DNA of 64,000 nucleotides from an uncultured Candidatus Altimarinota bacterium. GTDB taxonomy: Bacteria; Patescibacteriota; Gracilibacteria; BD1-5; UBA2023. The first letter of the stretch is position 1. The number at the start of each line of letters is the position of its first letter. The notes under the pieces were generated by a model. It was not told where the DNA came from, did not search any database, and saw only the letters and a list, made by a program, of their open reading frames with translations. The stretch spans positions 69 through 64,068 of the forward strand of contig CAVVTN010000007.1 of the NCBI GenBank assembly GCA_963751115.1, read 5' to 3'. Shown here one piece after another: positions 1-64,000 of this stretch. The position numbers and the translations under genes were made by a program.

Positions 1-1146
1 TTATCCCGAAGAAAATATATAAAAGGAATTATTTAATTGGCAGATAAGGGAAAGTGTTCATTGAAGACCTGTAAAGCTGTTTTGTATCCGAGTATCCTTC
101 GGGGTCTGTTGTTGATAATATCTACCACTTGTTGAATTTGTGCCTCTGTGATATTGTCGAAATTCGTTCCCTTAGGGAAGTATCTTCGAATCATTCCGTT
201 CGCATTTTCGTTACCTCCTCGTTCCCAAGAATGATAAGGTTGAGCGAAATAGATGAACATCTTCATTGTTTCGGTAAATTCCCCATGTTTAGTAAACTCG
301 CATCCATTATCAAGCGTTGAAGTTTTTCTGAGTATTGCTGGTAAAGGACTAAAGAGTGTTATCATTGCTTGTTTCGTGTATTCTGCTGTTTTTCTTGGAA
401 TCTTTTTTACCATGAGGAATCGACTCTTTCTTTCTAGTTCTGTATGGAGAGCTGATCATATTCCTACTCAAACAATACTGTCTCATTCCCAGTGTCCGAT
501 CGTTTCTCGATCTTCCACTTCTTTTGATCTCAAGGAGATATCTATTCTGTTTGGAATGAGTGTACGTCTGGTTTTTCTTCCAGAATGTTTCCGTCGTTTT
601 CGATGAGACCGAAGAAGATATTCTTTAAGCTTCAACTCTTCTCACTTTTTTGTGTATACGAATGAGTAGATTGTTTCCTGACATATTCGCATACTTGGGT
701 CATTCGGATATTCCAATTTTAACATTCAGGCAATAATATCAGGACTCCATCGCTCCGGTGAGAGTAGTTTCTCGATAACATACTCAAATACTCTTGGGTT
801 CTTGAGTGGAGCTCTCCATCCTGCTTGGCTTTTACGAGAGAGATACTTCATATCCGCTCGTCCAGGACGATAGACATAATCTTCTTTTTGTTTTTCTTTG
901 AGACCATTCTTCGCTTTGGGATATACCGTACTATTTCGGGCAATCTCCCGAGTAATAGAAGACGGTGATCTACCAAGTTCCTTGGCTATCCTAAAAGGAT
1001 TTACTCATTCAGAAATACGATCTCCAATAATTTCTCTTTCTTCTAGGGAAAAGTGTGTATACTGTTTCATAGGAACGGTTGATAGTGGGTAAGCACTTCT
1101 ATCATACTGTTCCTTTTGAATTTTGCACTTCGATTTAGATTATACG
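1..1146 (-). mobile_element. IS30-family insertion sequence, copy 1 (touches window start)
   Basis: 8-1146 is the reverse complement of 10317-11455, with one mismatch noticed. The terminal repeat cgtataatctaaatcgaagtgcaaaat ends at 1146. Bases 1-7 diverge from the corresponding part of copy 2, so the far end is unresolved. Confidence 0.85.
33..1070 (-). CDS. IS30-family DDE transposase (345 aa with TGA=Gly)
   Basis: One frame from ATG 1070 to TAA 33 across 6 in-frame TGA. Motifs GHWE-G(TGA)-D, DNGCEF and HSWERGGNEN are typical of IS30 transposases. The protein is identical to that of 10393-11430. Confidence 0.9.
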
Positions 1147-1204
1147 GAGGAGAGTATAAAAACTATTGTATAAAAATCAAAAGATTTTACAGGAGCTTTA
1201 CAAA

Positions 1205-1268
1205 AAATATCAAATCTCCGTCTTCGGGCGAGGATTTGATATTTCAATGGCTTCAGAATGAGGGGTTC
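1205..1268 (-). repeat. Remnant copy of tRNA-Gln 3' end plus its downstream hairpin
   Basis: About 80 percent identical by eye over ~58 nt to 1418-1474 (hairpin ...ggatttgatatt followed by tggNt...gaatgaggg). No complete cloverleaf can be drawn. Confidence 0.5.
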
Positions 1269-1387
1269 TTTTTTCTTAGTGTCGATTCCGCTTTTCAAGC
1301 GAACTCTCGCTTCGAAAAACGCCTTGTGACAAAAAGCCAAATTGTTGGCTTTTTCCCTAGTTCCTTCGTCACCAGTATCACTACAGT

Positions 1388-1406
1388 TTCGAATCCCTCA
1401 TCTCCA
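1388..1406 (+). repeat. Inverted fragment resembling tRNA-Gln T-arm/acceptor 3' end
   Basis: ttcgaatccctcatctcca versus ttcgaatccctcattccca of the intact gene, in the opposite orientation. There is no matching 5' half. Confidence 0.45.
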
Positions 1407-1454
1407 TATTGAAACATAAAATCCCCGTCTTTCGACAAGGATTTGATATTTTAT

Positions 1455-1528
1455 TGGTTGGGAATGAGGGATTCGAACCCCCGATGCCGGATTCAGAGTC
1501 CGGAGCCTTACCACTTGGCGAATTCCCA
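1455..1528 (-). tRNA. tRNA-Gln (anticodon CTG)
   Basis: Reverse complement tgggaattcgccaagtggtaaggctccggactctgaatccggcatcgggggttcgaatccctcattcccaacca folds as a cloverleaf. It has a 7-bp acceptor, anticodon stem ccgga/tccgg with loop ctCTGaa, T-loop ttcgaat and an encoded CCA. Confidence 0.9.
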
Positions 1529-1552
1529 ATATAATATGTACGATTCATTATT

Positions 1553-1626
1553 TCTCACACTACGGGATTCTCACTCCCGAATACCGGATTGCCGAGCCCT
1601 ACGCCTTACCACTTGGCGAATTGAGA
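1553..1626 (-). pseudogene. tRNA-like remnant (degenerate tRNA-Gln paralogue)
   Basis: The D-arm ttcgccaagtggtaaggc is identical to tRNA-Gln. The anticodon stem does not pair, the T-loop is gtgagaa instead of ttcgaat, and the acceptor pairs at only 5 positions. Confidence 0.4.
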
Positions 1627-1689
1627 AAATAGAATAAGCCGATGGATTATAGAGAAAAAGTGATTATTCGCAAATTTTTTTATCGAGAT

Positions 1690-2079
1690 TTAATCTTGCC
1701 TTTCTCATTCAGCATAAAAATCTGCATATTTCTTCACATGTTCTTGTACTCACTCTAAAAATAGTACTCTCGCACATTCTTCACGCGTTTCTTGTATTCT
1801 CTTTCCCGTGTTTCTTACTTCTCGTAGATGGACTTTATGGAGATATGTACAGACTTTCCGAAAATATACAGATTTGAGACGAGGTCAAACAATTGCTATA
1901 ATTTTTGGATAATTATTTTTTACTAACTGTAATATATATTCATTAATTTCTTTTTCTTCAACTTCTGTATCTCGCTTCTGGTTCAAAAAAGTCATTAAAT
2001 TATTTTTCAGTCCTGTTTTTAATGGTTTAATATCTGCCTTGATTTTTTCGTCTATATTATTGCAAAGTTGTTCTGACAT
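1690..2079 (-). CDS. hypothetical protein (129 aa)
   Basis: Track ORF 1885-2079 continues through 3 in-frame TGA to TAA at 1690. A 65-codon extension with no TAA/TAG in AT-rich DNA favours coding. Confidence 0.4.
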
Positions 2080-2181
2080 ATTGTTGAAATTATTATTAGT
2101 ATAACTTGCTTTAGTTATACCACAAAACCATTAAAAAAGCAAAATTATCGGGATATTTCTCGGGATATTTCTGAAAAATGG

Positions 2182-2210
2182 TTTGGAGGGAAGAGGGGAA
2201 TGGGTATAAT
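2182..2210 (+). promoter_or_regulatory. Sigma70-like promoter inside duplicated 54-bp module (copy 1)
   Basis: tttgga, 17 nt, tataat. The module 2173-2226 is roughly 90 percent identical to 3275-3328. Confidence 0.5.
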
Positions 2211-2280
2211 CGGGGGGAAGTTTACACTCTAAACTGAAAAAATATGAGAATATTTGAAAACTCCAAAGAATGATCCGTGG

Positions 2281-3086
2281 ATGTATTTGAAATGATTGTG
2301 CAGGGGTATGTGAATGAATGAATGAATTGAAAAATATGTAATCACTAACGGACTCTCAACGATATTTCTTGCGGGAGCACCAGGGGCAGGGAAAACGGAG
2401 TTTCTCGAAACAGTTTTAGATACAGAAAAGTTTATCGTGATCGATATTGATAAATATCGACAGTATTTCAGATGATACAATGGAAGAAATGCGGATTTAT
2501 ACCAAGATAGTTGTAGTCGGGTTGCAACGCGTATTTTTGATTAAATTGTTATACCTCGTCAGCTTGCTGCGAGGATTCCGCTTCCGAAATCACACGATTC
2601 CAGATACATACCCCGTCAGCTTGCTGCGGGGAGGTTGATTATTGCATCAAGAATCATCTCAAACTTATTTTCGATGGAACACTTACTTCAGAGATATGAC
2701 TGAAGAATATAAAAAAGGCACTCGAAAAACATCGAGATATCGGTATTGTACTCATATACCAAGATCCTGTTATTTCTTATTCATATACCATTGCTCGACA
2801 AGAAATGAACGAAAGAAAAGTGGATATAGATACTTTTTTGAGAATCTATTATAGTTCCATTCGTTATGTGTTTGAAGTTGTGGAAAGGTATACTGAAATA
2901 CAGTTCGTAATAGGTTCGAAGAATAAAAAACGAGAATGGAAGCAATTCTCGTTTCGGAAAAAAGATAAATTTGACAAACACTTCCGCGTTGAATACAATG
3001 AAAAAACACTCAGAAATAAATTGTGTCAACTCAATGGAAATACCCTCTATAATATAAAATGCAAACTATGACTCATCAAGAATTAA
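2281..3086 (+). pseudogene. Zeta-toxin-like P-loop kinase disrupted by a 98-bp insertion
   Basis: N-part 2281-2544 has Walker A GAPGAGKT and IDIDKYRQYF. C-part 2643-3086, in another frame, continues YCIKNHLKLIFDGTLTSE. Deleting 2544-2641 restores one frame (RIFD-YCIK). Confidence 0.7.
2544..2641. repeat. 98-bp hairpin-pair insertion element bounded by ttgatta direct repeats
   Basis: Two hairpins, cctcg-tcagcttgctg-cgagg and ccccg-tcagcttgctg-cgggg, carry compensatory stem changes. ttgatta occurs at 2537-2543 and 2635-2641. The 22-nt left junction ttgattaaattgttatacctcg recurs at 58312-58333. Confidence 0.7.
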
Positions 3087-3223
3087 AAGCACTCAATAAA
3101 GAATTCCGTTCGCTCGTTACGAAGGGATTGAGTGGATCCATCAAGAAGCAAAACGAAGTTTTCAATTCTTCACCCAAGAATAAACAACTTTTTGAAAAAG
3201 CAAAAAAATTGGCCAGTTATTAG
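3068..3223 (+). CDS. small hypothetical protein (51 aa) overlapping the kinase 3' end
   Basis: ATG 3068 overlaps the kinase terminal codons. The product is Lys-rich and looks helical, ends at TAG 3221-3223 and is followed by a hairpin terminator. Confidence 0.3.
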   Translation: MTHQELKALNKEFRSLVTKGLSGSIKKQNEVFNSSPKNKQLFEKAKKLASY

Positions 3224-3242
3224 GCATCGATTGGACAACATA

Positions 3243-3273
3243 ATCCCCTCCGAATCAGTTTCGGAGGGGATTT
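3243..3273 (+). terminator. hairpin terminator
   Basis: atcccctccgaa-tcagt-ttcggaggggat followed by a short T run. Confidence 0.5.
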
Positions 3274-3283
3274 CGAAAAATGG

Positions 3284-3312
3284 TTTGGAGGGGAGAGGGG
3301 AATGGGTATAAT
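3284..3312 (+). promoter_or_regulatory. Sigma70-like promoter inside duplicated 54-bp module (copy 2)
   Basis: tttgga, 17 nt, tataat. This is a duplicate of 2173-2226. Confidence 0.5.
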
Positions 3313-3345
3313 CGAGGAAAGTTTTACAAACAATTTTACTATTCT

Positions 3346-4527
3346 ATGAGCGATACCAGTACCCACTACAAAGAATATCTCGAATCCTACGCCTGGAAGG
3401 CACTCAAGAAGATGAAACTGGAGGAGCAACCCGATTGTGAAGCTTGCGGCGAAAAAGCAACGACGGTGCATCATCTCTCGTATGAGCGGAGAGGGAGCGA
3501 GAAAGCGGATGATATCGTGAGTATTTGCGAGAGTTGTCATCACCAGTGTCACCATGTGTGAGGGTATCAGATAAAGAATGATGAGGAGATTTTACGGAGG
3601 AGATTTGAGGAGGTGAAAGGGGATTTTGAAAAAAAGGAAGAGGAATCTGAAAGAGTTGAGATTGCTCCTGGTTATTTTAGGAGTAAAAACCATATATTTT
3701 ATCGTGGAATTATGGTAAAATGAATTGATTCAAAGTCTTTCAAGATTCTTAATTGAAGTTTTTCAAAAGATTATCATTATGTTTATTTTCATGAAGAATA
3801 CAGTACTGAATTAAAAAAAATTGAATGATTAGATGCTGAAAGTTTTGAAGTACTTACACATAATTATTCGAAAGACAAAAATAATATCTATACGGATAGA
3901 TGATTAAAGTTGCCTTTGCCAGTAGATTGAGTAGATATCAATAGTTTTGAAGTACTTAATAGGGAGTATTCAAGAGATAAAAATCATATTTATATCCATG
4001 CAACTCGAATTATAGAGGGGAGATATATTTCATTTGTTGAGAAAATCGAATGAGCAGATCCATACAGCTTTGAAATACTTGACTGGAATTATTCAAAAGA
4101 TAAAAATTTTTCCTACCAGTATCAGTGGAAAATTAAATGAGCAGATCCATACAGCTTTAATGTAATCGATCGTGATTATACAAAAGATAAAGAGAATGTC
4201 TATTACGGATGAAAACAATTACGATATGCTGATCCAAATACTTTTAAGATAATTGAGATTTTTTACTCAAAAGATAAAAATCATGTTTGGTTTCGTGATA
4301 AGCTTATTTTTGAGTGTAATTCAGAAACATTTCAATTAATTAATGGCTTTTACTCAAAAGATAAAAATCATGTTTGGCATATGGGAGAACGTCTTTTTAA
4401 TGCTGATCCAAATACTTTTGAAGTATTTGAACAAAATGATAGATATGCAAAAGATATAAAATATATCTATAATAGATGAGAAAATGTTTGGTGAGTCAAT
4501 CCTATAACATTCAAAATTCCTAATTAA
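3346..4527 (+). CDS. HNH endonuclease domain fused to DKNYY-type repeats (393 aa)
   Basis: N-terminus CEACG...HHLSY...CESCHHQCH is a His-Me finger. About 9 repeats of the form ADPxSFEvL...YSKDKNhvY follow. There are 9 in-frame TGA, five of them at the same repeat position, and the gene ends at TAA 4525. Confidence 0.75.
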
Positions 4528-4795
4528 TTAATTCATGATAAATATTTTAGAAAATATCAAAAAAGAATTATGAGACAATATGTGAGAATATTGTATTTGT
4601 TGAAGCGGAAAAAAATATAAAGATTGTTGTGAGATTTGATGGAATAAATCTTTTCTTGAAATTGAACATACTTTTGATTTTAATGACAAAAAATATAGTA
4701 GTAAGTTTTGATATAAAGTATTAGAGGCAGACTTATCAAAAATCTTCTGGGAAGATATTGTTTGATGAAAGCCGAATTGCACTATAAATAAATAC

Positions 4796-5554
4796 ATGAA
4801 CGATGCTATTAAATCTCATTTATTTTCGGAATCATATCTCAATAAAAATAAAGGTAATAAAATACAGGTATGGTGAATTCACAATGATGATAAATGTAGA
4901 AATTTACAGGCAGCAGCATCCATATCTACTCCTTTATTTTGTCATGATTATGATGAATTTTTCAAAAAAACTGATGAAATAACTACTTTTGAAGAAATAC
5001 TGAACGATGACGATAAAATTAATAATTGGTTTTTGAAAGTGCTATTTTTCAGATACAAAACAGTTACGGTAAATCTGCGACTTTTTTTAATTCAGATAAA
5101 ACTTGATGGTAAAATAAGTGGTGTTAACCTATACGATGAGTACTATAAACTATACGAAATATACAATATAATTTGTTCTCAGGTTGAGAAATATAATCAA
5201 ATAGAAAAAGTGGAATTAATAGTTCATTGTAAAATTCATATTGAAAATGATCCCCAACAAAACAAAATATTTTTTTCAAATATTTTTTTCAAAAAGGACT
5301 TAATAAACACTCCATTTTTAATGTCATTTGTTCATGATAATTGAGGATTTTTCTGTATAATAGGAAGTTTTTCTGATTATAAAATCCCAACTCATATTTT
5401 AAGTGAATTAAAAGAGCAAATTCAGCTCTGTTCTAGAGAAGGAGCTCCTTCTTTAATAAAATTTATTGAAAAATACTTTGAAACAAGTTCTTGATTTAAC
5501 AGGATAGGTTTTTTAAATGATAACATTATGACAGATTCCGCTGCAAGAATATAA
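4796..5554 (+). CDS. hypothetical protein (252 aa)
   Basis: Single frame from ATG 4796 to TAA 5552 across 3 in-frame TGA. It contains track ORF 5033-5344. No motif recognised. Confidence 0.45.
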
Positions 5555-5602
5555 AAGCTATTTTAGTAATCAAAAGAAATTTTTATCTCTCGCTAAAATC
5601 CC

Positions 5603-8600
5603 ATGTCCACTCCATTCCTCTCCACTTACTCCACCCTTAATCCCCGCCAACGTCAGGCGGTGGATACTTTGTATGGTCCGGTGCTGGTTATCGCGGGGCC
5701 GGGGAGTGGGAAGACGCAGATTTTGTCGGCGCGTATCGCGAACATATTACTCCAGACGGATGTGAATCCGAGCAATATCCTCTGTCTGACTTTCACGGAT
5801 AATGCCGCGAAGAATATGCGTGAGCGACTTTCTCGGATTATCTGTGCAGATGCATACAAGGTGGCAATTCATACCTTCCATAGCTTCGGGAATGAGATTC
5901 TGAATCGCTACCGTTCACGGATTTCGGACTATGCTGAGGCGACGCCGATCGATGAGATAGAAGTTTCGCGACTCTTCGACGAGATTCTAACCGCACTTCC
6001 TTGGAACGATCCGTACAAGCCGGGACAGAATGCCAATGAAAAGATTCGAGAACTTCGTACTGCGATTAAACTCGTGAAAGACGCGGGTATCACGCCGACC
6101 GAATATGCAGAGATTATCGAAACCAACCGCAAGACTATGACGGTTATGGAACCGCTCATCCGAGCTCACCTCGACGAACTCCTCTCTCTCGGTCAGAAAA
6201 AAGAAGACAAAATCCGCAAGCTTGAACTGTTTCGAGTATTTCACGATGCTATTATTCAGGCGTTTTCTCTCTTTCCTGAACACATGCATTCACAGGATAC
6301 TTTCGCGAAAACACTTTTAAACTCTCTTGAGTCTATTTGGGATCTCCAAGAATCCGAAACCGATGCCAAGATCGTAACCAAGTGGCGAGATGAATGGCTG
6401 GAAAAAAACCACGAAGGAAAATGGATACTGAAAGATACAACAAGACTAGATAAGTACACTTCATTAGCACAAATCTATATTCGCTACGAAGAACGAATGA
6501 AAGCCCTCGGGTATATCGATTTCTCCGATATGATACTTGGAGCGATTCGACTTGTGGAACAGTACGGAGATATCCGAGCCAATTTGGCAGAACAATATCA
6601 GTTTGTTCTCATCGATGAATACCAAGATACGAACGATGCACAACTCCGGCTCATCACCGATATTCTGTCTGTAACCGATACTCCGAATGTGTTCGCGGTC
6701 GGAGATGACGACCAATCCATCTACAAGTTTCAGGGAGCCAATACCAAAAACATCAAGGCATTTCGTGATCGATGGACTGACACAGAACTGATTATTCTCG
6801 AAACCAATTACCGCTCCAATAGTGAGATTATCGATACTTCGCGAGCGGTTATGAATTCCGCAATTCATTCCATTGGAGACATATTTCCGTGAGCGGTGAA
6901 ATCATTTGATTCGCATCATGGGCAAGGCGGAAGTGTTACGCAGAATATTTTCGAGACCGAGGCGGACGAACTCACTTGGGTGGCGGAAGATATAGAACGG
7001 ACAATATTTTGACCTGAAATTGCTCAAAAACGAAGAGATTTGCGTGAAAAATGAGTACCAGAGTGAGGCGTACGAGATAGTACGATGAACGAGGAAACGG
7101 AATTTTGAACACAAAGGTCGAGTTTTTCAGGAATTTCCCCGGGAGAAATTGCGGTTATTACGAAGAAGAATAAGACCCTCGAAAATCTCGGGAAAGTTCT
7201 TCTCTCAAAGCATATTCCTGTTGCACTCAGTAAGGATGAAAATATATTTGATTCCGAAGAGGTACGCCTCGTGGATGAGATTCTCGAGTACCTCGTATCA
7301 CTTCGTGGAAACGGACAACCTCGCGACGAGATTCTCCTCTCTATCCTTGCACATCCGTGCTTTAGGATTCACAGGCTTACTATCTGGGAAATCTCTCGTT
7401 CTATTTCCTCTGCTCGGCGAGAAGACCGCAAAAATTGGATAGAAGTTCTCCGAACTCACTCTGACCCAAATCTCGCAAATCTTGCAAATTTTTTGATAGA
7501 ACTTTCTATTCTCTCGCACCATGCTCGTCTCGAAGACCTCATGGATTATATTACGGGAGCAAATATTCTCATGATTCCTGATGAATACGATGAGGACCCG
7601 ACGAAGAATACACTCCAAATCGATATGTTTGGCGGAGGGAAGAAAGAATATATTTCCCCGATTTATTCGTATTATTTCGGGAATTTAAACTCCCCCCGAC
7701 CTTCGGCCACCCCCCTCGGCTGAGGGGGGCAATGAGCGGATGCGAATGGGGGGAGTTCTGCCACTCTCTATGCTCGACATCTTTCAAATATTCGCAAACT
7801 GGTGGAATCGGTTCGTTCTTTCAAAAAAGGATCGGGATTTCTCTCTATCCTCGATTACGGAGAATTTATCTCTCTTGTAAAAAAGTACGACGTACAAATA
7901 TCAGCATCGCATCTCGTCGGACACGAGGGAACGGCTGTGAATCTGATAACGGTTCATAAAGCAAAAGGATTGGAATATGGTCGAGTGTACGCCATCGGAC
8001 TCACTGAGAAGCAGTACAAGCTCGGGAAAGTTTCTGGTTCTCCACTTCCAAAAAACCTCCCACTCGCACCCGAGAAAGACGATGACGAGGATATCCGCCG
8101 TCTCGTCTATACGGTATTTACTCGTGCCAAAAAAGACCTCATTCTCTCGTATGCTCAAATGAATTTAAATGAGAAAAAAGAAGATCCACTCGGATGTTTG
8201 ACTGATCTCGATCCTACCTGGACAAATAGTTCTGTTGGTACTGAATCTCTTGTAGACTTTCTGGAACGTGAACGAAAGGATTTATTTTCTCTCCCATACT
8301 ACGGGGAAGAACGGGATTTTCTCGCTGACCGAATCGAGAAGCAGTTTACTTTGTCCGTGACGGCACTTCAAAATTTCTTGAATGTTGCAGATGGAGGTCC
8401 AGAACATTTTGTCTCCAATAATATTCTCCGATTTCCCCAAGCGAAAAGTGAATCTGCTTGTTATGGTTCTGCTATGCATAAAGCACTTGAAGTATTTTTC
8501 ACCGACTACAAGAAAACAGGACTGTATTCGAAATCTACCCTTTTAGATGCTTTTGAAACGGCCTTTAAACAAGAACGTTTTACTGAAAATATGGAACGGG

Positions 8601-9154
8601 ATTTTCTCGAACGAGGGACTGAAAATTTGAATGCACTCTATGCTCAAATCACTGGAAAATCTTATGGAGATCTCTATCTGGAGTACGATTTCCGAACGGC
8701 TTTCTGAGGAATATTTCTCGATGGTATACAACTTACTGGGAAAATTGACCGTATAGAAGTCATCGATAACGCGAAACTTATTATCACTGATTATAAGACG
8801 GGTGGAGGATTTGAATCGTTTTCCGATACGGGCTCCGCTTATGAGAAAATCAAAAAATGGAAATATAAACTCCAGTTCTGTTTCTATGCTATTCTTTTCG
8901 AACTTTCTCCACAATGGGCGAGATTTGGGCAAAAGGAATTCGCTCTTATGTTCATAGAACAGGATCGAAAAACATGACAATTTGTGACGGTCACTGATTA
9001 TGTACAACAAGGTGAAATAGAACGAACAAAATCGCTTATCCGAGCGGTTATGTCCAAAATAAACTCTCTCGATTTTCCAGATGTTTCTAGTTATAGTTCC
9101 GATATTGTGGGGATTCGCCAGTTCGAGGAAAATTTATTGGAGGGGAAGGTGTAG
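5603..9154 (+). CDS. UvrD/AddA-like SF1 helicase with C-terminal PD-(D/E)XK nuclease (1183 aa)
   Basis: Walker A AGPGSGKT, DEYQDT, VHKAKGLEY and VFTRAKKDL helicase motifs. C-terminal GKIDRIE...DYKTG nuclease motif. Track ORFs 5603, 7271 and 7802 share one frame, joined across TGAs, and the gene ends at TAG 9152. Confidence 0.85.
7688..7757. repeat. GC-rich nested palindromic element inside the helicase CDS
   Basis: Outer stem aactcccccc/ggggggagtt and inner hairpin cccccctc-ggct-gagggggg. It is read in frame as ...NSPRPSATPLGGGGQGADANGG.... Confidence 0.65.
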
Positions 9155-10316
9155 TGACAATACAATAAACCCCTATCTCTAGGGGCTTATATAGTTGGTT
9201 ATACCAAAGGAACATTACTGTCCTTGTGGTGAATTATCCTTTTTATCTACCCCATTATTATTGATGATGGTGGTTTTGTGTGCTGGTTACTTCCTTCTGA
9301 ACCTGTCTTTCTGGAGCAATCCATAATAGAACGCAACCAACCAATAATAGAACGAAAGAAAAAAGCGATATTTTATATGACATTGACATTACAACCTCCT
9401 TATAATAAATCAAAATTTGAAACTTTTGTATTTAATTTGAATACAAAAGATATGATTACATATAATCATATATATTTTTTTGTCAATTAATTTTCCTGTA
9501 CAAGGGAAAAACTATGTGTTATTCTCTCTTTGTTATGCTTAAGATTATTCTAGAGATATTATTTCTTTTTTCTCTTTCAAACAAAGCCAGATGTACATAA
9601 AATATTCTACAAGGCTGTCTGAATATCGAAAATAAGAAATAATATCTCTGTATCAAGGATATGTTTTTCAAGTATAAATATATTTCTTCATATATATTTC
9701 TATGTCTTTCCGAAAATACCAAGCAGCTATTCTTTTGGTTACTCTGAGTACTTCCGCATTTTTCCCTTCTGCGCTTTTCGCAAAGGATTCCGCAAATATT
9801 CCAGTAAATACTACACCCGTCTCTTCGCTTTCAAATGAGGATCGACAGAAGTTTTCAGAACAAAAACAACATTTACAAGCATTGGGAAATCCTTCTGAAT
9901 ATGCAAATATGGAAGTCCAATGGAATACAGAAAAACAAAAACCAGGAGAAGTTCGTAATCTTCATAAAAAAGCATCGAAAGATATCATCGGAGATACCAA
10001 ACAAGTGATCGGAGATCTTTCTGCTCTTTATAGTATTGCCCCGACATTTACACCCGATGTACGTTTAGAACAAGACAGTACATCTAAACTCACACAAGAA
10101 CGACATGTACGCTTGCAACAATTCCATAATAATCTCGAGATTGTCGGAGGAGAACTTATTTCCCACGTGGATAAGAATGGTTTTCTCTACCAAGTAGATG
10201 GTACGATTGACACACCTACTACTTCCACTATTCCTAAAATATCTGCAACATGATCACTGAGTATTGCAATGCAGGAGTTTGGAACGAAGGCAAAGTTTCA
10301 AGTCACTAAAAAGCCA

Positions 10317-11499
10317 CGTATAATCTAAATCGAAGTGCAAAATTCAAAAGGAACAGTATGATAGAAGTGCTTACCCACTATCAACCGTTCCTATGAAACA
10401 GTATACACACTTTTCCCTAGAAGAAAGAGAAATTATTGGAGATCGTATTTCTGAATGAGTAAATCCTTTTAGGATAGCCAAGGAACTTGGTAGATCACCG
10501 TCTTCTATTACTCGGGAGATTGCCCGAAATAGTACGGTATATCCCAAAGCGAAGAATGGTCTCAAAGAAAAACAAAAAGAAGATTATGTCTATCGTCCTG
10601 GACGAGCGGATATGAAGTATCTCTCTCGTAAAAGCCAAGCAGGATGGAGAGCTCCACTCAAGAACCCAAGAGTATTTGAGTATGTTATCGAGAAACTACT
10701 CTCACCGGAGCGATGGAGTCCTGATATTATTGCCTGAATGTTAAAATTGGAATATCCGAATGACCCAAGTATGCGAATATGTCAGGAAACAATCTACTCA
10801 TTCGTATACACAAAAAAGTGAGAAGAGTTGAAACTTAAAGAATATCTTCTTCGGTCTCATCGAAAACGACGGAAACATTCTGGAAGAAAAACCAGACGTA
10901 CACTCATTCCAAACAGAATAGATATCTCCTTGAGATCAAAAGAAGTGGAAGATCGAGAAACGATCGGACACTGGGAATGAGACAGTATTGTTTGAGTAGG
11001 AATATGATCAGCTCTCCATACAGAACTAGAAAGAAAGAGTCGATTCCTCATGGTAAAAAAGATTCCAAGAAAAACAGCAGAATACACGAAACAAGCAATG
11101 ATAACACTCTTTAGTCCTTTACCAGCAATACTCAGAAAAACTTCAACGCTTGATAATGGATGCGAGTTTACTAAACATGGGGAATTTACCGAAACAATGA
11201 AGATGTTCATCTATTTCGCTCAACCTTATCATTCTTGGGAACGAGGAGGTAACGAAAATGCGAACGGAATGATTCGAAGATACTTCCCTAAGGGAACGAA
11301 TTTCGACAATATCACAGAGGCACAAATTCAACAAGTGGTAGATATTATCAACAACAGACCCCGAAGGATACTCGGATACAAAACAGCTTTACAGGTCTTC
11401 AATGAACACTTTCCCTTATCTGCCAATTAAATAATTCCTTTTATATATTTTCTTCTATTGAACTTTTCTTACATTTTGCACTTGCATTTAGAATCGAGG
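10317..11499 (+). mobile_element. IS30-family insertion sequence, copy 2 (1183 bp)
   Basis: Imperfect ~27-bp terminal inverted repeats (cgtataatctaaatcgaagtgcaaaat and the reverse complement of attttgcacttgcatttagaatcgagg). The element is flanked by a 3-bp direct repeat cca (10314-10316 and 11500-11502). Confidence 0.9.
10393..11430 (+). CDS. IS30-family DDE transposase (345 aa with TGA=Gly)
   Basis: Same protein as 33-1070, including GHWE-G(TGA)-D and DNGCEF. Track ORF 11050-11430 is its C-terminus. Confidence 0.9.
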
Positions 11500-14400
11500 C
11501 CAGAATTGGTTCTTTATAAATTTGCTTCCGAATATATTCTTGCCTATAGATATACTATTAGTTATGATGACCCAGTTGCTCTGAAAGGGCAATGGATTTA
11601 CTATATAGATGCAGATACAGGAAAGAAAATAAATAGCTATAGTCTTATGGATATGGCTTTTAGTCCTGCCAATCTGACTGGTACGTCACTCGGCGGAGAA
11701 GGCGGAAGTGTGAAAACATTTACAGGAGTATTTAGTACGAATACAAATCAGTATGATATGCTCGATCTTTTTTCTACAAGCGGATCTTATGCTGTATACA
11801 ACGCCTCCACAAATACAGGACTATATAGTGATGCGGCAACAAGCACAGGATCTTACCCACTTGCTAATAGACTGATCCCTAATTGGGGTATAACTGACCC
11901 GACAGAAGTATCTGCCGCTTATAATATTTCAAAAACACTTGAGTATTATAATACACTCGGATTTGGCGTTTCAAATATTGCTTTTACCTCCACTGGACAA
12001 ACATTTCTTCCTGTAGTAGTCCATTATGGAAGTGGATGGAATAATGCCGCATGGAATCCTGGAGATGCATTATATATAGGAGATGGTGACGGAATAAGTT
12101 TTAAACCACTTGCCATATTGGATGTTATGGCACATGAATTTTGACATGCCTGGACTCAAAATACTTCAAATTTGGTATACCAAGATGAACAAGGAGCATT
12201 AAATGAATCTTTTTCTGATATATCGGGAGTAAATGTAGAATCCTATGTACAACAAAGTGCTATGAATTTATACCCAAAAACTGCATCGGGACAGGCGGAT
12301 TGGCTGATAGGAGAGGATGCAACTATTCGAACAACTGCCCTTCGAGATATGCGAAATCCTGCAAATAGCGCTGTAGTGGGTACGGGAAATGAACAACCAA
12401 CGAAGTACCATGGACTTTATTGGTATAATGGCTCTTTGGATTTCGGAGGAGTACATCAAAATAATAGTGTTCAGAATTTCTTTTATTATCTACTTTCTGA
12501 AGGAGGATCGGGAAATAACGAAGGAATTCTCTATAGTGTGACTGGTATCGGTATACAAAATGCTCGTCGTGTAGCTTTTGAAACCAATACTCATTTTATC
12601 ACTAGTACCACCGACTATAAATGAGCTCGCCAGGCATGGATTGATGCAGCTAATTCCATTAATCCGAACTATGTACCAGCGGTCAAGGCTGCATGGGATG
12701 CAGTTGGAGTAGTAAGTAATCCGATTGTCTCGCTAGCAACAGCAGATGAAAGTTTTGAAACTAATACCATTCTTCCTGTTGGATATACTACTTCTCTTCT
12801 TTATGGAAGTGGAACTCCTTGGTCGGTAACGACCACAACTGGAGCACTGGGAAATAATAGTCTTGTTTCTGGACCTCTCTCTGATAGTTCTTCTAATATG
12901 GTTACTTGGTCGTGAGTAACCAATGCTGGATATATCGGATATTATTGGAGAACTTCCTCTGAGGCAAGATATGATACTCTTGATTTTTACATCGATGGTG
13001 TTTGGACGAAAAGTTGGTCAGGACTCAATCCGTGGACTTATTATGCGACAGCTATTACTGCTGGATCTCATACGTTTCAATGGGCTTATTATAAAGATAG
13101 CTCTCTGAGTAAATGACTCGATCAGGTAGGTATCGATGCGGTACACATGACTTCTCTTGCATGAGTACTCGATTATGGATCTGATGGAGGAACGGGACAA
13201 TATGTTTCTGCAGCTGGTTTTCATGGGTTGTTTGATGCGCCAACTTCCTATGACTATATTGTGTTCCGTTCCGATGGACAGATGATGAAAGGTACTGCTT
13301 CAGGGGCTCTTTCCTTTCCACTGGTTGGACTTCCAGAATGATCTGGAAGTTTGGATTTTCAGTATCGAGATACCTATGGATTTTTGAGTCCGATTTTGAC
13401 AAAGAGCTTTTTTCTTGATTCTATCGCACCAACTGTTTCGAATATCCTCCTACCTGTAAATAATACATTCTCAAATACTGGAAATATAGCACTTTCTTGG
13501 AATAGTGTTACTGATAGTGGCGCAGGACTTTCACCGAATCCTTACACTTATCTTATTTCTACCAATACTGGATTTACCAATACAGTAGCTTCTGGATCTA
13601 CGAGTCTAACAGGAATATCTCTTACTCTTCCGGATGGTAAATATTTCGCTGAGATTCGGTCGCAAGATTTGGTAAAAAATATGAGTACATCGCCGATTAT
13701 TTCCTTTGCCATCGATAGTGTTGCTCCATTGGCGCCAACCAATATTCTCATAAATAATGGAAATGTCATCGATGCGAGTACTCAAAATAATGTCATAATT
13801 TCTGGATCTGGAGGAGCTTCAGAGAGTGGATCAATTATTAATTATACTATTACCAATGCTTCTGGAAGTATTTCTGGAAGCGGATTGGTGGATATAAATG
13901 GATCGTTTCATTTTTCAGGAATTGATGTATCAAGTTTTGTAGACGGGATACTTAATTATTCTCTTAGTATGATAGATCCGACAGGGAATACTGGAGCAGT
14001 TACCACTGGCACTATTGCAAAATCTGTCATTCCCGCTGCTGGAAACATAACTTTTCTCTCAGGTGCATATACGAATACTAGTGTCACAAATCTGCAAATA
14101 TTTGCTGCGAAAGCAGTTTCATATAGTATTTCTGGAAGTGGGATTATATCTACGATTACTGGATCTCTTGCATCATCCGGAAGTAATATCATTCCTGTAA
14201 CTCTGAGTGCTATCGATGGAAATAAAACCGTGCAAGTATCATTTACGGATACAGCAAATATTATTACCACTGCAGTGGCTTCGATTATTCTCGATACTAC
14301 TCCACCGATTCTTTCGATAGATTCTCATATAAATAATGCACAAGTTACTGGTTCTGCTGCACTTATGACAGGAAGTGTTTTTGATATCAATGGTATTGCC

Positions 14401-16117
14401 AGCGCAACACTCAATTCTATTTCACTCATCTCACCAGCGAGTTGGTCCAAAAGTATGAATCTCATATGAGGAAATAATACATTTATCCTGACTGCCACCG
14501 ATAATGCGGGGAATACGAGTTCGCTCTCAATTTCCATCGAACGACTTATTAATATTTCCAATATTACGAGTTCTTTTCTCTCAACTGGTATGCAAATAGA
14601 TTTTGATACAGATCTGAGTTCTACTGGCATAATTCGCTATGGAACGAGTTCGGGAAATTTGAATTTCATACAAAATACCTCTACTCTAGATGGGCTTCAT
14701 CAAACTAGCACACTCACAGGATTAACAGCAGCAACTCGTTACTATTATACCATGGAAGGAAGTGCTTCATGAGTTCGCTCGATTATTTCACCAGTTCAGT
14801 CTTTTTATACTCTTCAGGTAGTTGATATCACAAGTAGTTCTACTGGAACTACCGCAACTGGTGCTATTATGTTTTCTGGATCACTCAGTACAGGAGATAC
14901 TATATTTCCAGGAACAGGAATACTTTCTATTGGAAGTGAAAATAATTCTACCGATACCGTTACGCTCGATTTCAGTGGACTTACCATCACTCCGACTGGC
15001 ACGTGGGATGGGATTTTGGAAGCACCAACAATAGTAAGTATGAGTGGAATCACGCTTGCAGAAAATGGATATACACTCACGGGTTCTGTATATAAAGCAG
15101 GAAATACTATGACTGCACTGAGTTTGAGTGGACAATCTGCTCTGGTTCAGATTACTGTTGGTTCTGGTTTCAATAACACTACTCTTCATGTCTATCGCTC
15201 AGATACTGGTTCGTTATTCTCTCTGATCGACACTTGTATCGTTTCTGTTGGAATATGTCAATTTCAGACCAACCATTTCTCTTATTTTACCTTCGGGAAT
15301 CCAAGCGATATGGTGCCAAATACATTTGCATTTGCTCCACAAACAGGTGTAGAACTGTCGACAAATACTGACTCCAATATCACTACGCTTTCTGGTACCA
15401 ATATTCCAACAACCATAAGTGTTTCAGGCGGAATGTATTCTATCAACAGTCTCGCATTTACGAGTGCGACAGGAACTATATTGAGCGGTGATACTTTGCA
15501 ATTGCGAGTGTTATCTTCTGCTTCATATGTCACTTCTACAAATGTAACTATAACAATCGGTGGAGTATCGACGACATTCTCCGTTACCACCAAAGCTGCT
15601 CCTGTTGTAGTATCGAGTGGAGGTAGTGGTTGAGGTTGAGGTGGAGGAGGAATGAGTGCGGATTATTGCCCCAAAGGAGATACCTCGGGAAGTCCCTATG
15701 ATGGAAAATGTGAAAAAATATCTTCTACTATTTCTACCAGTACAGGAGCTCAATCTCTCATAAATACCAAGGAAGTTTCTGTAACACCACGACACGGACT
15801 CTTCGCCTGAAATCCAATAGTTTCTGCTTATGATTTCTCGGAAAATGAACGTATTCCTCAAGCGGTTGCCAGTGAACTCAATCTTTTTATAACAAAACTC
15901 GTTAAGATTCTTGATCAAAAGGCAGGAAATAATACTCCTAAAAGAGATGCGTACTATCAAGCGGTTACGAGGTATATCACTGCTCGCATCAAACTCACTT
16001 CTGACTCGCGTGAGAAATATATTCTTCAGTATCTCTATAAACGATTTACTGTTGTTAAAAATGTTATGCAGAATAGATAAAAGTTATATCATTGATAATT
16101 TCAATACATTTAATTTT

Positions 16118-17701
16118 ATGGTAAATCACTACAGAGATGCGCTTTCTCAAGCAACTCCTCATGCTCCATCTCATTTTCAGCAAAAATCACCGAGGATCGC
16201 TTCGGTTATTCATAAAACTCATGGACTTTTTAAGATTGCATGGCTATGATTACAAGCAAAAAAAATAAGTAAGACTCCTCTTGTGTCAGAATGTATGTGA
16301 AAATATGCACTTCTTTCTGAGTTGTTTAATCTAGCGCAGATACCAAGTCGTTTGCATAAAGATTTAGAAAATCCAGAGTATGTTACATCATTTGGCGGAG
16401 TAGATATGGCAATTGCGTGACTTTGAATTGCATTTGATTCACGGTTAAAAAACACGAGTCGGAAAAAAGTCTTACAGAAGGCAATAAATTATGTAAATAA
16501 TCTGGTAACTATACGAAGTTATGTAAATATGCCACAATTTAAAGAAAATCCTCAATTGTTATTATCTGCTATTCACCATATACCAGTATGAGATTTCCAA
16601 GGCAAGATCACTGCACAAATACAAAAATATAATATTATATTTTATATAGAAAATGACGAAGATTATATTAAAATACATGGAGGATGAAGAGAATCAGCTC
16701 TTAAATCTTGATGATTTTTTAGTCCATTTTGAGGAAATATAGAAGCTCTCAAAGGATGTATTACTTATCAGCGAGGAGTATATAGGTCTGGTGCGAAATT
16801 GACTATGAAACACGAGGAGCGACATACTGAGAATCATATTTTACGAGATACTACGCCCAGAAAATGAGTACAAATAAATAAATGATTAGATAAGCAGAAT
16901 CTTACACGAATGCTTGAATTGGCAAAAGATGAAATTATCGCTTACATGACTGATAGAGATGAAGATGACATGAGTATATATTTTAAACTTCATCTTCCAT
17001 TCGAATCCGATACAGAATATTTATACGATTATAGGAATATTTTTTGGCTTATTGACAATAGAGAAAAACTTACAGAGGAATATAATAAAAGTATGTATAA
17101 ACTTATTCAAATAGCTTTTGGTTGTAAAAAAGCACAAATACCAAATTTTCTTGATCTACTTGCAATTACGCCTGCAAAGAATTGGAGTTTGATTGAATCA
17201 GGATTTCTTAATTCAAAATGGCATGTAAAATATAATGCATCGAGACAATCTCCATACTATTTTAATCATTGTTTTCAGTCTCTACAAGATGAGCAACAAG
17301 TATTACAGGAAATGTATCAAATTTATCCAAAATACATTATAAAACCACTCTATATTGATCCAAATGAAAATTTTTATATTACAGAGAAATATGGAACAAA
17401 TGACATCGAAAAAGTGTTATATATTTCGGATATTATTTTTGAGTCCATAAAAGAAGTGGTCTTATGATTGCATGCCGTCAATATAGCGCATGGGGATTTA
17501 CTGTGAAATATTCTTTTTGAAATTGATGAAAAATGAGTGGCCACAGGATTTAAAATAATTGATCCTGTAGGTATATCTCAGTGAGTCAATAGTCAATTTT
17601 TAGAACAAGCAAAAAATAAAGACATAGACTCACTGAATAAATTATCGTCAGATATATGAAGAGTGATGTTTCAACAAACACCAGTACAGACGATATTGTA
17701 A
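16118..17701 (+). CDS. hypothetical protein with C-terminal APH/choline-kinase-like phosphotransferase motif (527 aa)
   Basis: One frame joins track ORFs 15911 (from internal ATG 16118) and 16910 across many TGAs. The motif IAHGDLL-G-NIL...IIDP resembles the HGDxxxxN...D catalytic loop. Confidence 0.55.
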
Positions 17702-17710
17702 AATTGCATT

Positions 17711-18313
17711 TTACCCTCTCTCAATCCTCCCTTTAAATGCATTGATAAGCGTAATATCATCCGCATATTCGATATAACCAGCATTAGGAAGTCCTTTGGA
17801 GAGGCGGGTGAGTTTGAGATCTTTTCTTGGGATATTTTCCTCGATATAGAGATTGGTTGCTTCGCCCTCGATATTAGGATTGGTGGCGATAATAAGTTCC
17901 TGGATTTCTGGATTATTCTGGACTCGCGTGAAGAGTTCCTGAAAATGGAGAGAGTTGGGCATACGACCGTGGATAGGGGAGATAGACCCCCCAAGGATAT
18001 GATAATACCCATGGAAAATACCGAGTCGTTCGATAGAAAGCATATCGAGATAATCTTCTACAACACAGAGAATGTTTTTCTCTCGTTTTTCATCGGCACA
18101 AATAAGGCAAATAGTCCGATGATTATCGGTGAGTCCGAAACAAGTCTGACAATCACTGATATCCGTCTGGAGTTTTTCAAGTTCTCGTGCAAAGTTTTTT
18201 ACATAGGAGCCATTTGCCTTCAATAAAAAAAACGCGAGTTTGACCGCGGTTTTTTCACCGATTCACGGCATATAGGAGATGAAATCTATGAGACGTTTAA
18301 GAGTTTCTGGCAC
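17711..18313 (-). CDS. recR: recombination protein RecR (200 aa)
   Basis: N-terminal HhH LIDFISYMP-G(TGA 18263)-IGEKTA, a Cys4 zinc finger and a Toprim region (ILCVVED...ATNPNIEGEAT). GTG start at 18313. Confidence 0.85.
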
Positions 18314-18350
18314 GAGAAATTTAAGATTGAAAAGAGTAAATGATATTACT

Positions 18351-18380
18351 CGTCATCCTGAACTTGTTTCAGGATCTTCC
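18351..18380. repeat. solo hairpin unit cgtcatcctgaacttgtttcaggatcttcc
   Basis: Perfect stem atcctgaa/ttcaggat. A near-identical copy lies at 26462-26491. Confidence 0.7.
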
Positions 18381-18465
18381 AATATTCTTATATTCAAAAA
18401 TAAAGTGGAAGACTCTGGATCGAGGTCCAGAATGACGATATTTTTGTTTTTTTATCAGAAACTTA

Positions 18466-18831
18466 CTATTTATTGAAAGTGAGATGTGAATCTTTGAGAA
18501 CAAGATAATTGGGACTATCGACACTTTCCATTTTTTCGATCATAGAGTTGGAAGTGAGAGTATCAAGGGATTCTGCTTCGGCGATACGGATATTGAGAAG
18601 ATTTTCTTCAAAAGTGAGATTTTTTCGAGTGATTTCGAGATTACGAATGTCGTATCCTTTTGTAGCATTGATATTGAGGACCCATACATAATAGATTCCG
18701 AGAACTCCAATCATAAGGAGTGCAAGAACATAGGTTTGAGTAAAACTGAGTCGATAATTCTCCCGAGAAGTTTTTCTCTCGGAGAAAAAGAGGAAGGGAT
18801 TACGTTTCATGACCAGTATGTTTGCATTCAT
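18466..18831 (-). CDS. FtsL-like cell-division membrane protein (121 aa)
   Basis: Single TM helix followed by a coiled region. It sits immediately downstream of rsmH, as in dcw clusters. Confidence 0.5.
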   Translation of the reverse strand: MNANILVMKRNPFLFFSERKTSRENYRLSFTQTYVLALLMIGVLGIYYVWVLNINATKGYDIRNLEITRKNLTFEENLLNIRIAEAESLDTLTSNSMIEKMESVDSPNYLVLKDSHLTFNK

Positions 18832-19002
18832 AGGCTATAAGGGTGGGAACTATGGAAAAACTCGTTCTTTGAGATTAAATCTCCGATTCATTCTCCGTAG
18901 CATTCGTACGGTTCATTGCGGTCGACCCACGAGGGGAGCTAAATAGCTTCGATTTGCACTCAAATTACTTCGCTTTTGCACAGTTTTAAGTAAATAAGTT
19001 TT

Positions 19003-19953
19003 TTACTTTTTTTCAATAATTCTCAACTTCGCACTTCTACTTCTCTTATTTTGTTTCATTTCCAGGTCTGTCGGGAGGAGTGGTTTTTTGGTTACTTTTT
19101 TGATACGAGCAGGAACGATGTCTTGCCCAGTGAACTCATCTCGTTCGGCTTGGAGATATTCTGCAAAAACTTGTTTCACGAGTCGATCTTCGAGAGAATG
19201 GAATGTGATGACTGCGCACCTTCCTCAGCTAGAGAGAAGTTCGACAGTATCTTTGAGTGATGTCTCAATAGATCCAAACTCATCATTGACCGCTATGCGT
19301 ATTCCTTGGAAACTTCTGACCACTGATTTGGAATCATAACTGGTTTCTTCGATCAGTTTCGTAAGTTCTTCGGTTGTCTCGAGTGATTTGATTTTCCTCG
19401 CTTTGACTATCGCTTCCGCGATAAATCGAGCTTTTGGTTCTTCTCCATAATTTCTCAAAATCTCTATCAATTCTTTTTCGCTCATATGATTTATGAGATC
19501 ATATGCGGTTTTCCCATTGCCTTCACGATCGAAACGCATATCGAGTTTCCCAGTAAATCGGAATGAGAATCCACGATCCGCATCATCGAAGTGTGCGCTG
19601 GAAACTCACAAATCATAGCAGACGGCAGTTATGATGTCAATGTTTAATTTCGATAATTCATCCTTGATGTCTCGGAAATTTGCATGAACGTAGTGAATGG
19701 TAATTTCACGTTGTTTCGCCAATTCGCCAACTTCCTTTTCGATAATTTCACGAGCACTTTTGAGATTATCATTATCGAGATCAAATCCGATAAATATATC
19801 TCAGGAATGAAGTTTCTGGATAATTCCCACGGCATGTCCTCCGAGTCAGAGGGTACAATCGACCACAATATTTGGCTTTGTAGTGCTGATATTGAGACTA
19901 TCAATATACTCATGGAAGAGTACGGGGATATGTCAGAAACTTTTTTCGTCCAA
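19003..19953 (-). CDS. rsmH: 16S rRNA (cytosine1402-N4)-methyltransferase RsmH (316 aa)
   Basis: HIPVL, DCTL-G(TGA)-LGGH, YDL-G(TGA)-VSSAHFD..RGFSF and ITFHSLEDR motifs. A TTG start at 19953 is assumed. An in-frame ATG at 20071 would add about 40 aa. Confidence 0.8.
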
Positions 19954-20227
19954 ATTGTCAAAAAGTGATGAACAGGAAAAAAATATTTCCTGCAAAGAAA
20001 TTATCCGTTTTTCCTCTATTGTCAAACGAAAAGGTATATTTTCTTCTAAAAATACCTTGACAAATTTCATAAAATATTTATCAGGATTTCAGAGTTTTTA
20101 ACATTCTTTATACAATTTGTTATTTTTTAGTGAAAAAGTCTGAAAGATACCCATAAATTCAAATATAAAAGTGATGGTTTTATAGGAAATCAAAAAATAT
20201 ACTATTGGATTTTTTTAAATTTAATAC

Positions 20228-20557
20228 TTAATTAAAACTTAGACCATTCTTTCTTATCACTATAATAAGTATAGCTTCAGGTGAATAAAAATGAGGAAGA
20301 CAGCCTATAGGTTTGTTTTTTTCATCATAGTAATAAAAGAATGTTCTGTTACCAGACTGACTGTGTGGTATTTTATCAAAATATTTTGGGATGAGATCGT
20401 TGAGTGTATTTGGATAGGTTTTATTTTCTTCTTTATATAGTTCGAGATTTTGTACTATAGTATTTCATATCTTTTCTGTTCTTGTTAAATTCCATTCCAT
20501 AGTAACTTTAATTATAATAAGGGTTATTATCACAAATTTCATTAAAGATTTTCCCAT
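20228..20557 (-). CDS. small hypothetical membrane-anchored protein (109 aa)
   Basis: ATG 20557 to TAA 20228 with one in-frame TGA. The N-terminus is hydrophobic. Confidence 0.35.
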
Positions 20558-20645
20558 ATAATACAGAACTTATTAAAATAAAAAATACCAGGAAATAGTT
20601 TAAAGGAGGAAAACTATTTCACTGGCGAAGATATTGTACATATCT

Positions 20646-21647
20646 CTATGTATTTTCCAAACTTTTCTCTTGTTTCATACTTTCTATAAGTTGCTTCCAT
20701 TTTATAATATCAAGTTCTTCGGCACGGGAAGTTTCGAGGAATTCGAGTTGTGTAAATATTTTCCCGAGAGTTTCTTTCGGTATATGGAGAGTATTTGCAA
20801 GATTAGAAATAAGTTTCTTGCGAGGCGCAGAAAATCCTGCACTAGTGATACGGAGAAATTGTTTTGCTTCATTTTGATTGTATGCTTCTTTTCTCTGAAA
20901 ATAGAGCACACTCGAATCTATTTTCGGGGCGGGTATGAAGTTATTTTTTGTTACGAGACATATTTCTGCGATGGTTTCACAGGCAAATTCAAGAGCGAGT
21001 GAAAGATAGGAATTATTATATCATTTTTTCTTACAAATCTTGTCACCTACTTCTTTTTGCATCAGGATTACCATTTCCTCTGGCTTATTTTCCAGTTCAT
21101 GAAGGAATCGAAAAAGGATGGGAGAGGTTATGTAATAAGGAATATTGGCAATAATTGAATAGGGGGAAAATTCTGAAAAAAGCGAACTTCAAGCTCAATC
21201 TTTACGTTCCTTGCTCAATGTACTACTTAGTACATCTCGCTTTGGTACGCAGATTTCTCATGAATTTCATCATTTTTGAGAATTTTCTTGGTTTCTCAAC
21301 TCCTGCGGTTTATGTTTATTTTCTCATGGCATATACTTTAATACATCTCCTTCGATGATTTGGAAACTCGTTTCCGAAGGGATAATGAGATCTTTTTCGG
21401 CGATTCTTGAATATAGAATAGCTATCATTTTTTTATCAAGTTCTACAAGAGTCAGCGATTTTGGTTTTCTTGCGAGGATTTTCTCCGTCAGTGCTCCATA
21501 TCCTGGTCCGATCTCGAGAATATCTTTCCCAGTGATATCGATACTATCCGCAATAGTTTCGAGAATTTCATCGTTCACTAAAAAATTCTGTCCGAGAGAT
21601 TTTTGAGCTCGGATGCCATAGTGTCTGAGGATTTCTAAGTGATTCAT
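20646..21647 (-). CDS. rsmA: 16S rRNA dimethyladenosine transferase RsmA/KsgA with ~50-aa internal insertion
   Basis: KSLGQNFL, EIGPGYGALT and ANIPYYITSP motifs. Track ORFs 21324 and 20646 share a frame and are joined through a TGA-rich segment. Confidence 0.8.
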
Positions 21648-21658
21648 TGGAAGGATTA

Positions 21659-22372
21659 TTATTGTACTTTTGCAGATTTCGATGGCCATTTGTCTTTGAT
21701 AACACCGAGTTGTCCGAGATAGGTTGTCCATTTATTAAGGAATTTTTCGTACTGATCTTTGAGCTTTCTCATATAATCATGTTTATCATTTTTGAAAGAA
21801 GTGACAATTGCCGATTCTCCCAGAAGCCATGCAGCATCTTTATAGGCAAGTAATTTTTTATTTACTAAGTCCTGACATCCTTTTTGTCAGTATACATAAC
21901 TACTTGAATTATTATCAGTGGTAACACTCTCACTTGTTTTATTTACGATTCCTTTCTCGGTAAAATACGCAGAAACTTCGGACATAACGGTTTCATTGCA
22001 AATCTTAGAATATTGAGCTGGATAGACCGATTTGTCATTTGCCGCATCAAAGAGATCTCCAACATTCGTTGCTAATTGTCCAACATCTTTATTACTTCCT
22101 TCATGAATAGTTTTAAGTTTTTCTTTCACCTCCTTATCCAGTTTTTTGAATTCGAGACTCATAACCACTTGAAATGCTACTTCTTGAATACTCAGAGGTC
22201 AGGTAGGACAAACATAATCCTCAATAGTTTTTTCCATTTTTTTATCTCTTTTATCTCTGCAAGCATCAATCTCACCCGTATAAGTGGATCCTGCAGCAAA
22301 AAGTGGTGAAAATATACCACCTATTATCACTGTTACTACACAGAAACTGATATAAAAATGCAACTTTTTCAT
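21659..22372 (-). CDS. hypothetical secreted protein (237 aa)
   Basis: Signal peptide MKKLHFYISFCVVTVIIGGIFSPLFAAGS. Track ORFs 22199 and 21887 are in frame and extend through a TGA to TAA 21659. Confidence 0.55.
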
Positions 22373-22376
22373 AGAT

Positions 22377-22637
22377 TTATTTCTTAAAAAGTCTTGCAAA
22401 AAAACCTTTCTTTTTTTCTATTATTGGTGCATCAACTCCGAAAATAAGCATTTTTAGAATCTTACCTATTTTATTTTCCTTTGTATTTCCTTTTGGATTT
22501 TTTGTTTCATCCATATGTTTTTGTGATTTTTTGATACCATAAATCGAGGCAACGACTCATCAAAGAAGTATACCTGTAACAATTGCATCTATCTTCTTAA
22601 GAGATTGTTTGTGAATCTTTTCATCTTTATTAAACAC
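22377..22637 (-). CDS. small hypothetical membrane protein (86 aa)
   Basis: A GTG start is assumed. One TM segment, IVTGILL-GG(TGA TGA)-VVASIYGI. The gene call is weak. Confidence 0.3.
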
Positions 22638-22648
22638 GAGTGGGAAGG

Positions 22649-23098
22649 TTATCCTTGTAATTTGTTAATCTTGATGGTTTTTTCACCAAAAAGAAGTTTC
22701 GGGATTTCGATACAGAGAAGATTATTATCCATAGTGGCAATAATTTTATCAAATGCGAGATTTTCAGGAAGTATGACGGATCGAGAGAATGGTCCATAAA
22801 AACATTCTTCCACAAGAATGCGCTGTGCAGTATCGTACATCTCAGGACGTTGTCGTTCTCCAGAAATCGTTAGAATATTTCGAGAAATGGAAATATCTAC
22901 ATGTTCTCTTTCCATCCCAGCAATAGGTGCAATAATATGAATCCGATCAGCTCCTTCAAGGATATCAAGTGCTACTTGTCCAAGTTCCTCTTCTATAATA
23001 TCATCATCTTCTATCTTCACATCGATAGAATTATGTCTGTGATCTCCATGATTTCCTTCCTCGTCGTTATGTTGGTTTCATTTAAATCCTTTAAACAT
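22649..23098 (-). CDS. Hsp20/alpha-crystallin small heat-shock protein (149 aa)
   Basis: Alpha-crystallin core (ILTISGERQ...GPFSRSVILPENL...NNLLCIEIPK). ATG at 23098 with one in-frame TGA. Confidence 0.8.
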
Positions 23099-23224
23099 AA
23101 TGGGTATTTTCTAAAGAATAATAACTATGCCGTCATCCTATTCAGGAATCGTTTTTTTGCAAATTTTTCTCTTTTGTGTTAGTATGAATACCAGAAGAAA
23201 GTCATATTTACTATAAATTACTGT

Positions 23225-24376
23225 ATGCAGAAAATAAAAGATTCTCTCTCTTATAAAATAAGTATGCAGAAAATACGTTTTTCCCGTAAAGAAAAAATCA
23301 TCTTTCTCGATAATTTCGGGAGTCTTATCAATGCGGGAATTCCCATTATTCGAGCTCTTCAGATTATCTATTTTCAATCGCAAAATAAACGCATTCAGGA
23401 AATGAGTATGTATTTCAAACAATCTATCGAAGCGTGACAAAATATCATCCAAGTGTGCGAAAGTTTGCCAAGAGTTTTTTCTCAGTTTGATCGAGCGATG
23501 TTTGAAATGGGAGAAGCAACTGGGAAAATGGGACAAGTCCTCACGCTCATTACTGAACGAGAAGAGAAACAACAAGATCTCGAATGAAAAATCAAACAGG
23601 CACTTATCTACCCCGCTTCTATTATGTTCGTAGCAATTGCCATGGTGGTTACGATTATGACATATGTAGTCCCAAAAATTGAAAAAATCTATCATGATTC
23701 TCATGTGAATCTTCCTCCTCTTACACAATACATTATTGGGATAAGTCACTTTCTCCGAAGTGAATGAATATATCTCGCAGCTGCGATTATAATATGTGTT
23801 ACGGGTTTTCTTTTTGCTCTCAGAAACCCACGTTTTCGGTACGAATTTGACCGCATAATTCTCTCTCTCCCGATCTTTGGTGGTATTCTTCGTAAAAAAA
23901 CATTGATCATATTTACTGAATTTCTCGCCACACTTCTCAATGCAGGGATTCTTATTAATCGTTCCCTTGCGATTGTTCGAACCGGTATGGATAATAGATA
24001 CTATGAGGCAGAAATTGACGCTATACTATCCGATATAAAAGCAGGAAAAACACTTTCTTCCGCACTTGGGGGAGAATATATCGAACGAAAGATTCGTGGA
24101 GAAGTCATCGGAGCAGATGAAACTGCCTTCAAACGAAGAGTGGATTGTTTCCCAATCGAACTCTCTATGTCGGTTAAAATTGGTGAACAAACAGGATCTC
24201 TGGCTCGTATGCTCGAGAAAATGGCTGTTCGTTATAATAAAGATGTTGACGCAACTATCAAAGGACTTTCGAGCATGATAGAACCGATTATCATCGTCGG
24301 AATCGGGGGAATTGTCGGAGTCATTATCATGGCGATAATGCTTCCATTTTTTAATATGGTGAATGTGATACATTAA
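23225..24376 (+). CDS. type II secretion/type IV pilus platform protein (GspF/PilC family, 383 aa)
   Basis: Two T2SS-F-like halves with three TM segments. Track ORFs 23225 and 23903 are in the same frame, joined over 3 TGA. Confidence 0.8.
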
Positions 24377-24390
24377 GGGAATATACATTA

Positions 24391-24428
24391 AAAAAATCAT
24401 CCTCAGTTATCTGAGGATGATTTTTTTG
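24391..24428. terminator. bidirectional hairpin terminator
   Basis: atcatcctcag-ttat-ctgaggatgat flanked by A and T runs, between convergent genes. Confidence 0.7.
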
Positions 24429-24429
24429 T

Positions 24430-26043
24430 TTACCAATTCAAATTCTGTACGTATTCCATTTGATTGTCTCGTCCAACTCCCGTAGTACTATTGATCGTAT
24501 CTTTCCAAAGTTTTTCATCGAATTTCACTTCTAAGTCTGGTTTGATTCCGACTCCGTCGATACCTGTTTGAGTTTTCCCGGTAAACCATTTTGCAATGGT
24601 GTATTTGAAACTAGAACCATCCATATATCCATCGAGACTCTGAACTGATCATTTTCCGTAGGATTTTTCTCCGACAATTCGGACATTATCTCCGAGATAA
24701 TCTTTGATCGTTCCTGCCATAATCTCTGAAGCAGAAGCACTTCCACCATTTATAAGGATAACAATTTTTCTTCTTGTCAAATTTATAATGTCTTGTCCTT
24801 CGCTTTGAATTTCAGAAACAGTATTTTTATACTTGATATGTACCACGCTCTGTCATTTTGGTACGAAGAAATTGAGCATCTGAGCCACTTCATCGAGACT
24901 TCCTCCTGGATTATTTCGGAGATCTATCATGAGTTTTTCATTTCCAGAATCTTTTGCAATAGCAGTAAGTGCTTGAGTAAAAGCATCATTTACTCCCGCT
25001 CCAAATGTTGTAATTTTTATGTACTGATCTCCATTTATAAGCTTTTTGTATTCCACATAATTGATAGTAATCTTCGCTCGAGTAATCGTAAAATCGAGTT
25101 CTTCTGAACCTCGTTTCACATGAAGTTTCACAGTGGTTCCACGTGGACCTTTTATACTATTAATAGCTTCTTGAAGAGTAGTAGTTTCTGTTACGAGTAC
25201 ATCATCTATTTTCGTGATAACATCACCTCATTTGAGTCCACTTTTCTCAGCGGGAGTCCCAGACATAGGCGAGATTATATGGAGTTCTCCTGGTTTTGAC
25301 ATATCGATATATGCACCGATTCCTTCAAACTCACCACTCAGTTCATCCTGAAAGTTCTTGGATTCTACTGGTGGAAAATAGGCAGTATACTTGTCCCCAC
25401 TGGCATCTGCCATACCTTTCGCAGCACCTTGTATTAGAACATCATCCTGAAGTTTCTCGCTGTCATAGTGATTATACTTGAGTTTCTCATAGATATCATT
25501 GAGAATAGCAAAATTCGAAACAGTCGTAATTGGATAAAAAGTTCCGATATTTATCTCGTCCATAATAGACCCAGTATCGTCAGTCGCACCAGAGTTGCTG
25601 ATAGCTGGACCGTTATAAAGTGTACCCAGCGTATCAAGAACGGTTTTCAATGTGAGGGAAGTACCAGTGCTACTCAGCTCTATTTTTTGTCCAAGATTAG
25701 ACTCCATGGCACGAGAAAATTGTTCCGGTGTAGCAAGTTCCTGAGATTTGAGATCGACAGAAAGATTTTTGAAAAATCCCATATACACTCCTTTTTGAAG
25801 AGCTTTATAGAGTGGAGTATCTGGATTTATATTCTTATAGTTGAGAGCGATATATTTATAGCTTTCAGGTATTCCTTCGTAGTCCCCGATACTATTAAAA
25901 TAGACTGTCAGAAATCCTCCAAAAGTGAGCGGACGATCTTCACTTCCTGCTGGATAAGAATTAATATCTCGATAATCGATATTGGCTGCAAAAACCCCCT
26001 GTGTAGAAATGAGTAGGAGAAGCAAAATGAGAAACTTTTTCAT
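24430..26043 (-). CDS. S41 carboxy-terminal processing protease with PDZ domain (537 aa)
   Basis: Signal peptide, PDZ (SPMSGTPAEKSGLK-G-GDVI), LRNNPGGSL and GK-G(TGA)-SVQ motifs. Four track ORFs are in one frame. Confidence 0.85.
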
Positions 26044-26077
26044 AGATGAAATGATAGTAGAGAAATAGAATAATATC

Positions 26078-26335
26078 TTATGGTTGAGTGACGGCTGTGT
26101 CAGTAGTAGTACTTCCTCTCGGTGGTCCATCGAGAAATCAGAATGGATAGACAACACTCACAAATACCAGACCAAGTCCTATGAGACTGATGATAAAAAT
26201 TGTCCCTCCTGAACCGAGGTATTTTTCTGCCCAGTAGAACTTACCAGTCCAGCTGTAGACCACTTTCCGATACTTAAGGATACCGAGTCACATAGCAATC
26301 CCAAGGAGTGCGTAGAATATTTTGATGAGAAACAT
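26078..26335 (-). CDS. small hypothetical membrane protein (85 aa)
   Basis: Two hydrophobic segments and 2 in-frame TGA. Confidence 0.4.
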
Positions 26336-26373
26336 ACGAGAATAAAATATGATATATAATAATTTCTTGTCTT

Positions 26374-28320
26374 CTACCCCACCACCTCCTTATTATAGCA
26401 CTCCTCACAATACACTATTTCTTTTCTTTCTGGAACATACGTTGTAATCATTTTTATCCTTCGTCATCCTGAACTCGTTTCAGGATCTTCCATATATATA
26501 GAGTTTGTCTCATTTAGGATGATTCATTTAAGCTTATGATTTGTTTCACAATTTGGACAATCACATTTCCTCTCAAAGAGTTTTCACGAATTTCTAAGCG
26601 CCATACGGTCAAGATGCCGTTGATCTGGATGTCTTTTCGGAATAGGGAGATGATGTTTACGATAGAATTCCAGTTCTTGTTTAATAATTCTGAATGGTTT
26701 CTTGGTGACTTCACATTCTATTGCCCAGTTGAGTATATCATCTGGTATCTTGGTGATGTCATCTGGGAGTTTAGATGCTGGGATAATCTTCTCTACTTTG
26801 GGGAATGGAGCTTCGTAGTCGGAGTAGTTGAATACCTCCCCCTTGATAAAGGGGGTTGGGGGGATTTCCTGACCTAATCCCCCGACTCATTCCTCTTCAC
26901 CCCCTTTATCAAGGGGGATTCAAAGGATTTCTTCTTTGGTGAGTGGGTATACCTCATTTGCAGCAGTCTCATTGTAGCCAAATAATGAAATGGAAGATGG
27001 AAAGAATTCTCACCATTCTCCAGTTTTCATCATATGTTCTATAATCTTCGGTACGAGAGTCTCATATTGTTCTTTGGTGTACTGTTTATTGAGAATGCAA
27101 TAGGATTTATTTTGCAACCCAAAACATCCGAAAGAATTTTTCGTTGCAAAACAATATATTCCATACAATAAGTTATCGACATTAGCCGAAAGAAAAATTC
27201 CCATACTTGTATGAATATGTTCTACACCATAACTCTCGTAAATTCTCGTGCAATCATATGCCTGACTATTTATGTCATAACTATCTTTGAGGTTCAAATA
27301 ATTATGAATATACTTAATATTCTCTCCGTCTTTTCCTCAAAAGACAGAGCAACCATTTTTCGTTGCAGAAATTCCATCTCATATAACATTTTCACAGTTT
27401 ACCATAGTACTCACCCCCTTTAAAAAACTTCTTTGTTTTCGTGGTTTTATTATCTTAGTGAGTTCATTATCAAATTGCTCTGGGCTCACTTTAATATTTC
27501 CAATCATATAGGATGCATTCTGTAAATCATTACAATCGATACAGTGTGTACATCCAATACAATCCGAACAAGAATAACAATCCGAACAATTTTCCAAACG
27601 CTCTGAATAAAAACATCGAGAACTTTTTTCCATATCGACACATTCATAAGAATCCGACGAATCGTAGACCGAATGACAATCAAGTAAATCAGAAGAATTA
27701 AACAGCCAAAATCAATTATAACAATCCTGATTATTACTGGCACAAAAAATCATATAACAATCCTTATTTCCCACTCCTCCACTGGTATACTCACTATTCT
27801 CTGGATTCATATTAATAACGCTCAATTGGGGAATCTCCCGTATTAACTCTCCAAACTGCTCAAAAAACCCTCTTCCAAAATCAAAATCCTTTCCATAATC
27901 AATCGGATCCCATTTATCTGACCACCAAAAATCCTGATGATAGACTTTGAAAGGTTTATCTGGAGAATAGATCGAAACTATATCCTTTCCCGTTGCATCA
28001 CACTTACGTTTATAGAGTTTTCTTTCATTTCTAAATGAGAGTCTGCGTTGTTGACGACAGTCGGGACAGAGAGTGGGAGTGGGAATGAGATACTTTACAG
28101 ACCCCCTTTCACAAAGGGGGGTAGTGGGGATTTTTCGGACGAGAGGATTATTCTCAAAATCTCCCGCCTCGATTCTCTCGGCACCCTCTTTTCAAAGAGG
28201 GTAAATTGGACTCACTTTCTCATAAAACTCGAGATCTTTATCGGTGATCGGGAAACTTGTCTGACAGTGTTTGCAGATTTTAGTTTCTACGAGAGTTTCT
28301 GTTGGGGGGATTGGGTACAT
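26374..28320 (-). CDS. Cys-rich zinc-ribbon repeat protein carrying three in-frame palindromic insertions (648 aa)
   Basis: KICKHCQTSF...TLCPDCRQQRRLSFRNERKLYKRKC, many CxxC pairs and a C-terminal YCEECY. One frame links track ORFs 28192, 27379 and 27010 and continues to TAG 26374. Confidence 0.75.
26462..26491. repeat. hairpin unit cgtcatcctgaactcgtttcaggatcttcc inside a CDS
   Basis: Copy of 18351-18380. Here it is translated in frame as ...MEDPETSSGGRR.... Confidence 0.7.
26838..26917. repeat. GC-rich nested palindromic element inside a CDS
   Basis: The 18-nt hairpin cccccttgataaaggggg and its inverse ccccctttatcaaggggg flank gggggatt...aatccccc. It is read as IPLDKGGEEEGVGGLGQEIPPTPFIKGE. 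Confidence 0.7.
28102..28201. repeat. GC-rich multi-hairpin element inside a CDS
   Basis: Hairpins cccccttt-cac-aaaggggg and ccctcttt-tc-aaagaggg plus a central imperfect palindrome. It is read in frame as about 31 extra residues between VSPIYPL and VKYLIPTPTL. Confidence 0.65.
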
Positions 28321-28435
28321 ATGAGAATTTCTATAGGAAAATAAATTTCCGGAAGTATATGGTTTATCTATCTCGATGCAAGACAAAATAAAAATTCCTC
28401 ACTTTATGAAAAGTGAGGAATTTTATATATTTCGA

Positions 28436-29629
28436 TTATTCAGCAACTACTTCTACAGGAGCTTCTTCAGTTTTTTCTACTTTCTTCTTGGTAGTTTTCT
28501 TTTCTTTCTTTTCTTCTACTACAGGAGTCTCAGTTGCTACCACTACAGGAGCTTCTTCAAGAGCCTTCATAGAGAGACCGATTCGTTTTGCGATTGGGTC
28601 GAAAGTAATAATTTTTGCTTTTACGATTTCACCAACCTTTGCATATTCTGCAACATCTTTTACCATGTTGTGAGAGATTTCAGAAAGATGGATAAGTCCG
28701 CTGATTCCACCATCAAGTGAGAGGAATACTCCAAACTGAGAAATACGCATAACAGGAGCTTCGATGATATCATTTACCTTGTATTTTTCTGAAAGAACTT
28801 GCCATGGATTTGGCTTGAGACGTTTCATAGAAAGACTGATTTTATCACCATCGATTCCAATCACTTGTACTTTCACCTTGTCACCAACCTTCGCAAATTT
28901 ACTTGGATCAGAAACATGTCCCCAATCGATTTCAGAAACGTGTACGAGACCTTCGAGACCATTGAAGGTGATGAAGAGACCGTAAGTAAGAATACCACTC
29001 ACTGATCCGTCAACATTGTCACCAATAGTGAGTTTCTTGAGTGATTCTCCACGTGCTTCTTCGAGTGCTGCCTTTTCAGAGAATATGATTTTCTTCCCAT
29101 CTTGGTCAACATTGATAACACGAACCTTGAATGGTTTTCCAACCAATTTTCCGAGGTGTTCAAGAATCTTTTCTGGATTCGCTCCTTCTACACGAGGGTA
29201 ATTCATAGGAGTAAGTTGAGAAACTGGGATAAATCCCTTGATTCCATCGAGATCGATAAGAAGACCTCCCTTGTTTGCTTCATTTGGTATAACAGTAATA
29301 ATTTCTTTTGTATCAAAATTTGAGTGAAGTTTCGCTATAAGTTTGATCTGACTTGCTTTACGAAGAGAAAGCATAAATAGTCCTGAATCTTTGTCATCAC
29401 CTATAACAATAGCATCAATAAGATCACCTGCTTTAATCATAGAAGAGTCTTCTGTAGAACTCGTCATATGAGATCAAGAGATAATACCAGTAAATTGACC
29501 ATTGAGGTCTACGAGAATCATCTTCTGATTAGCACTAATAACCGTTCCAGATACAAGTTCTCCCATATTTGGAGTATGTATTGGAGTAGCATCCTTGAGG
29601 ATTTTTCCAAAATCTTCTGCTTGAGACAT
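28436..29629 (-). CDS. rpsA: 30S ribosomal protein S1 (four S1 domains, 397 aa)
   Basis: Repeated S1 OB-fold motifs (GDxVxGxVxxIxxfGxFv). Extended to ATG 29629 across one TGA. Confidence 0.85.
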
Positions 29630-29691
29630 AAAAAAATAAACGTTAAAAAATAAAAAATAGAAATTGAATAATATTCATTATTCATAAAAAA

Positions 29692-29769
29692 TGGGGCGGT
29701 CGACGAGGCTTGAACTCGCAACATCCAGATTCACAGTCTGGCGCTCTAACCAATTGAACTACGACCGCC
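29692..29769 (-). tRNA. tRNA-His (anticodon GTG) with encoded G-1 and CCA
   Basis: Reverse complement ggcggtcgtagttcaattggttagagcgccagactgtgaatctggatgttgcgagttcaagcctcgtcgaccgcccca. Anticodon loop ctGTGaa, an extra 5' G and T-loop ttcaagc. Confidence 0.9.
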
Positions 29770-29934
29770 ATGGTTATGGTCTTTGATATGTGAAAAGAAA
29801 CATAAAAAAGAGCTCTTTTTGGAGAAGCGGGGGCAAGTATATGGAAAAGGGAGGAAAAGGCAAAAGTATTTTTGAAGATTTTACACTTCGATAAATTCCC
29901 TTTTCAAAACTATATATTTTTATAGAGAATTTTA

Positions 29935-30180
29935 CTATTTACACAATCTTATCAGCTCTCATTTTTGATGAAGTGCGTTAATACTATCATATCCTCCGAG
30001 ACATTTTTCTCCAACGAAAATTTGAGGAACCGTCATCATATGAGATTTTTTCATAAGCTCTTCCATAATCTCTGGCGAGCGTGTTATGTCTATTTCTTTA
30101 AATGGAATATTTAAATTATTGAGGAGATTTTTTGCAAGAACACAATAGGGACATGTACTTTTGGAATAGATAGTTACCAT
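29935..30180 (-). CDS. glutaredoxin (81 aa)
   Basis: CPYC active site, TVPQIF and GGYD motifs. The C-terminal G(TGA)-EL extension ends at TAG 29935. Confidence 0.8.
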
Positions 30181-30715
30181 ATGAAAGAAAGATGAGGAAA
30201 TAGTTTCTCGAGTATATGGAAATATATTCTCAGCACAAATATATGTTGAAATTTCTAGGGAATATTTTCTCGAGTATATAAAAAATCTTTTGGTGAAATT
30301 CACTTTTTCCATATACTCCTGTCACTCGTTACAGAAATAAGAGGACGCTTATCGCGCCCTTTCTCTTTTAAAAGAAGGATTCCCTTGAGTTGCACCAAGA
30401 ACCTTCTCCATATGTCATCTGTGGCATACATCCTCATTCACGTATCTTCGTTTGATACTTCTTTAAAATCTCCAGGGAAGGCATTTCCGGAATATAGAGA
30501 CGTGACTGATGTAATCTAAGAAAGGAAATGATTTTTCCCCTCTTTCTCACATTCGAGTCTACATTCCTCTATTCTCTTGAAATATTTTTTTCGGGCTTTA
30601 ATATCTGTTTTGTTTTGTACTTTTGTACAGTTCTTTTCAGTATGAGACTTTACCGACAATCTTATAAATTTCAGAGACCCTAGAGTCTCTTTATTTTTTA
30701 TTCTTTTTTTACACT

Positions 30716-32347
30716 ATGTTATTTCAGGAACTTGGCCTCGACGAAAAAGTCCTCGCCGCACTTACAAAAAATGGTTATACTGAAGCCACGAAGATTCAGG
30801 AAGAAGTTATCAAGGCTGCTATGGAAGGAAAAAGTATCGTTGGTCAGTCTCAAACAGGAACTGGTAAAACTGCTGCTTTTGTAATTCCTCTTCTTCAAAA
30901 AATCGATGCAAATATTCGAAAACCTCAGGTTATCGTTCTTGCTCCGACTCGTGAACTTGCTATGCAGATTCGAGAAGAGTTTTATAAACTTTCTTTTGGG
31001 AGTAATATTCGATCCATCGCCGTATACGGAGGTTCTAATATCCGATCTCAAAGAGAATCTCTCGAGGCTGGTCCTCAAATAGTTGTCGGAACTACGGGTC
31101 GTCTTATTGACCTTATCGAACGACGTTTTATCGATCTTTCCAATGTAGAATACCTCGTTCTCGATGAAGTAGATCGAATGCTTGATATGGGATTTATCGA
31201 TGATATCGATATGATCTGGTCTCGTCTTCCAAAAGTAAAACAGTCTATGACGTTCTCTGCGACTATTCCACAGGAAGTAAATAATCTCCTCGCAAAATAT
31301 GTTGGAGATGGATATGAATCCATCAAGGCAACAGAACAACTCATGGTTTCAAAAATCGATCATGCATTTATCGAAGTTCCACACTTTGAGAAATATGATA
31401 TGCTTAAAAAATATATTCAAGAACATAAAGATTCTAAGGTAGTAGTATTTTGCCGAATGAAACATGAAACTGAGGATATCGCGGATATGCTCGAACGAGA
31501 TGGATTCTCAACTGGATGTCTTCATGGAGATATGCAACAAAGAGATCGAACGAGATCATTGAAGAGATTTCAAGATGGTTTCTGTAATGTATTTATCACG
31601 ACGGATGTTGCAGCACGTGGACTTAATATGAAAGATATTACCCTCGTTGTAAACTACAATGTACCAGAAGATCCAGAAGCATACATTCACCGAATCGGTC
31701 GTACTGGTCGTGCTGGTGCTGAAGGGAAAGCGATTATGTTCGTAACAAGCGGAGAACGAAATCTCCTTGGAAATATTGAACGTCGTAATAAAATCACTCT
31801 TAAACAAGTAGATATCAATGGAGTGGAAGTGGTACGACTCAATCGTGGAAATGGAGGTGGACAAGGAGGACATCATCGTTCTGGAAGTCGTCGTACTTTT
31901 GGTGGTGGAGGTCGTTCATCTGGAGGTTACCAAGGAAATCGCTCATCTGGAGGATACCAAGGAGGAGATTGATCTTCAAGCGGTGGATATCAAGGAAGTC
32001 GTTCTTCTGAAGGAGGATCTTCCGATCGCCCACGTAGTAGTGGTTACCAAGGGGGAGAACGTTCATCTGGAGGGTACCAAGGAAACCGATCAAGTGAAGG
32101 AAATTCTTCTCGTCCACGAAGTGGGGCCGATACATTCAGCGGTGTAGGATTTGGAGGAAGCTCTTCTCGAAATTCTGGATCTAATCATAATGATCGTCCT
32201 CAGTCAGACCGTCCAAAGTTTGATGGTGAACGCAAGGATCGTGGTGGATATGATACCCCTAAACGAACATATGAAGCTCCTCGTAATCGTGATGATGCAG
32301 GCGGAACCAAGAAAACTTGGCCAGCTCGAGAGAGAAAAGATATATAA
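30716..32347 (+). CDS. DEAD-box ATP-dependent RNA helicase with SGGYQG/RGG-like tail (543 aa)
   Basis: GSGKTAAF-type motif I (QTGTGKTAAF), DEVD, SAT and HRIGRTGRAG motifs. The tail continues past TGA 31970 to TAA 32345. Confidence 0.9.
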
Positions 32348-32352
32348 TACAA

Positions 32353-32386
32353 AAATCCCCAATCGCATTGATTGGGGATTTTTTTG
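32353..32386 (+). terminator. rho-independent terminator
   Basis: atccccaatc-gcat-tgattggggat followed by a T run. Confidence 0.7.
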
Positions 32387-32497
32387 ATTCGTTTCCTGTA
32401 AAATCTCTCCATAATAAATATATTTGCAAAAAAAGACTTTGGGACTATACTCCAGAGTAATTAATTACTCCATTGTCTAGATTTTAACCAATTCTCT

Positions 32498-33337
32498 ATG
32501 GCTCTCCAGAAAGAAATAAAAGATTTTACGAAAAAGGTACTTCTCCTTGGTATCGTTCTTTCATTTCTCATCAATCTTATATTTACCTATGTTTCCTCTT
32601 TGAGTGGCGGAAGTAGTACCTATGCGGCAGGAAATGACGGGAAATTTCAACGAGCAAATGTTCCCTATCTTGGAAGTACGGGAGTGGCTATTGCTATGAA
32701 TATCGGTCTTCATGAAAAGGAAAAACAAAATACTCCTATTAATCTCTATACAGAGGTTATGCCAGTAGGGGAGATGCTTGCTGATACTGGTGTCGGTCGC
32801 AAAAAACTCATATCGAGCAATATGGTAGCTGCCAATGAATATTTGAATGTTTTGAGAACAGATGTTAATAAACTTCTTGATTCCTCAACCGATAGGGAAG
32901 CGATGCTCGAAAGTTTTCTGGATCAGTTGAAATATCGATATACTTCGACCAATTCCTATCTTTCCATCCTATCTGCGCAAGTAACGGAACTCCAAGGAAC
33001 TGTAACTACTTCGGATCTCGCGATTGAGAATATTAAGACGAGTATGACTACTGCCTATAAGAATCTTGATTATGATAAAACTGAGGAACTCATTAATCAA
33101 TATCTTGCAGAAAAACAGAAAAACACCTATGCTCGTACCTATCTCGTATTTATAGGAAAATTCATTTCTACTTATCAGATTCTCAATAACTATAATAAAG
33201 TATTTCTCGATACACTTATTAATAATAAACAGGCATTGATTAAGAATGTAACGGTGGTGCTTCCAGATTCTGGAACCAATCTTATGAAACAACTAAATCT
33301 CGTAAAAACAGAAGCAGAATGGAAGGCGGTACAGTAA
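32498..33337 (+). CDS. hypothetical membrane-anchored/secreted protein (279 aa)
   Basis: Intact track ORF with an N-terminal TM/signal segment. No motif recognised. Confidence 0.55.
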   Translation: MALQKEIKDFTKKVLLLGIVLSFLINLIFTYVSSLSGGSSTYAAGNDGKFQRANVPYLGSTGVAIAMNIGLHEKEKQNTPINLYTEVMPVGEMLADTGVGRKKLISSNMVAANEYLNVLRTDVNKLLDSSTDREAMLESFLDQLKYRYTSTNSYLSILSAQVTELQGTVTTSDLAIENIKTSMTTAYKNLDYDKTEELINQYLAEKQKNTYARTYLVFIGKFISTYQILNNYNKVFLDTLINNKQALIKNVTVVLPDSGTNLMKQLNLVKTEAEWKAVQ

Positions 33338-33399
33338 AATATTTTTAAGAAAAAATATTCATTCATAACGAATGAGTATTTTTTTTTAGAAAGGTTACA

Positions 33400-33858
33400 T
33401 TATTCTTGACCGCTTCCCGTTTTCGTTGTGCCTCCTGTTTGTATGGTTGGTTTTGAAAGATTGTTCCTTACTTTTTCCTGGATCTCTCCTATATCAAACT
33501 GACGCATTTTCAGTTGATTTTGTACGAATTGATTCAAGATTACCGAGTCTTTAAAGAAATTGAAAGTCAGCCAAGAAAGAAGGAGAAAACCACATACAGT
33601 TCCTATAGCGAAGAGCATACCAAGAAATATATTGTATCCGATGAGCTTCCATTTATTCTTGTGAAGAGTCAAGAATTCGTGTTTTTCAAGAACTTTGAGA
33701 GTTTTTGTGAGTTCCTTGATTGTTTTATTGAGATCTTTGGTCGTCTTGAGGAGTTCCTGTTGTGTGATGGAATTGAGAAGTAGTTCTTTCTCCACAAAAG
33801 AAACTTCCTTGATGATGTTTTCTTCTGTGATTTTCTTATCTTGTCGAGACTTGCTCAT
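33400..33858 (-). CDS. hypothetical membrane protein (152 aa)
   Basis: Intact track ORF with a coiled N-terminus and one or two TM helices. Confidence 0.5.
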   Translation of the reverse strand: MSKSRQDKKITEENIIKEVSFVEKELLLNSITQQELLKTTKDLNKTIKELTKTLKVLEKHEFLTLHKNKWKLIGYNIFLGMLFAIGTVCGFLLLSWLTFNFFKDSVILNQFVQNQLKMRQFDIGEIQEKVRNNLSKPTIQTGGTTKTGSGQE

Positions 33859-33910
33859 ATTAAGATATTTTAAAAAGTAATTCTTGGTTTACATAAGAAA
33901 TTTAAGTATT

Positions 33911-34028
33911 TGTAATTTCGAACGAATGTGAGAAATCTTCCCTAGTTTAAAGAATAAAATGAATTCTTATTAAAAAATCATAAAGCCAAGGAAGATTTCT
34001 CAGTCGTTAACACTTCTTCGAAATGACA
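33911..34028. repeat. MITE-like element with hairpin-unit termini (TGTAATTTCGA...TCGAAATGACA)
   Basis: Terminal inverted hairpin units ending ...gaaatcttcc and ggaagatttc.... The interior is similar to 60642-60744 (shared ...aaagccaaggaagatttctca). Confidence 0.65.
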
Positions 34029-34035
34029 AATTGCT

Positions 34036-35007
34036 CTACTTTATCCATCCTTCCACAAAATCAGCGATGACTTTTGAAAGTTTTTCGGGATCGTGACGAA
34101 TATAATCTTTTTCATTTACCACATCTCGTTCTATGATTTTATATGGTACATCTGAGAACAAAGAGGCATCGGTGATGCGAACGGGTTGTTTGTTTTCTTC
34201 TCGTTGGTATTTTAATATTAGCTCTTCTCAGATAGGAGCATTATTTACTAACACATAATCAATCTCATTTTCTCCGATATATTTCTCGATAACATTGACG
34301 AAATCCTCTACTCAGAAATTATTAGTTTCTCCATATTTGGTCATAATATTACAAATATAGATCATCTTTGCTTTGGATTTCTGAATCGCTTCTCGCATCC
34401 CTGTTGCGAGAAGATTCGGTACGATACTCGTGTAGAGATCCCCTGGTCCGACGATGATATAGTCGGAATTTATAAGAGCCTCTCTTGCACGAGGATTGAG
34501 TTTCCCACCACCGACAAGAAATGCTTCATGGATCTCTAGATTGGCATTGTGTTTTGGTACATCGATATTGGTTTCTCCAATAATCTGAGTGCCATCTTCC
34601 AGAATGATTCCGAGTTGTGTATCATCGAGTGTAACAGGGATTACTTTCCCACGAACACCGAACATATCGGAGAGTTCTTGTATACCTTTTTCAAAATCCC
34701 CTGTGATATCAGTAAGAGCAGTCAGGAGGAGATTTCCTATCGTATGACCAGCAATTCTATTTCCCGCTTTGAAGCGGTACTCAAAGAGGCGTCGGACGAT
34801 TCCTGTATCTTCGGAAAGTGCGACAATAGCTCGACGAATATCTCCTGGTGGTAGGATTCCAAACTGATCACGGATCTCACCAGTACTTCCTCCAGAATCG
34901 GAAACCGATACAATAGCAGCGAGATTAAAATTTGCATTTTCCTTGAGTCCGTAGAGAACATTGAAAGTTCCTGTTCCTCATCCGATAGTAGTGATATTTA
35001 CTTTCAT
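34036..35007 (-). CDS. YvcK/CofD-like (UPF0052) protein (323 aa)
   Basis: TTIG-G(TGA)-GTGT, SVSDSGGSTGEIR, PPGDIRR and IVGPGDLYTSI motifs. Confidence 0.8.
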
Positions 35008-35076
35008 TTATTTTTTGACTTTGGAAGTATATTGCATACGATTATACCGTTTTTATATTTTAATCAATCTTTTTAT

Positions 35077-35949
35077 ATGAGTAATCTTATTATTCTTCTT
35101 GTTGTTCTCGCGATTGTCATACCGATGTTTATCAAGAAGATTTCTCAAGGAGAAGTAGGACTTCGAGAATTTCTCGGAAAATATACTGATACGGTTGGTC
35201 CTGGTATCGTTTTTCTTATCCCAGGAGTACAGACGCTTCGAAAGATTGATGTTCGTGAACAAGTTATCACGGTTCCAGAACAACAGATTATTACTCGTGA
35301 TAATGTTGGAGTAGCAGTTGATGGAATTGTATATATTCAAATTAACGATCCTGCGAAAGCACAATACGAAATTTCCAATGTATTTCTTGCAGTCGTGAGT
35401 CTTGCACAAACCAATCTTCGTTCGGTTCTCGGAACTATGGCACTTGATGAAACTCTTTCTAATCGAGATAATATCAATGCTCGGCTTTTGGAATCACTTG
35501 ATCGTGAAACGGGGAAATGGGGAGTAAAAGTTATGCGAGTAGAAATCAAAAAACTCGAGCCACCTCGTGATATTCAAGATTCTATGAGTAAACAGATGAA
35601 GGCAGAACGAGAGAAACGTGCACTTATTCTCGAAGCAGAAGGATACAAACAGTCTCAGATTACCAAAAATGAAGGAGATAAACAATCCAAAATTCTCCAA
35701 GCAGAAGGGGATCGTCAATCTCAGATTCTCCAAGCAGAAGGAAAAGCCCAGGCAACTGTCGCTATCGCAGAAGCTGATGCAAAGGCTATGGAACTTCAAT
35801 CTATGGCAGCACAAGAATACTTCAAAGGACAAGCAGTAACTAAAGAGCAACTGAAAGTTATCGAGAATGCTCTCGGTGGAGGAAATACGAAATATATTCT
35901 TGATAGTGATATACTCACAAGTATCAGTAAGACTTTTGGGATAAAATAA
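35077..35949 (+). CDS. SPFH/band-7 (stomatin-like) protein (290 aa)
   Basis: N-terminal TM, SPFH core (ITRDNVGVAVDGIVYIQI...) and an EAEG-repeat coiled tail. Confidence 0.8.
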   Translation: MSNLIILLVVLAIVIPMFIKKISQGEVGLREFLGKYTDTVGPGIVFLIPGVQTLRKIDVREQVITVPEQQIITRDNVGVAVDGIVYIQINDPAKAQYEISNVFLAVVSLAQTNLRSVLGTMALDETLSNRDNINARLLESLDRETGKWGVKVMRVEIKKLEPPRDIQDSMSKQMKAEREKRALILEAEGYKQSQITKNEGDKQSKILQAEGDRQSQILQAEGKAQATVAIAEADAKAMELQSMAAQEYFKGQAVTKEQLKVIENALGGGNTKYILDSDILTSISKTFGIK

Positions 35950-36021
35950 TAATCATCCCTCAGTAAAACTTAGGTTTTCTGAGGGATTTCGTAATTTTAC
36001 TTTTTTTACCTGACTTTATTT

Positions 36022-36909
36022 ATGAAAAAATTTGCAATAATTATTGGTATATCTTCTCTGCTTTTACTCACAAGTTGTGTCAAGATGGATATTAATCAAA
36101 CAATCAATAAAGATGGAGTATCTAAGATCAATGCTACCGTAGATATGAGTGCTTTTCTGAAGATGAGTGAATCTATGTCAAAAATGGATACAAAAAATAG
36201 TTCATGATCTGTAGATGATACTGCTAAAACATGATCTGGTACAGATCCTTGTGGTGATACGAAAGCTAATCCTTATATAGTATCACCGACATGTATCAAT
36301 GTTTCTACAGGAGTTGTTACTATTGCAGGAGATGTGAAAGTTGTAGAAAATAAATGGCTGACCATAAGAAATGGAGTATATATCTATGATCTTCGAAAAG
36401 TTGAGAAAATTATAGGAGGTGATAAAGAAGATAAAACATGAACAAATACTTCTTCAGATTCATCTAATAATATGAGTCCAGCAGCTTTATGATTCAAATA
36501 CACATATACTATTACGATGCCAGGCGAAATTGTATACTCAGATGTAGGAACTATATCAGGAAGTACTCTCACTATGGATTATTTCGATGTGATTAAATTG
36601 AAAACTGCCTATGTTGTTTCTAAAGATGCAGGAGTAGTACTCACGAATGACGAAGCAAAAGCTCTTATAACAACTTTGAATAAAAATACTATAAAAAAAG
36701 AGATAAAAATACTTACTCCGAAGCAACAACAGCAGGTTCGAGATATGATTGCAAAGGTAGATAGATCTCGGTTACAAATCATCGTCGATAGAATTAATCT
36801 CAAAATAGAACAAATACAAGCAAAAAAGACAAAATTCATAAGTGATACGAAAAATATCACTATCTTAGAAGATGTTAAAACTCTTATACAAGAAGCTTTA
36901 TATAATTAA
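36022..36909 (+). CDS. lipoprotein, hypothetical (295 aa)
   Basis: Lipobox LLLTSC. Track ORFs 36022 and 36517 are in the same frame, joined over 4 TGA. Confidence 0.6.
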
Positions 36910-36974
36910 ATTTAATTGGGTTCGGGTTCAATACCACCTAATCTTAAATATTAAATTATAAATTCAATTGCTTC

Positions 36975-37430
36975 ATGACTAATAATAAACTAAATTCAGG
37001 GAATATTCTCCTTGAATGAATTATGAAATATCTTGTTTACCTTTTGATAGCTTGTTGACTTGATATTGCATTTTTATTAACTTTCATCAAAGCACTTACC
37101 AGTGGAACTATAACCATGTCACTACGTTATAGTAGTCAACGTGTTACTTATTCTTATCCGAGTTTTGGTTTTATATCTTATATTTTCGAATACATCATTC
37201 TATTGATTATATCAATTTCCGTCTCAATTTTTTGTTTAATGCAAATCAAACATTTTCTATCTAAGAGAAATATACCTGATGAACAAAAAGGAGATATATG
37301 GAAAATGGATAATTATCCTTCCCAAGGAAAAGAAAGTATGACTGGAAATCAGATATTGGATACTCTTATTATAATTTTAGGAATATGCGTACCAATAGCA
37401 CTATGTTATTTTTTTGGACGTAATGCATAA
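36975..37430 (+). CDS. hypothetical membrane protein (151 aa)
   Basis: ATG 36975 is in frame with track ORF 37116 across 2 TGA. Several TM segments. Confidence 0.45.
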
Positions 37431-37525
37431 TGTTCTAAGGCTCATTAGAAAAACTATTCTATATCTCTTCTGATTTTCTTGCTATCAAAAACATTTTCTA
37501 TTTTATCATTTCACTATACTTATTT

Positions 37526-38329
37526 ATGTTTGAATTTATCTGAAACCTTTTGAAGAAAACTACTATTTGGACAGTTGTAATTATCGTAGGACTGATTGTT
37601 GCAAATGGTACTTTTGGTACGATTGGCGCGGGACAACGAGGGATTTTACTCCGTTTTGGGGCGGTTACAAGTACTGTGTACGATGAAGGACTCTATTTTA
37701 AAATGCCTTTTATAGAAGAGGTAAAAAAGATTGATGTAAAGGTGCAAAAAGAACAGACAGAAGCTTCCGCGGCATCCAAAGATTTACAGTCAGTTCAAGC
37801 AGTTGTGGCTCTTAATTTTCATATCGTTCCGAAAGAAGTAGGAAGGATTTATCAGGAAATTGGTATTGATTATAAGGAGAAACTTATCGATCCATCGATT
37901 CAAGAATCAGTAAAGGCTGCAACAGCAAAATTTACTGCAGAAGAACTCATTAGTAAACGAGAAGTGATTCGTGCAGAGATGAAAAAACTTATGACTGATA
38001 AATTAGGAACATGGGGAATTAATGTGGATGACGTGAATATCGTAAACTTTAATTTCTCCGCGTCATTTAATACTGCCATAGAGTCTAAAGTCACAGCAGA
38101 ACAAGATGCACTCGCATCTAAGAATAAGCTTGAGCAAATTAAATTTGAAGCGGAACAAAAAATTGTTGAGGCAAAAGGAAAGGCAGAAGCGATGCGTGTA
38201 GAATCAGAAGCTCTCAAATCTAATCCAGAAGTTCTCCAATTGCGAGCTCTGGAGAAATGGAATGGAGTTCTCCCTCAGGTAACAAGCGGAAATATCCCAT
38301 TTGTAAATATAAATGGTCTCGGAAAATAA
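37526..38329 (+). CDS. prohibitin/SPFH-family protein (267 aa)
   Basis: N-terminal TM, SPFH core and a coiled-coil C-terminus. ATG 37526 lies upstream of the track start with one TGA between them. Confidence 0.75.
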
Positions 38330-38369
38330 AATTGTAATTAAGACTTTTAATTTGTAAAAATTTTCACTT

Positions 38370-38798
38370 ATGTCTAATCTTGTTTATATATACCTTGCTT
38401 CTGGAGTTTTCTTTCTCCTAATTGAAATGCTCACAGCAACATTTTATGGACTTTCCATTAGTATTACTTGTTTTATTCTCGCATTTTATGTGTATACTAC
38501 GGGAGATGTGACAGTAACGATTGCACAAGGATTTATTCTTGTAATTATCTCTGCGATTTTTGCCTACTTCTTACCAAAATGGCTTCAACCAAATACTCCA
38601 GATTTTAAGTCTGGGCTTGATGCTCATATTGGAAAAATATTTCATCTCGAAAAAGTTGGATCAGATTGGAAAGTGAAGATTGATGGAGTTGATTATCTGA
38701 TCGACGAAGAATCAGAAACTCCTGATTTTATAGTTGGACAGAAAGTACGACTCGAGAGTCAGAGTTCTGGAATTTTAAAAGTATCAATTGTAAGATAA
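38370..38798 (+). CDS. NfeD-family membrane protein (142 aa)
   Basis: Three TM helices plus a C-terminal OB-like domain. This is the usual partner of SPFH genes. Confidence 0.65.
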   Translation: MSNLVYIYLASGVFFLLIEMLTATFYGLSISITCFILAFYVYTTGDVTVTIAQGFILVIISAIFAYFLPKWLQPNTPDFKSGLDAHIGKIFHLEKVGSDWKVKIDGVDYLIDEESETPDFIVGQKVRLESQSSGILKVSIVR

Positions 38799-38803
38799 AA
38801 ATA

Positions 38804-38995
38804 TGTCATTCTAGAATTTTCTGAAGTGGAAAGTTCTGTATTTCACTAAGCATGATTCAGGAAATATCTGGAATCTACCTTATGTAAGATAGGTAATTTA
38901 TTTCACCTTGTTTATAATCGGAAGATTCCCGATATTTTTGAGAATATGTACTGTAATAAAATTATTTTTTGTGGCTCAAAAATTCTGGAATGACA
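38804..38995. repeat. MITE-like element (TGTCATTCTAGAATTT...AAATTCTGGAATGACA)
   Basis: 16-nt terminal inverted repeats. Intergenic between nfeD and rsmG. Confidence 0.6.
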
Positions 38996-39031
38996 ATATT
39001 TCTCATTTTTATTTATTATTTAGTTTTCTAA

Positions 39032-39664
39032 ATGTCTCATTTCTCTTTGTTCTCCCAATATAATATCGAGCTCGAAACTTCCGAAGAAGTTATTTTTCGG
39101 AAGTTTTTAGATTTGTTTATAGAATATAATAGTTATACAAATCTCTCAGCTATTCGAACTCCAGAGGGGATTATCGAGAAACACTTCATCGATTCTTTAA
39201 TGCTCGGAAATTTTGTGGAACTCCATGGAAAAGTCCTTGATATCGGGAGTGGATGAGGATTTCCTGGAATTCCTCTAAAAATCCTTTTTCCTGAAGTAGA
39301 TTTTACATTGATGGACAGTACGGGAAAGAAAGTTCGTGCGATGAATCATTTTATAGAATGACTGGGACTTGCTGGAATTCGAGCAATTCAAGCACGTGCG
39401 GAAGAAGTAGCAAAACTTCCAGAATATCATAGACAGTTTGATTTCGTTGTTTCGAGAGCAACTGCCTATCTTCCACAGATTCTGGAATGGGCAGAACCTT
39501 TTTTGGCGAAAGATGGAAAGATTATCCTCTATAAACTGGCAAGTCCTGATGAGCTTTCTGAAGGAAAACAGATGTTGAAGAAGTTAGGATTAAAACTCGC
39601 TGAAATAGAAGAATATAAGATAGCTGAACAGGATCGAGTTTTTCTCATATTTGAGAGGATATAA
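39032..39664 (+). CDS. rsmG: 16S rRNA (guanine527-N7)-methyltransferase RsmG (210 aa)
   Basis: DIGSG-G(TGA)-GFPGIPLKI SAM motif and SRA...L signature. 2 in-frame TGA. Confidence 0.85.
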
Positions 39665-39670
39665 ATCAAT

Positions 39671-39795
39671 ATCATTCCCGTGAAGACGGGAATCTACGAT
39701 ATATCCCGTAGGGAAATAATAGGAAAACTTTCATTCTGATTTTTGATAGATTATTCCCGAATACAAGGAAGATTCCCTCCTTCGAGGGAATGACA
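39671..39795. repeat. MITE-like element (ATCATTCCCG...CGAGGGAATGACA)
   Basis: Terminal hairpin units attcccg-tgaaga-cgggaat and tccctc-cttc-gaggga. Confidence 0.6.
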
Positions 39796-39899
39796 ATTCT
39801 TTCACTTATATTTCAGGGTTGTCAATACTCATTTCTTGCCACAAAAAAAATTATATGGTACACTTTTTGTGTTCTATATAAAAACCATTCGTAATCGTT

Positions 39900-41993
39900 A
39901 TGCAAAAACAAAAAATACAAAAATTTATTACATTCTTTCTCCTCTCATTTTTCCTTGTTGGACAATATACTCCATCCTTTGTGTCTGCAGAAACAGGAGA
40001 TATGATAACGGTTGTAGGAATTAAAAAATCTCAAACAACTCAGATTCTGGATAATTTTAAAGACCAGGAACAGATGCTTCTTTTTCAGAATGTGCCTTTT
40101 TCATCAGATGATGAACTCGGACTTTTTAATGCAGAACGTAAGATGAATAGCTTAAGTGATATATTGAAACGATTGGATTCTTCAAAGGAACAATATAAAG
40201 ACCAGAAACGAGTCGTAACAAGAGAGAAATTTACACTTAAAAATACCATCGAAGGATTGGATGAGAGTATCGCTGAAACCGAAAAATCTATCTCAGATAC
40301 GGAAGATTTGATAGCTGAGAAAAATCGAGAGATAGAGAAATATGCAGTACATATTGAGGAATTGAACGCAAAAATAGAAACAAATAAAACATCTATTCTT
40401 CGGTACCTTACATATATTTATACGAAAGGAGATTTGGTATACGATGGAACTCAAAACATCGATGTACTCAGAAGTATCATCCTCAATGATGGTGATATCG
40501 GAGAGATTTTTAATGATATTCATTATAAAACTGTATTAGAAATGGCTGGACAGAGTTTCATTGAAGTTCATCGCAGTCTTGTAAAAGAATATTATTATAA
40601 TAAAGAAGCTCTTAAAAAAGAAAAAATCGCCAATGTTCGATTAAAAACTAGACTTCTTTCTCGGAAACAAGATATTTCTGCACAAAAACAATACAAAGAA
40701 GAACTTCTGGAAGTGACCAAAGGACAGGAAGCTCTTTTTAATAAATATATTGCTTATAAACAAGAAAGTGAGGCACGGATTCAAGAACGCCTTGCAAATA
40801 TTTCCGAAGAGTATACAAGTGTATTCGCCCGTCTAGGTGATAAATATAAATGTGATGTAGTAGGCAATGGAAGTGGTACAACTGTCGCAATATCTGCTTC
40901 AGGATATACCTTTACCGATTCAGGAACACTTCTGGATTCCTGTAGTGATCTGCAGAAATTTTACACAGCAGAGAAAGAACTCATCGATTATCCAATCGAT
41001 GATACTATTCAAAATCCTCTGTTTTGGCCCGTGGATGCGACTCGAGTTTCTACGTATTTTCATGACGAAGAATATTTTAAATCTCTTGGAAGTGAACATG
41101 AAGCTGTAGACCTCCCGATGTCACAAGGATCTGATATCGTTGCTCCCGCAGCTGGATATGTGTATTTTATTCAAGAACCGACTCCTGGAGGATATGGATA
41201 TATCGCACTCAAACATGCAAATGGTTTTGTGACCGTATATGGACATATATCAGAAGTACTCGTAAAGAGATTCGATTTTGTAGATACAGGAAAGATTTTT
41301 GCAAAAACATGAGGAACTCCTGGAACTCCTGGTGCGGGACCGATGACGAGTGGCGCACATCTACATTTTGAACTCTACAAAAATCGCGAAGCAATCGATC
41401 CTCTTCGCTATCTTGATCTGACAAAATTGAGTTATGACAGCATAGAAGGGAAATATCAATACAAATTTGTCGAAGATTTGAAAGCTCGTTATGGAAACAA
41501 AGCAAATATTTTTAAATACTCCAAGTTTCTTATTGCTGGTTCTGATGAGATAGAACGTCAGAAATATCTCCTTGCAAATTATGCCGATCCTCGATTCGCA
41601 GATCATGATATGTGGACAGAAGAGGCAGTGAGCGCAAAGATTGACCCCAGTTTTCTTATGTGCGTAGGACTAGCAGAAACAGGACTCTGAAATCATCTAA
41701 AAACTGCTTACAATATAGGAAATATTGGAAATACCGATTCCGGAGGAATCTATGATTTCTTGAGTCCAAGAGAGGGGATTTACTGGATGACTAAAACACT
41801 CAATAATAAATTCCTTGGAGGATATACTACTGTCGATCAACTCTCTCGATATGGAAATAAAGATGGTTCGATTTATGCATCTTCTTCATCCAATTGGCAC
41901 AATAATGTCGTGCGATGTCTTTCTGCATTGAAATGAAAATTTGTCGAGGACAATTTCCAATTTCGACTTGCAGAAGGGAAGGATATTGAATAG
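39900..41993 (+). CDS. M23 (LytM) metallopeptidase with coiled-coil N-terminal half (697 aa)
   Basis: Signal peptide, long coiled coil, HEAVDLP...G-G(TGA)-TPGTPGAGPMTSGAHLHFE. It continues through 2 more TGA to TAG 41991. Confidence 0.8.
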
Positions 41994-42040
41994 AATTCAA
42001 TAAGAAAACCTTTATCTTTAATTATTTTACCACCATTTTT

Positions 42041-43261
42041 ATGTATCCACTCAAAACAATGATGAAGTATGATCCAGCCAATCTTGCAAATACAACCAGC
42101 ATCTATACAACTGTTTATCTTGGGAACTATGTTTCTGGGGATTTTTCGGAAGGACACGGAAGTCATCCAGGAGTGGATATTATGCCTATTACTCCAAATG
42201 ACGATATATTTGCTTGTTTGGATGGGGTGGTGCAAATCGCTCAAAATAAAGCAACCGAAGGAAATTATGTGATAATCAAACATGATAATGTTCCAGATCC
42301 GAGCAATTTGAGTACAAAAACCACTCTTTATTCTTGTTATCTTCATCTTTCAGAATATTCAGTTACTCCTGGACAATTAGTGAGTGAAGGGGATATTATT
42401 GGAAAAACGGGAAATACGGGAAATTCCACTGGGGAACACCTTCATTTTCAAATCGATCGAAAAGAAGCATTATTTCATCCGTATTGGCCATTTACCTTTG
42501 CACAGGCAAATGCTGCAGGACTTGGCTTTTTTGAGGCAGTCAATCAGGGACTTGGGATAGAAGATGCTCGGAAAAATACTATTGATCCACTGGTTTATCT
42601 CGATCAGATTTCTGGATATGAAAGTCAGCCAGTAGTTGTGTCTAGTACTTTGGTTGCGAGTATTGCACCAACTATTATTGTTACGCCAGTACAGCCAAAA
42701 CCTATTACCCCACTGGTTGTTAATCAAACTATTTCTGGATTCACAGATGTTCCTCAGAATCATCCATATATAACAGCCATCCATTTTCTGAAATCAAAAA
42801 ATATCGTTGCAGGAAATAACGGACAATTTTCCCCAGATGCTACTATTACTCGTGCAGAACTTTTGAAAATGGTATTTGGTGCAGCAGGAACATCACTTGT
42901 GAGTGGTGGACAGAATTATTTCTCTGATATTGATCCTCTTTCCTGGCAAGCTCCGTATGCTAATACTGCCAAAGTGAATAAAATCATCGGAGGATATTCC
43001 GATGGGACTTTTAAGCCAAATAATCCTATTACCCGTGCAGAAGCTTTTAAAATTATCATCAATACTTTTCATACAGAGGCACTTGATATAGTTTCATTTC
43101 CAGTTTTTGACGATGTATCGACTGATGTGTGGTATGCTTCATATGCATTATTTGCAAAAAATAATTCCCTCATCAATTTCTCTTCCACTCATTTTGAACC
43201 AAATACCTTTATGAATCGTGGAGAAGTAGCAAGTGCAATTTATATTCTTATGAATCCATAA
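42041..43261 (+). CDS. M23 metallopeptidase with C-terminal SLH-like repeats (406 aa)
   Basis: HPGVDI, GNTGNSTGEHLHFQI, then three F.D....W....I.......I..G.....F.P...ITRAE repeats. Confidence 0.8.
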   Translation: MYPLKTMMKYDPANLANTTSIYTTVYLGNYVSGDFSEGHGSHPGVDIMPITPNDDIFACLDGVVQIAQNKATEGNYVIIKHDNVPDPSNLSTKTTLYSCYLHLSEYSVTPGQLVSEGDIIGKTGNTGNSTGEHLHFQIDRKEALFHPYWPFTFAQANAAGLGFFEAVNQGLGIEDARKNTIDPLVYLDQISGYESQPVVVSSTLVASIAPTIIVTPVQPKPITPLVVNQTISGFTDVPQNHPYITAIHFLKSKNIVAGNNGQFSPDATITRAELLKMVFGAAGTSLVSGGQNYFSDIDPLSWQAPYANTAKVNKIIGGYSDGTFKPNNPITRAEAFKIIINTFHTEALDIVSFPVFDDVSTDVWYASYALFAKNNSLINFSSTHFEPNTFMNRGEVASAIYILMNP

Positions 43262-43306
43262 AACAAGGCATTAAAAAGTTTCTTCCGTATTCTTTAACAT
43301 ATTTTT

Positions 43307-43335
43307 CCCCTAGAAAATTTTCTAGGGGATTTTTT
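43307..43335 (+). terminator. rho-independent terminator
   Basis: cccctagaaa-att-tttctagggg followed by a T run. Confidence 0.7.
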
Positions 43336-43406
43336 ATAAAAAGAAAAATCGGCGAATAATGAAACAATCACGTTGTAAATGTATGATTTAAATTTAAATT
43401 AAACAG

Positions 43407-44810
43407 TATATTCTCATCCAAAGAAGACCCTGAAATCGATTTATCCGTCTGTCATAATTACAGGTAGTATATTGAGAAACTTTGGAAGAGCAACTTTCAT
43501 GAGTTCATCTCTTGCTTTTTTCTTTTCTTTCGCAGCCTGAAGTGGTGTTTTTCTTTTCTGAAGTCTTTGGAGTAACTCTTTTGTGAATTCCTTTCGTAGA
43601 TGAGATTCCCAGTTAGGAAGTGAGATAAGTTTCTGGTAAGGTGTCATACAGTTCTTCAACGTATAGAGAATTCTCACTTTCCCATTTTCTTCACATACCT
43701 TCTCGGGGAAATGACAGGGACGATAGAAATTGAGATATGGGATAAAATGTTCCATGTAGAATCGATTGATTCTTGGAGCAAATACTCCAGGAATATGCCA
43801 GTGTCCGAATTCCTTTCGGATAATTGCACCATTTTTACATTCCACAAGTCCATTGTCTGTACTCTTTCTTGCTCTACTCTTAGTCTGAGAAACTCTGAGT
43901 TTTTCAAGAAGTGCTGCCACCTTGTAGTTGATGAACTCACTTCCATTGTCCGAATGAAAATTTTTTATCTCAAATGGAAAAGTAGCGAGTGCTCATTTGA
44001 GGAGAGGTAAGAGAAATCGTTCGGAGATTTTCTCGACTGCAAACATTACTTCCCACTGAGTTATTTCATCTACAAGATTAACGTGGTATACTCATTTTTC
44101 TCCATTCAGATCTCCCTGATGTACTGTATCGACCCGTATGAATCATGGGAGTCCTTCTGGATTTGGTTTCATACGGATTCCGATAGGAATATTCACACTC
44201 TTGGTTTTTCCAACAACTAATGATTCCTCTTTGTAATGGGAAGTGGAACGTAGACGATACAACTGAGCAACAGAAATATCTTTGAGACGAACAAATCGTA
44301 TATCTCCGATAAGATACTCATCTTTCATGAGTGCAATAGTAAGTCCTCAGGATAGTCTTCCAGTCGCATTATCGACTTCAGCAAGAAGTCAGGAATCTTC
44401 TCTTGTGTAAGTAATAGGAAATACCCTACGAGAATATGTATGACCAAGTCTCTGTCACACCTTGAAAGCACGGATATATCGATCAACTTGTTTTTCTGCA
44501 AGTCCCGTCATACGCCCAATATATTGGATTATTATCCCCTTATCTTTCTTTTTAAGAGTAAGGTATTTAAAGCGTAAAAGACGCTCGAGTATCCAGTCCG
44601 ATCGTTCTTCGAGCGTTCCCGTAAGTATGACATCCGTCACTACTGGATTATTTAGGAAACTGACCAAGTCAGTAACCGTACGGAGATTATTATCAGTATA
44701 CATAGCATTCATAGGTTAATGATACCTATGACATACGGATTTTACAAATTTCAAGGTCTTCTTGTGTGAGAATACGAACCCTATTTTGGGGTCTTCTTGT
44801 ATGAGATAAG
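43407..44810 (-). mobile_element. IS element encoding an rve-family DDE transposase
   Basis: Left end gtatattctcatccaaagaagaccctgaaatc (43407-43438) is an imperfect inverse of aatttcaaggtcttcttgtgtgagaatac (44747-44775). A further copy of the motif lies at 44788-44810. Confidence 0.6.
43441..44712 (-). CDS. rve-superfamily DDE integrase/transposase (423 aa)
   Basis: G(TGA)-FIRVDTVHQGD, HSDNGSEFIN and RKSTDNGLVECKNG motifs. Three track ORFs are in one frame, joined over 6 TGA. Confidence 0.8.
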
Positions 44811-44890
44811 AGTTAAACTTGCATATCTCCTCGAATATATTACTATAACCGCACTCCTGTAATTCCACCTTATCTTTTTACCTCTTTTTT

Positions 44891-46732
44891 ATGCAAACTA
44901 CACAAAAAATACAAAACAGGCAATCCAAGAAATATAAAGGTTTTACCCTCGTAGAACTCATAGTAGTAATAACCATCCTCGTCATTCTCGGAACCATAGC
45001 ATTCCTCAATCTCTGAGGATATTCCGCTTCTGCTCGTGACTCTTCTCGAGTAGCTGATATGACGAATATAAGAAAAGCCCTTGATGTCACCTACATCAAA
45101 ACAGGTTCCTATCCTACTCCTTCCAATGGTACCGGAATAACCTTCTCATGATGACTTGTCTGGACTCAAGGATCTATAGGAGATTCTGTTATGAATATCC
45201 TCTCTGCTACCAACCTTCAGTTCTCCAAGAAACTCACGGATCCAGCATATCCATCCATAGAATATTCTTACTCTCTTCTCAATAATAAAAAAGAATACCA
45301 GATAGCCAGTATCATGGAAGATCCCAATACGATAGCTTACAATCCCATCATCACTCCTGTCTCAGCTGCAGCCACTAACTTCACTGCCAATGTCCAAGGA
45401 AACTACAATGGTCTCCTAGCAACCGTATCTACCGGAACAACTACCTACTACCTTGCTCTCCCAAGTATTATCGCTCAGAATGTTTCCACTATCTCCTATA
45501 CAGAACTTACTAATCAAGCTACTCAATCTGGTAATCTGGTTCTGAATAATGCAACCAATCTCCCAGCTACCTATACCAACAATCCTACTACTCCCATAAC
45601 TACCACTACTCCTACCACTACTTTCAATGCTCTGAGTAACGCCAGTCAAACAACTGTAGGTTCTGGAATCGTTGCCTACACCACCACCGGATCTCTCACA
45701 ACAACAGGAGCAACCGCTCTCATGTCCAATCTCTACACTCTCTACAATTCCAGTAATCTCAACAACAACACCACTTCAGCTCCACAAGTTGCTACACTCA
45801 TCACTGGATGATCAGGAACTACCGCTCTCGTAAACACCTATAATGGATTCTTGAGTACGAGTGTATCATGACCAGCACTGAATACTCTTGCAGTAGCAAA
45901 TGCAGGAATCGTCGCAACAGGAGCTTGTCTCGAAACAGCCACCGGAGGATACTTTACTTTTGACTCCGCAACCAAAACTATTACAGCCTACAGTGCCTCT
46001 GGACCAAAAGATGTCATCATACCTTGTAAGATTGGATGAGTAGCGGTGAATGTTATTGGAGCACAAGCTTTTTCTTTTAAACAACTCACAAGCCTCTCAA
46101 TTCCCAATAGTATCACAAGTATTGGAGAATATGCTTTTAGATCTAATCTACTCACGAATCTTGTTATTCCAAGTAGCGTAACATATATTGGACGGGTTGC
46201 TTTTGATAGCAATAATCTCCCTGATAACCAAGCACTTATCTATGCCCGTACAGCAAGTGGATTAGAAAACACTACATCCCTCATAGGGTATGGTGGAGCG
46301 AATAAGTCTCCTGTTATTCCTAATAATGTCACAAGTATTGGAGATTCTGCTTTTTATAATCTTAATCTTACAGGCATAACTATTCCAAATAGTGTAACGA
46401 TTATTTTAGGACAGGCTTTTCAATACAATCAACTTACGAGTATAACAATTCCGAGTAGCGTCACAAGTATTGGAAGTAGTGCATTTATGAGTAATCCACT
46501 TACGAGTATAACAATTCCGAGTAGCGTCACAAGTATTGGAATTGGTACTTTTATGTATAATAATCTCACAAGCGTAACAATTCCTAGTAGTGTTACAAGT
46601 ATTTGATCAATGGCTTTTACTAATCAATATGGCTGAACGGGAAGTGTTGCTTTCGCTTCTGCCGGACAAAAAACGAGTTACTATAATGCGACCTATTTTG
46701 ATATGACGAAGTTTACTTCGGCTACACCGTAG
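44891..46732 (+). CDS. type IV pilin-like protein fused to BspA-type leucine-rich repeats (613 aa)
   Basis: Prepilin N-terminus KGFTLVELIVVITILVILGTIAF. Thr-rich linker. At least 7 repeats of IP.SVTSIG..AF. Frame verified codon by codon across 7 TGA. Confidence 0.8.
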
Positions 46733-46966
46733 TATGTACATCGTGACAGAGATTAGCCTATAAAGCTTTCTGAATCTCATTTATATAAAACTCCCCCAAT
46801 ATAATAATTGGAGGAGTTTTATATATTCTGATTACCCCATCATCATTTCATTTTCATCAATCTCTCGGAGAATTTTTCGAGTGACTACTCTGTATATAAG
46901 GAAGGGTCTGAATTTCGCAGATAGGATTCAGGATAACAAAGAAGAAAAAATCCTGATAAATGATTC

Positions 46967-47827
46967 TTACTTACTAAACACACTATACTTCAGCATATCA
47001 AAAAGTCGGGAACGATTTTCGCTGAAACTGATATTTTGTTTGCTTTTACCAACAGTACTAGAAGCTATAATAGATCGAATAGGAAGTGCAAATCCATCTG
47101 CACTGGATATATGATAATCGATGGGATTATTAGAAATATTGGAAAGTATTAAATAATTATTTTCATAGCTTCCGAGAAAACTGGTGATATTTTTGGTTCC
47201 TGCTGTCATCGTAGTAGTATCGCTTGATTTCTCAAATCCAGACTGAAGATTAGCACTTGGAGTATTTCCAAAACTCTTCATAAGTGAACCGATTCCAGCA
47301 ATCCCATAGGTTTTTCCCGTCGCATCATTTCCGATAATATTCCAGCCCAAATCTCCATTTTGTGTGACGACAAAAGTACTGGTTTTAATAATATCGGAAG
47401 TATTTTTATTGGGATTCTTGGCAGAACTCTGGATAGATATTCCTTTGTCATAAAAGAGGGGAATAATCTCGAAACTTCCTGGAGCGATCGTTCCAGTATA
47501 GCTGGTGTCGGATGCATGAAGTATACTTGTGATGCTCGTATTCTTATTTGTAGAAGTGATATTTACTTGGAGAAGTTGAGATTCTCCATCGGAATTTGTA
47601 ATTATATCAGAGAAACCTTCGCGATGATTGGAACTTTTGAGAAGAGTATATTCAAGAGCTCATTCGGCGCTCATATACGCAGAAATCCCATCTGAGAGAA
47701 AATGATTCATCCCATTTTCTACCACAAAGAGATTGAGAATTCCTGCGGAAAATATGGTTAAAAAAGCCGTCATAAGAATGGCAATAATAGTGGAGAATCC
47801 TTTTTTTTGAGTAGGGAAGTGCATCAT
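46967..47827 (-). CDS. pilin-like/minor pseudopilin (286 aa)
   Basis: KKGFSTIIAILMTAFLTIF N-terminus. Track ORFs 47660 and 46967 are in frame. An alternative upstream start at 47890 is possible. Confidence 0.55.
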
Positions 47828-47864
47828 TATTCTCGAATTATATATTAAATTTAGAAATATGTTT

Positions 47865-48515
47865 TTAATTTTGTTTGTATATTTTTTCACTAATCGTTGT
47901 TTCTATGCTCATATGAGTATTTTTTGCAATCTCACTATGAATCCCTGCATTGTTACTGATTCGAAGAGAAAGAATGATGGTAACTTTCCCTTCTTGTGAG
48001 AGATTTGTAATGGATGTACTCGGATTTCCAGAGATGAAAAACCGAATATTTTCGACACTCACTCGATTGTCTGAGAGAGCTTTTCGTGTATTGAAAATAT
48101 CTTCTATGCCCATATAACACTGCATTTTGATATCTTTTTGATCCGCTTCGCTACAGAGAATAGGTCATCCCACTAAACCATCTTTCATAGGATAATATTT
48201 ATTTCCTCCTTGAATAGCAAGAATACTATTTCCACTCCCTGTATAATTATTGGTTTTCAGAGAACTAGAGCCATTATAATAACTGAAATCGATTCATTTT
48301 TCACGGACATCAGTTGCGATTTTTTCGGTGATATTTCGAATATTTTCCTGTACGATTCGCATATCTTCCAGTCGTTTATTGACTTGTATGAGATTGCTAT
48401 ATATCACAAATACCGACAGCATAATAACCGAGAGAATAGTGATAGAAACTACGAGTTCTATGAGTGTAAACGCGTGCGACTTCGGTGGTAATTCCGTAAA
48501 AGATATTTTTTGCAT
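47865..48515 (-). CDS. pilin-like/minor pseudopilin (216 aa)
   Basis: SHAFTLIELVVSITILSVIM prepilin-like N-terminus, with Ala at position -1. Joined to track ORF 47865 across 2 TGA. Confidence 0.6.
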
Positions 48516-48685
48516 ATACTATATTATTTATAATCTAAAGATGTATTCTCTCATTTCCTACGGCACTCGCTTTTATCTATTATCTATACATAGAGAGGAA
48601 ATGCACTCAAACAATCCTCGGTGCATTCGAGTAATATATCTTGAGATTACCTGAGGAAATGGAGCATAAAAAGAAAGAGTGAGAA

Positions 48686-49339
48686 TTATTGGCTTTTCCA
48701 GTCGGTGATAATCGTGCTCATACTAGATATACGATATCATTTATTGAAACTGACAAAGAAAACTTCTACTTTGTATCCACGTTCCACGGGGATAGAAGTA
48801 TTGGTTTGAGTATTTTTGGTTATGAGAGGTTCGATCAATATAAAAGATGCAAAATTCGTTTTTTCATTTCCATTTGCACAATTATGAGAATATCGACCGA
48901 GCGTATCGATACAGAGACGAATAGGAGAATTGGTTTTTTGAAATTCTTGAGTAATAACTGTTTGAGAAAGAGACAGCCCAGAAAGTTTTTCTATATGAAT
49001 GAGCTTATTTCCACTAAAATTATTTGTGACAGTGTAATAATTATTTGCCTGCAATGTTTTACTGAGTTCGGTTGGTGATTTCGCGAGTTCTATAGAATTC
49101 CAAGAACGAAATTGTGCCCAGTTGGTATCACGAAGATTTTTCAAAAGCTCTATCTGCTCTCGCATAATATTTGCACCGATAATCTCGTCTCTGGAGCGAA
49201 TAGAGGCATTACTGGCACTATCCACGAGCAGATAAGCTCCGAGAAATCCGAGTGTGAAAACAATAATACCAACCATAAGTTCCAGAACGGTAAATCATTT
49301 TCTATTTTGCGAACGAGAGAAGAATTGTGAATATTTCAT
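48686..49339 (-). CDS. pilin-like/minor pseudopilin (217 aa)
   Basis: MKYSQFFSRSQNRK-G(TGA)-FTVLELMVGIIVF. The cleavage-site Gly is encoded by TGA. Confidence 0.65.
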
Positions 49340-49362
49340 GATAATGAGAAGGTTACAAAAGG

Positions 49363-49884
49363 TTATTTTTCTATTTTGATAGTTCGATACATTGTTCCAG
49401 TTGTTGCCGTTTGCCAACCGATTCCAAGGTTGAAAGTACTTCCTGTTTCAGTTGGACTGGTATATATTTCCATCTCTCCTCGTGGTGCTATAAACTCTAT
49501 AAGTATATTATTTTTTGGCAAAGTATTAATATTTACACCATCTTCCAGAGAAATGATTTTAATGATTTTTGCATTGGCATTTTCTGTAAATGCGTGTGTT
49601 CCTGGAAGGAAAGCAAACATACTAATAGTATGTGATCATTTCTCAAACAGAATTCCCATATTTGCATTCTTTGTCGTCCCGGGAAAGAGTTGTCCATTTT
49701 GTGAAAGAAGTCTGGCATTTTCCATAGTTTGGTGGATTTTTTCTGCACTGATTCGTACTCGAGAAAGTCTACTATAATAGTCGTATGGAACATAGGATCC
49801 TGCAAAAAGAATACCAATAATCGTCATAACGACCATAAGTTCTATGAGAGTAAATCCAGATGTATTTCGAATAGGATGGAACAT
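49363..49884 (-). CDS. prepilin-type N-terminal methylation-domain protein (GspH/FimT-like, 173 aa)
   Basis: SGFTLIELMVVMTIIGIL N-terminus. Track ORFs 49636 and 49363 are in frame. Confidence 0.7.
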
Positions 49885-49980
49885 AGATAAAAGGATGGAG
49901 TGAATATATCTGGATTGTATGATTTTTTCGTATCAAATCAAGTATTTCTCGAGTAAGGAGATGATTTCTGAGAGAGTACG

Positions 49981-50005
49981 ATAAAAAACAAAACTAAAAT
50001 TTGCT
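49981..50005 (+). repeat. 25-bp direct repeat bounding the DGR cassette (left copy)
   Basis: ataaaaaacaaaactaaaatttgct is identical to 53066-53090. Similarity continues imperfectly for about 20 nt. Confidence 0.8.
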
Positions 50006-50098
50006 ATTATTTTATCTCTCTATACAATCTTACAAACATAAATTCAAATATAAATTTTAATCTTCTTGACATAACTAAAATCCCTCTAATATGCCCAT

Positions 50099-50144
50099 AG
50101 CAACCAGCAACCAGCAACCAGCAACCAGCAACCAGCAACCAGCA
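50099..50144 (+). repeat. heptanucleotide tandem repeat (AGCAACC) x 6.5
   Basis: A perfect 7-nt periodicity can be read directly, about 165 nt upstream of the DGR target start. Confidence 0.9.
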
Positions 50145-50310
50145 TACAATAGACTCGTCTTAAGAAACGCTTAACTATCGTATTGTTCCTGAGTAATAAA
50201 TTTACTAAAAGTAAAAAATATAGTTTGACAAGAAAAATATTTGACAAATTCATATAATCTATAGTATAGTCAGAGTAGTAAGTAATTATTCTTAACTCTC
50301 ATATAATTAT

Positions 50311-51063
50311 ATGAACAATCAATCCGCTATACGACGAGATATCGCTCTTGAGAAATCTCGTAATGTTCGAAATAGAATCCGTAACTGACGAGAAGTTTCC
50401 TCAAAACAAGTTGAAGAAGTAAAAATATCGGTAACAACCACTCTTGACCAACCTCTTGAATTTATCGAATTTCCTGCTCTAAAAGTTGCTCGTCTCCCAC
50501 TCTGACCGACCAAATCTCACATCGATGGACTCGTGCAAGCAGGAAAACTCGATGCGAACAATATCTTCGTTGGCAAGGAAGCATGGAAGAATGCTGAAAT
50601 CAATAAGGAAGTTCCACAGGTATTCGGCTACACGATTGCAAATGACCAAGAACTTGCCAGAGTTATAACCGACAAGAAGGTACTCGATGCGGCAAGAAAG
50701 GAAGTAGAAGTATCAGGAACTTTCCCAACTATCTACGTTCTAAATCACGAGGCACGACTTGCTCATGCAGCTTATCTCAGAGGACGTCTGCCAACTCAGG
50801 AAGAGCAGAAGAGTATTTGGGATAAACTTCCAGGAGCAAATGTTCTTGAGAAAGCAACAGGTGCTGGTATTCCTTTCGCGGGCTACTTCAGTGCCGGCAA
50901 CCGTAAGTTCTGCTATGTCGGTGATTGGGCGTACTTGATGTCCTCGTCCAAGAATGACGGCGGCTTCTTCGAGGGCCTCAAGGCGTACCGTGACGACCGT
51001 GAGGCTGTCGAGTACTGAGATTTCCCTGAGCATGGGTTTTCTTCTCTCGTTGTTTTTGGATAA
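50311..51063 (+). CDS. DGR target (variable) protein with C-terminal lectin-like VR region (250 aa)
   Basis: ATG 50311 is in frame with track ORF 50533 across 2 TGA. The gene continues past TGA 51016 to TAA 51061. The last ~60 codons are the VR copy of the TR. Confidence 0.8.
50881..51059 (+). repeat. DGR variable repeat (VR)
   Basis: 179 nt align without gaps to 51669-51847. There are 18 differences, 17 of them where the TR has A. Confidence 0.9.
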
Positions 51064-51166
51064 AATTGACTCTTTGTTCTCTTTGTCTCTTTAGAACTTT
51101 TTACTTTGAACAATACGATGCCACTATCCAAGTTAGGGGCATTTTATTTCGCGTTCAAACTATCCT

Positions 51167-51520
51167 ATGATTTACGAAGGACTTCCAATTTACAAAGCAA
51201 CATACGATTTTCTTCTCGCTGCATTCACCTTCTCAAGGTCGTTTAGTCGAGAGTACAAGTACACCATCTGACAAGAGCTCAAGAATGAGACGATTCAACT
51301 TCTCCTCTCTGTTTACCGAGCGAACAGTTCGCAGAAAAACCGATACACTTTCCTTGAAGATGCGAAGGTACATCTCGAAACCGTTCGCTTGCTTCTTCGT
51401 CTGACAAAAGACTTAAAACAGATTCCACTCAAAGACTTTGTATCCCTTCTCGAACAAGTTGAGGGTATCTCGAAACAGCTCGCTGGTTGGCAGCAGAAGA
51501 CAGGGAAGTCAGAGTTTTAG
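51167..51520 (+). CDS. avd: Avd (four-helix-bundle DGR accessory protein, 117 aa)
   Basis: PIYKATYDFLL...REYKYTI-G(TGA)-QELKNE resembles the Avd/23S-IVS family. It sits between VR and TR. Confidence 0.8.
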
Positions 51521-51668
51521 GAATATGGGGAGGGGTCAGAATTGCTTTTTCCAAGGACTAAGCGAGCGTGCCTAATTTTTATCGGGAGTACACTCGGTAC
51601 ACCGAGTATAGAAGTTTTTTTATCCGTATCTTCGGATAAAAAACATACAAGATGCTCCTTTGCGACCA

Positions 51669-51847
51669 GGCTACTTCAATGCCGACAACCGTAAGTTCTA
51701 CAATGTCGGTGATTGGGCGTACTTGATGTCCTCGTCCAAGAATGACGACGGCAACTTCAAGAGCCTCAAAGCGAACCGTGACAACCGTGAGGCTGACGAG
51801 AACTGGAATAACCCTGAGCATGGGTTTTCTTCTCTCGTTGTTTTTGG
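51669..51847 (+). repeat. DGR template repeat (TR)
   Basis: Rich in AAC/AAT codons. It is invariant relative to VR except at adenines, and lies 25 nt upstream of the RT start. Confidence 0.9.
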
Positions 51848-51872
51848 TGAAAAATCTCATATTCCTAAAACT

Positions 51873-53063
51873 ATGATTTCCCTCGAAGATATATTTCTCG
51901 CCTATTATGATTGTCGTAGAAACAAGCGCAATTCTCCAAATGCCATTGCATTCGAGCTTCACTATGAGTCCGAATGTATAAAGCTCTACGATGAGATTTA
52001 CTCACGTACCTATAAACCGCTCCCAGGGACGGCATTTATCGTCCGTGATCCAGTACAGCGCGAGATCTTCGCTTCCGATTTTCGAGATCGTGTCGTTCAT
52101 CATTTGGTCATTCGCAAGATCGAGCTCTTTCTTGATCGAATACTGATCCATGATTCATATAGTGCACGCGTATGAAAGGGAACATACTACGGAGTAAAGC
52201 AGGTATCCAGATTCGTGCGGGCTTGTTCAAATAATTATACACAGGGCGCATATATTCTCAAGCTTGATATATCAGGATTTTTTATGGGTATCAATCGGGA
52301 ATTACTACTCCAAAAAATTCATCGTCTGCTCGACCGCTTCCTTCCCGAAGGCGAGAACGAAGTCTACGGCTTTCTCATCGAAACGCTTATCCGTCGGGAT
52401 ATCACGAAAGATTGTCAGATCAAAGGAAAGCGAACTGATTGGATCGGACTCCCGAAAACCAAGAGTCTTTTTTACAGTGTTCCATGAACAGGGATTCCAA
52501 TAGGAAACCTCACGAGCCAGATTTTTGCAAATCTTTATCTTCACGAGCTCGATACATTTATCAAGAAAGAACTAAAAGTCCAATACTACGGGCGATATGT
52601 GGATGATTTTGTACTTATTCATCCAGACAAAGACTATTTACGGAGCGTTATTCCGAAGATTTCCGAATTTCTCGAAACCAAGCTTTTTCTGACGCTCCAT
52701 CCGAAGAAAATATATTTTCAGCACTATACAAAATGAGTTTTATTTCTCGGTGTTTATATAAAACCTCATCGACTCTACATAGGAAATCGCACGAAGGGGA
52801 ATTTTTATGCGTGTATCAAGGAGATAAATAAAATATTAGAGCAACTTGAATCTGAAGCAAAACTTCCTGATAAACAAACATTGAAAGATATTATTTCTCG
52901 AGTTAATTCCTATCTCTGAATGATGGGAACTTATAATACCTATCGTATTCGTAAAAAGATGCTTATAGATCTTTTTAGAGGAAATTTTTGAGAATATTTC
53001 TCTGTTTCAGGAAAGTATCAGAAAATCATCCTAAGAAAAGAAATAGTAAGAGAAGAAATATAA
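51873..53063 (+). CDS. DGR-type reverse transcriptase (396 aa)
   Basis: IPIGNLTSQIFANLYL, RYVDDFVLI (YxDD) and G(TGA)-VLFLGVYI motifs. Frame verified through 6 TGA to TAA 53061. Confidence 0.9.
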
Positions 53064-53065
53064 AT

Positions 53066-53090
53066 ATAAAAAACAAAACTAAAATTTGCT
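53066..53090 (+). repeat. 25-bp direct repeat bounding the DGR cassette (right copy)
   Basis: Identical to 49981-50005. It lies just upstream of rplS. Confidence 0.8.
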
Positions 53091-53166
53091 TTTTATATTT
53101 TTTCTATATACTTTTCCCGTTCGTCGAGTTTATCGACTCGTTTTATTTTGTTATTCATTAGTTCGT

Positions 53167-53520
53167 ATGGACGCAACACTTATCAAAACTATCCAAGAAG
53201 ATTCTATCAAGGATGAAAGACCAGAAATTGTTACTGGTATGGAGGTAGAAGTACATCAGATTATCAAAGAAGGAAATAAAGAGCGTATCCAGAAATTTAA
53301 GGGTCTTGTTATCAAGACTCATGGAAAAACAACTCTTGATAAAACTATCACCGTTCGTAAGGATGTTGATGGTATCGGAATCGAGAAGATTTTCCCAATC
53401 TATTCTCCAGGAGTTGCAAAGATTGAAATCCTTCGATCTTTCAAGGTTCGCAGAAAGAATATTACTTTTATCCGAGAATTGAAAGGGAAAGCTGCTCGTC
53501 TCAAAGAAGTTCGAAAATAA
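53167..53520 (+). CDS. rplS: 50S ribosomal protein L19 (117 aa)
   Basis: GMEVEVHQIIKEGNKERIQKFKGLVI...SPGVAKIEIL is typical of L19. An internal ATG of the track ORF is used as the start. Confidence 0.85.
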   Translation: MDATLIKTIQEDSIKDERPEIVTGMEVEVHQIIKEGNKERIQKFKGLVIKTHGKTTLDKTITVRKDVDGIGIEKIFPIYSPGVAKIEILRSFKVRRKNITFIRELKGKAARLKEVRK

Positions 53521-53529
53521 AACCTATAA

Positions 53530-53566
53530 AAAACACATACTGAGTTTTCTCAGTATGTGTTTTTTG
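53530..53566 (+). terminator. rho-independent terminator
   Basis: aaacacatactgag-ttttc-tcagtatgtgttt followed by a T run. Confidence 0.7.
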
Positions 53567-53849
53567 ATTCTTTTTTTGAAAGAATCAAAGATAAAGACGG
53601 AGGTATTTCAGCTATAATAAAGAGACTATTTTTTATGTATAAATAATGTATACAATTTATCGTGTCAAGCGAATTTTATCTTTTGACATTCGGGGGAAAA
53701 TGAATAAACCTTATATACTTTTTTAGAGGAATAAGAAGTCAGGGAAATGATGAAAAAGTTCGGATAATGATGTTGCCCAGAAGCATATATAATATGGTTT
53801 TACATATATAGATTCACTTTCATTTACGCTACAACCCTTTTTTAAAAAC

Positions 53850-55277
53850 ATGCATCCAGTAAATACAGATACTTCTCTCCTTCGGGACATCATAAAAGAA
53901 CTTACAACCACTATTCGGAAGCAAGATTTTTTGACGTATTTTAAAAAGGTTTCTCTCTTGGAACAGACGGCTGAAAAGATTTCTTTTGGAGTGGTTTCGA
54001 GTTTTATGCGTGATAATCTCGCTCATAAGTTTTTTAATGAGATTCTCACAGCTGTTCAGAAATACGCACCAACCATTACTATTATTGATTTTCATGTAGA
54101 TAAAAATATTGACAATCCATCGAATAGTAATGTTGTAGATTGTGGAGCAGAATATAAAGAAATGACGACTCTTAAAAAGAAAAAGGAAGAAACTCCTGGA
54201 ACTGAAATGGTTGAAGGAATCAATAGTCGAATAATCAATAGTAAATATCGATTGGAGAACTTTATTGTTGGACCTTCTAATCAATTGGTTCATGCTGCTG
54301 CCGAAGCGGTGGTTCGTAAACCAGGAAGTGCTTACAATCCACTGTTTGTCTACGGAGATGTTGGACTCGGGAAGACTCATATCCTCCAGGCGGTTGGAAA
54401 TGCTATTAAAGAACGTTACAAAGACAAAAAAGTTATCTATACAACGGCTGATCGATTTTTGAGTGATTATATAGAGAGTGTGAAGAAACGAACGGTGGAT
54501 CGTATGAAAGAGAAATATCAATCTATCGATGTGCTGATTATTGACGATGTACAATTTCTTGCGGGGAAAGATGCAACTCAAACAGTGCTCTATAACATTT
54601 TTAATACCCTCTACGAGAACAATAAACAGATTATCCTCTCAGGAGATCGTCCACCAAAAGAATTGACCGCATTGGAACCGCGTTTGCAAAGCCGTTTTGA
54701 ATGGGGGATTATCGTAGATATTGGAATCCCAGATTTTGAAACACGATTGGCTATTCTTCAGGAAAAAGCTCGTGCTCGTGAATTCATACTCCCACAGGAA
54801 GTTGCTGAATTCATCGCCTACAACCTCGGTGCAAATGTTCGAGAGATAGAAGGGGTGCTTAATCAGATTATCGCTGAATATGAGCTTCATAATATCCCTC
54901 CTACGATTGATAATGTCGCACGACGACTCAATAAGCTTTCCATTACCGATTCTCTCATTGGGAATTCTACCAAGAAGATGGCAGCTTCTATTAAAACTTA
55001 TGAAGAACTCCTCGATGCGGTAGCTGGACATTTCGGTATTGAAAAACAACACATTCTCTGAGATGATCGCAAGAAACAAAATATGATTCCTCGTCAGGTT
55101 GCCATGTACCTTCTCAAGAATCGCATGAACTACACCTATGAACGTATCGGAAATATTTTTTCTGGACGAAATCACTCAGCTGTTCTCTACTCTTGCAAGA
55201 AACTGGAAACCATTCTCAAAAAAGATCAGAATCTCTTTTATGAGATCAATATCCTCCGAGATAAGCTCGGGATATAA
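53850..55277 (+). CDS. dnaA: chromosomal replication initiator DnaA (475 aa)
   Basis: GDVGLGKTHILQAVGN, IIDDVQFLAGK, box VII/VIII and a C-terminal DNA-binding helix (GRNHSAVLYSCKK). One in-frame TGA at 55059. Confidence 0.9.
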
Positions 55278-55291
55278 GTCGCAAAGCGAAA

Positions 55292-55320
55292 AAATCCTCC
55301 ACGAATGTGGAGGATTTTTG
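55292..55320. terminator. bidirectional hairpin terminator
   Basis: aatcctccac-gaa-tgtggaggatt between convergent genes. Confidence 0.6.
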
Positions 55321-57324
55321 TTATGGGTTTTTTCTAGAGTGAAAATTTGTAAGATATGTAACATTGAGAGAACCATTGTTTTGTATCAAACTTCCAGATA
55401 AGAGCCTCGATTGTAAACTCTGACCACTTGCAGAAAAGGAATCTTGGAAGAATTGTTTTCCATCTTCTGGATTCTGAATTTTTTCAGCACCTTTGATACC
55501 AAGAAGTTTTCCAAAATAATGAAGAACTTTTATTTTTTCATCTGCTTCAAACTTTCCATCTTGTGTATTTACTTGAGTAGTATCTGTAGAGCTTGCTTGT
55601 AATACTTTTCTGAGATCTTCCTGTGAGAGATGTCGGATAAAGTATCCGAGACCAGCATCCTCGAGAAATCGAAGACTTGCTATATATGTATTCACTTTTT
55701 CTTTCGGAAGTGTGATAGTATTGTTTGTATGATTCCCGATTTGAATTTTGTAATTATCTCCTTCACGAGTTATGTTATTTGTATCGGAAGATTCTTTACT
55801 GAGAGGGAAAGAATATACTTCCCCATCTTTGATTTTGGAAAGCGGAATATCTTTTAGGATTGTTTGATGAGAAGTTGTCTTTTCGGCTTTCTCCTCTTGC
55901 TGTGGAAGAGATTTCTCTTTTGTTGCAACCTCAGGATTTTCTTTATCGAACAATGCTTTTTCTTTTTGCCAGGCTTTATATTCTTTGGCGAATGTTTTAT
56001 CTTCTTTTTGAAGTTGCGTAACCATTTGTTCCATGGTAATTTCCTCATTTGCAAGGTGTCTCAATCCTTCCTCTTTGACATGAGCAAGAATCAAATCTTC
56101 TCGTTTGCTCTGGATTGATTCTCTCCTGATTGTATTGATTGATTTATCATATTGATCACGTACCTTTTGATCTTTTGTTTGACTCTTTAGTTTTTGGAAT
56201 TGAGCAATATCAGTCTCTTTTTTATTTGCTTGTATTTTCCGTACTTGTCGTGTAATGCTTGTTATATTGAGCTCAATGTTATATTGCTTTTCATAGGAAA
56301 TACCGATTTGTCCTATTTTTTGAATTCCTTTTGCAGTACTCATTTCTGTGAGCATCTTATCTATAGTAGTATCAATCTCTCTTTTTTCTAATGTCTTACT
56401 TTTTTCAAATTGGGGTCTGAGTTCCGCTTTGATTCTTTTTCTGAGTTCTGTTCCTTGTTCAGCAAGAAGCATAAAAGTAAAATCTAAACTTTTAGGATCG
56501 AATGTTTGTACTTTTTCAAAGAAAGCTCATGGTGAACTAATCGTTGTGATAGTGTTAACTACATATCATAGTCCTGATTTTTCTAGCATGTTCTTTGCTA
56601 TCAGTCCATTTTCATCCTTCTCTTTATTTCATTTTCCCCATAATTTCCCAAGTTCTATAAGAGAATTATGACTGAATTTCTGGACTAATATTTCTGGCTT
56701 CATCATTCATTTTGAATCCAGATATTTGAAATAGTTTGCAAGTCCTAAAGAATTTATATCGGAAATACTTTTAGTTTTTAATTCTGTTTCAAATTCTTTT
56801 ATGGATACAAATGTATTTCCCTCGTCATTATTAAATTTATGCAATCCCTTCTCTGAGAATCCTATTTTTTTAAGATCATTGTTTTCTGGTAGTCAGAGTT
56901 GTCTATTAACTTTTTGTTCTTCTTTTTTAGCTCTATCAAAGAACAAATTGTCTGCTTTATTCCATAATCTATTTGATATATTAGAAATTTCTTCATATCA
57001 AGATGATTCTTTTGAAGTAGTCGTCGAAGTCGGTATTGTTTTTTCTTTCGAAGCAACTGGTGAATTTGGTATTGTTTTTTCTTTTTGACACTCAACACCG
57101 AGTTTACAGAGTGCTTTCTGGCATTCTCATTGAATTTCTTGTGTTTTAATATCTTTTCGTTTGATTATTTCAGTAGTTTGAGCTACAAGCTTTGCAAAAA
57201 GTTCAGTAGATACCTGGGTTCTATTTTTATTGAGAAAGTCAATAGCAGTTTGTTCTTTTGTGCTTCGTCATTTTTGCCCATCAGATTGTTCTATCTGTAA
57301 CCACCAGTTATTTGTTTCTGCCAT
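55321..57324 (-). CDS. large Lys/Glu-rich hypothetical protein (667 aa)
   Basis: Track ORF 55321-56472 extends upstream in frame across 9 TGA to ATG 57324 (checked codon by codon). It contains the tandem KEKTIP(N/T)S... repeat. Confidence 0.6.
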
Positions 57325-57451
57325 GTTGCTTATTATTAAGAGAGTAATGTCTTTAGATTAGCATATTCCTCGCTTTTTTGCAATAAATCCAAATGATTTT
57401 GCATTTAAGAGAAAACCTCTATACTGAAAATGTATTTTTAATATCACTTTT

Positions 57452-58168
57452 ATGCAACAAAATTATGCATTTATCGATGCACAGAATCTGAATTCCTGAC
57501 TCTATAAACTTGGCTGGAAGATTGACTGGAAGCGGTTTCGTGAATATCTGAGAGAGGAGGCGGATATAGAAGTAGCGTATGTTTTCCTCGGATTTATGCC
57601 CGGAAATCAGGATTTGTATTTGATGCTCCAAAAATCAGGATTTGTGGTGGTTTTTAAGGAAATACTCATGATGGAATCTGGGGAAATAAAGGGGAATATC
57701 GACGCAGAGCTCATTCTCCAGGCGATGATTGATTATGATCGATACGATCAGGCCTTGATTGTTTCGGGTGATGGAGATTTCACCTGTCTTCTCCGATATT
57801 TGTGACAAAATAATAAACTTCTCGGGATATTGGCTCCGTACGAAAAAGGACTTTCCTCTCTCATACAAAAGCTCGCAGGGGATAAGATTGAATATCTGCG
57901 AACGATTCGAAAGAAGGTAGAATATCGTCCTATTCGGAATATGAAGGCTCGGACAAAACCGATGCCACCGATGCAGTCCGATATTGGAGTAACGGATACA
58001 AAAGAGGTGAGTATGTCACAAAAAGTACCACCTTCTCCAAAACCGATAAAACACACCAATAAACATCCAAAACCACGAGTTCAGCCACAAAAAAATACTC
58101 TGCAGTCAACAAAACCGATAGTATCCAGTCCTTGAAAAGGGACGCTTTATACGGGAGGGGTTAAATAA
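57452..58168 (+). CDS. NYN/LabA-like (DUF88) domain protein with basic Pro/Lys tail (238 aa)
   Basis: YAFIDAQNL, GNIDAELILQAM and LIVSGDGDF motifs. Track ORFs 57596 and 57830 are in frame. Confidence 0.7.
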
Positions 58169-58198
58169 ATCAAAAAAAAATTATAAAACAAAAGTATT

Positions 58199-58352
58199 TG
58201 TCATTCCGACCGTAGTGGAGGAATCTCTTTAGATCGGTATATTGACATGATGTTACAAGCAGTTACCAAGACTGAATTATATGAGAGATTTTGTAGTTCT
58301 GCTTCATATGGTTTGATTAAATTGTTATACCTCGAGTCCCCTCGGAATGACA
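58199..58352. repeat. MITE-like element (TGTCATTCCGA...CTCGGAATGACA)
   Basis: Terminal hairpin units attcc-gaccgtagtgga-ggaat and the inverse. The interior shares 22 nt with the element that disrupts the kinase gene at 2537. Confidence 0.6.
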
Positions 58353-58359
58353 ATACTTG

Positions 58360-59322
58360 TTATTTCCTCTCCATACTCACGCCACGATTTCGAAATATTT
58401 CTTTTTCAATCTCTGTGAGAAGAGGGGAGAGATTGGCTCATTTGAGGACTATTTTTTGCCCATATTCGTTGTTTCTCTTAGTGAATAACTCTTTATCAAA
58501 ATAGAGTTCGATATCGGGAGTTTTTAAAATCTCGAGTTTATTTCGGAGTTTGTAGATGATATCTTTGATTCGTTCCTTGCTTTTGTCCCGCACCCAGATA
58601 TGGACGAGTTCTTTATACGGTGGATAGGAAAATTGTTTCCTCTCTGCGAGAGTGTGTACGAGGAAATCCCGATAGTTTCCTTCGGTGATATTCTGGATGA
58701 GATCGGATTTTGGTGCAAATGTTTGAATCAAAATTTCTGACCCTTTCCGAGCGTTATAAGTGATGTTGGTATAGATTTTTTCTTCTATGTCGTATTCTGG
58801 AACGGCTATTTCTGACTCGAGAAGGAGAAACGCGACGAGTTCTATTCATTCAATCGTAAGAGTATTTCCCATCTCGGTAGAGAGGAGAATCTGAGCTTCG
58901 GATATTTCCTGAAAATGGAGTCCTTCTGATTTTTTCTTATCGGAATCTATGCGGGCAATACGGAGACTTGGAAAGAGTTTATAGAGATTTTCCTCGATTT
59001 TTTGTATCCCAAATCCTATACTATTGAGGTTATTTCCATGGCACTTCGGACAAGTATGAAGCATAGGAGATTCCGCACTACAGTGATGACAGAGGAGTTT
59101 GTGGTTTGGGGAAGTATGTACAATCATCGCAAGATCACAATTTTCGCAACTTGCCTGATATCCACAGTCTTTGCAAATGAGCGTTCGAGCCGATCCTCGA
59201 CGATTAAAAAACAGCAGACATTTTTTCCCATTCGCAATGGTTTCTGTTATTTTCCGCAGGAGCTCATCCGATAGAAAGGGGAGCGAACAGCGAGTGTAGT
59301 TGAGATCTATTATAGTAAACAT
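58360..59322 (-). CDS. priA: PriA C-terminal half only (zinc-binding and C-terminal domains, 320 aa)
   Basis: LLFFNRRGSARTLICKDCGY..CENCD...LLCHHC...CPKC...RIDSD matches the Cys-rich and C-terminal parts of PriA. No helicase motif I-III region is present. An in-frame TAG lies at 59452-59454 upstream. Confidence 0.65.
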
Positions 59323-59404
59323 GAAATAGGGGACAGAGGATAGAGAATAGAGATAAGGGGGAAGTCCTCCTTGATGGGCGTTTTTTTTAAGACTCACAAC
59401 TTTT

Positions 59405-59535
59405 TCACCTCATCCCCTCACTCCTTCTCCTATGAGGAGAAGGAGGAACGACTACCCCGTCTCGTTCCTCGACACCCCTTCAAACTGAAGGGGAATTTAC
59501 CCCCTCTCCTCCTAGGAGAGGGCTGGGGTGAGGTG
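59405..59535. repeat. 131-bp GC-rich multi-hairpin element
   Basis: Outer stem cacctcatcccc/ggggtgaggtg encloses hairpins ctccttctcc-tatg-aggagaaggag, aggaacga...tcgttcct, cccctt-caaact-gaagggg and ccctctcc-tcct-aggagaggg. Confidence 0.7.
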
Positions 59536-59537
59536 GA

Positions 59538-59984
59538 CTATTCCAACTCGCTCTTGATAAATTTTACGAAATCTTGGGCAGTATCGAAGTTATGATAGAC
59601 GGAAGCAAATCGTATGTAGGCAACATCGTCTATATCCTTGAGTCGATGGAGGATATCTTTCCCGATTCGTTTTGAGGTAATTCCTTTCTTGTTCGATGCC
59701 CATTCGTTCTCGAGTTCATTGATCATCTGCTCGATCTGGTTGTGATCCATACTTCGCTTGTTGAACGCCATAAGGATACTTCGTTGTACCTTGGATCGAT
59801 CGTAGAGATCCTTTTCTCCCGTGGATTTTGTTACGAGGAAATTGATAAATTCGAGACGTTCAAAAGTGGTGAATCGAGCTTCACATTTCTCACACTCACG
59901 CCGACGTCGGATAGACTGGCCATCCTCGGTCATACGAGAGTCGATAACTTTGGTATCGAGATTTTTACATTTAGGACAGCGCAT
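59538..59984 (-). CDS. nrdR: transcriptional repressor NrdR (148 aa)
   Basis: MRCPKC...DSR...IRRRRECEKC zinc ribbon plus an ATP-cone. Intact track ORF. Confidence 0.9.
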   Translation of the reverse strand: MRCPKCKNLDTKVIDSRMTEDGQSIRRRRECEKCEARFTTFERLEFINFLVTKSTGEKDLYDRSKVQRSILMAFNKRSMDHNQIEQMINELENEWASNKKGITSKRIGKDILHRLKDIDDVAYIRFASVYHNFDTAQDFVKFIKSELE

Positions 59985-60060
59985 AGGTAGTTGAGAATTG
60001 AAAATGTAGAATTGAAAATGAGTGTATGAATTTTTCTCTTTTTGTAAAGTTTGAGGGAAG

Positions 60061-60102
60061 AAAAAATCCGAGAATATTTTCGTATATTCTCGGATTTTTT
60101 TG
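60061..60102. terminator. hairpin terminator
   Basis: aatccgagaatat-tttcgt-atattctcggatt flanked by A and T runs. Confidence 0.65.
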
Positions 60103-60111
60103 AAAAAGATA

Positions 60112-60558
60112 TTATTCCCCTTTCAAAAGTTCTTTTCCTTGTCCTCCAATAGCTGTAGCAATGATATCGATAACAGAACCAAAAACTGCTCAGAGAAGAA
60201 GAGTTTGTATAAGGAGTGCCATTTCAGAAGCCGCTTCTGTACTTGCTGGTAGTGCATCCATCCCAGATAGGGGATCGATAAATACTCCAACAGCGAGCTC
60301 TATGGAGATTATTAAACCAAATACCGCTCCACGCAGGAATGCTGGGCATTTAAAACCAAATATCGGATGTACCATATATACTCCGCCAATAGCTACGACA
60401 AAGGCAAGAGTGATACGATTCGCAATAATTGTCCACATAAGATCGCTCCCAAATATATGGGGCATTATCTGGAAAGAAAGATAATAGAGGGTAATCCCTG
60501 CTGTGATAACCCCAAGAATCATTGCAACAATGAATCTCTTCAAAAAAGATACTTTCAT
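60112..60558 (-). CDS. hypothetical integral membrane protein (148 aa)
   Basis: Four predicted TM helices. The track ORF is extended past TGA 60190 to TAA 60112. Confidence 0.55.
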
Positions 60559-60641
60559 ATATAACAAAGATGAGAATATAAAATGTCACTAGGTATCGTA
60601 TGCGAAACGTGTACTTTGTCAAAATTAATATTTCTTGGTTT

Positions 60642-60744
60642 TGTCATTTCGAGTACAACGAGAAATCTTCCATAGCTTCATAAACTAAAAATCCCTACTT
60701 TTATGAAAGCCAAGGAAGATTTCTCACATTCGTTCGAAATGACC
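60642..60744. repeat. MITE-like element (TGTCATTTCGA...TCGAAATGACC)
   Basis: Same termini and inner ggaagatttctca motif as 33911-34028. Confidence 0.65.
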
Positions 60745-60749
60745 ATTTT

Positions 60750-63035
60750 TTAATATTTCTTCTCGACTTTTGTTCCATCGAGAAAATAAGCAATGATTTG
60801 CTTGTAATCAAAGCTCATATTGGTAGCGAGATAGGTGGCACCGATTCCACTAATCCCGACCCCGTGTCATTTCTGGGTATGTCCGACTCCTCCTGGATCA
60901 GTTACACTTTGGAGATAGGGAATATCTTCACAAACAGTATTTTTCCCTATGGTTCTATTTTTTACTCGCTCATCGCAGTATTGCTTGTAGGAAAGAGTTT
61001 GTCCGTTTGATTCGCTGAAATACCAAGGTTTGATAAGTTTGCCTTCGTAGGTGATAATCTGTCCATTGGTGAGATCTACAAGTCGAGAACTATTCGGACT
61101 TCGTTTCTCGTACCCGTACCCGAGATATTTTTGAAATTCATCGGGATTATCAGAGCCATCGTACGATTTTCCTGGGAATTTTCGATTCTCGGGCTTGGTA
61201 TAAAAATACGCATACGATCTCGCTGCTGTGAGAATAGTTTTGATTTTTTCTTCATTATTATCATTGGAAACTTCCGCGATTCAGCGGAGATAATCTTCGA
61301 GTGGGAGCTCATTGATAACCACCAGATTTCCACCTTCATTCTGGAGTATGATTTTGCCACGGAAGATATTATCATTCATAGTACCGGTCGTATCCCAACT
61401 CGGTTTCCGATTCCAGCTCGGTATAGCGATGGTATTTGCTTCTATTTCTACTTTGGAGAATGGGTATTTTTTCTTCCCGAGAACGAGGGCGATTTGATTA
61501 GTTCCACTTGCTTCAAAAGGAAGTTCGGGATTTTTCTTGAGTGTTCCAGAATTGATCCCGATCGTCAGTCGAGGAAGTTTATTGTCTCAGGATTTGAGAC
61601 GGATAGTGGAGCCAGTATAAGAGAGGCGAATTCGGATAAGTGGTCATTTATTTAATATCGGCATTTGTACCGTACTAGAATCGAGCGAAGCAATCTTGGT
61701 TGCGTCATAGTTTGGGTTCAAAATAAGCGTGCGACCTTTGGATGTCGTTTCATTTTTTCGCCAATCTTGCACGAGTAAAAAGAGATTGTCTCCTGGACAA
61801 CTTGTGAAACCTAATTCCTTGTGTCCCGCAAGATTTGGAGTATTGAAATCCTCGATGATACATGTACTTTTCTGACACTCTTTGTGTCCGATGGATGTTT
61901 TGTGGATATCGATCCCGTACTTTTTTGAGAGATATTCTACGATTGTTTTCATAGATTCTTCTTGTTCTGTTACGACAGAATCTGTCATAAAATTCCCCAT
62001 AACACTGACTCCGACGGAGCTTTTATTATTCCACATCGCATGTGCTGCGACATTGTAATCTCCACCGGCACGACCTTCGTAAATCTGTCCGCGTTGCCCG
62101 ATCAGGTAATTGTACCCGATATCGCCCCAACCACGAACCACGGTATGATAATAATAAATCCCACGAATCAGTGTAAAATCATCTTTATTTTTCATATTGT
62201 CTTCTGCTGTGTGGTGGATAACGATCCGTTCCACTTGCTTCGTCTTCTGTATCGGCCAGACGAGCTCATGTCCATTTTCGGTTCTCGTGGTTTCTATGGC
62301 TCGATCTTGTTCGGGGAAATTAGTGGCGAGGTAGGTATTAATAGTCTGAACACGCGTTTCATACGCTATCGTCGCATCGGATTTCGGTTTGTCTTTATTG
62401 GCCTCGATCTTATCAAATACCACCTTCCAAGTGGGGCTATCTTTGTAACGAAGGGTTTCATCGGCTCACCAATCTGCTCTTTTTATGATACTTGGGGCAG
62501 TACTTCCGATGGCTGCTTCTGCGGTATCGCCCCCGAAGGCGATATGGAGATTCGCCGCATCGGTATCGAGTCCTATGATGGAAATAGTCGGGATTTCGAC
62601 ATCGGATTTCGTTTCAATAGTATAGGAAATATGACTTGTTTTATCCAAGAAAATCGGTTCGGTATAGTAGAAGTTTTCGCTTCGTCCATCACCGTCCATA
62701 TCTATCGTGAGAGGAAATGTTTTCCCATCTGCCACGAGATTTACTCGAATCGGATTCGCTCCTGCTTCTATGACAAATGTTTTTGGAATCTTTATCGTGA
62801 ACATATTCTGTTCAGTCGAAAAATCAACACTTCCCGTCGCTCATTTCCAGAGTGAGATGGATTTTGAATTATTTTCTGTACTTGCCGTTGGTTCTGTAAT
62901 CTCTTGAAAATGAAGAGTCTGCATCGTATCTTCTGAAGCATAGGTGTACTTTTTCACCATATGAAAACTCCCGACGATGGGTGAGAAAATAGGGAGAAAA
63001 AGTGTGATGAGAGTGAGGAAAACAAGTTTTTTCAT
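60750..63035 (-). CDS. N-acetylmuramoyl-L-alanine amidase (Amidase_2/PGRP-like) fused to SpoIID/LytB domain (761 aa)
   Basis: Signal peptide. IVIHHTAED and GWGDIGYNYLIG amidase motifs. The C-terminal half has AARSYAYFY...YDGSDNPDEFQKY (SpoIID-like). Frame traced across 6 TGA. Confidence 0.75.
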
Positions 63036-63195
63036 GAAAGATTTAATGGATGCTAATGACAGAGAGTATATGGAAAATTGAGATTTTTCAAATCTGAGGT
63101 TTGAATTCATATATGATATTAAAAAAAACTTTTGATTTACAAAAAAAAAAAACGATATACTTTCTCTGTCATTTTAGTTTCTAAATATTTTTCAT

Positions 63196-63714
63196 ATGAA
63201 ACAGTTTGTATCTTGGTTGGGAAAACGAATGATTAACGGTGTCGTTACTGGTATATTTTTGATGGTAACTGCTTTCTGAATTACTTATGCTCTAACCTAT
63301 CCATCTGCTCCACCAGTAGGAGAAGTGGTAGGTGGGAAGTTTATGCAGTATTTTAATAGCATCAAAGTACCATGTCCAAATGGGTATTATCTCAATGGGT
63401 ATGATGTGAATTTTCATAGAACTTGTCTCTTGGCTCCTGCAGGACCAACAGGTGCTACTGGTGCAAATGGAGCTACTGGACCTCAGTGAGCTACTGGACC
63501 TGCTGATGCAAGTGGTGGTGGTGCAGGATGTTCAATAGTTTGAGTTTATGCACCGTGACCTTATTATCGGCCAACTTGGGGTAATGTAATAGTACCAGAA
63601 ATGACAGTTATACTTGGAGCACCGACAGCATGTCCTACTCAATCAATAGATCAATGTCTTAATGGAGTTTGGGTAAACGTGCTAATCAATGGTGGAGGTG
63701 GTTGCTGATGATAG
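63196..63714 (+). CDS. small secreted/membrane protein with collagen-like Gly-X-Y run (172 aa)
   Basis: N-terminal TM. GPTGATGANGATGPQ-G(TGA 63487)-ATGP. Cys-rich C-terminus ending GGGGC-G-G. 6 in-frame TGA. Confidence 0.55.
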
Positions 63715-63753
63715 TAATACATTTTTTTCTTTTTACTTCTTTTTATTTTCCTT

Positions 63754-64000
63754 ATGTCTAAATATTTCCTTTTTCTTTTCTCTCTTTTTTTTCTAATTTC
63801 TTGTTCTGATACTACTTCTGTCCAAAAGCCGATAATTCCACAAGATCAAAATACTATTCCCGTAGTATCACCCGTATCTTCCCAGACCGGAACAGATATA
63901 ACAACGAGACAAAAAGCAAATATTCAAAAAGCACAACAAAAACAATATACTACTTTTATGCAAACAGCCCTCGAAAATTGTGATTCTCCAGAGTTCAAAA
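63754..64000 (+). CDS. lipoprotein, hypothetical (5' part; runs off window)
   Basis: MSKYFLFLFSLFFLISCS lipobox. The frame is open to the window end. Confidence 0.5.
   Translation, partial: MSKYFLFLFSLFFLISCSDTTSVQKPIIPQDQNTIPVVSPVSSQTGTDITTRQKANIQKAQQKQYTTFMQTALENCDSPEFK

Follow-up and report, generated by a model that had tools for sequence, protein, structure and literature searches.

A diversity-generating retroelement in the chromosome of a Candidatus Gracilibacteria bacterium, with a structured RNA module upstream of its TR

In the window analysed here (the whole stretch of 64,000 nucleotides), a TR/VR repeat pair, an avd gene and a reverse transcriptase (RT) gene are located next to each other between positions 50311 and 53063, and the original prediction regarded them as a complete diversity-generating retroelement (DGR). 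The locus raises the questions of whether this element is a genuine DGR and where its structured RNA resides. A Bordetella-type structured spacer of about 140 nt downstream of the TR was not found, the gap between TR and RT being only 25 nt. As a whole, the data are best explained by a chromosomal DGR of a Candidatus Gracilibacteria bacterium in which TGA encodes glycine and the cis RNA is rearranged, a reading to which we assign a probability of roughly 0.8. All coordinates refer to the + strand.

The VR (50881..51059) consists of the final 60 codons of the target gene. The TR (51669..51847) is a non-coding sequence 25 nt upstream of the RT gene. Alignment confirmed the predicted gapless match over 179 nt with 18 differences, of which 17 occur at TR adenines (9 A>G, 8 A>T), and a codon count confirmed their concentration in AAC (7), AAT (3) and GAC (3) codons. 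Given 44 adenines among the 179 TR positions, the probability of finding at least 17 of 18 differences at adenines is 6e-10. Codon positions 1-2 hold 43 of the 44 TR adenines and 16 of the 17 mutated ones, and the changed codons are nonsynonymous in 15 cases and synonymous in 1. A third copy of the repeat is absent from the window. The idea that the TR is in frame with the RT gene was discarded, as the frame relation is not conserved.

The sole difference outside of adenines converts G51806 of the TR to A51018 of the VR (TGG to TGA). The same G is changed to T in another locus (L003), and at this codon the TRs of relatives have either TGG or TGA. This difference could be an error beside misincorporated adenines, or it could reflect a later change of the TR from TGA to TGG. 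A general TGG>TGA trend in recoded hosts was considered and rejected, since this direction is seen in the window only. At their 3′ ends, VR and TR are identical as predicted, over 36 nt (51812-51847) rather than the 34 nt first proposed. The proposed resemblance of this stretch to an IMH region holds only loosely: the identical ends leave no IMH/IMH* distinction inside the repeat, and a Bordetella-type difference between IMH (VR) and IMH* (TR) was not found in the last 36 nt.

The avd gene (51167..51520, stop codon TAG at 51518-51520) encodes 117 amino acids with one TGA at codon 35. Its product matches PF22296 (bAvd) with 54.7 bits, above the Pfam cut-off of 40, which bears out its assignment to Avd, and NF033474 with E=1.4e-14 and 54.3 bits, below the curated cut-off of 80 bits. 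The DGR reverse transcriptase (51873..53063, 396 aa) contains five in-frame TGA codons and both motifs expected of it, YVDD and IGNLTSQ (I/LGxxxSQ). Among solved structures, it is closest to Bordetella bRT (8ub7, E=1e-26, at low sequence identity), compared to E=4e-12 for the best group II intron RT. RT relatives at 42-64% identity almost all adjoin A-biased TR/VR pairs, which were found next to about 35 of them; no RT relatives were found in IMG/VR. The gene order on the + strand is target (VR), avd, TR, RT, as predicted. Adenine-specific TR/VR differences with the VR at the 3′ end of an open reading frame, intact target, Avd and RT, the match to bRT and the TR/VR pairs of relatives together identify a DGR of a known kind. 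As judged from its sequence, the DGR is genuine, and the original prediction of a complete element is supported.

The DnaA protein of the window shares 97% identity with its counterpart in a Ca. Gracilibacteria genome. Total ORF length amounts to 39,805 aa with genetic code 25 (TGA = Gly), compared to 15,987 aa with code 11. Code 25 is needed for read-through of target, avd and RT, which contain 3, 1 and 5 in-frame TGA codons, respectively, and are open only if TGA is read as sense; under the standard code, the target would end within the VR, at 51016-51018. The TGA codons 205 and 288 of the RT align to conserved glycines of bRT. TGA is also present inside TRs and VRs of recoded lineages. The dependence of the element on genetic code 25 was not part of the original prediction.

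The target gene (50311..51063, 250 aa) contains in-frame TGA codons at positions 26, 65 and 236 and terminates with TAA at 51061-51063. Only about 10 homologues were found among 5.8 billion proteins, in a few ENA, Logan and NCBI contigs, and no relatives were found in JGI metagenomes or IMG/VR. Across species, the N-terminal ~190 aa of these homologues are conserved, and the last ~60 aa are hypervariable. The target has no match in Pfam (even at E<=5) or NCBIfam, its profile has no match among PDB sequences, and its N-terminal part of ~130 aa is unrelated to anything known. An AF2 model of an 81%-identical proxy reached a pLDDT of 69. Foldseek comparison of this proxy with the PDB yielded nothing below E=0.39, with EgtB and FGE as top matches, and its top structural match in BFVD was a Fib_succ_major protein at a non-significant E=0.11. 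Alignment of the VR with the Fib_succ_major/Lcl_C type by hhalign gave E=0.0028 at a probability of only 11%. The target may carry a C-type-lectin-like domain at its C-terminus.

Between VR and avd, a hairpin at 51076-51097 had been proposed to follow the VR. This suggestion did not hold: the hairpin scores no higher than shuffled sequences (z=0.6), its stem is unconserved among relatives, and no Bordetella-type hairpin or cruciform was found 3′ of the VR. A pyrimidine-rich block (51068..51092, GACTCTTTG..CTTTGTCTCTTT) has invariant columns in 9 cassettes with differing VRs and may constitute a VR-side recognition element. This conserved block overlaps the unconserved hairpin. Further downstream, a hairpin followed by a U-run (51116..51149) has compensatory stems, as determined by inspection and not by formal count; the stem sequence varies among loci, with pairing preserved. 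This hairpin could act as a terminator or form a 5′ stem of the avd-TR-RT transcript.

Directly upstream of the TR, covariation and covariance model R1 define a structured RNA module of ~130 nt (51531..51661). It is composed of the stem-loop P1 (51533-37/51569-73, with P1a at 51542-51/51556-65), a single-stranded linker, and the helix P2 (51585-90/51653-58), which encloses a short stem-loop (P2a, 51592-96/51602-06), an A-rich strand and a long stem-loop (P2b, 51616-25/51634-43). An invariant ATCG is located in the linker (51581-84), and 10 nt lie between the 3′ strand of P2 and the TR. Of the 58 pairs predicted by RNAalifold, 44 are compensatory. In alignments that comprise 11-27 mutually related sequences and that lean toward structure when fitted to a model, 95.8% of cells are paired, whereas shuffles reach 70% and slid controls 42-50% (0 of 500 shuffles match the observed value), and with 27 sequences 94.4% of cells are paired, compared to 61% in shuffles, with 31 of 36 pairs compensatory. 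Model R1 recovers the module in 15 loci outside its building set, without exception on the strand of the RT; wherever a TR/VR pair was detected in these loci, the module ends 1-10 nt before the TR. The anatomy of the module and its covarying helices are observed structure, and the helices are perfectly maintained in the window. No Rfam family corresponds to the module: the window yields only two tRNAs, and at E<=10 the region matches only a spurious RAGATH-26. A set of 63 IMG/VR matches to a degenerate motif was dismissed as chance, with only one marginal covariance-model match left.

The linker strand AUUUUU (51575..51580), a candidate primer-side strand followed by the invariant A 51581, pairs with AAAAAU (51850..51855), a candidate template-side strand located 2 nt past the last base of the TR. 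In this duplex 62 of 66 cells are paired, in one register only, and 0 of 2000 permutations match; it recurs in other subgroups with unrelated sequences. The minimum free energy fold of the window RNA forms the linker duplex together with the other covarying helices (z=-7.3). By covariation, a duplex at the 3′ end of the TR lies next to a second one whose partner is located just 5′ of the TR.

A further helix, P0, encloses the module and the TR as one domain. Its upstream arm (51504..51526, z=14.7) holds the avd stop codon, and its downstream arm (51859..51881), identified by covariation, holds the RT start codon (51873-51875) at position 15 of 23. The helix spans 23 columns with 22 counted pairs, is 98.3% paired, and shows compensatory change in 15 pairs; its G-U pairs mark the sense strand. 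P0 is present in 12 of 12 sub-clade loci examined (z 8 to 15). Among 11 loci checked for codon placement, every upstream arm includes the avd stop and every downstream arm has the RT AUG at position 15. It is confined to this sub-clade and absent in other clade members that keep the module.

Based on the established DGR mechanism, a complex of RT and Avd would reverse-transcribe the TR-containing RNA and misincorporate opposite adenines, and the cDNA would replace the VR, such that the last ~60 residues of a small protein without Pfam match are rewritten. Module, linker duplex and P0 together look like a circular permutation of the avd-TR-spacer RNA of Bordetella, with the module as the putative functional equivalent of the spacer. 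By this analogy, the linker:TR-3′ duplex would represent the template:primer duplex, with priming possibly from the invariant A 51581; P2 would be the counterpart of the cPRT Stop duplex; and P0 would restore the link between the TR 3′ end and the module. P0 may in addition tie translation of the RT to ribosomes terminating at avd. If RT translation depended on avd termination, the same RNA would alternate between serving as mRNA and as template. We infer the priming site, the stop function and the translational coupling from analogy. In Bordetella, compensatory mutations in the Stop duplex failed to restore activity (bioRxiv 10.1101/2023.10.23.563531), so helix formation alone may not be the function.

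With confidence and doubt in about equal parts, we hypothesize that a circularly permuted RNA serves an entire clade of DGRs found in Gracilibacteria, Absconditabacterales and further uncultured lineages, in which a spacer-like 5′ module for priming and protein binding reaches the TR 3′ end by long-range pairing; that in the sub-clade of the window, P0 ties avd termination to RT initiation, the RNA toggling between messenger and template; and that the cassette is a discrete insertable unit with a duplicated 25-nt core. Alternatively, module and P0 may be real and serve expression only, as avd-RT coupler, mRNA stabiliser or attenuator, with priming by other elements. The position of P0 across the avd stop and RT start in 11 of 11 loci, the clade members that bear the module without P0, and the hairpin with U-run upstream of avd are in line with this alternative. 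However, in all matched loci with a detected TR/VR pair the module stops 1-10 nt short of the TR, the order of its elements mirrors the Bordetella spacer, and the pairing of the linker with the TR 3′ boundary through unrelated sequences across subgroups would be left unexplained by a role in expression. We consider such a restricted role unlikely.

The cassette that carries the DGR has a length of 3.06 kb and is bounded by an exact 25-nt direct repeat, ATAAAAAACAAAACTAAAATTTGCT (left copy 49981..50005, right copy 53066..53090), of which the window contains only these two copies. Two relatives, L063 and L070, have empty sites with a single 25-nt copy each. Homology to the empty site stops right after the left 25-nt core, and collinearity with the empty sites (rplS upstream region) resumes at the right copy; these insertion junctions are directly observed. 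The cassette includes a 5′ non-coding stretch (50006..50310) that is absent from empty sites and contains about 6.5 copies of the heptamer AGCAACC/AACCAGC in tandem (50099-50147) and a promoter-like site, TTGACA-18-TATAGT (50241-50270), with an 11/12 match to the sigma-70 consensus. Flanking direct repeats were not found in 7 other cassettes checked. A search for a second contig with the same element found none, and lookup via an identical L19 protein gave an empty site instead.

The failure to find such a contig, the great rarity of the target family and the one non-adenine difference would fit a DGR fossil, that is, an intact cassette in which diversification has ended and the TR/VR differences stem from past activity. 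This appears quite improbable in view of three open reading frames that are intact despite 9 in-frame TGA codons read as sense, of the 43 of 44 TR adenines at codon positions 1-2 with 15 of 16 changed codons nonsynonymous, and of the perfectly maintained cis RNA helices in the window. The intact genes suggest that the chromosomal DGR may still be active. An ordinary segmental duplication beside an unrelated retron, group II intron or defence RT, to which sub-threshold NCBIfam matches to group II, Drt and retron models might point, is hardly credible, as all these matches are far below their cut-offs, bRT is the best solved RT match, an Avd gene is present, the substitutions are adenine-specific (P=6e-10), and Rfam detected no intron RNA or retron msr/msd family.

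A DGR as such is expected biology at this locus, given how common these elements are in CPR bacteria. To our knowledge, the only structurally understood DGR RNA is that of Bordetella, whose layout was taken for granted in published surveys. A naturally occurring permuted RNA with abundant compensatory changes would provide an independent test of which elements are essential (primer duplex, stop duplex, protein grapples). The published survey of DGR RNA extended no further than 40 nt 5′ and 100 nt 3′ of each TR, and about a quarter of Avd-containing DGRs in it lacked the expected downstream elements; a permuted layout could explain this quarter. The permuted RNA also offers compact designs for engineered DGR mutagenesis, and the avd-stop/RT-start helix points to a way in which a retroelement RNA might be divided between the roles of message and template. 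With TGA in TRs, the reassigned stop enlarges the alphabet of diversification (Gly, Trp, Cys). As the empty sites indicate, mobility or loss can affect a DGR cassette as a whole. No description of an upstream module, P0, TGA-codon use or insertion junctions was found in the DGR literature searched.

DGRs of CPR bacteria were reportedly described by Paul et al. in 2017, and the locus resembles these in its small-genome CPR host, its chromosomal DGR, the presence of Avd and a small target with C-terminal VR. The Handa et al. preprint also mentions them, in its introduction and its section on conservation. Domains of the Fib_succ_major (PF09603) and Lcl_C (PF07603) type, as in the DGR targets of Bacteroidota and related DGRs, are diversified by RT relatives at 45-53% identity. 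The VR of the window aligns with these end to end (GYF...SSS...W...GFS), whereas its target family has no Pfam match and its N-terminal ~130 aa are unrelated. The coat-replicase interaction of phage MS2 (Min Jou) is an example of long-range translational coupling via RNA pairing. As in MS2, a downstream start codon is sequestered by an upstream translated region, whose translation could open it; in contrast, the partner in the window is the avd stop region at a distance of ~350 nt, the enclosed loop is the RT template, and the coupling is putative.

The DGR of Bordetella phage BPP-1 (mtd-avd-TR-Sp-brt; RT-Avd-RNA complex in the PDB 8ub7 series), whose RNA element order and functions are described in bioRxiv 10.1101/2023.10.23.563531, is phage-borne and carries a 140-nt spacer 3′ of its TR. 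The element of the window is chromosomal, its host uses genetic code 25, and its structured RNA is located 5′ of the TR, with a TR-RT gap of 25 nt; it has an extra 23-bp avd-stop/RT-start helix, and it displays neither an IMH/IMH* difference nor a significant hairpin after the VR. Nevertheless, both share the order target(VR)-avd-TR-RT, adenine-specific mismatches, Avd, and an RT with I/LGxxxSQ and YxDD motifs. In both, one RNA duplex is present at the 3′ edge of the TR and another abuts its 5′ edge, and the RNA elements follow the same order of stem-loop, primer-like strand, stop-like strand, short stem-loop, A-rich single strand and long stem-loop.

The locus is a real diversity-generating retroelement (DGR) of a known kind, as originally predicted: it combines an adenine-specific pair of template region (TR) and variable region (VR), an Avd protein (PF22296) and a reverse transcriptase (RT) whose closest solved structure is that of the Bordetella DGR (bRT). 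Its variant traits within DGRs are a rearranged cis-RNA architecture, genetic code 25, and clear insertion junctions. Present activity of the locus and the functions proposed for its RNA are putative.

VR (50881-51059) and TR (51669-51847) align without gaps over 179 nt with 18 differences, 17 of them at a TR adenine (9 A>G, 8 A>T; TR base first) and one G>A; the same counts had been reported from the sequence alone. Given that adenine makes up 44 of the 179 TR nucleotides, the probability of at least 17 of 18 differences at A is P=6e-10. Codon positions 1 and 2 hold 43 of the 44 TR adenines and 16 of the 17 mutated ones. The changed codons (15 nonsynonymous, one synonymous) are mainly AAC, AAT and GAC, which are those named in the original prediction. 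The predicted identical 3′ stretch of VR and TR is present, but spans the final 36 nt instead of 34 nt. No third TR/VR copy was found within the 64-kb window.

The avd product (51167-51520) matches PF22296 with 54.7 bits (cut-off 40 bits). The RT (51873-53063) matches RVT_1. Among solved structures, bRT (8ub7) matches it best, at E=1e-26, and a group II intron RT comes second at 4e-12. It displays the anticipated YVDD motif, and the GxxxSQ-like motif reads IGNLTSQ. Thousands of RT homologues with ~50–58% identity exist in Gracilibacteria and Bacteroidota, and in ~35 loci among the fetched RT relatives adenine positions account for at least 70% of the mismatches of a TR/VR pair. The target protein (50311-51063) has no Pfam or NCBIfam match and only ~10 relatives among 5.8 billion proteins, in which the first ~190 residues are conserved and the last ~60 are hypervariable. 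Tandem paralogues of the target family (~70% identity, no TR in reach) are found on a groundwater contig (L068, 559-1346 and 2218-2993).

A structure model of P0002, an 81%-identical relative of the target, reached a pTM of 0.70 with a weak C-terminus. Foldseek against the PDB returned nothing significant for this model; the top weak matches (EgtB and formylglycine-generating enzyme) have a lectin-like fold. The best BFVD match is a phage Fib_succ_major protein (E=0.11), and hhalign matches the VR over its full length to Fib_succ_major-type VR domains of DGRs of RT relatives (E=0.0028, probability 11%). A C-type-lectin-like fold in the target is plausible but unproven.

Standard-code reading frames across the DGR region are only fragments. 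With TGA read as sense, window ORFs of at least 100 aa add up to 39,805 aa instead of 15,987 aa, and there are three in-frame TGA codons in the target, one in avd and five in the RT. Conserved bRT glycines stand opposite TGA codons 205 and 288 of the RT, which points to TGA encoding Gly (code 25) rather than Trp. The DnaA of the window shows 97% identity to Candidatus Gracilibacteria bacterium CG2_30_37 and ~92% to other Gracilibacteria.

The sole non-adenine difference turns a TR TGG into a VR TGA, which is Gly here and would be a stop 15 codons short of the end in the standard code. The same G is altered to T in L003, a relative locus. In recoded relatives, an in-frame TR TGA often has TGG (Trp) or TGT (Cys) as its VR counterpart (L003, L009, L011, L066, L069), and TGA is retained in L010, L040 and L064. 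The change in L066 affects the codon homologous to the TGG/TGA codon of the window. Such TGA to TGG/TGT changes were never seen in non-recoded relatives, and TGA, a reassigned stop, therefore works as a diversifiable codon in recoded lineages. The G>A difference itself may be an error beside mutated adenines, or a later TR change from TGA to TGG.

An exact 25-nt repeat (49981-50005 and 53066-53090) flanks the 3,060-bp cassette. L070, a relative locus with an L19 protein identical to that of the window and 87–95% nucleotide identity, and the more distant L063 have a pilin gene directly adjoining rplS, with a single core copy and no cassette in between (L070 4400-4445; L063 4447-4485). Homology between the window and each of these loci breaks off exactly at the 25-nt core. 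Flanking direct repeats are absent at seven other cassettes, and no recombinase is encoded within the cassette. The setting is chromosomal: type IV pilin-like genes lie on one side of the cassette and rplS, closely followed by dnaA, on the other. Because DGR or Fib_succ_major genes also flank the homologous cluster in L063 (its DGR, at the opposite end of the cluster) and L070 (a Fib_succ_major gene, at that opposite end too), a recurrent association of the pilin cluster with such genes is suggested.

The pilin-like genes (N_methyl motif; 44891-49884) include one for a pilin-like protein of 613 aa that carries leucine-rich repeats of the BspA type. A perfect 17–18-bp bidirectional terminator-like hairpin (53527-53566) lies 3′ of rplS. 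Elsewhere, two 1,139-bp inverted copies (8-1146, minus strand; 10317-11455, plus strand; 99.9% identical), each with a 345-aa transposase-like protein, enclose ~9 kb including a large helicase-like ORF.

A strong promoter-like site is located at 50241-50270. About 100 nt upstream, the 5′ non-coding region of the cassette contains a tandem heptamer (AACCAGC, ~6.5 copies, 50099-50147). The hairpin proposed to follow the VR (51076-51097) is not significant. In every cassette of the sub-clade, the VR stop codon is directly followed by a conserved pyrimidine-rich block (51068-51092, CGACTCTTTG..CTTTGWCTCTTT), and a hairpin with a U-run and covarying stems (51116-51149) is found just upstream of avd; these two elements may act in VR recognition, as a terminator or as a 5′ stem.

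An RNA module precedes the TR. RNAalifold on an alignment of 11 sequences (A4) yields 58 pairs, 44 of which show compensatory changes. In window coordinates the helices are P1 (51533-51537/51569-51573), P1a (51542-51551/51556-51565), P2 (51585-51590/51653-51658), P2a (51592-51596/51602-51606), P2b (51616-51625/51634-51643) and the long-range P0 (51504-51526/51859-51881). In A4, 95.8% of cells are paired, versus 69.9% in shuffled alignments and 42–50% with slid partners, and none of 500 shuffles reached the observed values on any of five measures. R1, a covariance model built for the module (51531-51661), matches 15 further loci outside the model-building set (E 7e-13 to 8e-4), always on the RT strand and ending 1–10 nt before the TR wherever a TR/VR pair was detected. 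Over 27 sequences, 94.4% of cells are paired versus 61% shuffled. No Rfam family matches the module region.

The single-stranded linker at 51575-51580, the 6 nt preceding an invariant ATCG, pairs with 51850-51855, 6 nt starting 2 nt past the TR. At that register 62 of 66 cells are paired, versus 21–44 at others; three positions have changed in a compensatory way, and none of 2000 permutations reached the observed value. This helix is nested, forms no pseudoknot, and is present in the MFE fold of the window RNA (fold z=-7.3). In distant members the linker sequence differs and complementarity to the TR 3′ boundary is kept (UCUAGUUC with GAACUGGA, CUAGUCC with GGACUGG, AUAAGU with ACUUAU, and a 14-bp duplex in L028).

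P0 corresponds to a 26-nt inverted repeat bracketing the TR, and its G-U pairs mark the sense strand. A P0-type helix is present in 11 of 11 other sub-clade members examined, with differing arm sequences (z 8 to 15 versus shuffles). The test for P0 also covered other RT relatives in which a TR was detected and 37–177 nt separate TR and RT; none of these has the helix. In 11 of 11 loci checked, P0 takes in both the avd stop codon, within its upstream arm, and the RT AUG, at position 15 of the 23 nt that form its downstream arm. Candidate explanations that fit this layout are a coupling of RT initiation to the end of avd translation, or an RNA that would switch between serving as mRNA and serving as template. 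DGRs labelled Absconditabacterales or ‘Peribacteria’ (L008-L011, L036, L038-L040) have the same upstream module, no room for avd between VR and module, and a GC-rich hairpin 3′ of the TR in place of P0, which they lack.

Literature searches found no description of the upstream module; a survey of 278 DGRs was confined to the 40 nt that precede each TR and the 100 nt that follow it. The Bordetella phage DGR RNA is arranged as avd (20 nt)-TR-Sp (140 nt) (bioRxiv 10.1101/2023.10.23.563531). Its Sp contains, in order, an Avd-binding stem-loop, a primer strand pairing with the 3′ part of the TR, a cPRT Stop strand whose partner is the stretch of avd immediately 5′ of the TR, a short stem-loop, A-minor adenosines with a single-stranded thumb ring, and a long RT-binding stem-loop (bioRxiv 10.1101/2023.10.23.563531). 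The window module follows the same order, with P1, linker, P2 5′ strand, short P2a, A-rich strand (AAUAAAAGAU) and long P2b, and its P2 3′ strand abuts the TR. However, the module lies 5′ of the TR, whereas the Bordetella Sp follows it. From this comparison we infer putative functional roles of the module elements, and we read the module as a circular permutation of the Bordetella arrangement, with P0 possibly taking the place of the covalent link that joins the TR 3′ end to the first stem-loop.
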